A DNA stretch of 64,000 nucleotides, from positions 2,368,001 to 2,432,000 of the forward strand of contig CAXXMD010000002.1 of assembly GCA_963675755.2 (NCBI GenBank). Direction: 5' to 3'. This stretch comes from a bacterium (GTDB taxonomy: Bacteria; Zhuqueibacterota; Zhuqueibacteria; Residuimicrobiales; Krinioviventaceae). Positions 1 to 64,000 of the stretch are shown piece after piece; the stretch's first letter is position 1; each line of letters begins with the position of its first letter. The position numbers and the translations under genes are program-made. The notes under the pieces were generated by a model, which saw only the letters and a program-made list of their open reading frames with translations, did no database searches and had not been told where the DNA came from.

Positions 1-118
1 GCATATTCAACTTGCCTACACCAAAATAAACAGAATCCGCGCCAGCCTTGATCGCTGCCATCAGCGACTCAAAAGAACCGGCTGGCGACATAATTTCTAC
101 AGATTTATTATCAATCAT
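1..118 (-). CDS. U32 peptidase-family protein (TrhP/RlhA/UbiU-like), 5' part only, runs off the window edge
   Basis: Manual translation from ATG at 118 gives [39 protein letters not shown], matching the U32 N-terminal motif E-x2-PAG...GAD-x-VY-x-G. The start overlaps the stop of the upstream 61-aa ORF (ATGA). Confidence 0.85.
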
Positions 119-300
119 TCACTTTTATTGCTTCTATAAAATTGCATCAACAATTCAGATTCCATAGGATTCAGATCAAATTTGGTTATGGCTTCTTCAA
201 TCAGCTTCCATTTATCTTGTCCACTGTTTTCTTCCAGATTCGCTGAAATCCATTTAACAGCTCTTCGGCTGTTATCTCCTTTTGGCATAGCATCTGACAT
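115..300 (-). CDS. Small hypothetical helical protein (61 aa)
   Basis: ORF with AAGGG upstream, lying between the PPIase and U32 genes and translationally coupled to the latter. Confidence 0.7.
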
Positions 301-333
301 GGTACGCCCTTTCGGTTAATCTAACTGTCCAAG

Positions 334-1368
334 TTATAAAGATTCAACCAGCTCTTTATAATTATATTCTTTTTTCAGTTGTTCTCTCAGCTCTTCTTCT
401 GCGTTATGTCTGGCTCTAAATTCCAATGCCTGCTGCAACCGGTTTTTCACATCTTTAAAATCTCTTTTTTCCTTTTTCCGTTCAATCACCTTTATAAAAT
501 GGTATCCCTGTTCGGTTTCAAAAACATCACTAAACTCACCGACTGGAGTACTGAAAGCCACATTTTCAAAATCTTCAAGCATAATACCACGTGACACATT
601 CGTATAAAGTCCGCCTTTATCTTTGGAGCGATTATCCTCAGAATTATTTTTTATGAGCTCGTCCAAATCTTCACCTGCTTTGGCGCGTTGTAACAGATCC
701 TGCATTTTAGCATAAATCTCTTTTTTCTCTTCATCTGTTTTACCGCCGGTTTTCATCAACATTTGTTGAAATGTAGCCGTCTTTTCTTTATTATATTCAG
801 CTAAAAGTTGTTCTTCTGTGGGTTCCGGAATTTTGCCATACACATATTGATCAAGAAAATTCTTGATCATCAGACTTTCGTTAACATCTTGAAGAAAAAA
901 TTCTTTGGTCATGCCCCGATAGTTCAGATCTTTATAGAAAGCCTCTTCTGTACCCATCGATTTATAGTATGCATTCAACACAGAATCAATCGCTGCCTGT
1001 TCTACAGTAATCTTTTTTGATTTGGCTGCATTAACAAAAACCTGCTTTTCAGCTAAAAATCTGGCGGTCTTTATTACAAGATCATGGGCATATTTTACTT
1101 CCAGCATATCTGTGTTGGTTTCATAGCGTTTCAATTTAGGATAAATAAACGGAATCACCTGACCTGAATAAATGCTGAATTTTTTGGTTGAAATAATTTC
1201 AGTATTTACATCGGGATCCAAAAGTATTGTCTTGTCTTTAATTGAAGACAAGTATTCATACTCTTCTGATCCTTTTTCATAGGGCATTGGCGGGGGTGCA
1301 CTCTTTTTCGAACAGGCACTAAAAACTATCATGATTGCGAATAAAAGAAAAAGAATACGTGATTTCAT
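334..1368 (-). CDS. Parvulin-type peptidyl-prolyl isomerase lipoprotein (PrsA/SurA-like)
   Basis: Lipobox FSAC, SurA-N-like helical region and rotamase motifs (SED..S...GGL; FE..AF; S..FET..GYH.IKV). Start moved to ATG 1368, which has a GGAG RBS. Confidence 0.85.
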   Translation of the reverse strand: MKSRILFLLFAIMIVFSACSKKSAPPPMPYEKGSEEYEYLSSIKDKTILLDPDVNTEIISTKKFSIYSGQVIPFIYPKLKRYETNTDMLEVKYAHDLVIKTARFLAEKQVFVNAAKSKKITVEQAAIDSVLNAYYKSMGTEEAFYKDLNYRGMTKEFFLQDVNESLMIKNFLDQYVYGKIPEPTEEQLLAEYNKEKTATFQQMLMKTGGKTDEEKKEIYAKMQDLLQRAKAGEDLDELIKNNSEDNRSKDKGGLYTNVSRGIMLEDFENVAFSTPVGEFSDVFETEQGYHFIKVIERKKEKRDFKDVKNRLQQALEFRARHNAEEELREQLKKEYNYKELVESL

Positions 1369-1580
1369 AAAAACAACTCCTGTCAAAATTTACAATTTAT
1401 AAAGGTATAAAAAAATAACAGCAAAGCCTACTTTTTTTTGTATTTTTTAAACACATCAGGCTTTAATCGGTTCCCATAAAAAAATAATACTGTATATTGA
1501 CAAATACACTTGAAATACCTAAATTTAAGCAAATTGAAAGATTAATAGATCATGACTCGCTCATACATGGGAAAACATGA

Positions 1581-3749
1581 ATGAAAAATATTCAATTGTT
1601 ACGCATCACCAGTAAAACGCTACTCGTACTCTTGATGGTATTCCTGATCAATTATGTGTCAGCAGCCGTTCTGCAAAAAATCCCCTATACCTGGGACAAT
1701 GTTGCGATTGGAGGCGGAGGCTCTGTTCCGGGATTGATTATACATCCTCAAATAAGAAACCTGGTTTATATCCGTACTGATATGGGCAGCATGTATCGCT
1801 GGGAAGCCCAATCAGCCAAATGGATTCCAATATGGTTATGGCCCTCACTGGATGAATGGAACCTCACTTCCGTAGCAAGCTTTGCTATTGCTCCATCTGA
1901 TACAACCGGAAATATTATATATGCGGCAGCCGGCAAATATGCAGACAATAATGCCACACCCAAACTGGGTGAAATTTACAAATCTACAGACCGGGGAGAA
2001 ACCTGGAAAGCAACAGGCTTGAAAGCCCATATTGCTTCCAACTGGGATCAGCGATTTGGTGAGCGACTCAATGTCGACCCTCATAATGCTGACCATGTAT
2101 ATTTTGCGTCAAGAATGGACGGACTTTTTAAAAGTGAAAACGGTGGAAAAACTTGGAACAAAATCCAGGAAGCCCCAAACGGCAACAATTACGAAGCCAG
2201 TGCGCAAAACCAGCGCGGCCTGACCTTTCTGGTATTTGACTCCCGTTCAGGAGAAAAAGGGCTGTGTTGTAAAATGCTGTATCTTGGCGCCTGGCGCAAT
2301 GGCGTTTACCGAAGCACTGATGGTGGCGCTACCTGGTCAAAACTGCCCGGAAGCCCTGAGCGTTCTTTTAGAGCAACTGTAGATTCAAAAGGAAGATTAT
2401 ATGTAACGCACCGTTATGGACTGGCAAAATTTGACGGTGCCAAATGGACTGACATAACTCCAACAGCTTTTAAAGATAAACGGTTCGCTGCTGTTGCGGT
2501 AGATCCATCAAACGCCGACCATTTATTAACAGCTCCCAATGAATGGGCGCACAATATGCCTATTTTTCGCAGTACGGATGGGGGTACAACCTGGACAAAA
2601 ATTAAATTCAAAGTGGTTAATGATGTACCCTGGCGCCCCAAAGATCACTGGGCATCGGCAGTGTTTACCCTCACTTTTGATCCACACGATCCCAAAGGAG
2701 CAGGGTATTCGGATTGGTATCATTCATGGATGACTCCGGATATAACCGCAGATGTAACAGAATGGTATACATTTGAAAGAGGCCACGAAGCGTTAACACC
2801 TGTAGCCATGGCATCTCCTTCAGACGGGAATGTAGTGCTTTATACAGGAATTCCTGACATTGGAGGTTTTGATCATACCTCTGTAACCGAGTTTCCCAAA
2901 CAAACCATTCGCAGTAAAGGCCTTGAACGGACATCAACAACCAGTATCGATTTTGCAGCTAATGATCCCGAGTTTGTTGTACGCGCAAATGCCAAAGATT
3001 GGGGTGATTTTGGCGAAATTGGTTGTGCCTTCACCTATGATGCAGGTGCAACATGGGAAGTCATGCCCACAAAACCTTTTGAAGAGGCTACCGGGGGCAG
3101 GGTTGCGGTTTCTGCAACCGGAGATCGTGTTGTTTGGATGCCTCAGGAATCCTGCATGTTTTACACCAAAGACCTTGGCGAAAACTGGCGCGAAACCTAT
3201 GGTGCACCGGAAAATCTGGTAAACCAGTTTACATCTACACGACTGCCTTTGGCATCAGACCGGGTATTGAACAATGTTTTTTATGTATATGCGAATGGCA
3301 AGTTTTATCGCAGTGACAATGGGGCCGAGTTATGGGAACAGGTTGGAGTCGTAATAGAAGGTGAAGATCAGCACCCCATTCTTCGTGCCGCCCCCTCCAT
3401 GCCGCATGAAGTCTGGATCAGTCTCAACAAAGACGGATTATGGCGTTCTAACGATGGTGGTGAAACCTTTGAAAAAATACCGGGCGTTACCCAATCCATG
3501 TTGTTTGATTTTGGTAAAAATCCTCCCGGTAAAATGCATCCTACAGTATATGTTTTTGGGAAAATTTATGACAGAGAAGGTATTTATCGTTCAGATGATA
3601 TGGGTAAGAATTGGCACAGAATCGATACATTTCCGAATCCCGCATTAGGCGCACAGCCAAACACATTATGTGCAGATCAACAGGTTTATGGACGTGTTTA
3701 TATTGGGACCAATGGTACGGGTATTTTCTATGGAGAGCCGGTAAAATAA
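1581..3749 (+). CDS. Secreted GH74-like (xyloglucanase-family) glycoside hydrolase with BNR/Asp-box repeats
   Basis: Signal peptide; YTWDNVAIGGGG, RTDMG and DIGGF (GH74 catalytic Asp contexts); many S-x-D-G-G-x-T-W repeats; C-terminal GRVYIGTNG.GI.YG. Confidence 0.85.
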   Translation: MKNIQLLRITSKTLLVLLMVFLINYVSAAVLQKIPYTWDNVAIGGGGSVPGLIIHPQIRNLVYIRTDMGSMYRWEAQSAKWIPIWLWPSLDEWNLTSVASFAIAPSDTTGNIIYAAAGKYADNNATPKLGEIYKSTDRGETWKATGLKAHIASNWDQRFGERLNVDPHNADHVYFASRMDGLFKSENGGKTWNKIQEAPNGNNYEASAQNQRGLTFLVFDSRSGEKGLCCKMLYLGAWRNGVYRSTDGGATWSKLPGSPERSFRATVDSKGRLYVTHRYGLAKFDGAKWTDITPTAFKDKRFAAVAVDPSNADHLLTAPNEWAHNMPIFRSTDGGTTWTKIKFKVVNDVPWRPKDHWASAVFTLTFDPHDPKGAGYSDWYHSWMTPDITADVTEWYTFERGHEALTPVAMASPSDGNVVLYTGIPDIGGFDHTSVTEFPKQTIRSKGLERTSTTSIDFAANDPEFVVRANAKDWGDFGEIGCAFTYDAGATWEVMPTKPFEEATGGRVAVSATGDRVVWMPQESCMFYTKDLGENWRETYGAPENLVNQFTSTRLPLASDRVLNNVFYVYANGKFYRSDNGAELWEQVGVVIEGEDQHPILRAAPSMPHEVWISLNKDGLWRSNDGGETFEKIPGVTQSMLFDFGKNPPGKMHPTVYVFGKIYDREGIYRSDDMGKNWHRIDTFPNPALGAQPNTLCADQQVYGRVYIGTNGTGIFYGEPVK

Positions 3750-3803
3750 CAATTAAAGGATTGCAATAAAGCAGAGTTGTTAAATAAATTAAAAACATAG
3801 AAC

Positions 3804-3835
3804 AAAAAAAAGGCCTGATCTCTCAGGCCTTTTTT
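3804..3835. terminator. Bidirectional intrinsic terminator
   Basis: A8-GGCCTGA-TCTC-TCAGGCC-T6 between convergent genes. Confidence 0.85.
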
Positions 3836-3839
3836 ATAA

Positions 3840-4769
3840 TTATCCCAGCTTTGCCTGGGCTTTTGCAATCATTTCATTAAACAGTGCAAGCTGTTCCTGC
3901 ATTGCCACTACCCTATCAGCGGGTTCGGTACGGGCTTCTAACAAAAGATAACCTTTATAATCCATGGCAACAAACAGATCCATCAACTGCTGGTATGGAT
4001 AATCACCCACGTTCAGTTCACGGATATGTACAGTATCACCAAAATCTTTTTTCAACAGGTTGAAATTATATTCCAGGCCCTGTCCTTCAAGATCTTGCTC
4101 ATTACAATTCCAGCACATGAAAACATTGGGTTGATCCACATGATCAAAAATTGCTCTCATGTTTACCGGTTTTTGAGTCAAACGACCATGTACTTCAACA
4201 CGGATTTTCTGTCCATAATCAGCAGCATATTTACCGATATTATTCAGAGATTTGCCAATTTGTTCAATTGTTTTCTCAGCAGGTACTTCTTCGGGTAAAA
4301 AGTTGGGTTTAACTTTAACACCGGTTGCGCCTATATCATGACACAATTTGATCAATTCATATGTACCTTCAATATTTTCCTGTAATTTGGCAGGATCAGG
4401 TGAATGATATTCCTGATTAGAACCATAACCTACACATACAACCGGACTGTCTGCAAAACGTTTTTTCACTTCTTCTCTTTCAGCCGCAGATAATGTAGGT
4501 TCAACACCATGTGCATGATGAGTGCGCAATTCAACTGATGAAAAATTTGCTTTTTCACAATTTGCAATCAAAGTGGGTAAATCCCAATCTTTACCCCATT
4601 GATAAGTTACAAGGCCCAACTCCATACCTGCACCCGGTTTAACGATAGTTTTTGTAGAACATGCAGTCAAAGAGCCGGCAGCTACCATACCCAATCCGGC
4701 AATAGAAGTCTTTGCCAGAAAATCTCTACGTGACAATGAATCCTTTTTGTTGATCATCCTTTCCTCCAT
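3840..4769 (-). CDS. Tat-exported sugar phosphate isomerase/epimerase (xylose isomerase-like TIM barrel)
   Basis: SRRDFL twin-arginine motif; VEVH, VH and LE metal-ligand pattern of the AP_endonuc_2 family. Confidence 0.75.
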   Translation of the reverse strand: MEERMINKKDSLSRRDFLAKTSIAGLGMVAAGSLTACSTKTIVKPGAGMELGLVTYQWGKDWDLPTLIANCEKANFSSVELRTHHAHGVEPTLSAAEREEVKKRFADSPVVCVGYGSNQEYHSPDPAKLQENIEGTYELIKLCHDIGATGVKVKPNFLPEEVPAEKTIEQIGKSLNNIGKYAADYGQKIRVEVHGRLTQKPVNMRAIFDHVDQPNVFMCWNCNEQDLEGQGLEYNFNLLKKDFGDTVHIRELNVGDYPYQQLMDLFVAMDYKGYLLLEARTEPADRVVAMQEQLALFNEMIAKAQAKLG

Positions 4770-4879
4770 AAAAATTTTCAGCCTTTATAAATAAAATCTT
4801 GTATTCAAACACTAAATTAATATAATAAAAAAAATAATAAATGCATCATTTTTTTGAACCGGTTCAGAAAAAATACTTG

Positions 4880-6325
4880 TCATTTTTCAAATTTAAAAGA
4901 GTATATATCTGCATCCTTGAAAGCAAATCGTAATCGAATTGGTTTTCCCTGCAGTGTTTTTAATTGCGCATCACCCTTCCAGCTGATTGTTCTGTTTATT
5001 TCATTCCCAATAATGGTCTGACAATCATCCAGTGCGAGCCCTTGAATAGCATTCCCGCTTTCATCCTGAATCTCTATCCGGATCTCTCCTGCCGCCGATG
5101 TTGAATAATTTAACAACAATTTGCTGCCCTCAAATATTAGAGACTTTGTGATAAATTCTGCCCCCGCATATGGGGCCTGAATTGAACTGAAACCATCCAG
5201 ACGCATAGAATACCGATGTATATTTGCTGTGGGTTGAGCATAATTTTGGTTCACATACACAGACATTTCATTATCACCGGTTTGAACGATATTTAAAACA
5301 GGATAATTGGAACGAGACACCCAATTCTCAAAACCAATTCCGGGACGAATAAAAGATTCCATAAATGTGCGGTCATATATACTCCCGCCACGCGAAGTCA
5401 TGAATATTGCATCGGAACAGTCTTTATAATATTTGGGATCCACATTGAATGCCTGTGCCTGTTCTTGTGTCAAAACCTGTTTATCCGGCATAAAGCGCGC
5501 ACCAATGGCAACATAAAGATGCGGTGCTCTGAAATATGGACTTGTTTGCTGGGTATAAAGATGCTCATATGGTGTATCTCCAAAAGTCATGGCAACCGGT
5601 TCGGTCCAATTGATAAAGTCTTTTGATGTGGTACGGCTCACAGACCTAAAACCTTTATAGCCATCACCTGTCCATTCACGAAAATAGAGTATATAACACT
5701 GTTCACTTTTAGACCAAAACACAACATTCTGAGAATCAAACTTGCCGTCACTGAAAACCGCTTCATTTTGCATTTTTTGCCAATGGATTCCATCCTTTGA
5801 TACATAAGGAATCATACCGCTTTTGCTGGTTCCACCCAGGGCTTTATAACGCTGATTTTCATCGCAATTGGGATTGGTATCCCAAAAGGGACTAAAATTA
5901 TGTGTCACCGGTGCGGCATTAAACAAAATCACATTATTCTTTCGGGTGCCATGAATTTCATAAATCCCCAGATCCGGTTTGGTCCAGTTAATACCGTCTT
6001 TAGATTCCGCATAACAGGTGGTCTCAAGATCAGACCCATCTTTTCCGGCTTTTGGCAGGCCCCTGTAATACAACTGATACAAATCATCATGATGGATGAT
6101 TGTGCAATACCCGCAAAACGCACCTTCCCAGGGATAATCAAATTGCAGTACCGGCCCTTCATCACGGGGAGTATGCATTACTAACCGGCAGTTGTCCATC
6201 TTTTCAATGAGATAATGATCTACAAACAATTCACGGTGATCCAGAATATTCAAGGGCTGGGCCGTTAAATTATGGATTAAAGTGAAAAATAGTAGAATGA
6301 TTATACGACGAGCAGACCGAATCAT
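4880..6325 (-). CDS. Secreted five-bladed beta-propeller glycoside hydrolase-like protein
   Basis: Signal peptide; RELFVD, YAESKDGINWTKP, FDSQN and RLDGF motifs typical of this uncharacterised GH32/43-like group. Start ATG 6325 follows GGAGG. Confidence 0.7.
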   Translation of the reverse strand: MIRSARRIIILLFFTLIHNLTAQPLNILDHRELFVDHYLIEKMDNCRLVMHTPRDEGPVLQFDYPWEGAFCGYCTIIHHDDLYQLYYRGLPKAGKDGSDLETTCYAESKDGINWTKPDLGIYEIHGTRKNNVILFNAAPVTHNFSPFWDTNPNCDENQRYKALGGTSKSGMIPYVSKDGIHWQKMQNEAVFSDGKFDSQNVVFWSKSEQCYILYFREWTGDGYKGFRSVSRTTSKDFINWTEPVAMTFGDTPYEHLYTQQTSPYFRAPHLYVAIGARFMPDKQVLTQEQAQAFNVDPKYYKDCSDAIFMTSRGGSIYDRTFMESFIRPGIGFENWVSRSNYPVLNIVQTGDNEMSVYVNQNYAQPTANIHRYSMRLDGFSSIQAPYAGAEFITKSLIFEGSKLLLNYSTSAAGEIRIEIQDESGNAIQGLALDDCQTIIGNEINRTISWKGDAQLKTLQGKPIRLRFAFKDADIYSFKFEK

Positions 6326-6517
6326 TAAACATCCTCCCAACAAAAAAGTATGGTTTTGTAAATAAATAATATCAGTCTAGTATAACTACAAGGTGTGAAC
6401 AAATCAAGCAGAAACTGGGTATTTCAATCAATTTTAATTCAATCCCTTGAAATAAATATCAAAATCAAAATTGTTGTATGTAGACTAAAGTAATAGAATC
6501 CCGTACAGGAGCAATTT

Positions 6518-7627
6518 ATGAAAAAACTAGTGTTCATTTTATCTCTTTTTATTATATATGGTCACTCTCTTGCTCAAGATATTATCAAACCCCTGGCCAT
6601 AGGCTCCTCTGCACCGAGTTTTTCACTGCAGGGTATAGATGATAAAACTTGGTCATTAAAAGATTTTGACCAGTCTGACATACTGGTTGTCATATTTACC
6701 TGCAATCACTGTCCTACTGCACAGGCCTATGAACAGCGGATTATCAATCTGGTAAATGATTACAAATCCCAAAACGTTGCCTTTGTTGCCATCTCTCCCA
6801 ATGATCCCCTTGCCATCAGGCTCGACGAGCTCGGTTATACCGACCTGAATGATGATTTTAAAGCTATGAAAATCCGTGCAAAGGAACGCGGATTCAACTT
6901 TCCCTACTTGTATGATGGAGATGAGCAAAGAGTATCCAAACAGTTTGGCCCCACGGCAACACCGCATGTATTTATTTTCAACAAATCCCGCAAATTGGTT
7001 TATCAAGGGCGGATAGACGATTCAGAAAAATCTGAAAAAATAACCACCCGTGATACGCGCAATGCGCTTGACGCGTTATTAAAAGGCAAATCCGTTCCGG
7101 TAGAAAGCACAAAAACATTTGGGTGTTCTATAAAATGGGCAGACAAGCGTGCATCTGTTACAAAAGCACAACAGGCATGGGAGCAGGAAATAGCAGAAAT
7201 AACCCCAATATCGCTTCAAAATATTACCGATCTAATGAAAAATCCTTCTGAGAATTATATTCTGCTAAACATGTGGGCAACCTGGTGTGGCCCTTGTGTT
7301 GTGGAATTGCCTGAATTGGTAGATATTCACCGCATGTACCGCAACCGTAATTTTAGGTTAATTACGATTAGTGTAGATGACATGAATAACCGGGAAAGGG
7401 CACATAGATTTCTACAGAACAGACAGGCATCTATGACAAATTACATATCAGAATCTGACAACATTTATAAATTGATTGAAATTGTTGATCCCCAGTGGCA
7501 GGGTGCCATACCCTATACCGTACTCATAGCTCCCGGAGGAGAGATTGTATACAGACATAGCGGTATAATAGATGAAACACTGGAAATAAAACGTGAAATA
7601 GTAAACAGGTTGGGAAGAACCTATTAA
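6518..7627 (+). CDS. Secreted redoxin with tandem thioredoxin-fold domains (AhpC/TSA-like plus TlpA-like)
   Basis: FTCNHCP and WATWCGPC CxxC motifs; signal peptide; AGGAG RBS. Confidence 0.85.
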   Translation: MKKLVFILSLFIIYGHSLAQDIIKPLAIGSSAPSFSLQGIDDKTWSLKDFDQSDILVVIFTCNHCPTAQAYEQRIINLVNDYKSQNVAFVAISPNDPLAIRLDELGYTDLNDDFKAMKIRAKERGFNFPYLYDGDEQRVSKQFGPTATPHVFIFNKSRKLVYQGRIDDSEKSEKITTRDTRNALDALLKGKSVPVESTKTFGCSIKWADKRASVTKAQQAWEQEIAEITPISLQNITDLMKNPSENYILLNMWATWCGPCVVELPELVDIHRMYRNRNFRLITISVDDMNNRERAHRFLQNRQASMTNYISESDNIYKLIEIVDPQWQGAIPYTVLIAPGGEIVYRHSGIIDETLEIKREIVNRLGRTY

Positions 7628-7719
7628 ACCTGCATAACAGACTTGGATTATTTATAAAAATTTTTATATTTCAAACTGAAAGAGTAATCAACAAACAAAA
7701 AAATAAACTTGGAGTAAAC

Positions 7720-7935
7720 ATGTCAAACGGTAATGTATACGGAAAAATGGAACTTACAGGTACTTCCCCTGAAGGTATTGAAAAAGCTGTTCAGGTAGCA
7801 CTAGATAAAGCAGCAGAAAAAGTAAAACATATCCGCTGGTTTGAAGTAGTAGAAACACGCGGCTATGTTGAAGAAAACAATGTGGCTTACTGGCAGGTAA
7901 CAATCAAGGTTGGCTACAATTTGGAAGATTTCTAA
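7720..7935 (+). CDS. Dodecin (flavin-binding protein)
   Basis: 71 aa with VY..ELTGTS, IRWFEVVETRG and WQVTIKVG signature. Confidence 0.9.
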   Translation: MSNGNVYGKMELTGTSPEGIEKAVQVALDKAAEKVKHIRWFEVVETRGYVEENNVAYWQVTIKVGYNLEDF

Positions 7936-7937
7936 AC

Positions 7938-7969
7938 AAAAAAGCCCCGGGTGCTTGCCCGGGGCTTTT
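7938..7969. terminator. Bidirectional intrinsic terminator
   Basis: AAAAGCCCCGGG-TGCTTG-CCCGGGGCTTTT between convergent dodecin and gltA. Confidence 0.85.
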
Positions 7970-7970
7970 A

Positions 7971-9317
7971 TTATTTTCTCTCATTCAAGGGAACATATTT
8001 GTGAAATTCCCCGACATGTTTATATGCGGGACGAATAATACGATTTCCATTCATCAATTCTTCAATACGGTGCGAGCACCAGCCCACTACCCTTGCCATA
8101 GCAAATAGAGGTGTATAAATTTCTTTTGGGAATCCCAAAAGATCATATACAAAGCCAGAATAAAAATCCACATTGGGTGAAATAACCTTTGATGATCCTT
8201 TCAACTCCTGGAATAATGCGGGTGTTAATTGTTCAATGGCATCATAAAGATAAAACTCATCACTTCTGCCTTTGGCCTCAGCAAGCTCTTTGGCTTTTTG
8301 TTTTAGTATAATAGCACGGGGATCGGATTTTGTATATACAGCATGTCCCATACCATAAACCAAACCTTGGCCGTCGTGTGCTTCTTTATTAAGTATCTTT
8401 GTCAGATAGGCTTTCACCTCATCCTGATCATCCCATTTTTTTACATTCTCTTTAATATTGTTCATCATATCCATAACATATGAATTCGCAGCACCGTGCA
8501 GAGGGCCTTTCAAAGAGCCAACAGCCGCAGAGATTGCAGAATATGTATCAGTATGGCTGGAAGTAACCACATGGGTAGTAAAAGTTGAATTGTTACCACC
8601 ACCATGGTCAGCATGAAGCACCAGGGCCAGATCCAGTAAATCCGCTTCAAGCTGGGTATAAGATTTATCTGGACGAAGCATGGATAAAAAGTTCTCCGCA
8701 CAACACAAATCAGTATTTGGCGGATGAACAATCAAAGTCTCTCCATGAAGCTTGTGACGAAGAGCCTGATAAGAATATGCAATAATAACTGCAAATTTTG
8801 CGATTAAATTGATAGACTGATAGATCACGTTAGGGATGGATATATCATCAGGATTTTTATCTAATCCATAAAGTACCAGAATCACACGCTGCAATTTATT
8901 CATCACACTGGGACTCGGGAATTGCAAAATGGTCAATTCGTTCAATCTTGGAGGCAATGGTACAAGGGGATTTATGACTTCCCGAAATGCAGCCAATTCT
9001 TCTTCATTTGGTAAATAACCAAATAATAATAAATAAGCAACTTCGGTAAAACCATGGCGTTTTTCCTGCTGTATTCCATTAGCAATATCTTGAATACTGA
9101 TACCCCTATAATACAATTCACCATCAACAGGAACAACTTCTTCATCTACTACTTTGAATCCAATAACACTTGAAATCTTTGTCAAACCAACAAGAACACC
9201 AGAACCATCGTCATTTCGTAAGCCACGCTTTACAGAAAATTTGGTATACAAATCTCTGTTAATAAGCACGTTATCTTCGATTTTCTTGGAGACATGTTCA
9301 ATAAAATCTGTTTTCAT
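7971..9317 (-). CDS. gltA: Citrate (2-methylcitrate) synthase
   Basis: LHADHGGGNNSTF, GPLHGAAN, GMGHAVY..SDPRA and PNVDFYSG motifs. Confidence 0.92.
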   Translation of the reverse strand: MKTDFIEHVSKKIEDNVLINRDLYTKFSVKRGLRNDDGSGVLVGLTKISSVIGFKVVDEEVVPVDGELYYRGISIQDIANGIQQEKRHGFTEVAYLLLFGYLPNEEELAAFREVINPLVPLPPRLNELTILQFPSPSVMNKLQRVILVLYGLDKNPDDISIPNVIYQSINLIAKFAVIIAYSYQALRHKLHGETLIVHPPNTDLCCAENFLSMLRPDKSYTQLEADLLDLALVLHADHGGGNNSTFTTHVVTSSHTDTYSAISAAVGSLKGPLHGAANSYVMDMMNNIKENVKKWDDQDEVKAYLTKILNKEAHDGQGLVYGMGHAVYTKSDPRAIILKQKAKELAEAKGRSDEFYLYDAIEQLTPALFQELKGSSKVISPNVDFYSGFVYDLLGFPKEIYTPLFAMARVVGWCSHRIEELMNGNRIIRPAYKHVGEFHKYVPLNERK

Positions 9318-9431
9318 GGTTTCCTCCCAATGATTTATCCCTTTTATATCAATGTATTATAGATTGCCATACAAAGCAATATTAAAATTAAAAAATTGCA
9401 GAAAAAACGAAAAGTGAGTAAAACCACTCTG

Positions 9432-9459
9432 AAAAATGGACCCGTTTTTCACGGGCCCA
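9432..9459 (-). terminator. Intrinsic terminator after lpdA
   Basis: Minus strand reads TGGGCCCGT-GAAAA-ACGGGTCCA-TTTTT. Confidence 0.7.
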
Positions 9460-9469
9460 CTATATTTTT

Positions 9470-10888
9470 TTATTTTCTCTTGGGTCGATAGACATGAGTA
9501 CTGGTACCAAACAGCATCTCTGCTGTTTCCATTACCGTCTCTGAAAGTGTAGGATGTGGATGTATGCTGAGTTTCAAGTCTGTTGCGTTTGCGGCCATTT
9601 CAATTGCAAGAACGCCTTCTGCAATCAATTCACCCGCTCCGGCCCCAACAACGCCCATTCCAAGCACACGCTCGGATTCGGGATCAACAATCAACTTTGT
9701 CATACCATCAAGCCGGTCCATGGTTAGCGCCCTTCCCGAGGCAGCCCATGGAAAACGAAAAACCTGAACATCGCGTTTTTGTTCTTTGGCTTGTGTTTCA
9801 GTCAAACCTGCCCACGCCAGCTCAGGATCTGTAAAAACAACGGCAGGTATGGCACGTGGTTCAAAAGTGGCTTTATGCCCGGCAATGGCCTCTACAGCCA
9901 CATGTCCCTCATGCGAGGCTTTATGAGCAAGCATAGGTTCTCCGGCTATATCACCAATTGCAAAGATATTGGGTTCGTCGGTTCTGCGTTGTAAATCTAC
10001 TTTGACAAATCCGCGTTCATCCAGCTGAATTTTTGTATTTTCAAGTCCCAGGTTCTCATTATTGGGCCTGCGACCGATTGTCATTAGTACACGATCAAAT
10101 TTCTGTTCAGGATTTTCGAGTTTTTCACCTTCAAATTTGACAGAAATCTGATTTTTCACTTCTTTCATCTCAACAACTTTGGTGTTCAGCAAAATGGATT
10201 CAAATTTTTCGTCTAATCCTTTTTGCAGAATCCTTACCATGTCGCGATCAGCTCCCGGTAGCAATCCGGATGTCATTTCAACTACCGTAACTTTGCTGCC
10301 TAATGCGGCATAGACGGTACCCATTTCAAGGCCAATATATCCTCCACCAATTACCAACAGTTTCTCAGGCACGTCTTCAAGTTCAAGTGCACCGGTAGAA
10401 TCCATCACTCTTGGGGTATCGAGCGAAAGCGATGGAATACTTACAGGCCGTGATCCGGTGGCAAGTATTGCATATTCAAAATCCATTTTGGATTTTTTAC
10501 CATCATTATCAGTAATTTCCAGAGTCGTATTATTTACAAAAACAGCACGACCCTGAACATGATTAATCTTGCGTTGCTTAACCAGTTGGCCCAGCCCGCC
10601 GGTAAGTTTATCTACAACACTTTGTTTCCAGGTTCTTAATTTATCTATATCAATTTTAGGCGGTTGGAACTCTATGCCCCAGGCCGACGACTCTTTTGAT
10701 TCGTTTATCAGTTTGGCCGTATGCAGCAATGCCTTTGAAGGGATACATCCTCTGTACAGACATACACCTCCGGGATTCACTGCGGGGTCTACCAATGTAA
10801 CATCCATACCCAGATCAGCAGCCATAAATGCCGCTGCGTAACCACCGGGTCCGCCTCCAATTACTACAACACGTTTGGTGTCACTCAT
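9470..10888 (-). CDS. lpdA: Dihydrolipoamide dehydrogenase (E3)
   Basis: GGGPGG FAD motif, GGVCLYRGCIPSK redox disulfide, HPHPTLSE. Confidence 0.95.
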   Translation of the reverse strand: MSDTKRVVVIGGGPGGYAAAFMAADLGMDVTLVDPAVNPGGVCLYRGCIPSKALLHTAKLINESKESSAWGIEFQPPKIDIDKLRTWKQSVVDKLTGGLGQLVKQRKINHVQGRAVFVNNTTLEITDNDGKKSKMDFEYAILATGSRPVSIPSLSLDTPRVMDSTGALELEDVPEKLLVIGGGYIGLEMGTVYAALGSKVTVVEMTSGLLPGADRDMVRILQKGLDEKFESILLNTKVVEMKEVKNQISVKFEGEKLENPEQKFDRVLMTIGRRPNNENLGLENTKIQLDERGFVKVDLQRRTDEPNIFAIGDIAGEPMLAHKASHEGHVAVEAIAGHKATFEPRAIPAVVFTDPELAWAGLTETQAKEQKRDVQVFRFPWAASGRALTMDRLDGMTKLIVDPESERVLGMGVVGAGAGELIAEGVLAIEMAANATDLKLSIHPHPTLSETVMETAEMLFGTSTHVYRPKRK

Positions 10889-10912
10889 TACACTAAATCT
10901 CCAGGTTTCAAA

Positions 10913-12580
10913 TTATCCTTCTAAAACGATCTTGAACGGTTGCTCAATTGCTTCAGCCAGCCAGCGTATAAACCGGGCTCCGTCAGCGCCATCAATCAAA
11001 CGATGATCATAAGACAGAGACAACGGCAGCATCAAGCGCGGTACAAACTCACCATCCTTGTAAACAGGTTCATAGCTACCACGTGAAACGCCCAAAATGG
11101 CAACCTCGGGTGCATTTACAATAGGTGTAAACGCAGTACCACCAATGCCGCCCAGATTCGAGATTGTGAAATTACCACCCTGCATTTCATCGAGCGATAA
11201 TTTCCCATCTCTTGCCTTGACTGCAATTTCTGTCAATTCGACTGAAAGATCAACGATATTCTTTTTATCAACATCGCGAATTACCGGAACTAAAAGTCCA
11301 CGATCCGTATCCACAGCCACGCCAAGATTGATGTATTTTTTGTAAACAACCTGTTTATTTGCCATATCTACACTGGCATTAAACTGCGGGAACACTTTGA
11401 GTGCAGATGCACAAATTTTTAATAGAATAGCAGTCATGGTCAATTTGCCACCGGCAGCTTCTGCTTTTTTTCCAAATTGCTTGCGCAAAGCTTCAAGTTC
11501 GGTAATATCGGCTTTATCAAACTGGGTTACATGTGGTATTGTTGCCCAGGCCGAACTAAGGTGCTCTGCGGTTTTTTGTCTTACTTTGGACATGGCCTGA
11601 CGATCAACCTCGCCCCATTTACTGAAATCTGGTAAAGGAGGTGCAGCAATAGTACCACTGGGGGCAGCAACTCCACCCTCACGGTATTTCTGATGCAGGG
11701 CTTTTGAATGTGCCTTGACATCTTCAACAGATATCCGTCCGCCTTGTCCTGAACCTTTTACCTCATTGATATTCACACCAATTTCACGTGCAAAACGACG
11801 TACAGAGGGTGCGGCAGGAGCAGGAACACCTGAAGCCGATGGTGAAAATTCCGGAGTCAGTGATTCAGCTGATTTTGCTTCAACCGGAGCGGGTGCAGGC
11901 GCCGGGGCTGCTTTGGTTTCCGCTTTGGATTCTGATGCAGGCGCCGCTTTTGCTTTTGCAGGAGCAGCAGCAGGTGCGGGCGCTCCCGTTGACGAAACTA
12001 CTAGCAATGCTTGTCCAATTTTCACTTCATCACCGGCTTTAACATTTACAGAAGTAACTTTACCGCTGGCATCTGCGGGAACTTCAACAACAGCCTTGTC
12101 GGTTTCCAACTCTACAATCGGTTGTTCATTTTCAATCTCATCACCCACGGCAACCAATACATTAGCTATTGTTCCCGAGGTAATACCTTCTCCCAGGTCC
12201 GGCACTTTGATCTCTACATCACTTGCAGGACCACCAGCGGGTTTAGCTTCAATCTTTTTCTCTGCGGGTTTTTCCGGTTCAGGTGCTTTTTCCTTTTTTG
12301 GTGGGTCCGGTTTTTCTTCTTTTTCCACAGGTGCGGCATCTCCGGACAATTTTATAATGACCTGACCTACTTTGACTTCATCACCAGCTTTGGCAAGTAT
12401 GCTTTCAACAGTACCTGCAATTTCACTGGGCACCTCAACTACCGCCTTGTCCGTCTCCAATTCCAATACCGGCTGCTCAACCTCAACGGCATCACCAACT
12501 GAAACCAAAAAGTTGGCAACCGTACCTGATGCAATACCATCACCTAAATCAGGAATTTTAATTTCTAAAGACATTTTCAT
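10913..12580 (-). CDS. aceF: Dihydrolipoamide acetyltransferase (E2) with two lipoyl domains
   Basis: Two ETDKA lipoyl motifs, Ala/Pro-rich linkers, E3-binding domain (PSVRRFARE) and DHRLIDG catalytic motif. Confidence 0.93.
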   Translation of the reverse strand: MKMSLEIKIPDLGDGIASGTVANFLVSVGDAVEVEQPVLELETDKAVVEVPSEIAGTVESILAKAGDEVKVGQVIIKLSGDAAPVEKEEKPDPPKKEKAPEPEKPAEKKIEAKPAGGPASDVEIKVPDLGEGITSGTIANVLVAVGDEIENEQPIVELETDKAVVEVPADASGKVTSVNVKAGDEVKIGQALLVVSSTGAPAPAAAPAKAKAAPASESKAETKAAPAPAPAPVEAKSAESLTPEFSPSASGVPAPAAPSVRRFAREIGVNINEVKGSGQGGRISVEDVKAHSKALHQKYREGGVAAPSGTIAAPPLPDFSKWGEVDRQAMSKVRQKTAEHLSSAWATIPHVTQFDKADITELEALRKQFGKKAEAAGGKLTMTAILLKICASALKVFPQFNASVDMANKQVVYKKYINLGVAVDTDRGLLVPVIRDVDKKNIVDLSVELTEIAVKARDGKLSLDEMQGGNFTISNLGGIGGTAFTPIVNAPEVAILGVSRGSYEPVYKDGEFVPRLMLPLSLSYDHRLIDGADGARFIRWLAEAIEQPFKIVLEG

Positions 12581-12622
12581 TTCCTTATATTTTTTACCCG
12601 TTAATCTTTTACCTGCGCAAAC

Positions 12623-15307
12623 CTAGCTGATCATTGGATCTGCTTTATCCGGTTTAATATTCAGGTCTTTAATAGCAGATTTCAGGGTATCCAGTTTTAT
12701 TTTTCCCTCTTTGAACAACATGTATAATGCAGCAAATGCGATATAATTTTCATCCACTTCAAAAAACTCGCGCAAGTGTCGGCGACCATCACTGCGGCCA
12801 AATCCATCAGTTCCAAGTGTCAGCATGGAAGCAGGTATCCATTTGGATACAGATTCAGGAATCGCACGCACATAATCGGTTGCAGCGACTACTGGCCCTT
12901 CAACACCTTCAAATGCCTGGGTGATAAAAGGTACCTTGGCCTTTTTATCAGGATGAAGCATATTCCAACGGTCAACAGAAATAGCATCCTTGTGCAATTC
13001 TTTATAACTGGTAACACTCCAAATATCAGAAGCGATTTTATATTTCTTGGCCAGAATTTCCTGCGCCTGAATGGTTTTGGTCAAAATGGTTCCACTACCC
13101 ATCAGTTGAACAGTTGCTTTTGCATCTTTGGGTTTTTTGGAATTAAATTTATAAATACCTTTAATAATGCCTTCTTTGACATTTTTGCCTTTTGGCATTG
13201 CAGGTTGGACATAATTTTCATTCATAACGGTAATATAATAAAATCCGGGTTCCTGTTTTTCGTACATGTGCTTGATTCCATCACGAATAATGACGGCAAG
13301 CTCGTAAGCAAACGCAGGATCATAAGCGCGAATAGTAGGATACGGATATACCAAAAGATGACTGTTTCCATCCTGGTGCTGTAATCCTTCACCGGCAAGG
13401 GTTGTTCGCCCTGCGGTACCACCTACCAAAAATCCTCTTACACGCATATCAGCGGCCAGCCAAACAAGATCACCAATTCGCTGAATGCCAAACATGGAGT
13501 AAAAAATATAAAATGGTATCGTATTGATATTATGGGTTGAATACGCTGAACCCGCAGCAACAAAAGATGCCATAGAACCGGATTCGGTAATACCTTCTTC
13601 AAGAATCTGGCCGTTTTTGGCTTCTTTATAATACAACAAGCTTTCACGATCCACTGGCTCATACAATTGTCCCTGATGCGCATAAATACCAATCTGGCGG
13701 AACAATGCTTCCATACCAAAGGTACGGGCTTCATCCGGCACAATGGGTACTACAAGATTGCCAATGGTTTTATCTCTCAGCAATTTATTCAATACACGTA
13801 CAAAAACCATGGTTGTAGAGACTTCACGGTCATCTGTGCCCTGGTAAAATTCTTCAAAAACAGATTCAGCAGGCGTTTTAACCGTTTCGCTCTGTTGTCT
13901 GCGCTGAGGTACAAATCCATTCAACTGTTCTCTACGCTCAAGTAAATATTTCATATCCGGGCTATTTTCATCAGGACGATAGAATGGCAAAGTATCAATT
14001 TCTTCATCAGAAATCTGGATGCCAAAGCGAGAACGGAAATGACGCAGTTCCTGCTCATTCAGTTTCTTTTGCGAGTGGGTAATATTCTTTCCTTCACCGG
14101 CTTCACCCAAACCATATCCCTTGATTGTACGGGCAAGGATTACTGTGGGGGCTCCGGTATGCTCGGTTGCAGCCTTGTATGCAGCATAAACCTTACTTGG
14201 ATCATGACCACCCAGTCGCATTTTTTCAAGCTGTTCGTCAGACAAATGTTCAACCATCTTTAACAACTGTGGGTATTTTCCATAAAAATGTTCACGGATA
14301 TAGGCTCCGCCGCGAACAGCGTAATTCTGGTAATCACCATCAACAACTTCATCCATACGTTTTTGCAGCCAGCCTTCATCATCTTTTTCGAGTAAAGCAT
14401 CCCAATCGCTGCCCCAAATCACCTTGATGACATTCCAGCCAGCTCCACGAAAGACCTGTTCAAGCTCTTGTATGATCTTGCCGTTACCACGGACAGGGCC
14501 GTCAAGACGTTGCAAATTACAATTGATCACAAAAATAAGATTATCCAGTTTTTCACGTACTGCCAAAGAAATTGCGCCAAGGGTTTCGGGTTCGTCTGTT
14601 TCACCATCTCCTAAAAAAGCCCAAACTTTTTCACCGGTAGAGGTTTTCAAACCACGATCTTCAAGATAGCGGTTAAAACGGGCCTGGTAAATTGCAGTAA
14701 TGGGTCCCAATCCCATAGAAACGGTTGGAAACTGCCAGAAATCGGACTTTAACCAGGGATGCGGATACGATGGCAGTCCACCGCCTTCATGCACTTCATG
14801 TCTAAAGTTCTTCAAATCTTCAACTGAAAGCCGGCCTTCAAGAAAAGCACGCGAATAAATTCCCGGTGATGCATGGCCCTGGAAATAGATCTGATCTCCA
14901 CTAAAATCCTCTTTGGGTGCACGGAAAAAGTGGTTAAATCCTACTTCGTACAGGGTAGCTGCAGATGCATAAGTTGATATATGCCCGCCAATACCGTTTT
15001 CAATCCGGTTGGCCCGAACAACCATAGCCATGGCATTCCAGCGAATCATACTCTTGATTCGGCGTTCAATTTCCCGGCTGCCGGGATAAGGAGGCTGTTC
15101 CTGAACAGATATAGTATTAATATAGGGAGTATTTGCAGTAAATGGCAGTTTAACACCTGCCTGGTAAGCACGCTGCTGTAATTCATGTAATATTTTTTTA
15201 ACCCGCTCCGGGCCGCCTTCCTGAATCACATAATCCAGCGATTCAAGCCATTCTAATAATTCAACATCAGTCACATTGTCTAAATTTGGAATATCTTTGT
15301 CACTCAT
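12623..15307 (-). CDS. aceE: Pyruvate dehydrogenase E1, homodimeric type
   Basis: 894 aa; GGHISTYAS, PTVSMGLG, GDGE.DEPE TPP motif, GRTTLAGEGLQHQDG. Confidence 0.95.
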   Translation of the reverse strand: MSDKDIPNLDNVTDVELLEWLESLDYVIQEGGPERVKKILHELQQRAYQAGVKLPFTANTPYINTISVQEQPPYPGSREIERRIKSMIRWNAMAMVVRANRIENGIGGHISTYASAATLYEVGFNHFFRAPKEDFSGDQIYFQGHASPGIYSRAFLEGRLSVEDLKNFRHEVHEGGGLPSYPHPWLKSDFWQFPTVSMGLGPITAIYQARFNRYLEDRGLKTSTGEKVWAFLGDGETDEPETLGAISLAVREKLDNLIFVINCNLQRLDGPVRGNGKIIQELEQVFRGAGWNVIKVIWGSDWDALLEKDDEGWLQKRMDEVVDGDYQNYAVRGGAYIREHFYGKYPQLLKMVEHLSDEQLEKMRLGGHDPSKVYAAYKAATEHTGAPTVILARTIKGYGLGEAGEGKNITHSQKKLNEQELRHFRSRFGIQISDEEIDTLPFYRPDENSPDMKYLLERREQLNGFVPQRRQQSETVKTPAESVFEEFYQGTDDREVSTTMVFVRVLNKLLRDKTIGNLVVPIVPDEARTFGMEALFRQIGIYAHQGQLYEPVDRESLLYYKEAKNGQILEEGITESGSMASFVAAGSAYSTHNINTIPFYIFYSMFGIQRIGDLVWLAADMRVRGFLVGGTAGRTTLAGEGLQHQDGNSHLLVYPYPTIRAYDPAFAYELAVIIRDGIKHMYEKQEPGFYYITVMNENYVQPAMPKGKNVKEGIIKGIYKFNSKKPKDAKATVQLMGSGTILTKTIQAQEILAKKYKIASDIWSVTSYKELHKDAISVDRWNMLHPDKKAKVPFITQAFEGVEGPVVAATDYVRAIPESVSKWIPASMLTLGTDGFGRSDGRRHLREFFEVDENYIAFAALYMLFKEGKIKLDTLKSAIKDLNIKPDKADPMIS

Positions 15308-15520
15308 TCTGAATTTTCCTTTATTCTAGCAATTTATTATTCTTTCACAGCCTATAACGGCACACTATTTTCTTATATTCCAGTTTCCCCCGGACATATT
15401 GTTATGCAGAGATTTACAAGATAACTCTAGCGGTAAAAATAGAACAGATTTAAAATCCGTTTCATTTCTTTTTTATTAATAGGATGTCAATCAGGGGAAA
15501 AAGATTCCAAATAACATCCT

Positions 15521-16459
15521 TTATTTATATAAATTTACACCATTTTTCAAGGCTGTTTGGCGTAAATATGAATAAGCCTCTCTATATTCTGTTTCAGAGG
15601 CAAGATGTTCTATCATCAGCGGGGCATCCAGCTTGCTCAGGTTTTTCAAAAACACGCCATAATCTAAATACCCCTTGCCGGGCAGAATTTCGTCCAAATG
15701 TGTAGACAAGCTGTTGTCTTGAAGAACAATATCTTTGGCATGACAGCTTTTAATATACGGCCCCAGCTTTTCAAAACATTCATTAATTAACGCAGCATTG
15801 TTAAAATATCGTTGCGGAGAATTTACAATATTTACAGGATCCAAATGCACTGCAAACCGGTCCCGGTCTATGGCTTTGATCAACTGCAAATAAGAATCAG
15901 GAGAATCCGGATACAACCAGGGCATCATTTCCAGAGTAAAAAAAGTGCGTTTTGGCTTTACAGTGTCAATGATTTTGCGGTATGTTTCAACAATAAGATC
16001 AAAGGTATCATCCGTCAGGTTCTCAGGATGAATTCCATACCACAATGATTCACTTTTTGATCCTGAAACATTCACACAGCAACGTGCACCAATGCGGTCT
16101 GCAAGAGCCAGACTGCCAACACATTTTTCAAAAGCTTTTTTACGCTCATCATCATTGGGACTCAGTGGATTGCTCCACGCGCCAACCTCAGCAATCACGA
16201 TATCTGATCTCTGTGCGGCTTTTTCGTATGCGATCACTTCATCATCCGCGCTGCCTATCGAAAGCGGACAATAAGAGGCAGTGTATCCCATATCCTTAAC
16301 CGATGCAACCCAGCTTTCGGGATCAGTCCACTTTTTGTATATATTGCCACCAATACGAACGCCTGCTTGCTGCGCTGGGTACAGCTTTGGTGACATCGGT
16401 AAAGATGCCAGCAGCGGAACAGCCACAGTTTTTGTTAGAAAAGATCGTCTGTTCATCAT
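15521..16459 (-). CDS. Tat-exported sugar phosphate isomerase/epimerase (TIM barrel)
   Basis: NRRSFL motif; LE, HLDPVN, HAKD and IEH ligands; start overlaps the topA stop. Confidence 0.8.
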
Positions 16460-19092
16460 GATTTTGCTTTAGTTTTTGTTTTCTTTTTGGTTGTTTTTTT
16501 CTTGGTTTCCCATTCCCATTTATTGTTTTTGTATAAAGCTTCCCAACCGGTTTTCTTGCCGTCTACTTCGGTCATGAGATATTGTATTTTTTCTTTACGT
16601 TTAAAACGAATTTGTGCCGGAACACCATCCGGATCGGTTGCTGGTGCATCCGCAAGATAATAAAATTTCGGGTCCAGTTCTTCCCGGTGCCTTGCCAGAT
16701 CTTCAACTAATGGGCTGCGGGTTTCCCGGGATTTGGGAAAAGTATGTGCCGCCAGAAACAAGCCCGAGGCTCCATCACGAAGTAAAAAATACGCATCCGA
16801 TTTTTCACATTTCAGTTCGGGCATGGGTACAGGTTCCGCCTTGGGTGGCGCGGCCTCACCGTTGCGCAAAAGTTTTCGGGTATTGCTGCATTCAGGGTAT
16901 TTGGTACAGGCAAAAAATTTACCAAACCGTCCCGTTTTTAATACCATATCGCTGCCGCATTTATCACACTCTAACACCGGTCCTTCATATCCTTTGATAC
17001 GGAACTCGCCACTTTCAATTTCCGTACCGCTGCAATCCGGATTATTGCCGCAGACATGCAAACGTCGTTTTTCGTCAACCAGATAAGCATCCATAGCCGT
17101 ATTGCATACAGGACAACGACGTTTATTCATTAATGCCATGGTTTCTTCATCAATATCGGCATTCTTGCTGACAGCTTCTGATTCTTCACCGGGAATCAGG
17201 TTAATGGTCTGCATGCAGCGTTCCTTAGGAGGCAGATCATAGCCCGTACAGCTAAGAAAAACACCGGTTTGCCCATTTCGTATCATCATGGGTTTTCCGC
17301 ATTCAGGACAGGTAATGCCCTCAACAACAACCGGTACATTGTCTCGCATACCGGTTTCTCCGGTTCGGAGCTGATTCTCAAAATCATGGAAAAATTCATC
17401 CAATAGATTTTTCCACTCTTGATCACCTTGCGATACTTTATCCAGATCGGTTTCCATGTTGGCGGTAAAATCATAATCCATCAAGTCGATAAAATTCTCC
17501 ATCAACCGGTCTGTAACAATATCACCAATCTTTAACGCATAAAATCGTCTTTTTTCAAGTTTCACATATCCACGGTCCTGTATAGTAGAAATAATTGACG
17601 CATAGGTAGAAGGGCGGCCAATCCCTCGTTTTTCAAGTTCTTTTACCAGGCTGGCCTCAGTATATCTTGGGGGTGGCTTGGTAAAATGCTGACTGGGATC
17701 CAGCTTTAATAATTTCAATATATCTCCGACTTTTACTTCCGGCAAGACGGCATCATCGGTATCTCTTGAGGGCATAATCTTGAGCCAACCATCAAACCGC
17801 ATGGTGCGACCAGTTGCACGCAGATCAAAATCACCCGCTTTAATATTAATGGTTGTACTGTCAAATTCTGCAGGCGGCATCTGGCAAGCTACAAACCGGC
17901 GCCAGATCAAATCATACAATCTCAACTGATCACGTTCAAGACGTATCATGCGTTCAGGGGTTTTGTTTACATCTGTGGGGCGGATAGCTTCATGCGCCTC
18001 TTGCGCTGAAGCTTTACTTGCATAAAAATTGGGTTTCTCTGGCAGATATTTTTCACCAAAATTGGTTTTAATAAACTCACGGCATCCCATAATAGAGCCC
18101 ATACTGAGATTTGTCGAATCAGTACGCATATACGTAATATGTCCGGCCTCATACAACCGCTGAGCCATCATCATGGTCTTTTTAACACTGAATCCCAACT
18201 GGGTGCTTGCAGCAGCTTGTAACGATGTGGTAATAAAAGGTGCATAGGGACGCTGCCGGGTAGGTTTAAGCTTGGCTTCATCAACACGGTATTCGGCCTC
18301 AGTCAGCAATGCCAAAGCTTCAAACGTTTCCTCTTCATTCACAGGCTTAAAGGTCTTGTTTTTATATTTCAAAACCTTGGCTTTAAAAGGAGGCTCTCCA
18401 TCAAGGTGAGCAAAGACTTCCCAAAACTCTTCGGGCACAAAAGCGCGTATCTCACGTTCACGTTCAACAATCAATCTGACTGCTACTGACTGCACCCGTC
18501 CTGCCGACAAACCACGCGCAACCTTTTTCCACAACAGGGGTGACACCATAAAGCCTACAACACGGTCCAGAAAACGTCTGGCCTGTTGAGCATTTACCCG
18601 GTTCATATCCAGTTCACCGGGTTCACTGAATGCTTTTTGGATTGCGTTTTTGGTTATCTCGCTAAAGGTAACCCTCTTATAACGTTTATCATCACCGCCA
18701 ATAGATTCCCGCAAATGCCACGCAATAGCCTCCCCTTCACGGTCAAGGTCAGTTGCCAGATAAATTTCATTAGACTCGCCGGCAAGCTTTTTCAACTGTC
18801 GTACAACTTTTTCTTTACCGGGTATAATCTCGTAACGTGCTTTCCATCCATTATAGGGATCAATGGCCATAGTACGCACCAGATTTTCTCTTGATCGATT
18901 TTTCTTAAATTCCGCTTTTTCCTGGTCAGAAAGGCCCTTGGGCATCCGATTAACGGTTGCTTTTCCACTGCTTCGTACCGGCAAATCGCGCACATGACCA
19001 ATACTGGAGACCACTATATATTCATCACCCAAATATTTATTAATCGTCTTGGCTTTGGCCGGAGATTCTACAATAACTAACGCTTTTTTCAT
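16456..19092 (-). CDS. topA: DNA topoisomerase I
   Basis: [22 protein letters not shown] (TOPRIM), SAGRVQS, catalytic ITYMRTD, three C4 zinc ribbons plus an E. coli-like C-terminal domain. Confidence 0.97.
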
Positions 19093-19131
19093 GAGTATCC
19101 GTAATAATAAATAGTAAAATTGAATTTGATA

Positions 19132-19160
19132 AAAATAACATCCTGCGGCAACGAATGCAA
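19132..19160 (-). promoter_or_regulatory. Putative sigma-70 promoter of topA
   Basis: TTGCAT-N17-TATTTT with a TG extension, about 40 nt upstream of the start. Confidence 0.5.
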
Positions 19161-19203
19161 GTTATATCTTGAATAAGGAGAGAAATTTCTGGTAGAAATG
19201 AGA

Positions 19204-19575
19204 TTAGGCCAATACTTGTTCCATTGCATTAAACAAACGTTCATCTACAATGGGTTTTACAAGAAAAATGGATTCGGAATCTTGTTCAAGCCTGTCTAAT
19301 GTACGCTTGTCTGAATTACCGGTAAGGTATATTATTGGAATTGAAAATTCCTTACGGATGTTTGTGGCCGTTTCAATTCCATCCATGTCCCCTCGTAAGC
19401 CAATATCCATAATAACAATATCTGGCCCATATTCTTTGACACTCTTTAAACAATCTTTACCTGAATTTACAACAGCAACAACATTGTATCCTTTTTCATT
19501 CAGCTTTAATTCAGTATCCAAAGCAATAATTGCATCGTCTTCGGCAATAATTACCCTAGCTTTATCGTTGTTCAT
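19204..19575 (-). CDS. Single-domain response regulator (REC)
   Basis: IIAEDD, MDI (phosphoacceptor Asp), LTG, KP. Confidence 0.9.
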   Translation of the reverse strand: MNNDKARVIIAEDDAIIALDTELKLNEKGYNVVAVVNSGKDCLKSVKEYGPDIVIMDIGLRGDMDGIETATNIRKEFSIPIIYLTGNSDKRTLDRLEQDSESIFLVKPIVDERLFNAMEQVLA

Positions 19576-19716
19576 CGATCACTCCGTATTATTTCTATCT
19601 TAAAACTTAAAAGTACAGATGTCTATTCCATAAAAAATCAACAAAAAACATCATATTCAAGCTTACATGACATCGAAATAGGAATTTCCTTACAACAAAA
19701 TACGTAATTTTCCCTA

Positions 19717-19745
19717 TTTCATTTTTGAAATCAGTGTGTTATATT
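19717..19745 (+). promoter_or_regulatory. Putative extended -10 promoter of the intergenic RNA
   Basis: TG-T-TATATT at 19737-19745 with a weak -35 (TTTCAT) 17 nt upstream. Predicted +1 is about 19751, the first base of the RNA's closing stem. Confidence 0.55.
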
Positions 19746-19750
19746 TAATC

Positions 19751-19915
19751 AGTTAGTTAACGCAAGCAGTAATGCTTATATGTCACCCCCGGTACTGGCG
19801 ACCCCCCTAAGCTGGTACTGAGACATCTTTTATGCGTTAACGACTTAATGCCAAGCGTCATCCCCGGTACCGGTGACCCCCCTAAATCGGTACTTAGACG
19901 GCTTGGCATTTTTTT
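19751..19915 (+). ncRNA. Putative novel structured small RNA with two C-rich-loop hairpins
   Basis: Closing stem AGTT(A)GTTAACGCA / TGCGTTAAC-GACT; AAGCA-GTAA-TGCTT GNRA hairpin; two 43-nt repeats with compensatory stem changes and identical loop GACCCCCCTAA; terminal stem AATGCCAAGC/GCTTGGCATT plus a T run. Confidence 0.75.
19782..19899 (+). repeat. Two 43-nt direct repeats (19782-19824 and 19857-19899)
   Basis: GTCACCCCCGGTACTGGCGACCCCCCTAAGCTGGTACTGAGAC versus GTCATCCCCGGTACCGGTGACCCCCCTAAATCGGTACTTAGAC: 36 of 43 positions identical by hand alignment. Confidence 0.95.
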
Positions 19916-19930
19916 ATTATATGCAATTTT

Positions 19931-21442
19931 TTAATAAATTGCCTCACCAATTTCAAGCACAATATCAATCCTACGATTTTTACGGCGACCATCTTCTGTT
20001 TCATTACTGGCTATCGGTTTACTTTTTCCATAACCAATGCTCTGTATTTGTTCAGAAGGCAAGCCCATATTGGCTATTAAATAAGATTTGACAGCATTTG
20101 ATCGCTGTTCGGAAAGTTTCTGGTTTGCGGCATCGTGCCCTCTCGAGTCGGTATGACCTTCAATAACAATAGGCGCATTGGGGAACTCTCGTATTGCTCG
20201 CTGTACCTTGGTCAGCAATCCAAAATAACCGGGCTCAATAACACTCTTACCTGATGCAAAATTCAAACCCACCAAACGAATAACAAGGTTGGTGCCTTCG
20301 CGTAGAACAACCGCTTCCTGAGGCGCGTACATATCTTCAATTCGTTTAATCTTGGCTTCCTGACGTTTCTTGGCTTCAAGTGTCTCTTTCAGGCCCGCTT
20401 CCTGTTGTTTGCTTACATCCAGTTCAGCGGTAAGCTTGCGATTTTTTGACATGCTTTCATCGAGCTCTTTGTTAACCCGTTCCAATTCTTTGCGCAATTC
20501 AATTTTATCATCAAGGGACGCAGCAATTGCCAGATGGAGCGATTCCATCGCCGGTTGCATACCATTGTCGTACTGTACATCCAGCTTCATGGTATTAGAA
20601 ACGGTTGAAAGATTGTCTTCAAGATCCAGAAATATCTTTTCCCAACTGTCTTCTTCTTTCCGGTTTTTTTGAATCAAATCCGAAAGAAAAATAGCATGAT
20701 TGGCTTCGTATTCCGCTTCTTCGGCTTTTTCTCTGGCTGTAGACTGGGCGCTGCGGTCGGTATTGAGAATATTCTCAGCCTCTTGCAGTAATACTTTGGC
20801 CCGGTTGTAGGTTCGGGGGGCATAACGATCTGCTTTGGTTTCTTTGGCCTTGTCCAGGAGTAAATGCACCTTGCCAATAATGCTGGCCTTGATAGCATTT
20901 AATTCAGCTTGACGATAACGATCTTCACCATCTTTGGCTTTTTTAATTGCGTTATTGATATCATTATCTTCAATCTCTTCCATTGCATCTTTAAAACTGC
21001 GTTCTGCCTGTTCGTACAATTCTAAAGAAAATTCAGGGGCATTGGCAATCAATGCATCATCACGCGCCTGAATTAAAAAAGGAAGCTGTTTTTTAGCTTC
21101 TTTGGCATTACCAATTGCTTTTGCAAGATACTCTTCAGCACGATTTAAATTCTTTTGGATGCTTTTCACATCCCTGCCACGCTCAAGATCCAGTTTGGCT
21201 TCATCAAAATGCCGTTGGGCCCGTTCAAAATCATTCGGTGACAATACATGAACCTGGAGTGATTGAGCATCTTCAAGGACGTGCTCAATGTCAACCAATT
21301 TTTGGTTCATTTGAGCCAATATACCCTGCTCACCAGCCTGCGCAAAAACAGAACCAGGAGCAGAAACCAGCACAATGAACATGATCAACATAAAATAATA
21401 AACAGGCAAGCTTTTGCTGCCATTTCTCAAGACTAAAGACAT
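19931..21442 (-). CDS. OmpA-family peptidoglycan-binding protein with long N-terminal helical/coiled-coil region
   Basis: Signal peptide; C-terminal IEGHTDS.G....N.KLSEQR and GRRKNRRIDI motifs. Confidence 0.88.
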   Translation of the reverse strand: MSLVLRNGSKSLPVYYFMLIMFIVLVSAPGSVFAQAGEQGILAQMNQKLVDIEHVLEDAQSLQVHVLSPNDFERAQRHFDEAKLDLERGRDVKSIQKNLNRAEEYLAKAIGNAKEAKKQLPFLIQARDDALIANAPEFSLELYEQAERSFKDAMEEIEDNDINNAIKKAKDGEDRYRQAELNAIKASIIGKVHLLLDKAKETKADRYAPRTYNRAKVLLQEAENILNTDRSAQSTAREKAEEAEYEANHAIFLSDLIQKNRKEEDSWEKIFLDLEDNLSTVSNTMKLDVQYDNGMQPAMESLHLAIAASLDDKIELRKELERVNKELDESMSKNRKLTAELDVSKQQEAGLKETLEAKKRQEAKIKRIEDMYAPQEAVVLREGTNLVIRLVGLNFASGKSVIEPGYFGLLTKVQRAIREFPNAPIVIEGHTDSRGHDAANQKLSEQRSNAVKSYLIANMGLPSEQIQSIGYGKSKPIASNETEDGRRKNRRIDIVLEIGEAIY

Positions 21443-21466
21443 AATACCTCCCCTCTCCTTCTTTTT

Positions 21467-21862
21467 TTAATGAGGTAATGTAACTTTTGTCAAAGCTTCT
21501 CTCAAGTTTTCAGGTGTTACCGGCTTTGTTAAATACCATTCACACCCTTCATTAAATGAAGACATGATATCTTTGACATCATTTTTAATTGTAATCATTA
21601 AAATCTTGGCTTCCTGAGAAAACTTTACCTTATTATCAGTTTCCCATTTGCGGATATGATGAACCACCTGCTGTCCTGACATATCTGGCATTTCGATATC
21701 CATAGTAATCAAATTATAGGGGTCAGAATCTTTATGTGCTTTTTCAAACATAGACAGAGCTTCTTCACCATTCGGAACCGCGTCACACGTGCCATACTCA
21801 GACAATAACGCCTGCAATTTTGTACGGCTCACGTAATCATCATCCACAACCAATATCCTCAT
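21467..21862 (-). CDS. Single-domain response regulator (CheY-like)
   Basis: ILVVDDD, MDIEMP, KP. Confidence 0.9.
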   Translation of the reverse strand: MRILVVDDDYVSRTKLQALLSEYGTCDAVPNGEEALSMFEKAHKDSDPYNLITMDIEMPDMSGQQVVHHIRKWETDNKVKFSQEAKILMITIKNDVKDIMSSFNEGCEWYLTKPVTPENLREALTKVTLPH

Positions 21863-21885
21863 TGCTTACTCCTTTCAGTTGGAAA

Positions 21886-24147
21886 TTATTTTTTATTATT
21901 GATATATTCTGTTAAATTATTTGCTTCAGTCTGAAAGGACTGAAAATAATCTTGCATATTCATTGTGTTATTTACCAGCGCACTCTCTTCAATTTTTTCT
22001 GCCCAACTTGCAAGTGGCATTGCCGTAAGATTGGCTGCACCGCCTCTAATTTTATGAGCTTCTGCAGCAAGTTTTTTCAAATCATTCTCTGCCAACGCCT
22101 GTTCAAACCGGGCTAACTGGTTTTTCACATCAACTAAAAAATGTTCCAAAACATTATCAAGGACCGTTTGGTTTCCACCAAATTCTACAATGGCTCGCTC
22201 ATAATCAATAGGTTTATGATTATTGGCGACTGGTTGTTCTTGATCTATTGGAACACTATTGTTTTCTATAATTATTTCATCATTTCCGGGCATCCATTTT
22301 TTTACCTGGTATACAAATGCTTTTCTTCGCAAAGGTTTTACCAGTACATCACTCATACCCAATTCTTTACACTTTTGTCTCGTTGCAGAATCTGCATGAG
22401 CCGTTATGGCCAGAATAGGCACATTTTTATAATAGCTAACTGAATTACGTATTTTTTGTGCTGCTTCATAACCACTCATTTCCGGCATTTGCAGATCCAT
22501 TAATACCAGGTCATATTGGTTGTTTTTGCACAATTCTATTGCGTCTTTTCCATTGTCAGCAGTATCAATCTTGTAATCTGATTCATTCAAATGCTGCAAT
22601 GCTACCTGCATGTTGGGGTAATAATCATCTACAATTAAAATCCGTCCCTGTCCTGAACCGGCCGCAAGCGGCATTATCACTTTTTCTTCTATATTTTCAA
22701 CCGTATTAGTATATACTTCCATTGGAAGTACAAACCAAAAGTGACTCCCTTTTCCTGGTTCACTTTCCAGAAAAATTTGGCCGTTCATCAAATCCACAAG
22801 TTGATAAGCAATTGTAGTACCCAGACCTGTACCACCATATTTTCGGGTAATACTTCCATCTGCCTGTGTAAAACTTTTGAAAATATCTTTTTGTTTATTT
22901 TTAGGAATACCTATACCTGTATCATGAACGTGAAATTCAATACTATGCAGTTGGTCATTAATGTTTTCAAAAGCTACAATAACCTTTACATAACCAGATT
23001 CAGTAAATTTCACAGCATTACTGCACAGATTCATTAAAATCTGAAGCAGGCGAAGTTCATCTCCCAGGTATACCAACTGATTTTTATTATTAATTTCAAT
23101 TTCAAATTTCAAATTTTTAGCATCTGCAAGTATTTTAACACTCTTGCTCAGCTTTTCCATTATATGCCTTAAACTGAACGGTCTTTTTTCAATCAGCATC
23201 TTTCCGGCTTCAATTTTTGCCAGGTCCAAAAGATCACTGATTAATAAAAGCAGCATTTCAGATTGTTCCAATACTGTTCCAGCATGATCATAAATATGAT
23301 CAAGCGAATTTGAATTCAATATAGATTCAGAGAATCCAATAATCGAGTTCAATGGAGTACGCATTTCATGAGACATATTGAAAACAAACTGCGACTTTAA
23401 TCGGTTCGCATCTTCTGCTACCTTTTTTGCATGCCTTAGATTCTCTTCTGCCTGTTTTCGTTCAATATATGCACCCAGCATTTCACTGGCTGTCTGTAAA
23501 ACTCTCAAATCCACTGAACGCCATTTTTTCTCACGATTATTGTCAACAAAACAAATCATACCATACCACTCTTTGTTAACAAAAATAGGAATTACCAACA
23601 AAGATTCAATTGATAACTCTATTAAAAATTGCCTTTCAGTTTCATTAAACTCGCCTGTCACACCAAATATGGGATTCCGGGAACTCAATTCAGTTTGCCA
23701 TCTCTGCAATCCTTTTGAATAACGCAAGGGAGACAATAATTTGTTTTTCACCTGACTGTGAAAGCCTCGGGAACAACGTTCGTTTGTTACCCTTGCACCC
23801 AAGCCCCATTTATAATTATGGTTTTTTAATACCCATACACGGCTAACACCAACTGACTGTTGCAAAAATTTGAGTCCCGTATCAACTGAATCTTTTTGAG
23901 TTACCAGCAAAGCCTTTGAAAAATTCGCAAGTCCTTCTTCATAACGAAGACGGATCGCAAGCGCGTTTTGAGCACTTTGCTTTTCTTCAATTTCCTGATT
24001 CAACTGCTCGTTAATATTGGCAAGCTTTGTATAGATCTCGTAATAATTTTTACGGGCAGTTTCGTATTCTTCCTGGGTCAACTGGAGATCATTATTCAGG
24101 TGCTTAATTTCTGTTTCCAGTAAATGTATCTTTTGTTTGTGTTCCAT
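21886..24147 (-). CDS. Cytoplasmic hybrid sensor kinase (coiled coil-GAF-HisKA-HATPase-REC-HPt)
   Basis: SHEMRTPL H-box, N box, DTGIG, GGTGLG, REC MDLQMP, HPt AHKIRGGA; no clear transmembrane helix. Confidence 0.9.
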   Translation of the reverse strand: MEHKQKIHLLETEIKHLNNDLQLTQEEYETARKNYYEIYTKLANINEQLNQEIEEKQSAQNALAIRLRYEEGLANFSKALLVTQKDSVDTGLKFLQQSVGVSRVWVLKNHNYKWGLGARVTNERCSRGFHSQVKNKLLSPLRYSKGLQRWQTELSSRNPIFGVTGEFNETERQFLIELSIESLLVIPIFVNKEWYGMICFVDNNREKKWRSVDLRVLQTASEMLGAYIERKQAEENLRHAKKVAEDANRLKSQFVFNMSHEMRTPLNSIIGFSESILNSNSLDHIYDHAGTVLEQSEMLLLLISDLLDLAKIEAGKMLIEKRPFSLRHIMEKLSKSVKILADAKNLKFEIEINNKNQLVYLGDELRLLQILMNLCSNAVKFTESGYVKVIVAFENINDQLHSIEFHVHDTGIGIPKNKQKDIFKSFTQADGSITRKYGGTGLGTTIAYQLVDLMNGQIFLESEPGKGSHFWFVLPMEVYTNTVENIEEKVIMPLAAGSGQGRILIVDDYYPNMQVALQHLNESDYKIDTADNGKDAIELCKNNQYDLVLMDLQMPEMSGYEAAQKIRNSVSYYKNVPILAITAHADSATRQKCKELGMSDVLVKPLRRKAFVYQVKKWMPGNDEIIIENNSVPIDQEQPVANNHKPIDYERAIVEFGGNQTVLDNVLEHFLVDVKNQLARFEQALAENDLKKLAAEAHKIRGGAANLTAMPLASWAEKIEESALVNNTMNMQDYFQSFQTEANNLTEYINNKK

Positions 24148-25029
24148 TTAAAAGATGCCCATCTCTTCCATTTTTTTCAATTCAGCTTGCATATTCTTGG
24201 CTATCAGATCAAGCGCCTGCTCAGATAAACTCAAACGTTCCAGGGCGATTTCAAACTCTACATGATCTACATACGGAGCGTCTCCAAAACCCACCTGATT
24301 CACCTGACAATAATAATCTGCAATATAAATTGTATTACATAATCGTACATGGTCTTGATCATTTCTTGCAGGATTATGATGATTACCCACAGCGCGTGCA
24401 TATTCATTTGGCAAGTTCCAGCTTTCTATAAGCGCTTGGCCAACACTTGAATGATTGAAACCCAGGATTTCGGTTTCAACAACGTCCAGATTTCTTTGTT
24501 GTTGTTCAGTTACAATAAGTGCCTGTTTAAATTCATCCTGCATAAACTGGTCCATTGCAATGATACCAATATCATGCAGCATGCCGGCAACATAGGCATT
24601 CTCACCCCGTTCACCAAATTCACGTCTATAGATCATTTTGGCAAGTAAAGCTACAGCAAAACTATGACGCCACAAAGCAGGTCTTGAATAGGCACCAATA
24701 CAAACCTCTTTTTCAAAAATTTCACATACTTTTTGACTTAGCACAATTTCCTTAACCGTGTTGAATCCCAGCCAGATTACAGCCTGATCAATTTCTCTGA
24801 TTTTATTCTGTGGTGAATAGTAGGCAGAATTTGCTACTTTTAAAACCCGTGCGGTCAATGGAGGATCAACTTCTATGATCTCTTCGAGGTCCTTTGCAGT
24901 AGAATCCGGATCATTTATAATCTGAATAATCCGGGTAACTACACTTTTAATTGTAGAAATGTTGGATTGGTTAATATTTTCTATTAACTCTATTAAACGT
25001 GTATTTTTCACTTCCGTGTTTTCAGTCAT
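24148..25029 (-). CDS. HDOD-domain signal transduction protein
   Basis: DPPLTARVLKVANSAYY, LWRHS, GMLHDIG, HH motifs. The start is probably ATG 25029 (MTENTEV), not the longest-ORF start at 25191. Confidence 0.85.
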   Translation of the reverse strand: MTENTEVKNTRLIELIENINQSNISTIKSVVTRIIQIINDPDSTAKDLEEIIEVDPPLTARVLKVANSAYYSPQNKIREIDQAVIWLGFNTVKEIVLSQKVCEIFEKEVCIGAYSRPALWRHSFAVALLAKMIYRREFGERGENAYVAGMLHDIGIIAMDQFMQDEFKQALIVTEQQQRNLDVVETEILGFNHSSVGQALIESWNLPNEYARAVGNHHNPARNDQDHVRLCNTIYIADYYCQVNQVGFGDAPYVDHVEFEIALERLSLSEQALDLIAKNMQAELKKMEEMGIF

Positions 25030-25666
25030 TCTTTTTCCTGCTTTTTTAATTTTTCTTTTTACCATCCTGCTAACATTCAATTGAATCAGAGAATGCCTCA
25101 AATACATGTTTTGTTCAATATATTTATATCCCCAAAGCCTGCTTATAATATCAATCCATCTGAATTGGGATTGACAATATAAATCTATCATATAAAATTT
25201 ATTAAAAAACTTGCAATAACTTGATCATTTCCTCCCTTTTGTTTGCCTGCATTTCATGGTTTACATACAGATTTTGTAATTGCGAGAATCAAGTACTATT
25301 AAATATCAAACATTATGAAAAATGTCAAGATAACCAATAACTATTTAACACAAAAAACAGACTCAACATTCAATGTTATATGATACAATAAGAATTTAAT
25401 GTTAAGCTTTGCCAGCATAATAATCGCAAAAATTACATTATAATATTTAAAAACTTGAGTAAAATAAATTCTTTTTTCTAGAATATCCAGTAATTATTTA
25501 AAAAAAATGCAATTTTATTCAACATGTACATAAAATAAATAATATTAATACTCCAAACTTATAAATTAATGCAAAAAAAATGCCCAAGATTAGTTATTTG
25601 GAAAAAAATATGATTTTTATGTGTTATATGTAATTCAAAATATATCAAGTCCATTTTCTCAACAAA

Positions 25667-25682
25667 TGGCATGTAATTTGAA
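25667..25682 (+). promoter_or_regulatory. Putative sigma-54 (-24/-12) promoter of the 1285-aa lyase gene
   Basis: TGGCAT-GTAAT-TTGAA, about 205 nt upstream of the start, in an AT-rich intergenic region. Confidence 0.55.
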
Positions 25683-25887
25683 TAAATAGAAGTGAAATGG
25701 ATGAAAAAACTAGTGACAGATGCAGTTAAAACCAATAAAATAAACGACTTGATCAAGATGACAAGTAAAAAAACAGAAAAAATGAATTACAAAATGAGAC
25801 ATAAAAGCAACAATTTTTGTAATTTAACTCAAAGAATGTCACAGTTTATTGTATACTTATATTTAAGAACCACCACGGAGTAATATT

Positions 25888-28800
25888 ATGGAAAAGAGAC
25901 ACACAATCTTGTTGTTTGCTGTAGCAATATTGATTGCTTTTGGAGGAAAAGTATTTTCCGCCAAAACGGCACCTGTGTGGGTACCCTCTTCGATCGATAC
26001 ACAATCCCTGCTATCACAGGTAAGCCCATATAATAGTATGACAGATACACAATTACGAAGCTTGTTAACTACTGAAGGTAAAACCAATTCAAAAAATATT
26101 GATATGGTTGATATTGTTTATGCATATGCTTTGCTTTATCAGGCAACAGATGATATTGAATATGCAAGAAAAGCAACCGTATTATTAGATAGATATGCTG
26201 AAGTTTTCCCCAGTTGGCCCACTGATTACGGCGGTAGCCGGGGTTACTGGATGTGGTGGGATAACTGGTTCCACAGAGATCTGGGATGGGTAGCAAAACA
26301 TTTAGCCCAGGCTTTTGATATGACCCGTTACAGTTCTGTCTATGATTCTTTCGCATCAGGTACAGAGACCGACATTTACAACCTTTTAAAAGAAATTGTC
26401 AAAGTTGATATGGGTTACACTTTGTACATGTTTAACTCTTCAGGTTCAAGACCCATGGGATATATCATTTTTGGTCGTGTTCTTGAAGATCCTGAACTGG
26501 TTCACTTGGGATACTGGTACTATAACAAAATGTTACACCAGAGTTTTGGCCCTGACGGTTACTGGTATGAGGGATGTTATGGATATGGCAACATTGCTTA
26601 TTGGGAACTGTCTAATGATGAATATAAATACTATCTTGACGGCTATTCTGATCCCGATGGTTATACCCATGTTCCATTTGAAGAAGGTTTAGACCCGATT
26701 CGACTAGACAATGTAGATTATGATGCTGAATTTGGCACTTTATTTTCAAGAATAGATGATATACTCTGGTCTACCGCCCTTCCTGATGGCAACTGGCCAA
26801 TCATGAACGAAACTGAAGCATTCCCGGATGGTTACAACGGAACCAACCCCAGAGATATTAAGGTTATTTTGCCTGAATCCAGATTGTTCCATGGTGTGGG
26901 ACATTCAGCAATGGCTTATGGCAGCGGCAGTACTCAAACCCAGGCGCGCCTCGATTTCAGTCACGCTGCGGCACACGTGCATGATGATGCTCTGCATTTA
27001 ATTTATTACGCAAAAGGCGAAGAAGTTCTTGGTGGTACCGGTTATGTTTATCAGGACCGTACCTGGAACGCAGATGTTCGTAATCAGAACCTGGTAATTG
27101 TAAATAATTCTGATCAAAAAACAGGTTACTGGACAGATTATACAAATTCTCCCTATATACCCGATGAAGGCAGACAGTCTGGCTTACCAACTACCAGACC
27201 GTTCCCCACATCAACAAATATGCACAATAACATTTTACTATTCGAGCCCGGCTACAAGGGTAATAAAGCAATTCAGATTACCGAAGTAGACGCTCTCGAT
27301 GCATATGATCATATCGGTGTAGACAGATATCAGCGTATGCTGGCCATGGTTAATATTAGCGGAAACGATACCTACCTGGTTGACTTTTTCCGCCTCAAAG
27401 GTGGTACCCAGTATGATTGGGCATTACATGGCGGCCATGTTTCAACAATCGCTCCGGTCCATCCGGGCTACTCTGCATCTACCAGTCTCAGCATGAGCAG
27501 TACATCTGGTTCATTTGGCAGTATCAGTTTTCAATCCAGTGCAACAACAGATAAAAACTGGTATGGAGAGTTTAATTACAATGGTGTAATCAATCGTTTT
27601 TCAATGATTGGCAATTCAAGTACAACCGTATATAAAGGTAGAGCACCACAATCCGGTAAAACCTCTTCAGGTGATCAGGATTATATTGTAGCAAGAAGAT
27701 CTGCAAGTTCTTCTTCCGATGAAAACTTTATGGTAATACATGAAACCTATACCGGTTCTCCACGAGTTCAGTCCATTGAAGAACTCACATTCGATGGTGA
27801 TCCCGGAACTGCTATAGGTATGAAAATCACTATCGACAATAATACAGTAGATTATATTATTCATACGCTTGACGAAGGCCCCAGTTATCCTGAACATGTA
27901 GTATCTCAGGAAAACAACCTTTCCATGACTGGTAAATTTGCTCACATCAGAGTTACCTCAGGTCAGGTCACCTGGATCCAGCTGGTACAGGGTGGTTCCG
28001 CATCATTTGGCTCGCAATCAATAGCGTCAGAAGATGGTGACTATTCATGGCGTGGTACTGTAAATTCAGTGTCTCGAATTGAAAATGGAAGCAGTGAAAA
28101 CAGTTTTGTTGTTAACCAATCATTACCCTCCAATGGTGAACTGGATGGAAAAACCGTCATTGTAACCTGGGGCAATGGATGGAAATGGGGTTACAAGATC
28201 AAATCTGTTAGTGGTAATAGAATTATTACCGATGACGAACCGGGTTTTGATTACAGCGGCGGTTCAGTACAAATGAAATTTTTCCCGGCAGGCACTTATT
28301 CAGGACCTGTAACGTTTATCATCCCGGGAACAGCGATTCTCGATGAAAACGGAACCATTACTTCTACAGAAGGTAATGCTCAATTGGCAGACACTACACC
28401 CCCTTCAATCGCAAGTACTACACCTGCGAGCGGTGCGGAAAATGTTCCAATGAATAGCCAGATTTCCATATCTTTTAACGAGTCCATGAATACTTCAAGT
28501 GTAGAATCTGCCGTTTCTATTTCTCCATCAATTACGTTAAATAAAAGCTGGAGTGGTAATACCTTGATATTAACACCCGCTATTGACTTTAACGAGACAA
28601 CAAGCTATATTGTAACTGTTGGCAGTAGTGCGCAGGATGTCTCCGGAAATCCCCTGGATGGAAACGGAGACGGTACAGGTGGAGATGCTTTCCAGCTCAG
28701 CTTTATTACAAGTTCACCACCTGAACCTGTTTATCTTTATATAGAAGCAGAAACAGCTACCGTAGTTGCACCTATGCAGGTCCTAAGCGATGCAAATGCA

Positions 28801-29745
28801 TCAGGCGGACAATATGTCGGTGTACCCGAAGGTGGAGGCAACAACAGCGGTACAGCCAGCATTACTTTTCAGGTACCTTTTTCAGACACATATTATTTAT
28901 GGGGCTTGGTAAACGCCCCAACAAGTAGTGAAGATTCATATATCATCAGTATTGATGGCGATAGAGACAGAATTTGGGATGTATTATACGAATCACATCC
29001 TGCTGAATGGACATGGGACCAGTTTGCAGAAAGAGGAACAGGTGCATTCGATGCTCCACAATATGATCCTGCAACGTTCCCGCTCTCAGCTGGTAGTTAT
29101 ACTTTGCAGATTACCAACCGTGAAGACGGCACATTGATCGATCAGATATTGATCACAAACGATCCGGATTTTGATCCGTCAAACACCAATCAGTCTGTAA
29201 GTTATACTGTTCCGGCAGGTTATAGTACCATTGCGGTTCCACTCAAAAATACAGAAATTGTATATGCCAGCGATCTGGCTGTAGCAATAGAAAGTCAGTT
29301 GGGTGATAATACAGTAAACGGATTGTCATATTGGGATTCAGGTATGCAGCGATATGTCAGCTTTGCTCCACATCTCCCATCATTTTTACAGGGAACCAAT
29401 TTTGAAATTCCATGTGGCATGCCTGTACTGGCAAACACAACTGTAAGCGGCACCTGGAACCTTGAAGGAGCATTAGAAGATATCTTTTATTCCCTTAGCG
29501 AAGGATACAACCTGATTGCACTTGAACTGGATAAAGTGGATATAACAAATGCAAGTGAACTTGCAGCAGCAATTGAATCACAATTGGGTGAAAATACTGT
29601 TAATGGTTTATCATATTGGAACGCAGAAACACAAAGGTGGGTAAGCTTTGCCCCACACTTGCCATCGTTCCTGCAAGGCACAAATTTCTCTACATCTCCC
29701 GGCCAATCATTCCTGGTGAATGTTTTGGTCAGTGGACAATTCTAA
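25888..29745 (+). CDS. Large secreted modular polysaccharide lyase-like protein (heparinase II/III-like, Big_5 Ig, CBM-like module, two C-terminal repeats)
   Basis: Signal peptide; DG.W.EG..Y and H.H.D.LH motifs of the heparinase II/III superfamily; DTTPPSIASTTP..G..NVP Big_5 start; IEAE...ASGGQYV CBM6/35-like module; tandem C-terminal repeats. Confidence 0.75.
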   Translation: MEKRHTILLFAVAILIAFGGKVFSAKTAPVWVPSSIDTQSLLSQVSPYNSMTDTQLRSLLTTEGKTNSKNIDMVDIVYAYALLYQATDDIEYARKATVLLDRYAEVFPSWPTDYGGSRGYWMWWDNWFHRDLGWVAKHLAQAFDMTRYSSVYDSFASGTETDIYNLLKEIVKVDMGYTLYMFNSSGSRPMGYIIFGRVLEDPELVHLGYWYYNKMLHQSFGPDGYWYEGCYGYGNIAYWELSNDEYKYYLDGYSDPDGYTHVPFEEGLDPIRLDNVDYDAEFGTLFSRIDDILWSTALPDGNWPIMNETEAFPDGYNGTNPRDIKVILPESRLFHGVGHSAMAYGSGSTQTQARLDFSHAAAHVHDDALHLIYYAKGEEVLGGTGYVYQDRTWNADVRNQNLVIVNNSDQKTGYWTDYTNSPYIPDEGRQSGLPTTRPFPTSTNMHNNILLFEPGYKGNKAIQITEVDALDAYDHIGVDRYQRMLAMVNISGNDTYLVDFFRLKGGTQYDWALHGGHVSTIAPVHPGYSASTSLSMSSTSGSFGSISFQSSATTDKNWYGEFNYNGVINRFSMIGNSSTTVYKGRAPQSGKTSSGDQDYIVARRSASSSSDENFMVIHETYTGSPRVQSIEELTFDGDPGTAIGMKITIDNNTVDYIIHTLDEGPSYPEHVVSQENNLSMTGKFAHIRVTSGQVTWIQLVQGGSASFGSQSIASEDGDYSWRGTVNSVSRIENGSSENSFVVNQSLPSNGELDGKTVIVTWGNGWKWGYKIKSVSGNRIITDDEPGFDYSGGSVQMKFFPAGTYSGPVTFIIPGTAILDENGTITSTEGNAQLADTTPPSIASTTPASGAENVPMNSQISISFNESMNTSSVESAVSISPSITLNKSWSGNTLILTPAIDFNETTSYIVTVGSSAQDVSGNPLDGNGDGTGGDAFQLSFITSSPPEPVYLYIEAETATVVAPMQVLSDANASGGQYVGVPEGGGNNSGTASITFQVPFSDTYYLWGLVNAPTSSEDSYIISIDGDRDRIWDVLYESHPAEWTWDQFAERGTGAFDAPQYDPATFPLSAGSYTLQITNREDGTLIDQILITNDPDFDPSNTNQSVSYTVPAGYSTIAVPLKNTEIVYASDLAVAIESQLGDNTVNGLSYWDSGMQRYVSFAPHLPSFLQGTNFEIPCGMPVLANTTVSGTWNLEGALEDIFYSLSEGYNLIALELDKVDITNASELAAAIESQLGENTVNGLSYWNAETQRWVSFAPHLPSFLQGTNFSTSPGQSFLVNVLVSGQF
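29203..29742 (+). repeat. Two in-frame tandem protein repeats, period 95 aa
   Basis: Both copies contain AIESQLG(D/E)NTVNGLSYW...VSFAPHLPSFLQGTNF. Confidence 0.9.
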
Positions 29746-29761
29746 ATATCACCTCCCCGGT

Positions 29762-29811
29762 AGGGCCAGTCGCAAAGTCGTTTTTTTCGATAGCGTGACT
29801 GGCCTTTTTTT
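29762..29811 (+). terminator. Intrinsic terminator with long stem
   Basis: AGGGCCAGTCGC...GTGACTGGCCTT followed by a T run, just after the stop codon. Confidence 0.75.
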
Positions 29812-29939
29812 ATATCAAATTACAACATTGTAATTACAAAACCGAAAACAAGCTAAATTGTCCATCAAAATCGTTATAAAGCTGCACTTAAACCCAAAAA
29901 CAAGCCCTAAAGTCAATAATTAAATAGATTTATACCAAA

Positions 29940-30052
29940 TGTCCATAATAATGGACAAATAATAATAAGAATTTAATAAATTACTTGAAATTTTAAATAA
30001 ATTGACCACAAAAATGGACTTTGCATTTCATTTTTGTCCCCCAGAATGGACA
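29940..30052. promoter_or_regulatory. Three palindromic TGTCCA-N6-TGGACA sites (putative enhancer-binding-protein sites)
   Basis: TGTCCATAATAATGGACA (29940), TGACCACAAAAATGGACT (30003), TGTCCCCCAGAATGGACA (30035). Confidence 0.7.
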
Positions 30053-30184
30053 AAAAATACATCATTTTAACATCAAGTCGATTAAAAACAATCACTTAGG
30101 CAATTCCCGGGTAGCACAAACACCGCCACCACCGTAAACCTTTTAAAAACAACATATTGCAGCAAAAATTTTTCCTCTTATTTT

Positions 30185-30200
30185 TGGCACACAAGTTGAA
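30185..30200 (+). promoter_or_regulatory. Putative sigma-54 promoter
   Basis: TTTTTGGCAC-ACAAG-TTGAA about 50 nt upstream of ATG 30250. Confidence 0.7.
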
Positions 30201-30249
30201 TATAGAGATAGTGAAAGCAACAAGAACCATCAATAAAGAGGAAATTGAA

Positions 30250-31266
30250 ATGTTTGCATACAATATGAAATCGACTAAAACCTGGCTCTTAATCAGCCTG
30301 ACACTGCTTATCGTTATGAGTGGTTTTGCAAATGCACAAGTTGCAAAAAATGTTTGGATGTATATTTATAATTCAGATGGCTCCGCACCTTCCACTGGCG
30401 ATATTAAAATCACTGCATACCTGCAAAAAAATCCATCGGACAAACTGATCTCATCCAATAGCGAAAATGGCTGGATTTATGACATTAACACCAAATGGGG
30501 TTTTTACCCAAACCCGGAAGATGCCGGCTCAACCAATGCAACTGTTGGTGACATTCTGGTTATTGAATGTCTGAATACCAGTGGCAATCAGTTTGATGGT
30601 GAATTCAAAGCAATATCGGGAACCTTGAACGAAAACATGACACAACAATTTGGTAGCAATAATTTTTCACTTCCCGTTGAATTGGCAAATTTTAAAGCAA
30701 ATGTTGATCAGGGTATTGTTAACCTTGAATGGAGCACCGAGTCTGAAACTATCAACCTTGGCTTTAACATTTACCGCAGCGAAGCTGGAAAAAATGATTA
30801 TCAAAAAATTAATACCACACTGATTCCAGGATCAGGCACCACCACAGAAAAACATTCTTATTCTTATAATGACGAAACTGCAGAATATGGAAAAACATAT
30901 AGCTACAAAATCCAGAATGTAGACTCTGACGGAAGCCAAAAATTCTACTCTTCACTTTCAGTAGAAATTGATTCTGAACAAGTACCAGCAAAATTTGATT
31001 TGTCACAAAATTACCCAAATCCTTTTAATCCGGTAACTACTATTAATTACAGTCTTGCTGAAAACAGTGATGTTACTCTCACTATTTTCAACACCCTGGG
31101 TGAAGTAGTAAACGTACTGGTAAATGAATCTCAAACTGCAGGCAGCTATAACGTAACCTGGAACGGCCTTTCAAGTGCCGGCACCAAAGTAGCTTCAGGA
31201 ATGTACTTTTACCAGATTCAGGCTGGTAACTTTAATCAAGTTAAAAAGATGATGTTGTCCAAATAA
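30250..31266 (+). CDS. Small secreted protein: unknown ~110-aa N-terminal domain, LPVEL Ig-like domain, FlgD-Ig/secretion-tail C-terminal domain
   Basis: Signal peptide ending ANA-Q; LPVELANF; LSQNYPNPFNP...SGMYFY...KKMMLSK. Start ATG 30250 follows GAGGA. Confidence 0.8.
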   Translation: MFAYNMKSTKTWLLISLTLLIVMSGFANAQVAKNVWMYIYNSDGSAPSTGDIKITAYLQKNPSDKLISSNSENGWIYDINTKWGFYPNPEDAGSTNATVGDILVIECLNTSGNQFDGEFKAISGTLNENMTQQFGSNNFSLPVELANFKANVDQGIVNLEWSTESETINLGFNIYRSEAGKNDYQKINTTLIPGSGTTTEKHSYSYNDETAEYGKTYSYKIQNVDSDGSQKFYSSLSVEIDSEQVPAKFDLSQNYPNPFNPVTTINYSLAENSDVTLTIFNTLGEVVNVLVNESQTAGSYNVTWNGLSSAGTKVASGMYFYQIQAGNFNQVKKMMLSK

Positions 31267-31297
31267 TTTTGCATAAAATATTAAATTTCATTCCTCT

Positions 31298-31331
31298 ACC
31301 CCTCACAGTTGCAATTGTGAGGGGTTTTTTT
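31298..31331 (+). terminator. Intrinsic terminator
   Basis: ACCCCTCACAGTT-GC-AATTGTGAGGGGT plus a T run. Confidence 0.85.
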
Positions 31332-31416
31332 ATTTATATCAAAAACTGCTTTTCTCTTTATATTAATTATTATACATTTCATTATATATCTCTTTTACCA
31401 AATTTTCAGGTTTGTT

Positions 31417-33921
31417 ATGATTAATATAAAATATATATATGTACTCGTATTATTCCTGTTTTTCATCTCATCTTTTTCCAACCTTTATTCACAATCTCAC
31501 CCTATATGGCAACCTCCGGATGAATTTCAGGCAGTTAGTCCGGATTTTGACGACTATGTGAACCTTTCAGAAACAGAACTACGAAACTATATAGACACAC
31601 GGGGTATTCAAAATTCTACCAATGCAGATATGGCGTATGTGGTATACGATTTTGCAGCACTCTATTATATTACCGGTGATATGGATTACGCTTACAAATC
31701 AGCAATATTGTTGGATGAATACGCAAATGTATTTTCACAATGGCCCCGAAACATTGGTGTTACCCGGGGATACTATATGTGGTGGGATGACTGGTATCAT
31801 CGTGATTTGGGATGGGTTGCAAGGTATCTCCCCCAGGGATATGACATTATCGCAAACAGTGGTGTTTATGAACAAAACGCATCATTGAGCAAAACTAAAA
31901 TCCTTGAATTATTTAGAGATATAATAAATGTTGATTTGCAATATCCAATATTCATGTTTAATTCAGCCGGTACAAGACCATTGGGATTAATGATATTTGC
32001 ACGCGTATTGAATGATCCGGAACTGGCGCATTTGGCATACTGGTATTACAACAAAATGCTACATGAAAGTTATACCTATGACGGATTTTGGTACGAAGGC
32101 GCCTATGATTATATGGCTATTGTTACCAGAGCCCTTTTGAGCAGCAACTATAAAAAATATTTCAATGGGTACACTGACCCTGCGGATTTTACAAGCCATA
32201 TTCCCTATGAAAAATGGGACACTCCACGGTTAGAAAATTTAGATATGGATGAACGGTTCAAACTCATTTACAATCGTATGAATGAAACGCTGTGGAACTC
32301 GGCCATGCCCAATGCAACCTGGCCGGTAATTAACGAAACCTCTCCCTACCCTATCGGATACAATGGAGACAATCCCAATTATATCAAAAACATATTATCG
32401 GGGTCCAAGCTATATGGCGGTTTTGGACATGCTGCTTTGGCATCCGGCAGCGGACCTGACCAAACACAAGCCAGACTCGATTTTTCCCCGGCATTCAGTC
32501 ATTACCATCGGGATGCATTACATCTCATCTATTTCAGCAAACAATACGAAACCGTTGGAGGCACTGGTTATGTTTACAGCAACAGGGTCTGGAACCGGTC
32601 AACATTAAATCAAAACCTTGTTGTTATTGACGGCACTGAACAGACAGCCGATTATTGGACAGATTTTGTAGACTCGCCATACACACCGGAAAATGGCAGA
32701 ACCACAACAGAACTGGAATCGGTTGATTTTCCAGAAACCAATATACATAACAATATTGTTCTTTTTGAGACCGAATTTCAAAACTTTAATAATGTTCAAA
32801 TAGTTGAAGTAGATGCAGCCAATGCCTATCAAAACATTCCGGCTAAAACATATCAACGCATGCTTTCACTTGTAGATATTGATGAAACCCATTCGTATCT
32901 TGTGGATTTTTTCTATGCTCAAGGGGGTACACAGTATGACTGGATGCTGCATGGTGGGCATCATGATTACCAGATTGAACCAATAAACAGCATGCACTCT
33001 GCTTCAGGTAATTTTGGCAGAATATCCATAGAGCAGCAAACAAGTTCATTTTCTCAATGGCAGGCGGATCTGGTTTATGGTTCTGCAACGCATAGATTAA
33101 CATTGTTGAATAATGGACAAACAGAAATTTTTACCGGGAGCGCACCTGGTTCACGCCAAAACGAAGGAAATCAGCAGTATTTAATTGCCAGAAAATCCGC
33201 TACCGCGAATGAATTGACCGGCTATTATGCAGTTCACCAGACCTTTGATCAGAGCAGTGCAATACAGAGCATTAATCCATTGGCACCTGTTATTAAAAAT
33301 GAGGGTGTTTATGGTGTTCAAATAAATATGGCAGGTAAAACCGATTATATTATCCATTCCCTGAATCCCGAGGTAGATACATTTAACCAATTTATCATTA
33401 ATAATCAGAAATTAGAGTTTAATGGTAAATTCATGCACATGAGATTCAATGGTAATGATATTGAATGGATATACAGTCTTGATGGTACGGTTATGTTTCC
33501 GGGACATGACATCCCCTTCCTTAAAGCTAACGCATTTCATGGAAATGTTTTGGATGTGCTTCGCCTGGAAGGTGGCGATTCCATGAATGCATTTGTTACA
33601 GATATAGATCTGCCCAACAATGCATTGCTGGCAGGCAAAACTATAATTGTAAAATGGGGTAATGGATGGACATGGGGATACAAGATTCAATCAGTAAATG
33701 GTAATGTCATTACAACAATTGAAGAACCGGGTTTTAACATTAAACAAGGCCAGGTAGAAATGCATTACTGTCCTGCGGGAACATATCCGGGACCGGTAAC
33801 CTTTTATATTACCGGAACCGCTTTATACAACAACGGAAAAATCACAACAACCAATCCCATATCGAATGATACCACCCCGCCAAAAACTCCGAGCATAAAA
33901 TCTATAAACATTGTTGAATAA
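31417..33921 (+). CDS. Secreted heparinase II/III-like polysaccharide lyase, paralog of the 25888 protein without the accessory domains
   Basis: Shares long blocks with the 25888 protein (RGY.MWWD.W.HRDLGWVA; QTQARLDFS; WGNGW.WGYKI; PAGTY.GPVTF). Confidence 0.75.
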   Translation: MINIKYIYVLVLFLFFISSFSNLYSQSHPIWQPPDEFQAVSPDFDDYVNLSETELRNYIDTRGIQNSTNADMAYVVYDFAALYYITGDMDYAYKSAILLDEYANVFSQWPRNIGVTRGYYMWWDDWYHRDLGWVARYLPQGYDIIANSGVYEQNASLSKTKILELFRDIINVDLQYPIFMFNSAGTRPLGLMIFARVLNDPELAHLAYWYYNKMLHESYTYDGFWYEGAYDYMAIVTRALLSSNYKKYFNGYTDPADFTSHIPYEKWDTPRLENLDMDERFKLIYNRMNETLWNSAMPNATWPVINETSPYPIGYNGDNPNYIKNILSGSKLYGGFGHAALASGSGPDQTQARLDFSPAFSHYHRDALHLIYFSKQYETVGGTGYVYSNRVWNRSTLNQNLVVIDGTEQTADYWTDFVDSPYTPENGRTTTELESVDFPETNIHNNIVLFETEFQNFNNVQIVEVDAANAYQNIPAKTYQRMLSLVDIDETHSYLVDFFYAQGGTQYDWMLHGGHHDYQIEPINSMHSASGNFGRISIEQQTSSFSQWQADLVYGSATHRLTLLNNGQTEIFTGSAPGSRQNEGNQQYLIARKSATANELTGYYAVHQTFDQSSAIQSINPLAPVIKNEGVYGVQINMAGKTDYIIHSLNPEVDTFNQFIINNQKLEFNGKFMHMRFNGNDIEWIYSLDGTVMFPGHDIPFLKANAFHGNVLDVLRLEGGDSMNAFVTDIDLPNNALLAGKTIIVKWGNGWTWGYKIQSVNGNVITTIEEPGFNIKQGQVEMHYCPAGTYPGPVTFYITGTALYNNGKITTTNPISNDTTPPKTPSIKSINIVE

Positions 33922-33955
33922 AAAAAAGCCCGGTTATTAAACCGGGCTTTTTTTT
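33921..33955. terminator. Bidirectional intrinsic terminator
   Basis: A run-GCCCGGTT-ATTA-AACCGGGC-T run between convergent genes. Confidence 0.85.
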
Positions 33956-34975
33956 ATTTTGTATAAATCATTTTTTCTAACTTGAGTTACCTGGTTTGTG
34001 TCTAGCTTGTAGAAATACAATCCGGCAGAAACAGGATTCCCCATACCGTCTTTACCATCCCACATGTAGGAATAATATCCGATAGACTGCTGCTCATTGG
34101 CAAGCTGTATAACCAAATCACCAATTGCATTATAGACACTCAACCGTACATAAGAATCAGCACCCAATCTGTATCTGATCTGGGTTGAAGGATTGAAAGG
34201 ATTGGGGGAAATTTTGCAAAAGTTCATGTTTATCAGGAGTTGTATTATCATCTACAGTTATAGAAATAGATTGATGTTTGTATTTCTGTCCATTAATATC
34301 AACAGATTCCAAACTGTATGTATAACTCTCGCCGGCTTTTACGTTTGCATCAATATATTCATAAGAATGACTGCTGGTACTGGTACCTGCTCCATTAATG
34401 ATAATAGCGTTTAATTGAAATTCACTTTGGCCAGAAATGCTTTTGTAAATATTGAATCCCAGATTATTCAATTCTGCTTGGGTTGTCCAGGAAAGTACAA
34501 CCTGATTGGATTGTATTTTTGCCTGGAAAGACGACAGTTCAACAGGCAAAGAAAAATCATTAGCCCCAAATTGCTGAGGAGTTTCTGTACCTGTTCCTAT
34601 TGCATCAATGATTTGACCTGTTTCACCAAAATACGGGCTGCCTGAATTTGTGTTGGCGAAATTCAAAACAAGCAGATCGCCAGGATTTGCTGTGGTTGGG
34701 CCACCAGTACCATTGGGATCATAACCCCACAATGCATCATCTTCTAAATTAAAAGTAAAACCATTGTTTATATTGCTAAAAATATAAGTTCCTGATGGAT
34801 TTTTTTGAAGATAAGCAGTTATTGTGATATCTCCGGTCGTTGGAGCTGAGCCATCCGAGTTGTGAACATATCCCCACACAGTATAAGGAACAGCATGTAC
34901 TGATGAAAACAAACCAAATAGTAAAATTGCAATAAAAAATATTTGAAATAATCTTTCTTTATAACAAGATTTCAT
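33954..34975 (-). CDS. Paralog of the 30250 secreted tail protein, split by two apparent +1 homopolymer frameshifts
   Basis: The N-terminal domain NSDGSAPTTGDITITAYLQKNPS matches the paralog. Removing one base at G5 (34204-34208) restores NFPNPFNP. Removing one at T6 (33971-33976) restores the RKMIYTK* end. Confidence 0.75.
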
Positions 34976-35033
34976 AATTTTACCTCAATTCATTATTATA
35001 TATGAAAAAAACATATAATTTTATCCTAACTAA

Positions 35034-35049
35034 ATCAAATATTATGCCG
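35034..35049 (-). promoter_or_regulatory. Putative sigma-54 promoter
   Basis: Minus strand CGGCAT-AATAT-TTGAT, about 60 nt upstream of ATG 34975. Confidence 0.5.
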
Positions 35050-35301
35050 TTTTCAAATAATACACAAAAAAACAAGTATTTAATGATCAATTATGCGTAT
35101 CATTTTCCTGGCAAAACCATTCCAGGAATCTAATAAAACATTGAATTAGGGTAATTATTTCCTTTTTTAACAACTCAAATGTAAACATGCTGATTAAAAA
35201 TCAAAATCCTGGAGAAAAACAAAAATAAAGGCAATTGAGACAGAAATACCGGGTAAAAAGGTTGCAGTTTAGGAAGAATTTATTCTATAGGGTTAGAACA
35301 G

Positions 35302-36623
35302 CTAATTCTTGTTATAATGATTGATAATTACGGGTCTTTTACCTGAAGCAAGCTTGGGGATTGTGTTTACATGTTTTATTTGGATATTTGCACCTTCTCC
35401 TATCAGTTTTGTTAGATTTTTTAGAATACCTGTCTTGTTATTAAAATCAGGTTTCACTATTAACAAAAGCTCAAAGTTTGTTTTATCATGTTGTATAAAT
35501 TGATATTGTATGATCATTTCGCTATATTCACGAAATGCAAGTGCCTCAAAAATTGCAGCGGGATTCACCATACTTCCATCGATCGCTATAATATAATCAT
35601 CTTTTCTTCAACAATCTTTTTAATGGCCGGCATTGGGGGATGACAAAGATCTTTTTCACCTACCCATTCAGCGAGATCTCCAATATCATAACGAATCAGA
35701 GGAACAGCAAAAGAATAAAGATCGGTAATCACTATTCTACCAAGTTCACCGGGCTCGGCCGGCTCATCACTATCCAACTTTAATAATTCCAAATGATAGC
35801 TGGGGAAATTCACATGATAGTGTCCACATCGAATACATTCGTGAGCAAGCACACCCGTTTCCAATGTTGCATATCGATCATGGATATTGCAACCAATAAC
35901 AGATTTAAAAAGAGTCCGCATTGACTCTGTAATAACTTCCGCGCTGGTAACAATATTTGCCAGCGCAAATTTATCAGGGGTATCTCCCTTTTCCTGGCAA
36001 TATGTAACCAGAGGCAAAAAACTGGACGGATAACAAACCATAAACTTGTGTTTTTTTGATAATAATATATTGCGTCCGTTTTCCAACCATTCTTCATTTA
36101 TATTGGAAGGTATCAGCATAACACTGTTTTGCATAAATAGAGCAAGTTTACTTTTAGGATGAATTCGAATCTGCAGAAAAGGATCACCCAAAGTATATCC
36201 TGCCCTTTCATTGAAAAACAAGACTTCGGCATTTTGCCTTTTTAGTTTATTCTTTGTGAAATGAATTTTAAAAGGCTCTCCATATGATCCACTTGTGGAA
36301 CGTGTAGGCAATTCATTCAGGTTGTATTGGGATGATAAAAATTGTTGATAATTTTCTCTTATTTGGTTCTTGGGGATTACCGGGAAATCATCAAGACTTT
36401 TATAACCGGAAAATGATTTGTAAAATTGAGTGGTATTAACCGCGTGATCAAGGAGTTTTCTAGTCAACAGTGATGATTCTTTAACATGCTCATCAGGATT
36501 ATTAAACTTTTTTTCAATATCTTTATAATTTTGCAGTAAAAATGAACCTTTGATAAAATCATGTAACAAAAACATATTTCGTCTTGGAGAAAAGAACGCC
36601 CTATATCCTTGTTGATTTTGCAT
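35302..36623 (-). CDS. Phenylacetate-CoA ligase/CapK-like adenylate-forming protein, frameshifted near 35609
   Basis: STSGSYGEP, RYATLETG and PLIRYDIGD motifs. Adding one G restores IVGRKDDYI...GSMVNP and joins ORFs 35586-36656 and 35302-35571, colinear with the paralog at 37696. Confidence 0.75.
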
Positions 36624-36788
36624 ATTAACTCCTATTAAGAAGAGCAGGCCCAACACTACTCATTTAATATAAGAAATTCTTGTTATTACACAAGTTATAT
36701 TCACAGTTTTTCAAAATTGAATTGTGTAATCCATCGAGTTCAATAATTACAGTAACCTACAATATAGTGAAAGAACAGTTAGAAACTA

Positions 36789-37661
36789 TTACATCTTGGC
36801 ACCAAAAGCTTTTTTCAGTATCACTTTTAACACCGGCTTCAGAACAGGGGTAATTTTGAAAAAAGCAGGGATTTGCACTTCATCAAAGGTTAAACTCTTT
36901 TTGTATACACGCAAGCTATCTTTCATATGAGAGACCTGCCCATGGACCAGTGTATGAATGCCTGGTGATTTTTGACAAATTTTAATCATATGATAATGAA
37001 GCCCAATACTCAAATAACTGGGTAATGCAAATGTATGAAAATTTGCAGATTCCAAATAAGCTATCCCATCTACTGCAACAATTTCTATATACCCGCCCAG
37101 TCTGCCGTCAACAAATCCTGCAAGTACCAGATGATTATTCTTTCCATCATTAATGTAATTGCCACATTTGGGTAAATATGTATCTTTAGATTGGGTATTC
37201 ATACGCCCAATTCGATCACTACTGGTTTTATAAAGATCATAGCCCTCATTGTACAAAACATTCTTGTCCAAAAGTTCTACAAAGTCACACTTTTTAAAAC
37301 TTCGTCTTATTTGGCTTCTACGGTTTGAAGACAAGTCGTCAATGCTGAAATTTTCAAGCTTTTCACCCGTCATCATATGCAAATGATAATTTATGTTTGC
37401 TTTATCCTGATCTTTTAAAGACAATGCCGAACGTATACCCCAGGTAGTCAAATTGGGAAATTGGATTTGATTCAAATCATTTCTGGCAAACAAATGTGTT
37501 GTTTGATAAAATCCTTTTTTCACCTTTAACCAATACTGTCCATTTTTTTCAACAATTGGTTTATTCATAGAACGCAACCAATTGGCATATTCTTTTTCAG
37601 TAAAAGATACCAGCTCTACAGATTCTATATCTTTGTAAAGCAAATTATTTGGCAAACTCAT
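36789..37661 (-). CDS. GNAT/FemAB-like putative acyltransferase
   Basis: LSSNRRSQIRRS helix typical of Acetyltransf_6/FemAB proteins, followed by a beta-sheet region and L..YK; lies in the EPS locus. Confidence 0.5.
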   Translation of the reverse strand: MSLPNNLLYKDIESVELVSFTEKEYANWLRSMNKPIVEKNGQYWLKVKKGFYQTTHLFARNDLNQIQFPNLTTWGIRSALSLKDQDKANINYHLHMMTGEKLENFSIDDLSSNRRSQIRRSFKKCDFVELLDKNVLYNEGYDLYKTSSDRIGRMNTQSKDTYLPKCGNYINDGKNNHLVLAGFVDGRLGGYIEIVAVDGIAYLESANFHTFALPSYLSIGLHYHMIKICQKSPGIHTLVHGQVSHMKDSLRVYKKSLTFDEVQIPAFFKITPVLKPVLKVILKKAFGAKM

Positions 37662-37695
37662 ATCATACTACCATTTCTTATAAAAATCATGTTAA

Positions 37696-39003
37696 CTATA
37701 ACCGGGTTTTGTTCACTATTGCAGGACATTTCCCGGAAGGCAATTCTTTAATTTTATTGACATATTCTATTTTAAAATTAATATCTTGCCCCAACGTTTT
37801 ATAAATATTTTCTTTCATATAAGCTTCCTGATTAAAAGAATCACCCTTGACAATATAGAGTATATAATCAGAAAGGGTTTCCTGCACAAATTGATATTGA
37901 ATAATATTACGAAGCGAGCCTGATGCATCTTCAATAATTTCCTGAATTGTTGCCCAATTAATGACATCTCCATTGGGACTATAAACCATGTCATTTTTTC
38001 TACCAACAATTTCTTTAATCTTTGATACAAAAGGATAATCAAAATAATCATCTTCCATTACGGCGATATCACCAATATCATATCGTATCAGCGGCATAAC
38101 ATGCGAATTCAAATCAGTAATCACAACACGTCCGGGTTCTCCCGGTGCAACAGGTTCATCACTATCTAATGATAAAAGCTCAAGCGCATGAGAAGCCACA
38201 TTTACATGCAGCGCGTCACAATTTTTACAATCATGTGCCACTATGCCCAACTCTTCAGTAGCATAACGGTTATAAACTCGTACCTGAAAAAAATCTTCAA
38301 ATGATTTCTTTAAATTTCGAGAGACCGGTTCCGCAGTACAAATAACACCCTTTAATGAACAATGAGCGTGATTCAGGCCTTTCTTTTTGCAATACGCGAT
38401 TATTGGTGCAATAACGCTAGGCCATCCAATAAGGAACTGAATATTACCAGACCTCATCAAATCGAATTGCTTTTCCAGCCATTCATCATTCATAATTTTA
38501 GGATCTATGACTTTGGTATTTACTTTCCAAAGATCAAATTTATCAAATTCTTCTGTTCTTACCTGAGCAAATGGCATTCCCAGTCTGTAACCGGCCAGTT
38601 GATTATAAAACAAAACTTCGGCATGCCTTCTTTCCTGTTTATAATTTGAAACAGGATATTCAAAAGGAGTTCCCGTTGACCCACTGGTGTAGGCGAGCGG
38701 CAATTCTAAATGTTTATAGGGTTCTGAACGAAAAGAGTTATATTCTTTTTTAAGTAAATTCTTGTTAATTACCGGAAAATCTGTAAAATCTTTAAAGCCG
38801 GCCATAGACCGGTAAAAAGGAGTTGTTTCAACCGCATGGTTTAATAAATTATCTATTTTTTTTCGAAAGCCACCAATATTATCTTCAGGGTGATAATAGT
38901 AAAGGTGCAATTCATCCATGTGTTTTTTAAACTTGCCACCTTTGACAAAATCCAGGCCCCAAAAAGCAGTCCTTCTTATTTGACTTTTTAATAAACCAAT
39001 CAT
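37696..39003 (-). CDS. Phenylacetate-CoA ligase/CapK-like adenylate-forming protein
   Basis: TSGSTGTP, RYATEELG, MPLIRYDIGD, GRKND, SGK. Confidence 0.8.
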   Translation of the reverse strand: MIGLLKSQIRRTAFWGLDFVKGGKFKKHMDELHLYYYHPEDNIGGFRKKIDNLLNHAVETTPFYRSMAGFKDFTDFPVINKNLLKKEYNSFRSEPYKHLELPLAYTSGSTGTPFEYPVSNYKQERRHAEVLFYNQLAGYRLGMPFAQVRTEEFDKFDLWKVNTKVIDPKIMNDEWLEKQFDLMRSGNIQFLIGWPSVIAPIIAYCKKKGLNHAHCSLKGVICTAEPVSRNLKKSFEDFFQVRVYNRYATEELGIVAHDCKNCDALHVNVASHALELLSLDSDEPVAPGEPGRVVITDLNSHVMPLIRYDIGDIAVMEDDYFDYPFVSKIKEIVGRKNDMVYSPNGDVINWATIQEIIEDASGSLRNIIQYQFVQETLSDYILYIVKGDSFNQEAYMKENIYKTLGQDINFKIEYVNKIKELPSGKCPAIVNKTRL

Positions 39004-39008
39004 GTATT

Positions 39009-40235
39009 CTAACTTGTTCTTTGGTTCGCTTCTAACACTTTAACAAATTCATCGCCCAGTTTATCTCGTGAAAACTGTTCTTCAGCAAGTTCTCTCGAAC
39101 GTCTGCCCATTTCTTCTCGTTCTGTTTTTGAAACGCAAAAAGCTTCAACCGTATTTGCAAAGTCAACCGCATCATCCGGGCTACAGACCTTGCCGCATTT
39201 TTGTTCCGTAATCATATCCGCCAACCATCCTGGATAATTGTTCAACACGGGTAATCCGCCGGATATATAATCGAAAAACTTGTTGGGTGAAGTACCGTAA
39301 TAAAACTCGGGTATATTGGACAAAATCATCAAACCTACATCAAAACGTGGTAACAGCTCTGCCAACTCTGTTTTGCGGATACGTCCTACCCAGGTAACAT
39401 AATCTGACAAGCCTTCCTTTTCAGAACGTTCTACAAGCTGATCTTTGAGAGCACCAGTTCCAATAAATACAAAATGGACTCCGGTCTTTCCGCGTCGTTT
39501 CAATTCAGCAATGCCATCAAGTACAGCATCCAATCCGTTTGCCCTGCCATGTGCTCCGGTAAATACAAACCGCACATCTCCAGGTTTGCCATATTCCGGT
39601 TCCGATGCATTTTCAGGTTTGGGTTTAAACAATTCCAAATCACAACAATTGGGTATCATACTTGTTTGTTCTATGGGATACCCGGTACGGGTAATTCCTT
39701 TTTGAATTCCCGGTGCTAATGCGACAATATTCCTGGAAGCACGGTAGATGGAGTGCTCCATATTTATCAGTATTCTACGTGCTATAGGATTTTTCATTGC
39801 ACCCATGGCAAATATCAATTCCGGCCAAAGATCACGCACTTCAAACACAAAAGGGACCTTTAATTTCCTGGCAGCCCTTTTGGCTGGTAACCCCACGGTT
39901 AAGGGAGTCGATGTTGCAAAAATAAGATCGGGTTTTGATTCCAGAGTTTTAAGATATGTAAAAACCGCAAATTTAAAAAATTCAAATGCTCGTTGAAACA
40001 GGTTCATACTGTTTGAATATTCGGAATGGATTAGTTTGACGGATATACCATCAATATCTACAACAGAGTTGTTTTTATTATACCGTAATCGTTCATCCAG
40101 GTTGGTAGAATATGTTGAAGTGATCATGGTAACCTTGTGTCCATGAGCAATTAGTTTTTTTGCCCATTCATAAGAACGAATACCATGGCCACCTACGGGA
40201 GTTGCAAAATACTGATGTATATAAACGACATGCAT
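39009..40235 (-). CDS. GT4 glycosyltransferase (WbuB-like)
   Basis: HQYF.TP, FEVRDLWPE, SPNKFFDY..GLPV. Confidence 0.85.
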   Translation of the reverse strand: MHVVYIHQYFATPVGGHGIRSYEWAKKLIAHGHKVTMITSTYSTNLDERLRYNKNNSVVDIDGISVKLIHSEYSNSMNLFQRAFEFFKFAVFTYLKTLESKPDLIFATSTPLTVGLPAKRAARKLKVPFVFEVRDLWPELIFAMGAMKNPIARRILINMEHSIYRASRNIVALAPGIQKGITRTGYPIEQTSMIPNCCDLELFKPKPENASEPEYGKPGDVRFVFTGAHGRANGLDAVLDGIAELKRRGKTGVHFVFIGTGALKDQLVERSEKEGLSDYVTWVGRIRKTELAELLPRFDVGLMILSNIPEFYYGTSPNKFFDYISGGLPVLNNYPGWLADMITEQKCGKVCSPDDAVDFANTVEAFCVSKTEREEMGRRSRELAEEQFSRDKLGDEFVKVLEANQRTS

Positions 40236-40249
40236 ATGTTTACTCTTTA

Positions 40250-42292
40250 TTATAATTGAATCGATTTAATTATTGATTGCGACTCCACGTTATGTATTGT
40301 CAAGTCCTGTTCAGTTTCCGAAATGTTTATTTTTTCAGATGGGGCGATAACAGATACAAACTTGACAGGTAGTTCAGAACCGGTAGTAATCTGCATTGCT
40401 GCGGATTCGTGATTCTCGCCATAATATAAAGATTCAAATCCTGCCGGTTCTTTTAAAGATCCGGTCAATGTAGCGTATTTCGCCGGCACCGATGTTTTGG
40501 TATATAGCAACAAGTTACGCTCACCCACCTTTAAATTAGCAAAATTTGAGTTAAATTCAAAATTATTAACGCCAAACTGCCAATTTAATTGTAAATCATG
40601 GTAACCTGTTCCGGTTATATGATCGGTAACAATCCATAAATCCACATCTTTATAAAATTCCACACTTCTCCTGTGAACAATATTGCCACCCAAGCGTCTG
40701 TAGCCATAATGTTCGCCCGCAAAGAATACACGGTTGCCCCGTTCAATATATTCCACTTTACCGGTTTGAATCCAGTCAAACCATATGAAACGGGGTCCGG
40801 CAGTCATCTGATCCAGATTGTCCACCGATATGGTATTATGCGCATTCGTTCCGGAGAAAAAATGCTCAAGTGGGCCGGAATTGTTGTACAGATACGAACC
40901 CGAGTCTCGAAACACATTGACTCCATCGTACCAAATATCAAGATGCAATGCATCCGCATGACTGGGACGTGTTTTATAATTATGACAGCGTAACAGCCCA
41001 TGGCTTGAAGCGCCACGGAATGAGAAATAGCCACCAGTGGGAAATGCAACATTGCCCTGCGGCTTTTGCGCAGCATCCGCAGAAACAGCTTGCTCACCAA
41101 AATACCAGATCAAATCTTCATCCCAGGGACCCTCTGCGTACAACTTTTTACCTGCAATCAAATAATGTGCAGCTTGTATTACAGGACGATAATCCAGATA
41201 ATCACAAGAGTTTAGAGGCATGATAACAGCGCCATCATTGGGACCATAATTGGGAACCCGCCCTGTTTCTAAATCCTGGAACTGGTACAGAAAATCTGTA
41301 GCTTTTTCTACTTGCCGCTGCAATGCGTCACTAAACCGGTCATGGTTCAATTGGGCAATACGGATAGACCAGATCATGGTCTGAAGCATTAAACGATGAT
41401 AGTTCATGGAATGTTGAATGTATGCACCGTCTGTAAAAATTTGCTTTAACGCAATGCGCTCAAAAATACGTTTACCTTTACGTTTCCAGATCTTTGCGCG
41501 TTTAAACTGTGGAAAGAGTAAACCCACAGTATAAATCCCCATTGATTCAGTCAGAGCGTGGTTGGTACGTGTAGATATAGCATATTGAATATTTTTTTCG
41601 ACCCGTTCAGCATGGGTACCAATGGCTTTGAGCAGTTTTTCTAAATTCTCATCCGTACTGGTTGGGTGCTCAAAAAACGCAAAAAAAGCAAAACACAAGG
41701 CCATCATACGGATCGATGTTTCCTGTCCGCAATAATAATGAATGCCCTGATTCGGCGGATTCGCCTCATACCAGTCGGTAAAAAACTCCCAAAATTTTTC
41801 GACATATTTACCATCACCCGTTGCTGCAAAGACCCGAACCAGTTCATAGGTCCATGCAAAACGAGAGGCTTCCCACACATATTTTATATCGCCAAATTCA
41901 GGATCAAGATCCTGTATAGCGGTCCAATGCACATTGGGATTTGCCCGTTTTCCGGTCAACGGATTTAGAAACCAATCCGGTTTTTCTCCCATATCAATTT
42001 CATGTTTAAAGAAATAGAGAAAACGGTTTTGCAAGACTTTATCCGCACGTTCTGTCATTTTATAGTCTTGAACATTGGGCACCTGGCCTTTTGCGAAAAA
42101 GAATTTACCAATACTCGCATAAAAAGATTGCACATCCTTTGATACAAGATCGATTAATCCAAAGCTGTTCCAGGGGCGGATCTTGAATTTCTTTTTCTGT
42201 AATCCGGTTTTCCGTTCCAATGCGTAATAAACCCGAAATATAAGAAAAGGAATCCCGTAATATTTTATTATCTGTGTTAGATTTTTCAGCAT
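40250..42292 (-). CDS. Heparinase II/III-family protein of polysaccharide loci
   Basis: DIKYVWEASRF, NHALTE, DGAYIQHSMNYHR, HADALHLD, DSGSYLYN, AHNT; no signal peptide seen. Confidence 0.85.
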   Translation of the reverse strand: MLKNLTQIIKYYGIPFLIFRVYYALERKTGLQKKKFKIRPWNSFGLIDLVSKDVQSFYASIGKFFFAKGQVPNVQDYKMTERADKVLQNRFLYFFKHEIDMGEKPDWFLNPLTGKRANPNVHWTAIQDLDPEFGDIKYVWEASRFAWTYELVRVFAATGDGKYVEKFWEFFTDWYEANPPNQGIHYYCGQETSIRMMALCFAFFAFFEHPTSTDENLEKLLKAIGTHAERVEKNIQYAISTRTNHALTESMGIYTVGLLFPQFKRAKIWKRKGKRIFERIALKQIFTDGAYIQHSMNYHRLMLQTMIWSIRIAQLNHDRFSDALQRQVEKATDFLYQFQDLETGRVPNYGPNDGAVIMPLNSCDYLDYRPVIQAAHYLIAGKKLYAEGPWDEDLIWYFGEQAVSADAAQKPQGNVAFPTGGYFSFRGASSHGLLRCHNYKTRPSHADALHLDIWYDGVNVFRDSGSYLYNNSGPLEHFFSGTNAHNTISVDNLDQMTAGPRFIWFDWIQTGKVEYIERGNRVFFAGEHYGYRRLGGNIVHRRSVEFYKDVDLWIVTDHITGTGYHDLQLNWQFGVNNFEFNSNFANLKVGERNLLLYTKTSVPAKYATLTGSLKEPAGFESLYYGENHESAAMQITTGSELPVKFVSVIAPSEKINISETEQDLTIHNVESQSIIKSIQL

Positions 42293-42293
42293 A

Positions 42294-43451
42294 TTATTTT
42301 AATAATTTAGTATAAAATTCTCTCAAGTTCTTTTCACAAATGCCCCAATTGTATTTCTCAATAAATGCACGCTGTCCGTATTCAGCCATTGAGCGGGTCA
42401 ATTCTTCATCATCTACAATTTCTAATATGGCGTCAACATATGCTTTTATATCATCCGCCGGAACAACCAGGCCCACTTTTTCATCTTTAACAAACTGATA
42501 GCTTGACGGCATATCAGATGCAACGATGGGAATACCTTGCGACATGTATTCAAAAAACTTTGTAGGCACATGAGACGGCAGCACATATTCTCCATGGTGC
42601 TGTAATAAGCTAAGCCCAACACCGCCTTTGCGTACAAATCCCGGTAATTCCTGACCGGTCATATGCGGCACAAATTCAATCACATCTTTATATTCAGGCT
42701 TGACCAGTTTTTCGTTCATGGCATCTTCATGGTACTGAGACCAGAATCTTTTGGTGACCAAAACCTTCATTTCCGGACGTCTTTGCTTCAATTCACGCGC
42801 CACATCCAGCAAGACCAGGGAACCACGCACAGGGCTCAGGGTTCCCGTATGGATTACTGTATTTTTACGTTCTTTTAGCAATTCCTCAGTTACCGGTTCG
42901 GGATTAAAATCTTCAAGAGACGCAAAATTGGGAGTCCACACAGCCGGGCATCCTAAACGTGAAAATCGTTTAACGTGTTCCATATACACCGCGGAAACAG
43001 ACCCGCAAACAACACCGGTAAATGTTTCTGCCAACCAAACCATACCCGCTACCAACCAGCGAAGCGGTTTAAAATCCGGAAATTTTAATGGAATTTGGCG
43101 TGTATAAAATTCGTGAATATCATAAACAACAGGTCTCCCGCTTATAATTCGAAGCCAGGGAGCAAATATCAGCAAATCGGGATCATGGAAATGATACACA
43201 TCTGCTTTTTGCTGATAAGCAAGCCGGGTGATCCGGTAAAGGGTTTTGATGCGTTGCTTTAATCCTTTCCAGCGCTCATAGCCAATGACTTTAACACCAT
43301 CCTGCTCATAGCTGCCGGTTTCCGATACAGCTATTAAAGTAACATCCATTCCGAGATTTACCAATGAACGACAGTGCCGGTTAAACACACGTACGTCTCG
43401 TGATCGATGGATGGTAAAAACACAAATCTTTTTGTTTAATTTTTCACCCAT
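42294..43451 (-). CDS. GT4 glycosyltransferase
   Basis: DVRVF, YHFHDPDL, YDIHE, PTKFFEYM..GIPIVASD. Confidence 0.85.
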   Translation of the reverse strand: MGEKLNKKICVFTIHRSRDVRVFNRHCRSLVNLGMDVTLIAVSETGSYEQDGVKVIGYERWKGLKQRIKTLYRITRLAYQQKADVYHFHDPDLLIFAPWLRIISGRPVVYDIHEFYTRQIPLKFPDFKPLRWLVAGMVWLAETFTGVVCGSVSAVYMEHVKRFSRLGCPAVWTPNFASLEDFNPEPVTEELLKERKNTVIHTGTLSPVRGSLVLLDVARELKQRRPEMKVLVTKRFWSQYHEDAMNEKLVKPEYKDVIEFVPHMTGQELPGFVRKGGVGLSLLQHHGEYVLPSHVPTKFFEYMSQGIPIVASDMPSSYQFVKDEKVGLVVPADDIKAYVDAILEIVDDEELTRSMAEYGQRAFIEKYNWGICEKNLREFYTKLLK

Positions 43452-43473
43452 AACTATCCAATTATTCTTGTAA

Positions 43474-44670
43474 TTAATTTATCAATTTAATAAAATGGTC
43501 TATTATCTTTTTGGCTGTGGTTGCTACACCAAAACGTTCTTCCGCCCTCACCCTGGCCGCATCTGACATTTCCTGACGTTTCAAATCATCACTTAACACA
43601 TTGTTCAGCGCTTGTGATAATGCATTAACATCTCTTGGTGGAATCAGTATTGAACCTTTACTGTCTCCAATAGCTTCAGGTAATCCGCCTACCTCTGTTG
43701 CAACAACAGGTAAACCGCATGCCATAGCTTCCATAACCGCGTTCGGCATTCCTTCATGATAACTTGGTAAAACAAAAACATCACACGCTTTCATCCATTT
43801 GTGGACCTGATCATGTAGAACCGGTCCCATCATTCGGATTTTTTCACACAATTGATGTTCATCAATGTATTGAACCATACCTTGTTTTGCAGCACCGCTG
43901 CCACAAACACGTAATTCCAGATCATCAAGATCATCACTTACTTTATGAAATGCCTTCAAGAGTTCAAAAACGCCCTTGTCACTTTTTAAGTTACTAAGAT
44001 ACAAAACAATCTTTTTATCTAAAGGTAAACCCAATTCTTTACGGATTTCATCCTTTTCTTTTACCGGTTTAAATAAATCCAGGTCTACTACACCGTAAAC
44101 GGTCAAAACCGGTTTTTTACTGATCTTTGCAAGCTTATCTGCAATACCCTGCCCGTTTGCCATAACACCATCCAGGCGCTCTACAACGGATGTAAAATGA
44201 TTATATATGGTTTTAGAGTAATTGGGAATTATATTAACATCCCGTCCAATTGCTTCGCATACAACCGGCAATTTTAAATCTTGAGCCAACCGGACTGCGG
44301 CATCACCATCCGGGAAAAAACTGCGAGAATAGATAATATCAAATTTTTTCTCACGATGTAATTTTAAAGCAACTTTTTTCAGTGCCCAATAAACAGCCAG
44401 GCCATTCCACCGGTAATACCAGTTTCCGGTGACTCTTAGATACGGCACAGCAAAAGCATCAACACCTTTATATTTACAAACAGGCACATTATTTTCCATG
44501 CCCTGCCATCTCTTGATTTTATTCAAAAACGGAGGCACCCATACCGTGGGTACAATCACTGTAATTTCTTCACCCTGACGGGCCATCTCCCTTACCTGAC
44601 GGGCCATCCATATCCCATAATTGGGATTATTTTCATTAGGATACAAGTGAGAAATGGTCAATATCTTCAT
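43474..44670 (-). CDS. GT4 glycosyltransferase (TuaC-like)
   Basis: DVFVLPSYHEGMPNAVMEAMACGLPVVATEVGG. Confidence 0.9.
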   Translation of the reverse strand: MKILTISHLYPNENNPNYGIWMARQVREMARQGEEITVIVPTVWVPPFLNKIKRWQGMENNVPVCKYKGVDAFAVPYLRVTGNWYYRWNGLAVYWALKKVALKLHREKKFDIIYSRSFFPDGDAAVRLAQDLKLPVVCEAIGRDVNIIPNYSKTIYNHFTSVVERLDGVMANGQGIADKLAKISKKPVLTVYGVVDLDLFKPVKEKDEIRKELGLPLDKKIVLYLSNLKSDKGVFELLKAFHKVSDDLDDLELRVCGSGAAKQGMVQYIDEHQLCEKIRMMGPVLHDQVHKWMKACDVFVLPSYHEGMPNAVMEAMACGLPVVATEVGGLPEAIGDSKGSILIPPRDVNALSQALNNVLSDDLKRQEMSDAARVRAEERFGVATTAKKIIDHFIKLIN

Positions 44671-46033
44671 TCATTGCTTCCGGCTTTATCCAAATTCTCT
44701 TTTTCTTGTTCTTCTTCAGTTTCCAGCAAATCTACATTACCCGCTACCAATGCCAAACCCAGGGCATACCAGTACCCCTTGGTTACAATAGCGGTCATTG
44801 TCAGTCCGATGAATAGTGAATACATCATCATTGTCATTGAAAGCCACTTTAACTGTGGATGTTCAATAGTTAATATTTTCATAAATAGAAAAAAGTAAAT
44901 TGAAAGCCATAATATTGCGCCAACAACCCCCAACTCTCCGCAATTGAAACAAGATCATTATGAGCGGCACGAACGCCTTTATGTTCAGGAAACATTTCCT
45001 GAAAGTTCTTATATCCCCACCCAAATATGGGGCGTTTGGAAAGCAATTCAAGACCTGCCTTCCATTGTTCAGAACGTCCGCCCAAATCTCCATCGCTTTG
45101 AGTACCGCGCAACCTGGCTTTTGCCTGATCTGATAATACATCCGTTGTTAAAGCAATTGTCAAAACAGATAAACCAAGCAAGGTGACCAGAACAATACTT
45201 ACAACACTTTTAACAAGATATTTCCCTTTGGCAGCGAATAAAAATCCCATGACCGGTGCAAGCACAAATGAAGCCAGCGCCGTTCTATTCTGCGTTTTTA
45301 GTATGCCGTATAAAAGTATTGGACCAAAAACAAGGAATCCCAAAACGGCAAACCGTTCTTTTTCGTTAAACAGGTAAAAAGCAGACAGAAATCCAAGTAA
45401 TAAAGAGTTGCCCAATACTACAGGATTCGTTCCTTCAGAAAGCACAACACGTCCCATTGCCTCTCCACCGGCTGAATAACCAACCTGACCAAAAATAATC
45501 ATAAAAGCACTGGTGATAGAGCCAAGAAAAACAGCCCATAAAATAAACCGAAGGTTTTTTTCATCTCTAATGGTATTAATGAGAATAATAATTAATATCA
45601 CATTCAATATTAATGCTACAATACCATTATATGTCGCCTGCTGTACATGTGCCCATAAAAAACTCATCAACGCAAACCAGGTAAAAATCAGTATGGGAAT
45701 CATCTCGCGGGGAATGACAACTTTTAGTCGAAACTTGTTAATGACATAACTTGCCACTACAAGCAATCCAATAGCACGACTTCCTGCACCAATTTTTGAA
45801 AGTTCAAACGCACCCTCAATAGGGAAAAAGAACAACAATGCCATAATAGCAACAGGAGTATGATACATGCTTGTAGCACCAACCACAATACCAACCACAA
45901 TAGCAGCATGCACTTTACTTCCTGAAATAAAATAAATTGCCGCACCAACAATTGCGGCAATAACTATCAGGACCATTGATCTTTTGGTTTTTTGTAGTTC
46001 TTTTAAATTTTGATCTAGTTTATTCATACTCAA
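44667..46033 (-). CDS. O-antigen ligase/Wzy polymerase-family membrane protein, frameshifted near 44938
   Basis: Multi-pass membrane protein with R..QW..G...PIFGWG and AHN Wzy_C motifs. Adding one G restores IAGELGVVG and joins ORF 44667-44933. Confidence 0.75.
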
Positions 46034-47508
46034 GATTTTAACAATGGCTCCAGTTTGATCCAGCGCATTACCAGCTCTTTATCGCTTTCATCAAGCAATT
46101 TAAACCGGAATGATAGAAACATAAACAATGCACCACCAATTACCATTACAATACTAAAATGGATTAACGGCTGATGTATAAACAATGCAAAAAGTTTTCC
46201 TATGCCAAATGCAACAATAGAAACCAGCAATAACTTCCACACAACATCAAGAACAAAAGCCTGACGCAGTGTAAACGGCAAGTCCCGGTTTATATATTTC
46301 AACGAAACCGCAATTTGAGTAATCCTTCCTGCCAGCACACCTATTGCTGGTCCCATTAACCCCAAAGGATAAATTAATACCCATCCAACACCCAAGCCAA
46401 CAATCAGTGCAGCCAGGGACGAATAAATAACATATTGGGTTTTACCTGTAATTTTAAACAATGATTGTGTATCACATATTCTAAGCGGTAATAACAAAAG
46501 CATAACAATAAAAATATACCAGGCACTGCCATAAGTATCACCATACAGAATGGTCAAAAATTCTTTTGAAACAAATGTCAACATAACAAACAAAGGTATT
46601 GAAACAATGGCTACTTTGTGGGCAGTTTTTACCCATAAATTAATTATACCTTGTATATTGCCCCCCTGCATATATTGAATACAAACCGGGATCAAAACAA
46701 GTGCAATTTGCGAAGACAGCTTGGCCAATACAGGCAGCTCTGTGCTGGCGACTGAAAACAAGGCAAAGTCTTCCGGGGTAAAAAAGGTAGAGACCAAAAG
46801 TCTGTGGATCTGGGTATAAAACACATAGGTTGCAAAACTGATCCAGTACGGTATAGAAAATCCAAATTGACCCTTGAGTAACTCCCAATTAAATGAGGGA
46901 TGGATACCAATGACCTTGATAAATACATACATGTTGTAAAAAAACAAAATCACATTGGCAAGGGTCAATATCTGAATTGCAAACAAAAATGTGGACCCCA
47001 TCAACAAGGGTACTGCAATAGCAAGCACTACAAAAATGGATTGAAAGAAAGAAATAATGCTGTTCAGCTTTGCTTTACCAACAGTAATCAAAGATGTATG
47101 GAACAAGGCGCCAAACATTTGAAATGCCGGGAAAACCGCAGTATAGACCAGATATTTTTCCAGTTCCGGATTACTAAAAGCATTCGCCACATATTTTCTG
47201 GTAAAAAATAAGGTTAAAAAAGCCAATAAACCCAAAAACGCATACAATACATTGGTTTGAAAAACAAACTGTTTCTTTTCTTTGTCATTCAAACTGGCAA
47301 GATAATATGATGCACTCTCTGCAATACTGAGATAAAAGATAATATAAAAAATATACGACAGCATGATAATCTGACGAAAACTTCCAAAATCGTGCTGTGT
47401 TAAAATTCTCGCCAGAATCATTCCTTGAATGATTGACGTACCCTGAGTCAGGGCATTACCAATCACAAGGAATATGGATTGGTCCTTCAAACTGGTTTTT
47501 TCTGCCAT
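46030..47508 (-). CDS. wzx: Wzx-type polysaccharide flippase
   Basis: ILARILT..DFG motif, many hydrophobic helices, locus context. Confidence 0.8.
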   Translation of the reverse strand: MAEKTSLKDQSIFLVIGNALTQGTSIIQGMILARILTQHDFGSFRQIIMLSYIFYIIFYLSIAESASYYLASLNDKEKKQFVFQTNVLYAFLGLLAFLTLFFTRKYVANAFSNPELEKYLVYTAVFPAFQMFGALFHTSLITVGKAKLNSIISFFQSIFVVLAIAVPLLMGSTFLFAIQILTLANVILFFYNMYVFIKVIGIHPSFNWELLKGQFGFSIPYWISFATYVFYTQIHRLLVSTFFTPEDFALFSVASTELPVLAKLSSQIALVLIPVCIQYMQGGNIQGIINLWVKTAHKVAIVSIPLFVMLTFVSKEFLTILYGDTYGSAWYIFIVMLLLLPLRICDTQSLFKITGKTQYVIYSSLAALIVGLGVGWVLIYPLGLMGPAIGVLAGRITQIAVSLKYINRDLPFTLRQAFVLDVVWKLLLVSIVAFGIGKLFALFIHQPLIHFSIVMVIGGALFMFLSFRFKLLDESDKELVMRWIKLEPLLKS

Positions 47509-47591
47509 CTAGTAGTACTACCTGTCCCTAAACATTAATATAATATGAAAACATTGAGTATAATCCTGGCTGCAATAAATCAGCCACGGAT

Positions 47592-48677
47592 TCAAGTTTC
47601 TGAATTTGAATTCAAAGGTGTTCGGTAAGCCGGGAAAAAAGATTCATTATATAAATCACTCTTGATATCTATATCACGATTATTGCATAATTCAATGTAT
47701 TTTTCTTTATCAATCACCCACTTCCACACATTGAAATCATGTCTTATTTTTGAAAAACCGGATTTAAATTCAAACAATGAATCTTTTTGGGCTCCAACAC
47801 CACCCCCCAGATGAAATGTTTTAAATTTATTTTCTGCTGCCCATAATCTTACAGTATCTTTTTCCAATTTCCTTGGAGCAATATCACGGTATTTTGAAAA
47901 CATTCCACCAAGATAAGATTGTACAATACCGTTACATTCAATATATATACCACCACAAATTACTTCACCCTCTAGCAAACAGATGAATAAATATACATTT
48001 GCTTCCAGTTTGTTTACCAGGTTTTCAAAATGCTCTCTGGTAAAATAATAATAATCTGTAGCATTAACACGGTTCATGGTTTCATAGTAAAGTGCTAAAA
48101 ACTCGTCAAGATATTTATACTCTGTATCTATAATACATTCCGCACCCAAACGACGGAGTTTATTTACACCGCTCTTGTGCCCTTTAGAATATTGACTTCT
48201 CTGCTCCTCGACCGGTAACGACAAGTCTACGGAAATAGTAATACCAATATTAGATACACTTCCGGTATTTTCAATAATAAAATTCTGAGGTATAAATGGG
48301 TGCAGTCTTGAGAAAACAGTAATAACATTCATGTTTTTCAGCTCGCTTTGTAAGCTAGACTGAAAATCTTTAACAATCTCATCCGGTATAGAAGAATGAG
48401 ATGATACAGGTCCCGCATACCCATACACAGAAGAAGCATCATAAAAGCCATTAGCACCACTCAACTCATCAACACTTTTTAATGATCGAATCATCAAGGG
48501 CAAAGCAATATGATAGCCGTCTTTTTCATAACTGAATAATACAGCTTTACCTTCACCACCTTCTTCAGCTATTTTATGATAGCTGGGAAGGTGATAAAAG
48601 TCATAAAGCTGCATTTTAGACAGATGCTTGTTCCATTCCTCGGCATTATCGGTATAAATCTTTTGAATTTGGGACAT
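47592..48677 (-). CDS. GNAT/FemAB-like protein
   Basis: YDFYHLPSYH, SVYGYAGP, RLHP, FHLGGG...DSLFEFK.GFS, FFPAYR. Confidence 0.8.
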   Translation of the reverse strand: MSQIQKIYTDNAEEWNKHLSKMQLYDFYHLPSYHKIAEEGGEGKAVLFSYEKDGYHIALPLMIRSLKSVDELSGANGFYDASSVYGYAGPVSSHSSIPDEIVKDFQSSLQSELKNMNVITVFSRLHPFIPQNFIIENTGSVSNIGITISVDLSLPVEEQRSQYSKGHKSGVNKLRRLGAECIIDTEYKYLDEFLALYYETMNRVNATDYYYFTREHFENLVNKLEANVYLFICLLEGEVICGGIYIECNGIVQSYLGGMFSKYRDIAPRKLEKDTVRLWAAENKFKTFHLGGGVGAQKDSLFEFKSGFSKIRHDFNVWKWVIDKEKYIELCNNRDIDIKSDLYNESFFPAYRTPLNSNSET

Positions 48678-48692
48678 ATAGTTATTAATTAC

Positions 48693-50501
48693 CTATTTTA
48701 TATACAATAATGATCTGGTTTGAACTGATTCATCAAATTCTAGTACAGCAAAAAACGTACCGCTTGATACAGTTTTGCCAAACACATTTGTACCATCCCA
48801 TTGACTGCTATAAAATCCAGCATTTTGTGTTTCTTTGACCAATGGCTTGACCAATTTGCCATTTATATTGAAAATAGACAAACTGACTCTACCGTTATGA
48901 GGCAAATAATAAGATAGAACAGTATTCGAGTTGAAAGGATTGGGGTAATTGGGGTGTAATATAAATTTGTCTGCTAATTTCACATCTGCAGTAAGCACAT
49001 TTGAAAAACGGGTATTGCCATTTTTCTCAAAAAGTTTTATACGGTACTCCAGAGTACCATCTGAATTGACTTTTTCATCAGTATATTCATAGGTTTGCTT
49101 TCCTGAAACAACCTGAATATATTGTATTTCAGTAAAATCGCTGTTAATATCTTTACGCTGTATTTCAAAACCTAAATAATCATTTTCCTGATCAACGGTC
49201 CATCGCAATCCGGGTTTATTATCAAATATTTGAATTTCAAATTCAATAGAATCGACATCTGACGTAGGGTCATTGATAATCATTAAACTTTCATCCAATG
49301 TTCCAATACCCTGCTGCTGACAATGTTCAAGATATTGACGTACCGCACTTTCAGGATCATCAACATTCATTGCTTCTTTATGAAGGTCGTTATTTCTTAC
49401 CGCGGCAGGATACAGGATATATTTTGTTGCGTAATAATCCAGCGCTACAGGATCAGAACTTGCAAACAAGTAACCAGCCTGCTCTGCTTTATCAATATCT
49501 TCCCTGCTGCCCCAGCCAATCCATTCGGCTGTTGTAAAATGCATATCCGCTTTGCGTATAGTCCGCATAAATGTACCTATAGCATCACCCAATACACCGG
49601 GTATGGGCCCAACAAGGTTTTCATTAAAGGCAAAAGCATGAAAATTATAATAATTATCTACCAGCTTACCATTCTCAGGGTTACTTCCCCAGGACAAGTC
49701 AACAACACCCATGTAATTCTTGACCGCACTGGTAGTACCCACATAATAACTGTGACGACACAAACCGGAAAAGATGATAAATTTCAGAGGTTTATCAGAA
49801 AGATACTGGCCATTTTTCCAAACACCATTTTTCAAATCAATAGTAAGACCGCTATAGGTTGACTTGAATATAGGATAGGTCATAATCGTTTCACGATAAT
49901 CATCTGCATTTTCTGCATTATTAGAAACGACATTATCTTCTTCAAAAACATATCCCTCGCCATCTTCCGGGCCATAAATACGCTGCCCACCATCTTCATA
50001 AGAGTCGTTCCATATAAAGCGGGTTACATTATCATGACCTCCCGCCTGAATCAATGCTAACAGGTCATTAAGATTTTTAACAGCGGGGATGTTGGAATTG
50101 ATTAAAAACGGCTCTGCCCATGCACCTTTATCCTGAGCGGGCCACCTGTGATTATTGTCGCCCAGTATAATTTCGCCATTAAAACCAGGTATATCCAGTA
50201 TTTTATCAATAAAAGTTTTTATTGAAGCCAGGTTACCGGATCCCTGGTTTATGCGTTGAGCATTGGTTTTAATAACAACAACATCATTCGGTCCAATAAT
50301 ATTTTCAATACCTCCCATCAATTCAAGGAGATTACTCATATTATCAGTTGGACCTTTTCCATTTGTCATATATATACGTGAATACTCGTCCTCGACAGGT
50401 TTTGCCCAAGTGCGAGTGCCAGCCATTGATGCCGCAAGTAAAGCTCCGGCACCTTGTCCTGTATTTTTTATAAATTTACGTCTTGAAATATTCTTTTTCA
50501 T
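48693..50501 (-). CDS. Tat-signal DUF362-domain protein with C-terminal FlgD-Ig/secretion-tail domain
   Basis: ISRRKFIK Tat motif (start probably ATG 50501); GGIE.II...DVVVIK.N, T.AVKNYMG, SSDPVALD; C-terminal LHPNYPNPFNS...SSGTFF. Confidence 0.75.
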   Translation of the reverse strand: MKKNISRRKFIKNTGQGAGALLAASMAGTRTWAKPVEDEYSRIYMTNGKGPTDNMSNLLELMGGIENIIGPNDVVVIKTNAQRINQGSGNLASIKTFIDKILDIPGFNGEIILGDNNHRWPAQDKGAWAEPFLINSNIPAVKNLNDLLALIQAGGHDNVTRFIWNDSYEDGGQRIYGPEDGEGYVFEEDNVVSNNAENADDYRETIMTYPIFKSTYSGLTIDLKNGVWKNGQYLSDKPLKFIIFSGLCRHSYYVGTTSAVKNYMGVVDLSWGSNPENGKLVDNYYNFHAFAFNENLVGPIPGVLGDAIGTFMRTIRKADMHFTTAEWIGWGSREDIDKAEQAGYLFASSDPVALDYYATKYILYPAAVRNNDLHKEAMNVDDPESAVRQYLEHCQQQGIGTLDESLMIINDPTSDVDSIEFEIQIFDNKPGLRWTVDQENDYLGFEIQRKDINSDFTEIQYIQVVSGKQTYEYTDEKVNSDGTLEYRIKLFEKNGNTRFSNVLTADVKLADKFILHPNYPNPFNSNTVLSYYLPHNGRVSLSIFNINGKLVKPLVKETQNAGFYSSQWDGTNVFGKTVSSGTFFAVLEFDESVQTRSLLYIK

Positions 50502-50526
50502 CGCTCCCATAACCTTTCGCCCTGGT

Positions 50527-51111
50527 TTAATAAGAAATCCAGTACCAGACATATTTTATCACTTCCATAACCACAATTTTCAGACTAGAAGGCTTGTACC
50601 ACCACCCTTTTGACTGCAATATACCTTGATCAGGATGCGCCACCAACAGTTGCGTATCCAAACCTTTCAAGGCACGTTTAAAAATCATATTTGCTCTGCT
50701 GGTATGAAAATCTGTAGTAACTAGAATCACACGCTTGAAATTATTTTGTTCTATGATCTTGCGAATGGTTTTTGCCTGTTCACCGGTCCCCAAACCATGA
50801 CGCGCAAGAACATCAAGAACAATTTTATCTTCAGGAACCCCCAGCTCCATTGCTTTCTCTTTCATATAATTTGCTTGTACTATACTTTTATCCTGACCAG
50901 GGCATCCTGATACAATCAAAGTATCCGCAAATCCCTGTTGAAATAGATGAGACGCGTGCTCAACACGCTCACCTCGTCCGCCACTGATCACAATAATTGC
51001 ATCCGCATCTTTCAAATCAGATTGTGTTACCAGAACATTGTCTGCAACAACCACAAACAACACTACCAGAACAAAAATCAATCCCAATACTATATATATT
51101 TTTTTCTTCAT
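50527..51111 (-). CDS. YdcF/DUF218 (ElyC-like) membrane-anchored protein
   Basis: N-terminal transmembrane helix; ADAIIVISGG, ER, LVTTDFHTSRA. Confidence 0.85.
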   Translation of the reverse strand: MKKKIYIVLGLIFVLVVLFVVVADNVLVTQSDLKDADAIIVISGGRGERVEHASHLFQQGFADTLIVSGCPGQDKSIVQANYMKEKAMELGVPEDKIVLDVLARHGLGTGEQAKTIRKIIEQNNFKRVILVTTDFHTSRANMIFKRALKGLDTQLLVAHPDQGILQSKGWWYKPSSLKIVVMEVIKYVWYWISY

Positions 51112-51126
51112 AACCTTTCCAGTCCA

Positions 51127-51774
51127 CTATTTTGTGAAAAAATTGCCTATTTGCCGCGCAGGATTTCCAAACATAAACACACCTTCAGCAACATCTTTGG
51201 CAATTACTGCGCCCGCGCCTACTGTGCTATGATTACCCACCTTGGACAATGGTGTTATGGTTGCTCCAACTCCAACCAGACATCCGTTACCCAGCTGAAC
51301 TCCTCCACTGAGAACAGCCCCACCGCCGACATGACAATAATCACCCATTTTTACACCATGGCCAATAATGCTGGCATTGTTTACAATGCAATGACGCCCT
51401 ACATGTGCTTCTGATTCTATAATAGCATAAGGCATGATTGCCGTACCTTCTTCAATACTGGAATATTTCCCCAATATTGCCGTAGGATGTATAAATGTTG
51501 GAAAATGAAAATCTTTATATTTATCTGCTATTCTTTTTCTGACGTTGCAGTCTCCAATAGCTATAAACATATTGTTCACTTTAAGGCTTTTATTCTGTTC
51601 CTCAAAACCATCTTCTGTATAAACATTAGCATGTTTATAAAAAAAGCTACCTGCTTTACGTGGGTCATCATCAATAAAACCAATTATCTCATACTCTCTT
51701 AAAGAAATGATCAAATCAGCAATTACTGTCGAGTGCCCACCAGTACCATACACCCAAATTTTTTCCATTTGCAT
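51127..51774 (-). CDS. PglD/NeuD-like sugar acetyltransferase (hexapeptide repeats)
   Basis: YGTGGH, AIGD..R, IHPTA, left-handed beta-helix repeats, GNPAR. Confidence 0.85.
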   Translation of the reverse strand: MQMEKIWVYGTGGHSTVIADLIISLREYEIIGFIDDDPRKAGSFFYKHANVYTEDGFEEQNKSLKVNNMFIAIGDCNVRKRIADKYKDFHFPTFIHPTAILGKYSSIEEGTAIMPYAIIESEAHVGRHCIVNNASIIGHGVKMGDYCHVGGGAVLSGGVQLGNGCLVGVGATITPLSKVGNHSTVGAGAVIAKDVAEGVFMFGNPARQIGNFFTK

Positions 51775-51816
51775 TCCAAAACTGTTTTAAATTGAAAATT
51801 TCAAATCTTTTACAGT

Positions 51817-52998
51817 TTATTTCAATGACCGTAATAGTATTGAACAAACAAATTCTATATCAGATTCCTGAATATTTGTATAAAAAGGTAAAGCTATTGT
51901 ACGGTCTGAAACAAATTCTGTAACAGGAAAGTCTCCTGTTTTGCAACCAAACATATCCATGTAAAAAGGTTGAAGATGAATTGGAGGAAAGTAATTGTTA
52001 CACCCTATGCCATTGTCTAATAGACTTTTCATTACGTTACTTCGATCGTCCTGACTAAAAGAACTGTCCAACTGTACTACATAGACAAACCAGCTCATAT
52101 CTACATTATCAGCAATAAAAGGAACACGCACACCTTTAACATCTGCAAGATATTTATTATATAACTGAGCAGCTTTGTTTCGTTTTTCAAGTATCTCATC
52201 CAGTCTTTCAACCTGAGCAATACCCAGCGCACAGTTGATATCACTCAAACGGTAATTGTAGCCCAACCTAACATGAGCAAGCCATTTTCCATCTCCGCCG
52301 CGTCCCTGGTTTCGCATACTTTTACACAATTCCGCAACATTTTCATCATCCGTAACAATCACACCGCCTTCACCGGTTGTAATTTGTTTATTGGGATAAA
52401 AGGCAAATACACCCGCATCTCCCATGGTACCTGCGTTTGCCCATTGCCCTTTTGTGTATTTATCAGATACTGTTTCTTTGAATTGATATCTGGCACCAAT
52501 GGCTTCACAGGAATCTTCAATCACTTTTAAATTATATTCATCGGCAAGTTTCAGAATTGCATCCATATCACAGGGCTGTCCAAAGACATGTACAGGTAAA
52601 ATGCCCTTAATTTTATCACCACGTCCCTGCGAGTGGGCCAGTTCTAAAGTTTCACGGACTTTTTCAATATCCAGGTTATATGTTTGGGGATCAATATCTA
52701 CAAAAACAGGCCTTACATCTTCATACAACAAACAATTGGATGAAGCAACAAAACTAAATGGAGATGTTATGACTTCATCTCCAGGATTAAATCCCAGCGC
52801 TTTAACCAGCAAATGCAAACCGCTTGTTCCACTGTTGACCGCAACTGCATATTTACTGCCAACATAATCGGCAACTTTTTCTTCAAATTCAGGGAGTTTG
52901 GGTCCCAGGCTCAAATAAGGTGTTTTTAAAACATCTATTACATACTGAATTTCTTTTTCGGTAATATCGGGACCAGAAAGATTCACCTTTATACTCAT
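51817..52998 (-). CDS. DegT/DnrJ/EryC1/StrS PLP-dependent sugar aminotransferase
   Basis: NSGTSGLHL, IEDSCEAIG, FYPNKQITTGEGG, GYNYRL. Confidence 0.92.
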   Translation of the reverse strand: MSIKVNLSGPDITEKEIQYVIDVLKTPYLSLGPKLPEFEEKVADYVGSKYAVAVNSGTSGLHLLVKALGFNPGDEVITSPFSFVASSNCLLYEDVRPVFVDIDPQTYNLDIEKVRETLELAHSQGRGDKIKGILPVHVFGQPCDMDAILKLADEYNLKVIEDSCEAIGARYQFKETVSDKYTKGQWANAGTMGDAGVFAFYPNKQITTGEGGVIVTDDENVAELCKSMRNQGRGGDGKWLAHVRLGYNYRLSDINCALGIAQVERLDEILEKRNKAAQLYNKYLADVKGVRVPFIADNVDMSWFVYVVQLDSSFSQDDRSNVMKSLLDNGIGCNNYFPPIHLQPFYMDMFGCKTGDFPVTEFVSDRTIALPFYTNIQESDIEFVCSILLRSLK

Positions 52999-53636
52999 TG
53001 TTCATCCTTTGCATTAGATTGTTTTTGGATCTCAAAATCATCATTCACGCCATCTTCTCCGTACAGACCTTCACGTAACAAGGCAACCTTGAACGTTTTT
53101 AAAAATATCTTTAGATCCAAAAGTAAAGAATAATTTTCAACATACCAGATATCCAGATCAATACGTTTTGCCCACGGCAGTGCGTTACGACCGTTCACCT
53201 GCGCCCAACCGGTAACACCGGGGCGCATATTCAGACGTTTACGATGATAGTCAGTATATCTCTCAACCTGACGTTTAATTGTGGGCCGCGGACCGATAAC
53301 GCTCATATCTCCAATCAAAATATTAATCAACTGCGGCAATTCATCAATACTCCAATTACGAATAAAATGCCCAAATGCCGTAATGCGACTATCATTTTGC
53401 GTTAATTGCTGACCTTTTGCCATTTTTTCTGCATTGTTTACCATGCTGCGAAATTTGTAAATAACAAATAGCTTTCCATCTTTGCCTATACGTTCCTGCT
53501 TAAAGAATACGGGGCCGGGGCTCTCTAATCTTATAATAATAGCAACAATCAACATCAGCGGACTCAGAATTAACAAAAGTATAGCAGAAAACAGAAAATC
53601 AAACAGATGTTTTATAAAAATATTCACACTACGCAT
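52995..53636 (-). CDS. PglC-type phosphoglycosyl transferase (initiating sugar transferase)
   Basis: KFRSM, DELPQLINIL.GDMS.IGPRP, PGVTGWAQVNGR. Confidence 0.9.
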   Translation of the reverse strand: MRSVNIFIKHLFDFLFSAILLLILSPLMLIVAIIIRLESPGPVFFKQERIGKDGKLFVIYKFRSMVNNAEKMAKGQQLTQNDSRITAFGHFIRNWSIDELPQLINILIGDMSVIGPRPTIKRQVERYTDYHRKRLNMRPGVTGWAQVNGRNALPWAKRIDLDIWYVENYSLLLDLKIFLKTFKVALLREGLYGEDGVNDDFEIQKQSNAKDEQ

Positions 53637-53651
53637 TACTTGTTCATACTC

Positions 53652-55193
53652 CTATGATAATTTTGTTTTTAAAATCTTGCCTGATTCATTCTTGGGTAAT
53701 TCTTTAACAAATTCTATAACTTTGGGCAACTTGTATGCCGGGAGTTTTTGGCGCAAGTAGTCAATGATTGCCTTTTCATCAGTATCTGATGAGGACAGGG
53801 GTACAATGAATGCTTTTATCGCTTCGCCCATTATCTCGTCTTTAACGCCAATAACAGCAGTTTCGTGAACCGCATCAATCTCAAGCAATTTCTCTTCAAC
53901 TTCTTTGGCGCTAACCCGCTCTCCCCCAACTTTGATCATATCTTTTTTACGACCCACTACAAAGAGGTAGCCATCCTCATCCATAACACCAATATCACCG
54001 GTATAATAGACGCCATTTCTAAGTACTTTTTCAGTCTCAATGGGATCATTCCAATAGCCCACCATTAAATTTGAACCTTTGGCAACAATCTCACCCTCTT
54101 TACCTTGCGGTAATTCAACACCATTGTCATCAGCAATAAACAGATCTACGTTGGGTATAGCTTTGCCGATTGATCCAAATTTTTTGGGAAGCATTTCCGG
54201 TTCCAGATAAGACAAGCGCGCAGAAGCTTCTGTTGCGCCATACATGATAAACACACGGGCATTCGAAAAAACCTGGCTTACATCTTTTTGCACAGATGGT
54301 GCCATTGCGCCACCCGCCTGAGTAATATATCGAAGCGTTGGGAATTCATAATCCCTGATACTTGAACGGTTTAAAAGGATGATAAAAGTAGAAGGTACTC
54401 CGGAAAATCCTGTTACACCTGTTTTTTCCATATTTTTCAATACAACATTGGGATATGCAAAAGCATTATCAATAACAACAGATCCACCCGCATAAAAATG
54501 TGTGTTCAACAGGGATTTACCATAAATATAATAAAAGGGTAAAACAACCATTACCCGGTCTTTTTCGGTTATTTCAAGATACGAAACAATTGAACGCGTA
54601 TTGCTGACAATATTTAAATGGGTAAGGGTTACACCTTTGGGTTTCCCCGTACTCCCGGAGGTGTATACGATTGAAGCGAGATCAAGATCAATTCCACGAA
54701 CATCAGGAGTTTGTTCATTGCCACTATCAAGCACCTCGGAATATGAAATCTGGCTGCAATGCCCAATTGCCTGATATTCTGACAAATCATCCTGTTGTAT
54801 TACAACATGCCTGAGATTGGGTACTTTTTTCAAAGCGGGAACAAGATCTTTAGAGAAAGAAGCATTGGTAATAATTGCAACCGCACCGGAATCATTCAAC
54901 AGGTACTCTAGAGCATCAGCAGTGGTTGCTGTATTCAAAGCCACGGTAACAGCACCTACCTTTAAAACAGCATAATAAGCAATAATGTAATGAAATGAAT
55001 TCTCGTAAAGAATAGCAACACGGTCACCTCGGTGCACATGCTGCTCTTTGAGATAATTTGCAAGCTTGTTAGACAATAGGTCCAACTCTCCAAAAGTCAT
55101 CCATTCATCTTTATACCAGACAGCTTGCTTGTCTGGTGTTTTTTGCGCTGAATTTTCTAAAAAATTTTGTACCTGCACAACCATTCCCTCCAT
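53652..55193 (-). CDS. AMP-forming acyl-CoA/acyl-ACP ligase of polysaccharide loci
   Basis: YTSGSTGKPKG, MYGATE, TGD, GR, LPKNESGKI. Confidence 0.85.
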   Translation of the reverse strand: MEGMVVQVQNFLENSAQKTPDKQAVWYKDEWMTFGELDLLSNKLANYLKEQHVHRGDRVAILYENSFHYIIAYYAVLKVGAVTVALNTATTADALEYLLNDSGAVAIITNASFSKDLVPALKKVPNLRHVVIQQDDLSEYQAIGHCSQISYSEVLDSGNEQTPDVRGIDLDLASIVYTSGSTGKPKGVTLTHLNIVSNTRSIVSYLEITEKDRVMVVLPFYYIYGKSLLNTHFYAGGSVVIDNAFAYPNVVLKNMEKTGVTGFSGVPSTFIILLNRSSIRDYEFPTLRYITQAGGAMAPSVQKDVSQVFSNARVFIMYGATEASARLSYLEPEMLPKKFGSIGKAIPNVDLFIADDNGVELPQGKEGEIVAKGSNLMVGYWNDPIETEKVLRNGVYYTGDIGVMDEDGYLFVVGRKKDMIKVGGERVSAKEVEEKLLEIDAVHETAVIGVKDEIMGEAIKAFIVPLSSSDTDEKAIIDYLRQKLPAYKLPKVIEFVKELPKNESGKILKTKLS

Positions 55194-55199
55194 TTTTTA

Positions 55200-56144
55200 T
55201 TAAACTACTATCAATGGTTCCATTCGCAGATATTCAGTCCTTTTAATTTTCTGATCAATATCCTCTACAACACGCTCTGCCTGTTCAACAGTAATGGACA
55301 TTTTATCGGCAATTTGCTGGGTGGTGGCTCCATTTTCATGCATTTCCCAAATTGCATCCATAACATCAAATGAGAGTTTAAAGAAAAATTCTTTTTGTGT
55401 AACTTCACCGGGATACGTATCGGTTGTAGGTGTACGGTCAATGATGTCTTTGGGTACGCCTATCGCTTTTGCAACCTCGTATACCTGAGTTTTAAACAAA
55501 TGAATAATGGGTTTAAGGTCTGTTCCGCCATCTCCATATTTAACAAAGAAACCCAACTCGTGTTCATTTTTATTACCCGTACCGGCAACTGCATAATTAC
55601 GCAATTCCGCATGATAGTAAAGGGTTGTCATTCTAAGACGCTGTTTCATGTTAGAAGCAGCAACAATTTGCATATATTCTTTTAACGGTAAACGTTTTTC
55701 GATTTCATTACCGGCACTATCAGTAATAGCACCATAAAACAGGTTGAGCATATTATCTTTTAACGGATCCCCTTTGAGAATAATTTTAAAATTCATACCC
55801 GGTGTATAATCAGGGAAAACCCGTTTTACGGCTTCATCGCGACGTTCATAGCAGCCCATGCCGTTCAATCCGCCACTTATATCTTCCACAAGAAATTCAA
55901 TTCCAAGCTGTTTTGCCAGATTTTCTGCCAGTTCCCGGCTTTCAGGACTGGAATCTTTTTCAGGCAACGCCAATCCGGTAACCCTTTCTTTACCCAGCGC
56001 TTTAACACATAACGCAGCAACCACGGATGAATCAATACCTCCACTGATACCAACTACAGCACCTCGTTTTTTCAAATCCTGAGAAATTACATTGCGAATT
56101 CCAGTTGTTATTACTTCTATGGCTTTATTTTCATCGAACTTCAT
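55200..56144 (-). CDS. NadE-like ATP-dependent amidoligase (NH3-dependent NAD synthetase family)
   Basis: GISGGIDSSV PP-loop, N.KQR.RM, GT.NK.E...GFFVKYGDG; sits in the EPS operon. Confidence 0.8.
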   Translation of the reverse strand: MKFDENKAIEVITTGIRNVISQDLKKRGAVVGISGGIDSSVVAALCVKALGKERVTGLALPEKDSSPESRELAENLAKQLGIEFLVEDISGGLNGMGCYERRDEAVKRVFPDYTPGMNFKIILKGDPLKDNMLNLFYGAITDSAGNEIEKRLPLKEYMQIVAASNMKQRLRMTTLYYHAELRNYAVAGTGNKNEHELGFFVKYGDGGTDLKPIIHLFKTQVYEVAKAIGVPKDIIDRTPTTDTYPGEVTQKEFFFKLSFDVMDAIWEMHENGATTQQIADKMSITVEQAERVVEDIDQKIKRTEYLRMEPLIVV

Positions 56145-56157
56145 AATTATCCTCTCT

Positions 56158-58125
56158 TTATTTCCTGGATCGGTAATCGTAAACCCGACACTCCTGGTCT
56201 TGTACAGTGGGTTTGTTATTTATAAAACTTTCTTTCAGCATTTCAGTTGTTATAATTGCCATTAATGCCATTTCTTCACGCGCGGAAACATTTGCATTGG
56301 GAAGAAATAATCTCTTTTTCAAAATCGAAATTTTGTCTGCATCAAAAATCATAGAATTTCGGATACGGGATTCATCAAGCCAGGTATCCACAAATTGGGG
56401 ATCAGCAAGTAAGGTATTTCTTACAGGTGCCCTATAGGGTTGCTTTGGCCTGTTTATTACCTGATCCGGCAAAAGGTGTTTAAAGGTATGTTTTAAAATC
56501 CATTTTTCATTCAACACCTTTAATTTCAATTCAGGGGCAAGTCGATTTGCAAAATCAATTACCCGCTTGTCAAGAAACGGATACCTTCCTTCAACACTGT
56601 TTCCCATGGTCATTCTATCACCCTGGGAACTCAATAAATATCCGCTTAGAAATATCTTTGCTTCAAGAAAATGTGCACGCTCAAGAGGGTTCAAACCATC
56701 AAGCAATCCGTTTATTCCGGCTTCCAACTCTGAAACAGGATTATATCCTACAGTTTCACCCATAACATCCTGAGTTAAAAATCCTGCAAGATAATCACGG
56801 TTATTCCACCGTAAACGATGAGAATAGAAAAGATCAGACGTATTTGCTACATCTTTTTGAAAAAATTGGATCCAATAATTCAATGTCCGCGGATTTGTAG
56901 CTATATATGGATACAATTTTTCATATAAACGCGGGCGCCAGGTTGAGCCCGGCATTTTTGCATTAAACCACCTGACTTTGGTCTCGCGATAGATATTGTA
57001 ACCACTAAAAAACTCGTCAGCACCTTCTCCCGTCAAAACAACTTTAAAATCAGATTCCCTAACAAACTTTGATAACAAAAACAAAGGTACCGGTGCGGTA
57101 CGTAAAACAGGCTTTTCAGTATGCCAAATAACTTTTTGCAGGTTTTCGCAGACCATTTCATTGTTGCTTACAAAAGCAGAATGATCGGTTTCGAGATGAT
57201 TCGAGACAAGTTTTTGGTATTCAGATTCATCAAAAGCTTTATCTTCAAAACCGATTGAAAATGTTCGCAGTTTATTGTTATGTCCTGTTTTCACCAAAGC
57301 GGTTGTGATTGAAGAATCAAGCCCACCGCTTAAATAGGCACCAACCGGCACATCTGCCCGCAGACGAATTCGTACAGAATCTTCAAGTAAATCCGTCAAT
57401 TCTTCTGAAGCGCTGTTTACATCCCTTATATAATCGGAATCACTTTCAGGGTAGCTTAGCTGCCAATATGGTTTTTGTTCAAAATGGTCCTGATTGAATT
57501 TGATATAATGGCCAGGTTTAACTTCTTTGATATTTTTAAAAATCGAATTACCAGGCAGTGGAGACCAAAATGTCAAAGTTTGCAGCATTGCCTCCGGATC
57601 GATGCTAAAATTCAATTCCGGAAACGGCAAAAACAGTTTAATTTCTGATGCAAAATACAATTGATTATTGGCTATTTGATAATGTAAAGGGCAAATGCCC
57701 ACATGATCGCGAGCCAGCATGATTGATTTTTGATTCTTGTCCCAGATTGCAAAAGCAAATTGACCATTCAAATGATCAAACAGTTTTTCACCATATTCTT
57801 CATACAGATGTAAAACGACTTCTACATCCGTATGCGTACTAAATTTATGGCCCTTTGCAAGCAACTCTTGACGTAATTCAATATAGTTGAAAATCTCGCC
57901 ATTACACACCAACCAGAGCGAACCATCTTCATTTCCAATAGGTTGATGCCCGCCTTCAAGATCAATAATACTTAGACGGGTTTGGCCAAGCAAAGTATAG
58001 TCATCTACATAGACACCACGCCCATCAGGGCCCCGGTGTCCCAACATCCCCAGACTCTTGCGAAATACCGGAAAAGCATTGGGATTCAGTTCGTTTTTAT
58101 TAAAAACTCCGGCAATACCACACAT
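56158..58125 (-). CDS. Asparagine synthetase B-like glutamine amidotransferase
   Basis: MCGIAG Ntn start, HRGPD, NGEIFN, LSGGLDSS, LTGEGADE, E.RYPFLD. Confidence 0.9.
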   Translation of the reverse strand: MCGIAGVFNKNELNPNAFPVFRKSLGMLGHRGPDGRGVYVDDYTLLGQTRLSIIDLEGGHQPIGNEDGSLWLVCNGEIFNYIELRQELLAKGHKFSTHTDVEVVLHLYEEYGEKLFDHLNGQFAFAIWDKNQKSIMLARDHVGICPLHYQIANNQLYFASEIKLFLPFPELNFSIDPEAMLQTLTFWSPLPGNSIFKNIKEVKPGHYIKFNQDHFEQKPYWQLSYPESDSDYIRDVNSASEELTDLLEDSVRIRLRADVPVGAYLSGGLDSSITTALVKTGHNNKLRTFSIGFEDKAFDESEYQKLVSNHLETDHSAFVSNNEMVCENLQKVIWHTEKPVLRTAPVPLFLLSKFVRESDFKVVLTGEGADEFFSGYNIYRETKVRWFNAKMPGSTWRPRLYEKLYPYIATNPRTLNYWIQFFQKDVANTSDLFYSHRLRWNNRDYLAGFLTQDVMGETVGYNPVSELEAGINGLLDGLNPLERAHFLEAKIFLSGYLLSSQGDRMTMGNSVEGRYPFLDKRVIDFANRLAPELKLKVLNEKWILKHTFKHLLPDQVINRPKQPYRAPVRNTLLADPQFVDTWLDESRIRNSMIFDADKISILKKRLFLPNANVSAREEMALMAIITTEMLKESFINNKPTVQDQECRVYDYRSRK

Positions 58126-58206
58126 ATTAAAAACCAGTTAATGTCAGGTAATAAAAATTATGGCAAGAAGCATTACAAGATAATCAAATCAACAAGAAAC
58201 AGAAAA

Positions 58207-58455
58207 TCAGTTTGCTTTTTTACTTTGTATAAATGAAACAAGTTGATCAACAGTATCCAGATTTTCTGGTATTAATTCATGGTCATCAATATTGATCTTG
58301 AATGTTTCTTCAACAAAAGTAACAAGTTCCAAAACACCCGTAGAATCAATGATCCCGCCTTCCAGAAAAGATTGTTTATCATCTAATTCTTTTGAAAAAT
58401 CATTAAAGAAAAAATTTTCATAAATAAAACTTCTGATTTGTTCTTTCTCAGACAT
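58207..58455 (-). CDS. Acyl carrier protein
   Basis: 82 aa, acidic; GIIDSTGVLELV phosphopantetheine Ser motif; PENLD. Confidence 0.88.
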   Translation of the reverse strand: MSEKEQIRSFIYENFFFNDFSKELDDKQSFLEGGIIDSTGVLELVTFVEETFKINIDDHELIPENLDTVDQLVSFIQSKKAN

Positions 58456-58503
58456 TCCGCAATTCCTCTATCTTTATCTACTATCCAAAGAATAACCGTA
58501 AAA

Positions 58504-60357
58504 TTATCTCATTATCGAGCGGCCTTCTTCAATAATTTCTTCAAGTTTGCTTTTGAATCCGTTTAGATTTTTTTCCTGAGTAGATGCAATACGAATAATA
58601 TTGTTAATTTTTCCCTTGAATTCACGAAGATTAAAACGGTTAGTAGAACGTCGTTTTAATATGTACAAATTGTCATTTTCACTTTCTAACAGTTCTTCTT
58701 CGTTCTCCCACAACTCTTCAATAATCTTTTCCCCAAATCGAAGTCCGGTATAACTGATATTGATTTTGTCAGCGGAACCATTGCCGGCAAGCAATATTAA
58801 TTCCTTGGCAATTTCATTGATTTTTATCAATTCACCCATCTTTAGTAAAAAGATCTGACCACCCTCACCCAATACTGCCGCTTGTAATACAAGCTGAACA
58901 GCTTCAGGAATGGACATAAAATATCGTTTAACATCAGGATGCGTAACTGTTACAGGCCCGCCCTTACTGATTTGTTCCTGGAACAGTCTAATTACACTAC
59001 CACTACTACCAATTACATTACCAAATCGCACCGCCATACAGCGTGTACTGTTGGTATTATCGCTTGCCTGAACTACCTGCTCGGCAATGCGTTTTGTCAT
59101 TCCCATAAAACTGGTAGGATTAACAGCTTTATCAGTTGAAATAAATACAAATTTTTTGACATGGTGTTGAATACACACATCTAGCACATTCTTGGTACCC
59201 ATTACATTATTTTTTACAGCCTGACTGGGATGAAGCTCCATCATGGGTACATGTTTGTAAGCAGCAGCGTGAAAAACGAGCTGCGGTTTATGTTTATTAA
59301 ACGCATTATCTGTTTCAATAAAATCTGTAATATCTGCAAGCGCGAGAGAATAATCCAGTTCCGGATATTTTTCACTCAATTCACGATCAAGATAAAACAA
59401 ACCGTTTTCTGAACGATCAAAAGCGACCAGTTTTTCAGGATTAAATTTAGCAATTTGCCTGCAAATCTCTGAACCAATGGAACCGGCAGCACCGGTAACC
59501 AGCACACGTTTTCCCTCAATATATTTCTGAACCTGATCAAAATTGATTTGTATCTGTTCACGACCAATCAAATCTTCAATTTTAATCTTGCGAATTCGAT
59601 CAAAAATTGTTTTCTGATCCATTGGGCCTTCAGGTTTGCTTATGATACGAAAAGGTTTGCCAGACATGCGACAAATCTTGACCAGCTCTCTCATATCTTC
59701 GCCACGAGCATATGAAAACGCAATAATAATCTCATCCACATTCATGGTTTCTGCAAGGTGTAAAATACTTTTTCGATTTCCCATAACCTTTACACCCATA
59801 ACCGAATGACCCAGTTTTTGGGGATCATCATCAACCAGCGCTATAGGATTGTAGCCCATTTCCCAATTGGATTTCAACTCTTTAATCAAACGACGCGCCA
59901 TAATTCCACCGCCAACAACCAAAACGCGTTTTACAGACAGTGATTTTTTATAAATGATCTCGTTATACAACCTGACAGAAAAACGGCTAAAACCGGTAAA
60001 CAAGGTTATAATCATAAAATCTATAATAAAAACACTAAAGGGGATTGCATTTTTTAATGTAAAATATAAAATTATAGTTATTGTGATAGACGAAACAATA
60101 TTAGCTTTACCTAATGCGACAATATCAGGAACGCTAGCATCTTTCCACTGCCCTGAAAAAGCTTTGAACAAACTAAAAACAAGGACTTTCACCAGTAATA
60201 ATGCAGGAAGCGTGATTAAAAAAAGGTGTAATGCTTCACTATCCCAGGAATTAAAAAAAATAAGGCCAAAAGCAAAGAAATAAGAAATAACAAAAATCAC
60301 CAGATGTATTATAATATCCAGAGCCACTCTTTTATTGTAATAATTTGCGCTTAACAT
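58504..60357 (-). CDS. PglF/CapD-type UDP-HexNAc 4,6-dehydratase
   Basis: Four N-terminal transmembrane helices; TGAAGSIGSE, HAAAYKHVP, STDKAVNP, RFGNV.GS.GSV. Confidence 0.9.
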   Translation of the reverse strand: MLSANYYNKRVALDIIIHLVIFVISYFFAFGLIFFNSWDSEALHLFLITLPALLLVKVLVFSLFKAFSGQWKDASVPDIVALGKANIVSSITITIILYFTLKNAIPFSVFIIDFMIITLFTGFSRFSVRLYNEIIYKKSLSVKRVLVVGGGIMARRLIKELKSNWEMGYNPIALVDDDPQKLGHSVMGVKVMGNRKSILHLAETMNVDEIIIAFSYARGEDMRELVKICRMSGKPFRIISKPEGPMDQKTIFDRIRKIKIEDLIGREQIQINFDQVQKYIEGKRVLVTGAAGSIGSEICRQIAKFNPEKLVAFDRSENGLFYLDRELSEKYPELDYSLALADITDFIETDNAFNKHKPQLVFHAAAYKHVPMMELHPSQAVKNNVMGTKNVLDVCIQHHVKKFVFISTDKAVNPTSFMGMTKRIAEQVVQASDNTNSTRCMAVRFGNVIGSSGSVIRLFQEQISKGGPVTVTHPDVKRYFMSIPEAVQLVLQAAVLGEGGQIFLLKMGELIKINEIAKELILLAGNGSADKINISYTGLRFGEKIIEELWENEEELLESENDNLYILKRRSTNRFNLREFKGKINNIIRIASTQEKNLNGFKSKLEEIIEEGRSIMR

Positions 60358-60394
60358 CTATTGTTCCTGTATTTTAGTTTTTAATAAATGTGAA

Positions 60395-62770
60395 CTATTT
60401 TAGTGCTTTACTTTCATTAAAGTATGAATAATAGTAAGAGGTATAACTTTCCTTAGGATTAAGATAATTGACAATCAAACCAGAGATCTTTGTGTTTGAT
60501 TTTTTCAACAAACTCTTTGCCTTTTGCAATTCTTTTTGCGAGGTACTTCCTGCCTTGATAACCAAGACTGCACCATCTACTATAGATCCCAGTATACCTG
60601 CATCTGTAACAACATTGATTGGAGGTGTATCCAGGAAAATAACATCATAAACATTGTTCAATTCGAAAAGTAAATTCTTCATTGCGCGTGATCCCAATAC
60701 TTCTGATGGATATTTGGGAATCTCACCGCAAGGAAGCAAATCTAAATTATCTATGCCCGTTTCCACAATTGAAGAATCAAAAGAAAACTGATTTTTGGCT
60801 TCTGTATTTGCACTGCCATTATCCCGATTTTTGGGAATTGACATTTCTATATCATCTATAGGCCTTTCATGGAGTTCATCATCAAAATCAAATATTTCCG
60901 GCATACCTATCAATTTCTTTGACGGCTCTTCATCTACAATTCGCCGAGGTACACGTACACTTTTCTCAACTTTGACATTCTTACTATTAATGATCAACTC
61001 TGCCAAACCGGGTTTTAACTCTCTTTCAAATACATGATGTAGCACAGGTTTGCGGAGATCAGCATCAATTAGTAATGTTTTGAGCCCCATTTGCGCTGTT
61101 GTAACAGCCATATTTGATGAAATAAAAGATTTACCCTCATTAGGATTACTACTGGTCACCAGAATAATTCGCATTGCAGAGTCAAAATCTGAAATATTTA
61201 AATTCGTTCTTATAGACCGAAACGCCTCAGATTCAGGAGATTGCGGGTCAAGCAATGTAATCAAATCTTCTTTGGATTGTTCTGGTAATTTCCGAATCCT
61301 TTTATTCAACCATTTTCCAGGACGTTTGAACAAGGGTGTTTTAATTTCAGGAATGGACCCTATTAAATTCAACTCTGATACTCGTTCAGCATCTTCGGCT
61401 TTTTTAATCTTGTCGTCAAAAAACTCTAACGCAAGCGCAAGTCCAACACCACAAGACATACCCAGCACAAATCCAACAATCAGGTTTAACATCTTTCTGG
61501 GACGAATGGGATTATCTGGCAAGATTGCTTTATCAATAATACGAATATTACCGGAAATTTCAGCTTCAGCAATTTTTGCTTCTTCCCTCTTGGAAAGCAG
61601 CATAGTATAAATCTCTTCACTAACAGCTTTGTCACGCATCAATTGAGCGAGACGCAATTCTTTTGCAGGCATGGTATTTAAATTTTGCTCGTAATTGGAA
61701 ATAACATCATCCAATGCTTTTTGCTGAGCTTCATATGCTTTTATATCTATATCAAGCGTAATTGACTCTTCCAATAAACGCTGTATTTCAGAAAGAGGAT
61801 CAATCGTATTTTCACCTGAAGCAATTCGCAATGTTTCGTCTCGAAGATTGTCACTAATCTCATTAATCTGCGTTCTCAACTCGACCATTTTCGGATGGTC
61901 CGCAGGATAATCTTGCACACTTAATCTTGTATATTGGTCTTCTAGATTAATCAACTCTTCACGCATTCTTTGTGCACGCGTTGAAGTCGTTTTGGTAACT
62001 GCCGGAACCAAATCCTTACGTTCTTCTGCCAATCTTTGCGTTATAAAACTCTGTCTTTCTTGTGCGGCATTCAAATTGGTAATGGTTTGATTCAACAAAT
62101 TTTCAGCTTCGGTAATACGTCTCAAGATCTCGCTACCCTGCTGGCTGATTTCGGTCAATTTATTTTCTTCTTTAAATTCCCGCAACCGCAATTCGGCTTC
62201 ATCAAGATCTCGCTTGTATCGCTCTAAATTGTCATTTATAATAGTCCGAACATTACTGGCCTCCTGACCAATAACTTCAAGGTTTCGCGCCACCAATACA
62301 TCTGCAATACGGTTTGCAATAAACATCGATGACAAGGGAGACTCGGTATTAACCTCAATATTGATAACATCAGACCCCTGGACCGAACTGGCAACAATTC
62401 CCTCTTTAATCAAACCAACAAGATATTCCTGCTCATTAAAATTAGGACCTGCATCAATAGGATATGTAAACTCTGCTTTAATACTGTCCGGTAAAGTCAG
62501 TACAACATCCCTAGCCATTGAACGACTTTGAATTTCTTCAATTTGATTGATAATAATATTTTCAGAGGTTACAGCATAAGATTCTGTAATCTGTCGGCCA
62601 CCTTTTGATTGATCAAATACAATCTTGGTTTTAGCCGAAAAGACCGGCGTTGAATACTTGTTCAACATATACACCGGTACAAGGAATAATAATAGGGAAG
62701 CCAGTACAACCAGCTTTTTCCTTAATATTATATGAAAAATTCTTCGAAGATCTATTTCATTAGAGTTCAT
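60395..62770 (-). CDS. wzc: Wzc-type polysaccharide co-polymerase / BY-kinase
   Basis: Two transmembrane segments flanking a coiled coil; Walker A (PNEGKS), A' (DADLRKP) and B (DTPP); C-terminal Tyr cluster. Probable start is ATG 62770. Confidence 0.88.
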   Translation of the reverse strand: MNSNEIDLRRIFHIILRKKLVVLASLLLFLVPVYMLNKYSTPVFSAKTKIVFDQSKGGRQITESYAVTSENIIINQIEEIQSRSMARDVVLTLPDSIKAEFTYPIDAGPNFNEQEYLVGLIKEGIVASSVQGSDVINIEVNTESPLSSMFIANRIADVLVARNLEVIGQEASNVRTIINDNLERYKRDLDEAELRLREFKEENKLTEISQQGSEILRRITEAENLLNQTITNLNAAQERQSFITQRLAEERKDLVPAVTKTTSTRAQRMREELINLEDQYTRLSVQDYPADHPKMVELRTQINEISDNLRDETLRIASGENTIDPLSEIQRLLEESITLDIDIKAYEAQQKALDDVISNYEQNLNTMPAKELRLAQLMRDKAVSEEIYTMLLSKREEAKIAEAEISGNIRIIDKAILPDNPIRPRKMLNLIVGFVLGMSCGVGLALALEFFDDKIKKAEDAERVSELNLIGSIPEIKTPLFKRPGKWLNKRIRKLPEQSKEDLITLLDPQSPESEAFRSIRTNLNISDFDSAMRIILVTSSNPNEGKSFISSNMAVTTAQMGLKTLLIDADLRKPVLHHVFERELKPGLAELIINSKNVKVEKSVRVPRRIVDEEPSKKLIGMPEIFDFDDELHERPIDDIEMSIPKNRDNGSANTEAKNQFSFDSSIVETGIDNLDLLPCGEIPKYPSEVLGSRAMKNLLFELNNVYDVIFLDTPPINVVTDAGILGSIVDGAVLVIKAGSTSQKELQKAKSLLKKSNTKISGLIVNYLNPKESYTSYYYSYFNESKALK

Positions 62771-62789
62771 AATATACCCTGAATTAAAA

Positions 62790-63311
62790 TTAATTCCGGT
62801 TCCAGTACCAATAAACCTGTGCAACAATTGCCAACTGCGAAACTACACGAATTACCGTTTGCCATCTAAACCAATTATTCTTCCCTACCTGAACAACATC
62901 GCCAGGCTGCAAAGTTGGCAGTAATTGCTCAAATTCCTGGCTCTCCAGAATTTTGTGCAAATTAATTTTGACAATCCTCTTCTGGCTCGCCTGATTCATC
63001 ATAATATTACGATACGCTTCCCGTTCTATAGGACCAGCAGAACTTGTAATACTCAGCAAGCCTCTTGTTATTTTAACATTTTTCAAGTTTGAATATTCCG
63101 TTGGACCACCTGCTTTTGAAATCAATTCAAGCAAATCAGTTTTATCAGAAACTATGTATTCTCCGGGAATTCTCACCTCACCCCAAATATGAACAGTGAA
63201 CTGAAGCTTCCCATCTTCGCCAATGATATATTCATTCTTTTTAACGACACTTTGTCCAAATAACCAAAAAGGAACAAGTACAAACACTAAAATAAGGATT
63301 ACATTCTTCAT
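62790..63311 (-). CDS. SLBB-domain polysaccharide export protein (short Wza-like)
   Basis: VHIWGEVRIPGEY, LISKAGGP, LQPGDVV and a C-terminal helix; first gene of the EPS operon. Confidence 0.75.
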   Translation of the reverse strand: MKNVILILVFVLVPFWLFGQSVVKKNEYIIGEDGKLQFTVHIWGEVRIPGEYIVSDKTDLLELISKAGGPTEYSNLKNVKITRGLLSITSSAGPIEREAYRNIMMNQASQKRIVKINLHKILESQEFEQLLPTLQPGDVVQVGKNNWFRWQTVIRVVSQLAIVAQVYWYWNRN

Positions 63312-63400
63312 AATGATTCTTTTTTTTAAAATTAAATGAATATGTCAATATTAATATATGAACTCTACCCCAAAGACCATAATCTGCACGATTACAATTT

Positions 63401-63416
63401 TGCAATTAGCGTGCCA
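63401..63416 (-). promoter_or_regulatory. Sigma-54 promoter of the polysaccharide operon
   Basis: Consensus match TGGCAC-GCTAA-TTGCA on the minus strand, about 90 nt upstream of ATG 63311. Confidence 0.8.
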
Positions 63417-63588
63417 AATTCCCGGAAGCATTATAATTTGTCAAAAGAATACAACATCTTTTTTTTATTTTGTATTCCCTTACAAGGCATACTAGACCAC
63501 TTGAATTGTAAAAAATTTGCTTAATAATGTCAAGATTTTTCCTGAAAAAATTTAGAATTGCATGCCCCCATGATTTTTACAACAATAC

Positions 63589-64000
63589 TTAATACCTGTT
63601 CATTTTGAACTGATCCAGTAAACTGATTTGGTTTTCAAAATCATAATATGTATTCGTCATCAAAGACAACAATGACCTTCTATACCCCAAGTAAGCATCC
63701 AGAAAATTCAACTCTGTATCGGTTTGCCTTGATATGTTTTGCAATAAATCTTGCAATGAAATTTTGCCTTTTTGATACAAAACAATGCTCTGATCAGTAA
63801 TTTCTATCGCCATATCCAAATTTTCTTGCATATTCAAAGCTCTGGTTTGATATTCTTCCAAATTCGATATAGCATTTTTAATTTCAGACTCTATTCTTGT
63901 TTTAGTTTCTTCTTTGTATAGGTCAACACGTTTAATATCGAGCTTGTAAGCTTCAATCCTTGCTTTTCTTTGCCCCCAATCCCATAGTGGTATATAGGCA
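63589..64000 (-). CDS. TolC-family outer membrane efflux protein, 3' part only
   Basis: The frame is open to the window end: ...IPLWDWGQRKARIEA... followed by a helical region with YQKGKISLQDLL, typical of the OEP repeat end. Confidence 0.7.
   Translation of the reverse strand, partial: AYIPLWDWGQRKARIEAYKLDIKRVDLYKEETKTRIESEIKNAISNLEEYQTRALNMQENLDMAIEITDQSIVLYQKGKISLQDLLQNISRQTDTELNFLDAYLGYRRSLLSLMTNTYYDFENQISLLDQFKMNRY

Follow-up and report, generated by a model that had tools for sequence, protein, structure and literature searches.

The RNA locus and its fold

Within the window (the whole stretch of 64,000 nucleotides analysed here), a gene for a receiver-domain (REC) protein and an OmpA-family gene are separated by a gap of 355 nt. 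Both genes lie on the - strand, and the gap between them holds a structured element that is predicted to be transcribed from the + strand. The features of the locus, in the order of their coordinates, are as follows.

19204-19575, - strand: REC gene, one flank of the RNA locus
19680-19690, + strand: inverted repeat AGGAAtTTCCT, centred near -66, presumed site of a dimeric (NarL-type) regulator
19699-19704, + strand: upstream box AATACG (consensus of this and the next box, AATACa..aTTTTcC)
19708-19715, + strand: upstream box TTTTCCCT
19716-19747, + strand: core promoter, consisting of ATTT (-33/-35 element, 19716-19719), a 20-nt spacer and TATATTTA (-10/-7 box, 19740-19747)
19752-19915, + strand: predicted small-RNA transcript of about 164 nt, placed by promoter and T-run position and by the fold z-score (5' end +/- 3 nt)
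19756-19841, + strand: 5' multibranch domain, closed by GTTAACGCA/TGCGTTAAC and holding the GNRA hairpin and hairpin unit 1
19764-19777, + strand: GNRA hairpin with loop GUAA, within the 5' multibranch domain
19780-19826, + strand: hairpin unit 1, from the fold and a covariance-model match (49.8 bits, E 8.7e-10)
19847-19910, + strand: hairpin unit 2, doubling as the terminator hairpin, from covariation and a covariance-model match (86.3 bits, E 2.3e-20)
19909-19915, + strand: T7 run of the intrinsic terminator, from the sequence
19931-21442, - strand: OmpA-family gene, the other flank of the RNA locus

The element is built around two direct repeats of 48 nt each (19782-19829 and 19857-19904) that are 81% identical. 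Both carry the same loop, GACCCCCCTAA, at 19800-19810 and at 19875-19885, with a run of six C in each. A perfect 9-nt inverted repeat (GTTAACGCA/TGCGTTAAC, 19756-19764 and 19833-19841) forms the closing stem of the multibranch domain, and a perfect 10-nt inverted repeat (AATGCCAAGC/GCTTGGCATT, 19847-19856 and 19901-19910) forms the terminator stem. Unit 1 consists of an outer stem (AUGUC/GACAU), a 5' internal loop (ACCCC), a 10-bp inner stem and the apical loop GACCCCCCUAA at 19800-19810. Unit 2 is organised in the same way, with an outer stem at 19847-19859 and 19897-19910, the 5' internal loop AUCCCC, a 9-bp inner stem and the loop GACCCCCCUAA at 19875-19885. Its GC-rich stem is followed directly by the T-run on the transcribed strand, as in an intrinsic terminator, and the 3' end of the predicted transcript falls inside that T-run. 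A simple consensus scanner did not call this terminator because it limits the loop to 3-8 nt.

Folding of the + strand gave a minimum free energy (MFE) of -59.4 kcal/mol (z = -4.9), and none of 200 shuffled sequences folded as well, compared to z = -2.65 and 1 of 200 shuffles for the - strand. The loop motif by itself is no sign of non-randomness, since the two matches to the 11-mer found in the 64 kb with at most one mismatch are also reached in 13 of 100 shuffles. The non-random signal is the combination of the 48-nt repeat, the fold and the conservation described below.

A preliminary description of this gap had reported two 43-nt repeats with seven differences, five of which lie in the inner stem and preserve pairing. 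We reproduced this count; the five differences fall in four pairs, which change from C-G to U-A, G-C to G-U, G-U to G-C and U-G to C-G. Of the remaining two differences, one (19820 G vs 19895 U) costs copy 2 its lowest inner pair and the other is in the 5' internal loop. Several other proposals made there were borne out as well: the 11-nt loop is identical in the two copies, the + strand MFE places copy 1 in a multibranch domain with a GUAA hairpin, copy 2 is part of the perfect 10-nt terminator stem that precedes T7, and the fold favours an RNA on the + strand.

A hairpin family in the KSB1/Calditrichota group

Across the 6.48-Mb genome there are only four exact copies of the 11-mer, in every case within the same frame: an outer stem, then a 5' internal loop rich in C, an inner stem of 8-10 bp with unrelated sequence, and the loop. 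Three of these four hairpins are followed by a T-run. A covariance-model search of the genome returned the following copies.

Window, + strand: two hairpins
C2:962863-962941, - strand: one copy
C3:1615453-1615534, - strand: one copy

Two additional weak matches (23.5 and 20.3 bits) were rejected as ordinary terminators that align at the outer stem and T-run only.

BLASTN gave partial matches in 37 of 61 relatives. We built an alignment and a 20-pair structure from 27 units and then used the covariance model to search the order, the class and a phylum sample. Among the 27 units, 93.0% of cells pair, compared to 29-44% when the partners are slid, and double changes are seen in 14 of the 20 pairs; the observed values were not reached in any of 500 shuffles. 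For 64 distinct units the figures are 90.8% compared to 32-46%, with double changes in all 20 pairs, in an alignment that was fitted to the model and leans towards it.

The family unit is about 70 nt long. Its outer stem is GC-rich and serves at the same time as an intrinsic terminator; above it come an inner stem whose pairs covary freely and an apical loop. The loop is 11-13 nt long and near-invariant, reading RAC(C/U)CCCCUAA in 57 of the 64 distinct units, and it is the only sequence conserved across the class. A run of at least four T follows the stem in 59 of the 64, and only 28 units, mainly from this order, have the 5' CCCC internal loop. The 5' multibranch domain was found in the window's genus only. 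When the two genomes of this genus are compared, the stretch bounded by the inverted repeat and the T-run is almost identical, and the similarity falls off beyond either end. Three bases differ within the RNA; all three are unpaired, and one of them turns the tetraloop from GUAA into GCAA, which is still GNRA.

The preliminary description had suggested a covariance model from relatives. With such a model, the same structure was recovered at E<=1e-3 from 42 of the 43 genomes searched in the order, the number of matches per genome ranging from 0 to 6. The hairpin was also detected in 69 of 125 genomes of the class and, at E<=1e-4, in 56 of 151 genomes of the phylum sample. Two of these last matches are from outside the class; both (L137 and L138) look genuine by eye, with the same hairpin, and both lie 30-40 nt past the end of a gene resembling rpsT. 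Two-hairpin RNAs recur in other lineages (loci L013, L018, L058-60 and L064/L072/L093), and tandem gene arrays of the hairpin RNA, 160-260 nt apart, are common. That the window RNA is one paralogue of a phylum-wide family had been missed in the preliminary description.

When one genome per species was scanned with the pattern, 16 stretches matched, all from MAGs and none of them from outside the KSB1/Calditrichota group. The MAGs are labelled candidate division KSB1, Calditrichota, 'uncultured Cytophagia' or plain 'bacterium'. It should also be noted that one of the 16 stretches is labelled Actinomycetota; judging by match position, it appears to be a contig of a genome of the same family (G012:C258).

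No Rfam 15 family reached its gathering score in the window, the search of 19500-20000 at E<=10 produced no credible match, and the hairpins of 20 homologous loci had no match either, which agrees with the earlier impression that the RNA belongs to no known family. Nor was such an RNA described in the open-access literature on small RNAs or ncRNAs of KSB1 / Calditrich*. Set against Rfam 15 and this literature, the hairpin RNA is a new small-RNA family of known kind.

The distribution of copies also bears on the idea that the element is a REP/MITE-like dispersed repeat, or that the conserved entity is a small protein gene on the - strand (a 50-aa ORF at 19757-19909). The unit is repeated in the locus, and the ORF starts with ATG and runs for 50 codons. 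Yet the genome-wide search gave only four hairpins at three loci in 6.48 Mb, relatives have between none and six, and the positions are syntenic across genera, beside a regulator gene. Furthermore, the substitutions are compensatory for RNA pairing, the single-hairpin homologues cannot encode a 50-aa ORF, and the repeated LGGSPVPG of the ORF mirrors the repeated hairpin. Both ideas are largely refuted.

Promoters and neighbouring regulators

In the window promoter, the -10 box TATATT (19740-19745) is preceded by TGT, and the start is predicted near 19752. The same layout is found in 31 distinct segments of the order, which read inverted repeat, N5, AATACA, N5, TTTTCCCT, ATTG, exactly 20 nt, and TATATT(TA). 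The consensus of the inverted repeat in these 31 promoter segments is approximately GTAAGG-N5-CCTTAC(A), the ATT[GT]-N20-TATATT spacing is constant across the order, and the hairpin begins 8-40 nt past TATATT(TA). The unit in the window starts about 80 nt further upstream than the preliminary description had it, at this conserved promoter.

A weight matrix from 24 relatives, with the window's genus left out, scored 61.5 bits at the window promoter, compared to 19.4 bits at the runner-up anywhere in the 6.48 Mb. For the 38-nt upstream part by itself, the scores were 37.1 bits in the window and 26.5 bits at the next-best site of the genome, and the 18-nt palindrome alone gave no stand-out score in the genome. 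As the palindrome alone does not discriminate, the assignment of a regulator is drawn from the gene neighbourhood. The window promoter was not called by a simple consensus scan because the scan requires a TTGACA-like -35 element.

The RNA has its own predicted promoter, at a fixed distance and conserved together with it, as expected for an independent small-RNA gene. In the order, the class and the phylum alike, homologues share this structure and have a T-run and a promoter of their own. The independent structured RNA gene proposed in the preliminary description was upheld, and we conclude that the hairpins very probably represent an independently transcribed structured RNA family.

Promoters of other types were found elsewhere. 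In other families of the class, TGGCAC-N5-TTG, which is of the sigma-54 type, lies just upstream of the hairpin at eight loci, and in one family (f6) the hairpin is preceded by TTGACA-N17-TATATT.

At 20 of 26 loci, the RNA and the gene upstream of it share a strand. We tested 12 of these same-strand genes, and all encode proteins of about 218 aa with REC and GerE domains (NarL/FixJ type) that are 50-65% identical to this genome's copy. At another locus of this genome, the gene order is HisKA_3 kinase, NarL-type regulator, RNA and TPR lipoprotein gene. The window copy adjoins the REC gene; a hybrid kinase that includes an Hpt domain lies 2 kb away, and its best NCBIfam match is BarA, far below the equivalog cut-off. 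Two of the sigma-54-type loci (L082 and L083) have a REC-Sigma54_activat-HTH_8 gene directly upstream; an NtrC-type neighbour is present at two of the three sigma-54-type loci with long flanks, and the third (L093) is without one. With NarL-type genes beside sigma-70-type loci and NtrC-type genes beside sigma-54-type loci, regulator type matches promoter type in two lineages. The promoters are apparently controlled by the neighbouring regulators, on neighbourhood evidence, which is not proof.

Downstream gene families are not conserved, with OmpA-family, TyrRS, MetH and T9SS cargo genes among the neighbours. As 19 of 29 loci have a convergent downstream gene, the hairpin does not appear to be a 5' leader. 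Family f1 has a TPR lipoprotein gene after the RNA on the same strand. This gene would fit a ligand-sensing or other cis-regulatory leader, and the two similar tandem hairpins, one of them within a terminator, recall the tandem small hairpins of guanidine-II riboswitches. Such a leader is highly improbable, given the convergent genes, the failure to find a conserved downstream gene family, the lack of an evident alternative antiterminator pairing and the absence of an Rfam riboswitch match.

We also considered whether the element acts mainly in cis, as an elaborate and possibly bidirectional terminator or 3' end of neighbouring operons, for instance the OmpA-family operon that converges on it here, the regulator operon of the second locus or, in other classes, rpsT. 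Hairpin 2 ends 16 nt from the stop codon of the opposite-strand OmpA-family gene, the 20 loci with a same-strand upstream gene have the copy directly downstream of it, and the L137 and L138 hairpins follow the rpsT-like gene by 30-40 nt. However, an invariant 11-nt loop and a covarying inner stem are not needed for termination, the hairpins are separated from the upstream gene by conserved promoters of their own, only one strand carries a T-run, and the window has no + strand gene upstream. A mainly cis-acting role is, on this evidence, improbable.

Predicted mode of action and comparison with known systems

From the structure, conservation, promoter and terminator architecture and gene neighbourhood established here, we infer how the RNA may be transcribed and regulated, and how it might act in trans, by pairing, on its targets. 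A response regulator most likely drives transcription of the RNA. In this order, it would be a NarL-type regulator acting on a sigma-70-type promoter with an inverted repeat; in other families of the class, it would be an NtrC-type regulator acting on a sigma-54-type promoter. The RNA would then act in trans via its exposed C-rich loop or loops. Because the apical loop alone is conserved in sequence across the class, we take it to be the business end. By analogy with described RNAs, the most likely mechanism is G-C-rich pairing of the loop with G-rich stretches at or near ribosome-binding sites, which would proceed without Hfq. We assign a probability of roughly 0.55 to this statement as a whole, that is, a trans-acting small RNA that is a two-component output and acts through its C-rich loop by pairing. 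No Hfq was found in this 98%-complete genome.

The target search was limited to this genome (4835 crude genes), and only one candidate site was followed into relatives. About 39 matches to 7-mers complementary to the loop were found 3-22 nt before start codons. Several of these sites share AUUAGGGG(G)AAA and belong to T9SS cargo genes, a TonB-dependent receptor and a PorZ-like gene. A C-terminal-domain HMM identified 279 cargo genes among the 4835 crude genes, in agreement with 279 first-look PF18962 candidates. TTAGGGG is present at the ribosome-binding site of 6 of the 279 cargo genes compared to 12 of 4556 others (odds ratio (OR) 8.3, p 4e-4, with paralogues that are not independent), and plain GGGG (OR 2.7) and TAAGGGG (OR 6.4) are likewise enriched. 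We rejected this enrichment as target evidence, as it is small, is common to other G-rich words and is no better than controls in RNAduplex.

For the RNAduplex comparison, 11 control 13-mers were used (nine C6 loops with permuted flanks, the reversed loop and an anti-SD control). At E<=-16 kcal/mol, the two loops of the genome gave 13-15 sites and the class-consensus loop gave 10, compared to 17-31 for the controls, and T9SS cargo genes were no more enriched among the sites than with the controls. The best single site, a 10-nt match at C3:1164715, was set aside as it is conserved within the genus only. Conserved complementary target sites were not found in this weak test of one genome and one candidate. 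The loop has no rRNA complementarity of note, and the 48 runs of seven or more G in the genome showed no pattern.

The Shine-Dalgarno sequence of the genome is the canonical AGGAG/GGAGG, which the C6 run matches poorly, so a general anti-SD role is unlikely. In 5 of 12 loci, the neighbouring regulator gene has GGGG in its ribosome-binding site, compared to about 10% genome-wide. As these loci are related, we keep the G-rich site of the regulator, as a possible point of feedback, only as a lead. The preliminary description had offered an anti-SD small RNA or a protein sponge as the role of the element; the structured RNA gene stands, and for the role itself the target searches did no better than controls.

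A protein-binding RNA, serving as decoy or sponge, would explain some of the same observations. The invariant loop, closed by a CCGG stem, would be the protein site, and two-hairpin RNAs or tandem genes would supply at least two sites. The invariance of the loop over 11-12 nt across the class, the repetition of identical loops within one RNA in the window and in the two-hairpin RNAs of other lineages, the tandem gene arrays, and an mRNA target signal no higher than controls are all consistent with this. The promoter logic also resembles that of GacA and RsmY/Z, and the GacA upstream sequence given in PMC4353343, TGTAAGCATTCTCTTACA, has similar half-sites. Against a sponge, there is no candidate protein, a gene for an RNA-binding protein is never a conserved neighbour, and one or two sites per RNA give a weak capacity. 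The genome does have one CsrA gene, yet the GGA motif of CsrA is absent from the 165-nt RNA. We regard a sponge as less likely than pairing but as a serious rival to it.

A loop of 11-12 invariant nt across the class would fit a specific protein partner equally well. A broader proposal, which we offer tentatively and at less than even odds, is that the family is a dedicated two-component output across a whole uncultured phylum, an independently evolved relay like Gac/Rsm or LuxO/Qrr. Lineages would have swapped the class of promoter and regulator and kept an invariant 12-nt C-rich loop that recognises a single conserved partner, either a specific protein or a conserved G-rich RNA site, and not SDs in general.

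RNA regulators are almost unknown in KSB1, Calditrichota and the wider FCB group; in the table of a 2022 survey, Calditrichaeota have 1 annotated sRNA and the FCB group has 16 (PMC9029176). As it is near-universal in one order and shows clean covariation, the hairpin family could enter Rfam as is. Because the family is found beside response-regulator genes that match its promoter class, it offers a testable circuit in organisms that cannot yet be cultivated.

The pairing RNA favoured here shares features with several described systems and is a member of none of them. RsaE/RoxS and other C-rich-motif sRNAs of Firmicutes use several unpaired C-rich motifs to pair with G-rich ribosome-binding sites. 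The preliminary description had drawn this comparison too. The KSB1 RNA differs from RsaE/RoxS in taxon and architecture, and it has no Rfam match. In Qrr RNAs, the seed is a single-stranded 5' region, whereas the putative seed of the KSB1 RNA is a hairpin loop; there is also no Rfam Qrr match, and Hfq was not found. Qrr RNAs are described as a set of sibling RNAs whose sigma-54 promoters are controlled by an NtrC-type response regulator (bioRxiv 10.1101/2021.07.01.450815), and the eight KSB1 loci with TGGCAC-N5-TTG, two of which have an NtrC-type regulator gene directly upstream, are similar in this respect. Unlike Qrr (RF00378), the window RNA has a sigma-70-type promoter (ATTT-N20-TATATT), and the sigma-54 feature is seen only in distant relatives.

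RsmY, RsmZ and CsrB, which are controlled by GacA/UvrY, are small RNAs with an upstream palindrome and a NarL-family regulator. The KSB1 RNA of this order may be wired alike, with GTAAG/CTTAC-like half-sites, a presumed NarL-type regulator and, in the window, the BarA-like hybrid kinase close by. The GacA box is given as TGTAAG-N6-CTTACA, a palindrome upstream of RsmY/RsmZ-type genes (PMC4353343). In the KSB1 family consensus, the spacing between GTAAG and CTTAC is 7 and not 6, the window has AGGAAtTTCCTTACA, and the palindrome alone is not unique in the genome. Furthermore, unlike these CsrA sponges, which have multiple GGA motifs in loops or single strands, the KSB1 RNA has no GGA anywhere in 19751-19915, and since its loops are C-rich, binding of CsrA is not expected.

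The closest described analogues, which the preliminary description had not named, are RepG and 6C RNA. RepG of Helicobacter pylori is reported to use the C/U-rich loop of its terminator hairpin as a seed that pairs with a G-repeat in an mRNA leader, and its gene adjoins a response-regulator gene (PMC8295292). The KSB1 RNA likewise has a C-rich loop in a terminator hairpin and a response-regulator gene nearby. However, it has no sequence relationship to RepG, and no G-repeat target was found among the 48 runs of at least seven G.

According to PMC6486639, 6C RNA has two stem-loops with at least six conserved cytosines per loop, and the loops pair, without a chaperone, with G-rich ribosome-binding sites such as AGGGGGG. 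Like 6C RNA (RF01066), the window RNA has two stem-loops with C6 loops, in a genome where Hfq was not found. It has no match to RF01066 at gathering score, nor at E<=10 in 19500-20000, nor on the 20 homologous loci. 6C RNA belongs to Actinobacteria, whereas the host genome here has 39% GC and the related records are labelled KSB1 or Calditrichota. The presumed seed loop of the KSB1 RNA is also placed inside a terminator hairpin and has invariant flanks (RA...UAA), and its basic unit is a single hairpin. The likeness to 6C RNA is one of analogy and not of membership. Exposed C-rich hairpin loops that may serve as Hfq-independent seeds thereby gain an independent case from beyond Actinobacteria, Firmicutes and Epsilonproteobacteria, the KSB1 family, where the loop is that of the terminator hairpin.

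Apparent gene cluster and RNA-binding proteins of the window's genome

The small-RNA gene is flanked on both sides by an apparent gene cluster on the minus strand (window 19204-24147). On one side the cluster comprises a hybrid histidine kinase, a REC gene and an OmpA-family gene; on the other side come another REC gene and topA. The kinase has the domain order GAF-HisKA-HATPase-REC-Hpt, and its top NCBIfam match is BarA, below the cut-off.

Only one CsrA homologue is present in the genome containing the window (G000:C2:1007752-1007910, minus strand; 84 bits). No Hfq domain was found in this 98%-complete genome.

G-rich sites in the same genome

Across the whole genome, about 279 genes encode the C-terminal sorting domain of type IX secretion. 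The ribosome-binding sites of these genes are richer in G than average, with GGGG found at 22.9% of them compared to 10.1% for other genes. PKD-domain cargo paralogues of this secretion system, each of approximately 1100 aa, form tandem arrays at G000:C2:1936000-1957600 and C3:46300-50100, and their 5' leaders are nearly identical (..AAUAAUAUUAGGGGGAAACCGUG).

Homopolymeric G9 and G10 tracts are located at G000:C3:727237 and C3:2221513 (both minus strand), the G9 tract lying 6 nt upstream of the start of a 249-aa ORF. These tracts could be phase-variable or small-RNA-targeted sites.

Family hairpins in relatives

Seven contigs bearing the family hairpin (L083, L084, L086, L087, L089, L090 and L091) are publicly labelled 'uncultured Cytophagia' or 'Actinomycetota', at odds with other contigs bearing the same RNA family, whose labels read KSB1/Calditrichota. 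These records look like mislabelled MAGs.

Two genomes that belong to other classes within the phylum have the hairpin 30-40 nt past a gene's stop codon (L137, G136:C192; L138, G142:C156). Judged from its C-terminus, the upstream gene reads like a putative ribosomal protein S20 gene.

At locus L014 of another relative (genome G042), the terminator hairpin of the small RNA is immediately followed on its 3' side by a group II intron:

L014 1497-1573, minus strand: small-RNA terminator hairpin
L014 1094-1377, minus strand: group II intron

The intron matches the Rfam models D1-D4-3 (102.8 bits) and D1-D4-1 (62.4 bits). Some bacterial group II introns insert after terminators.
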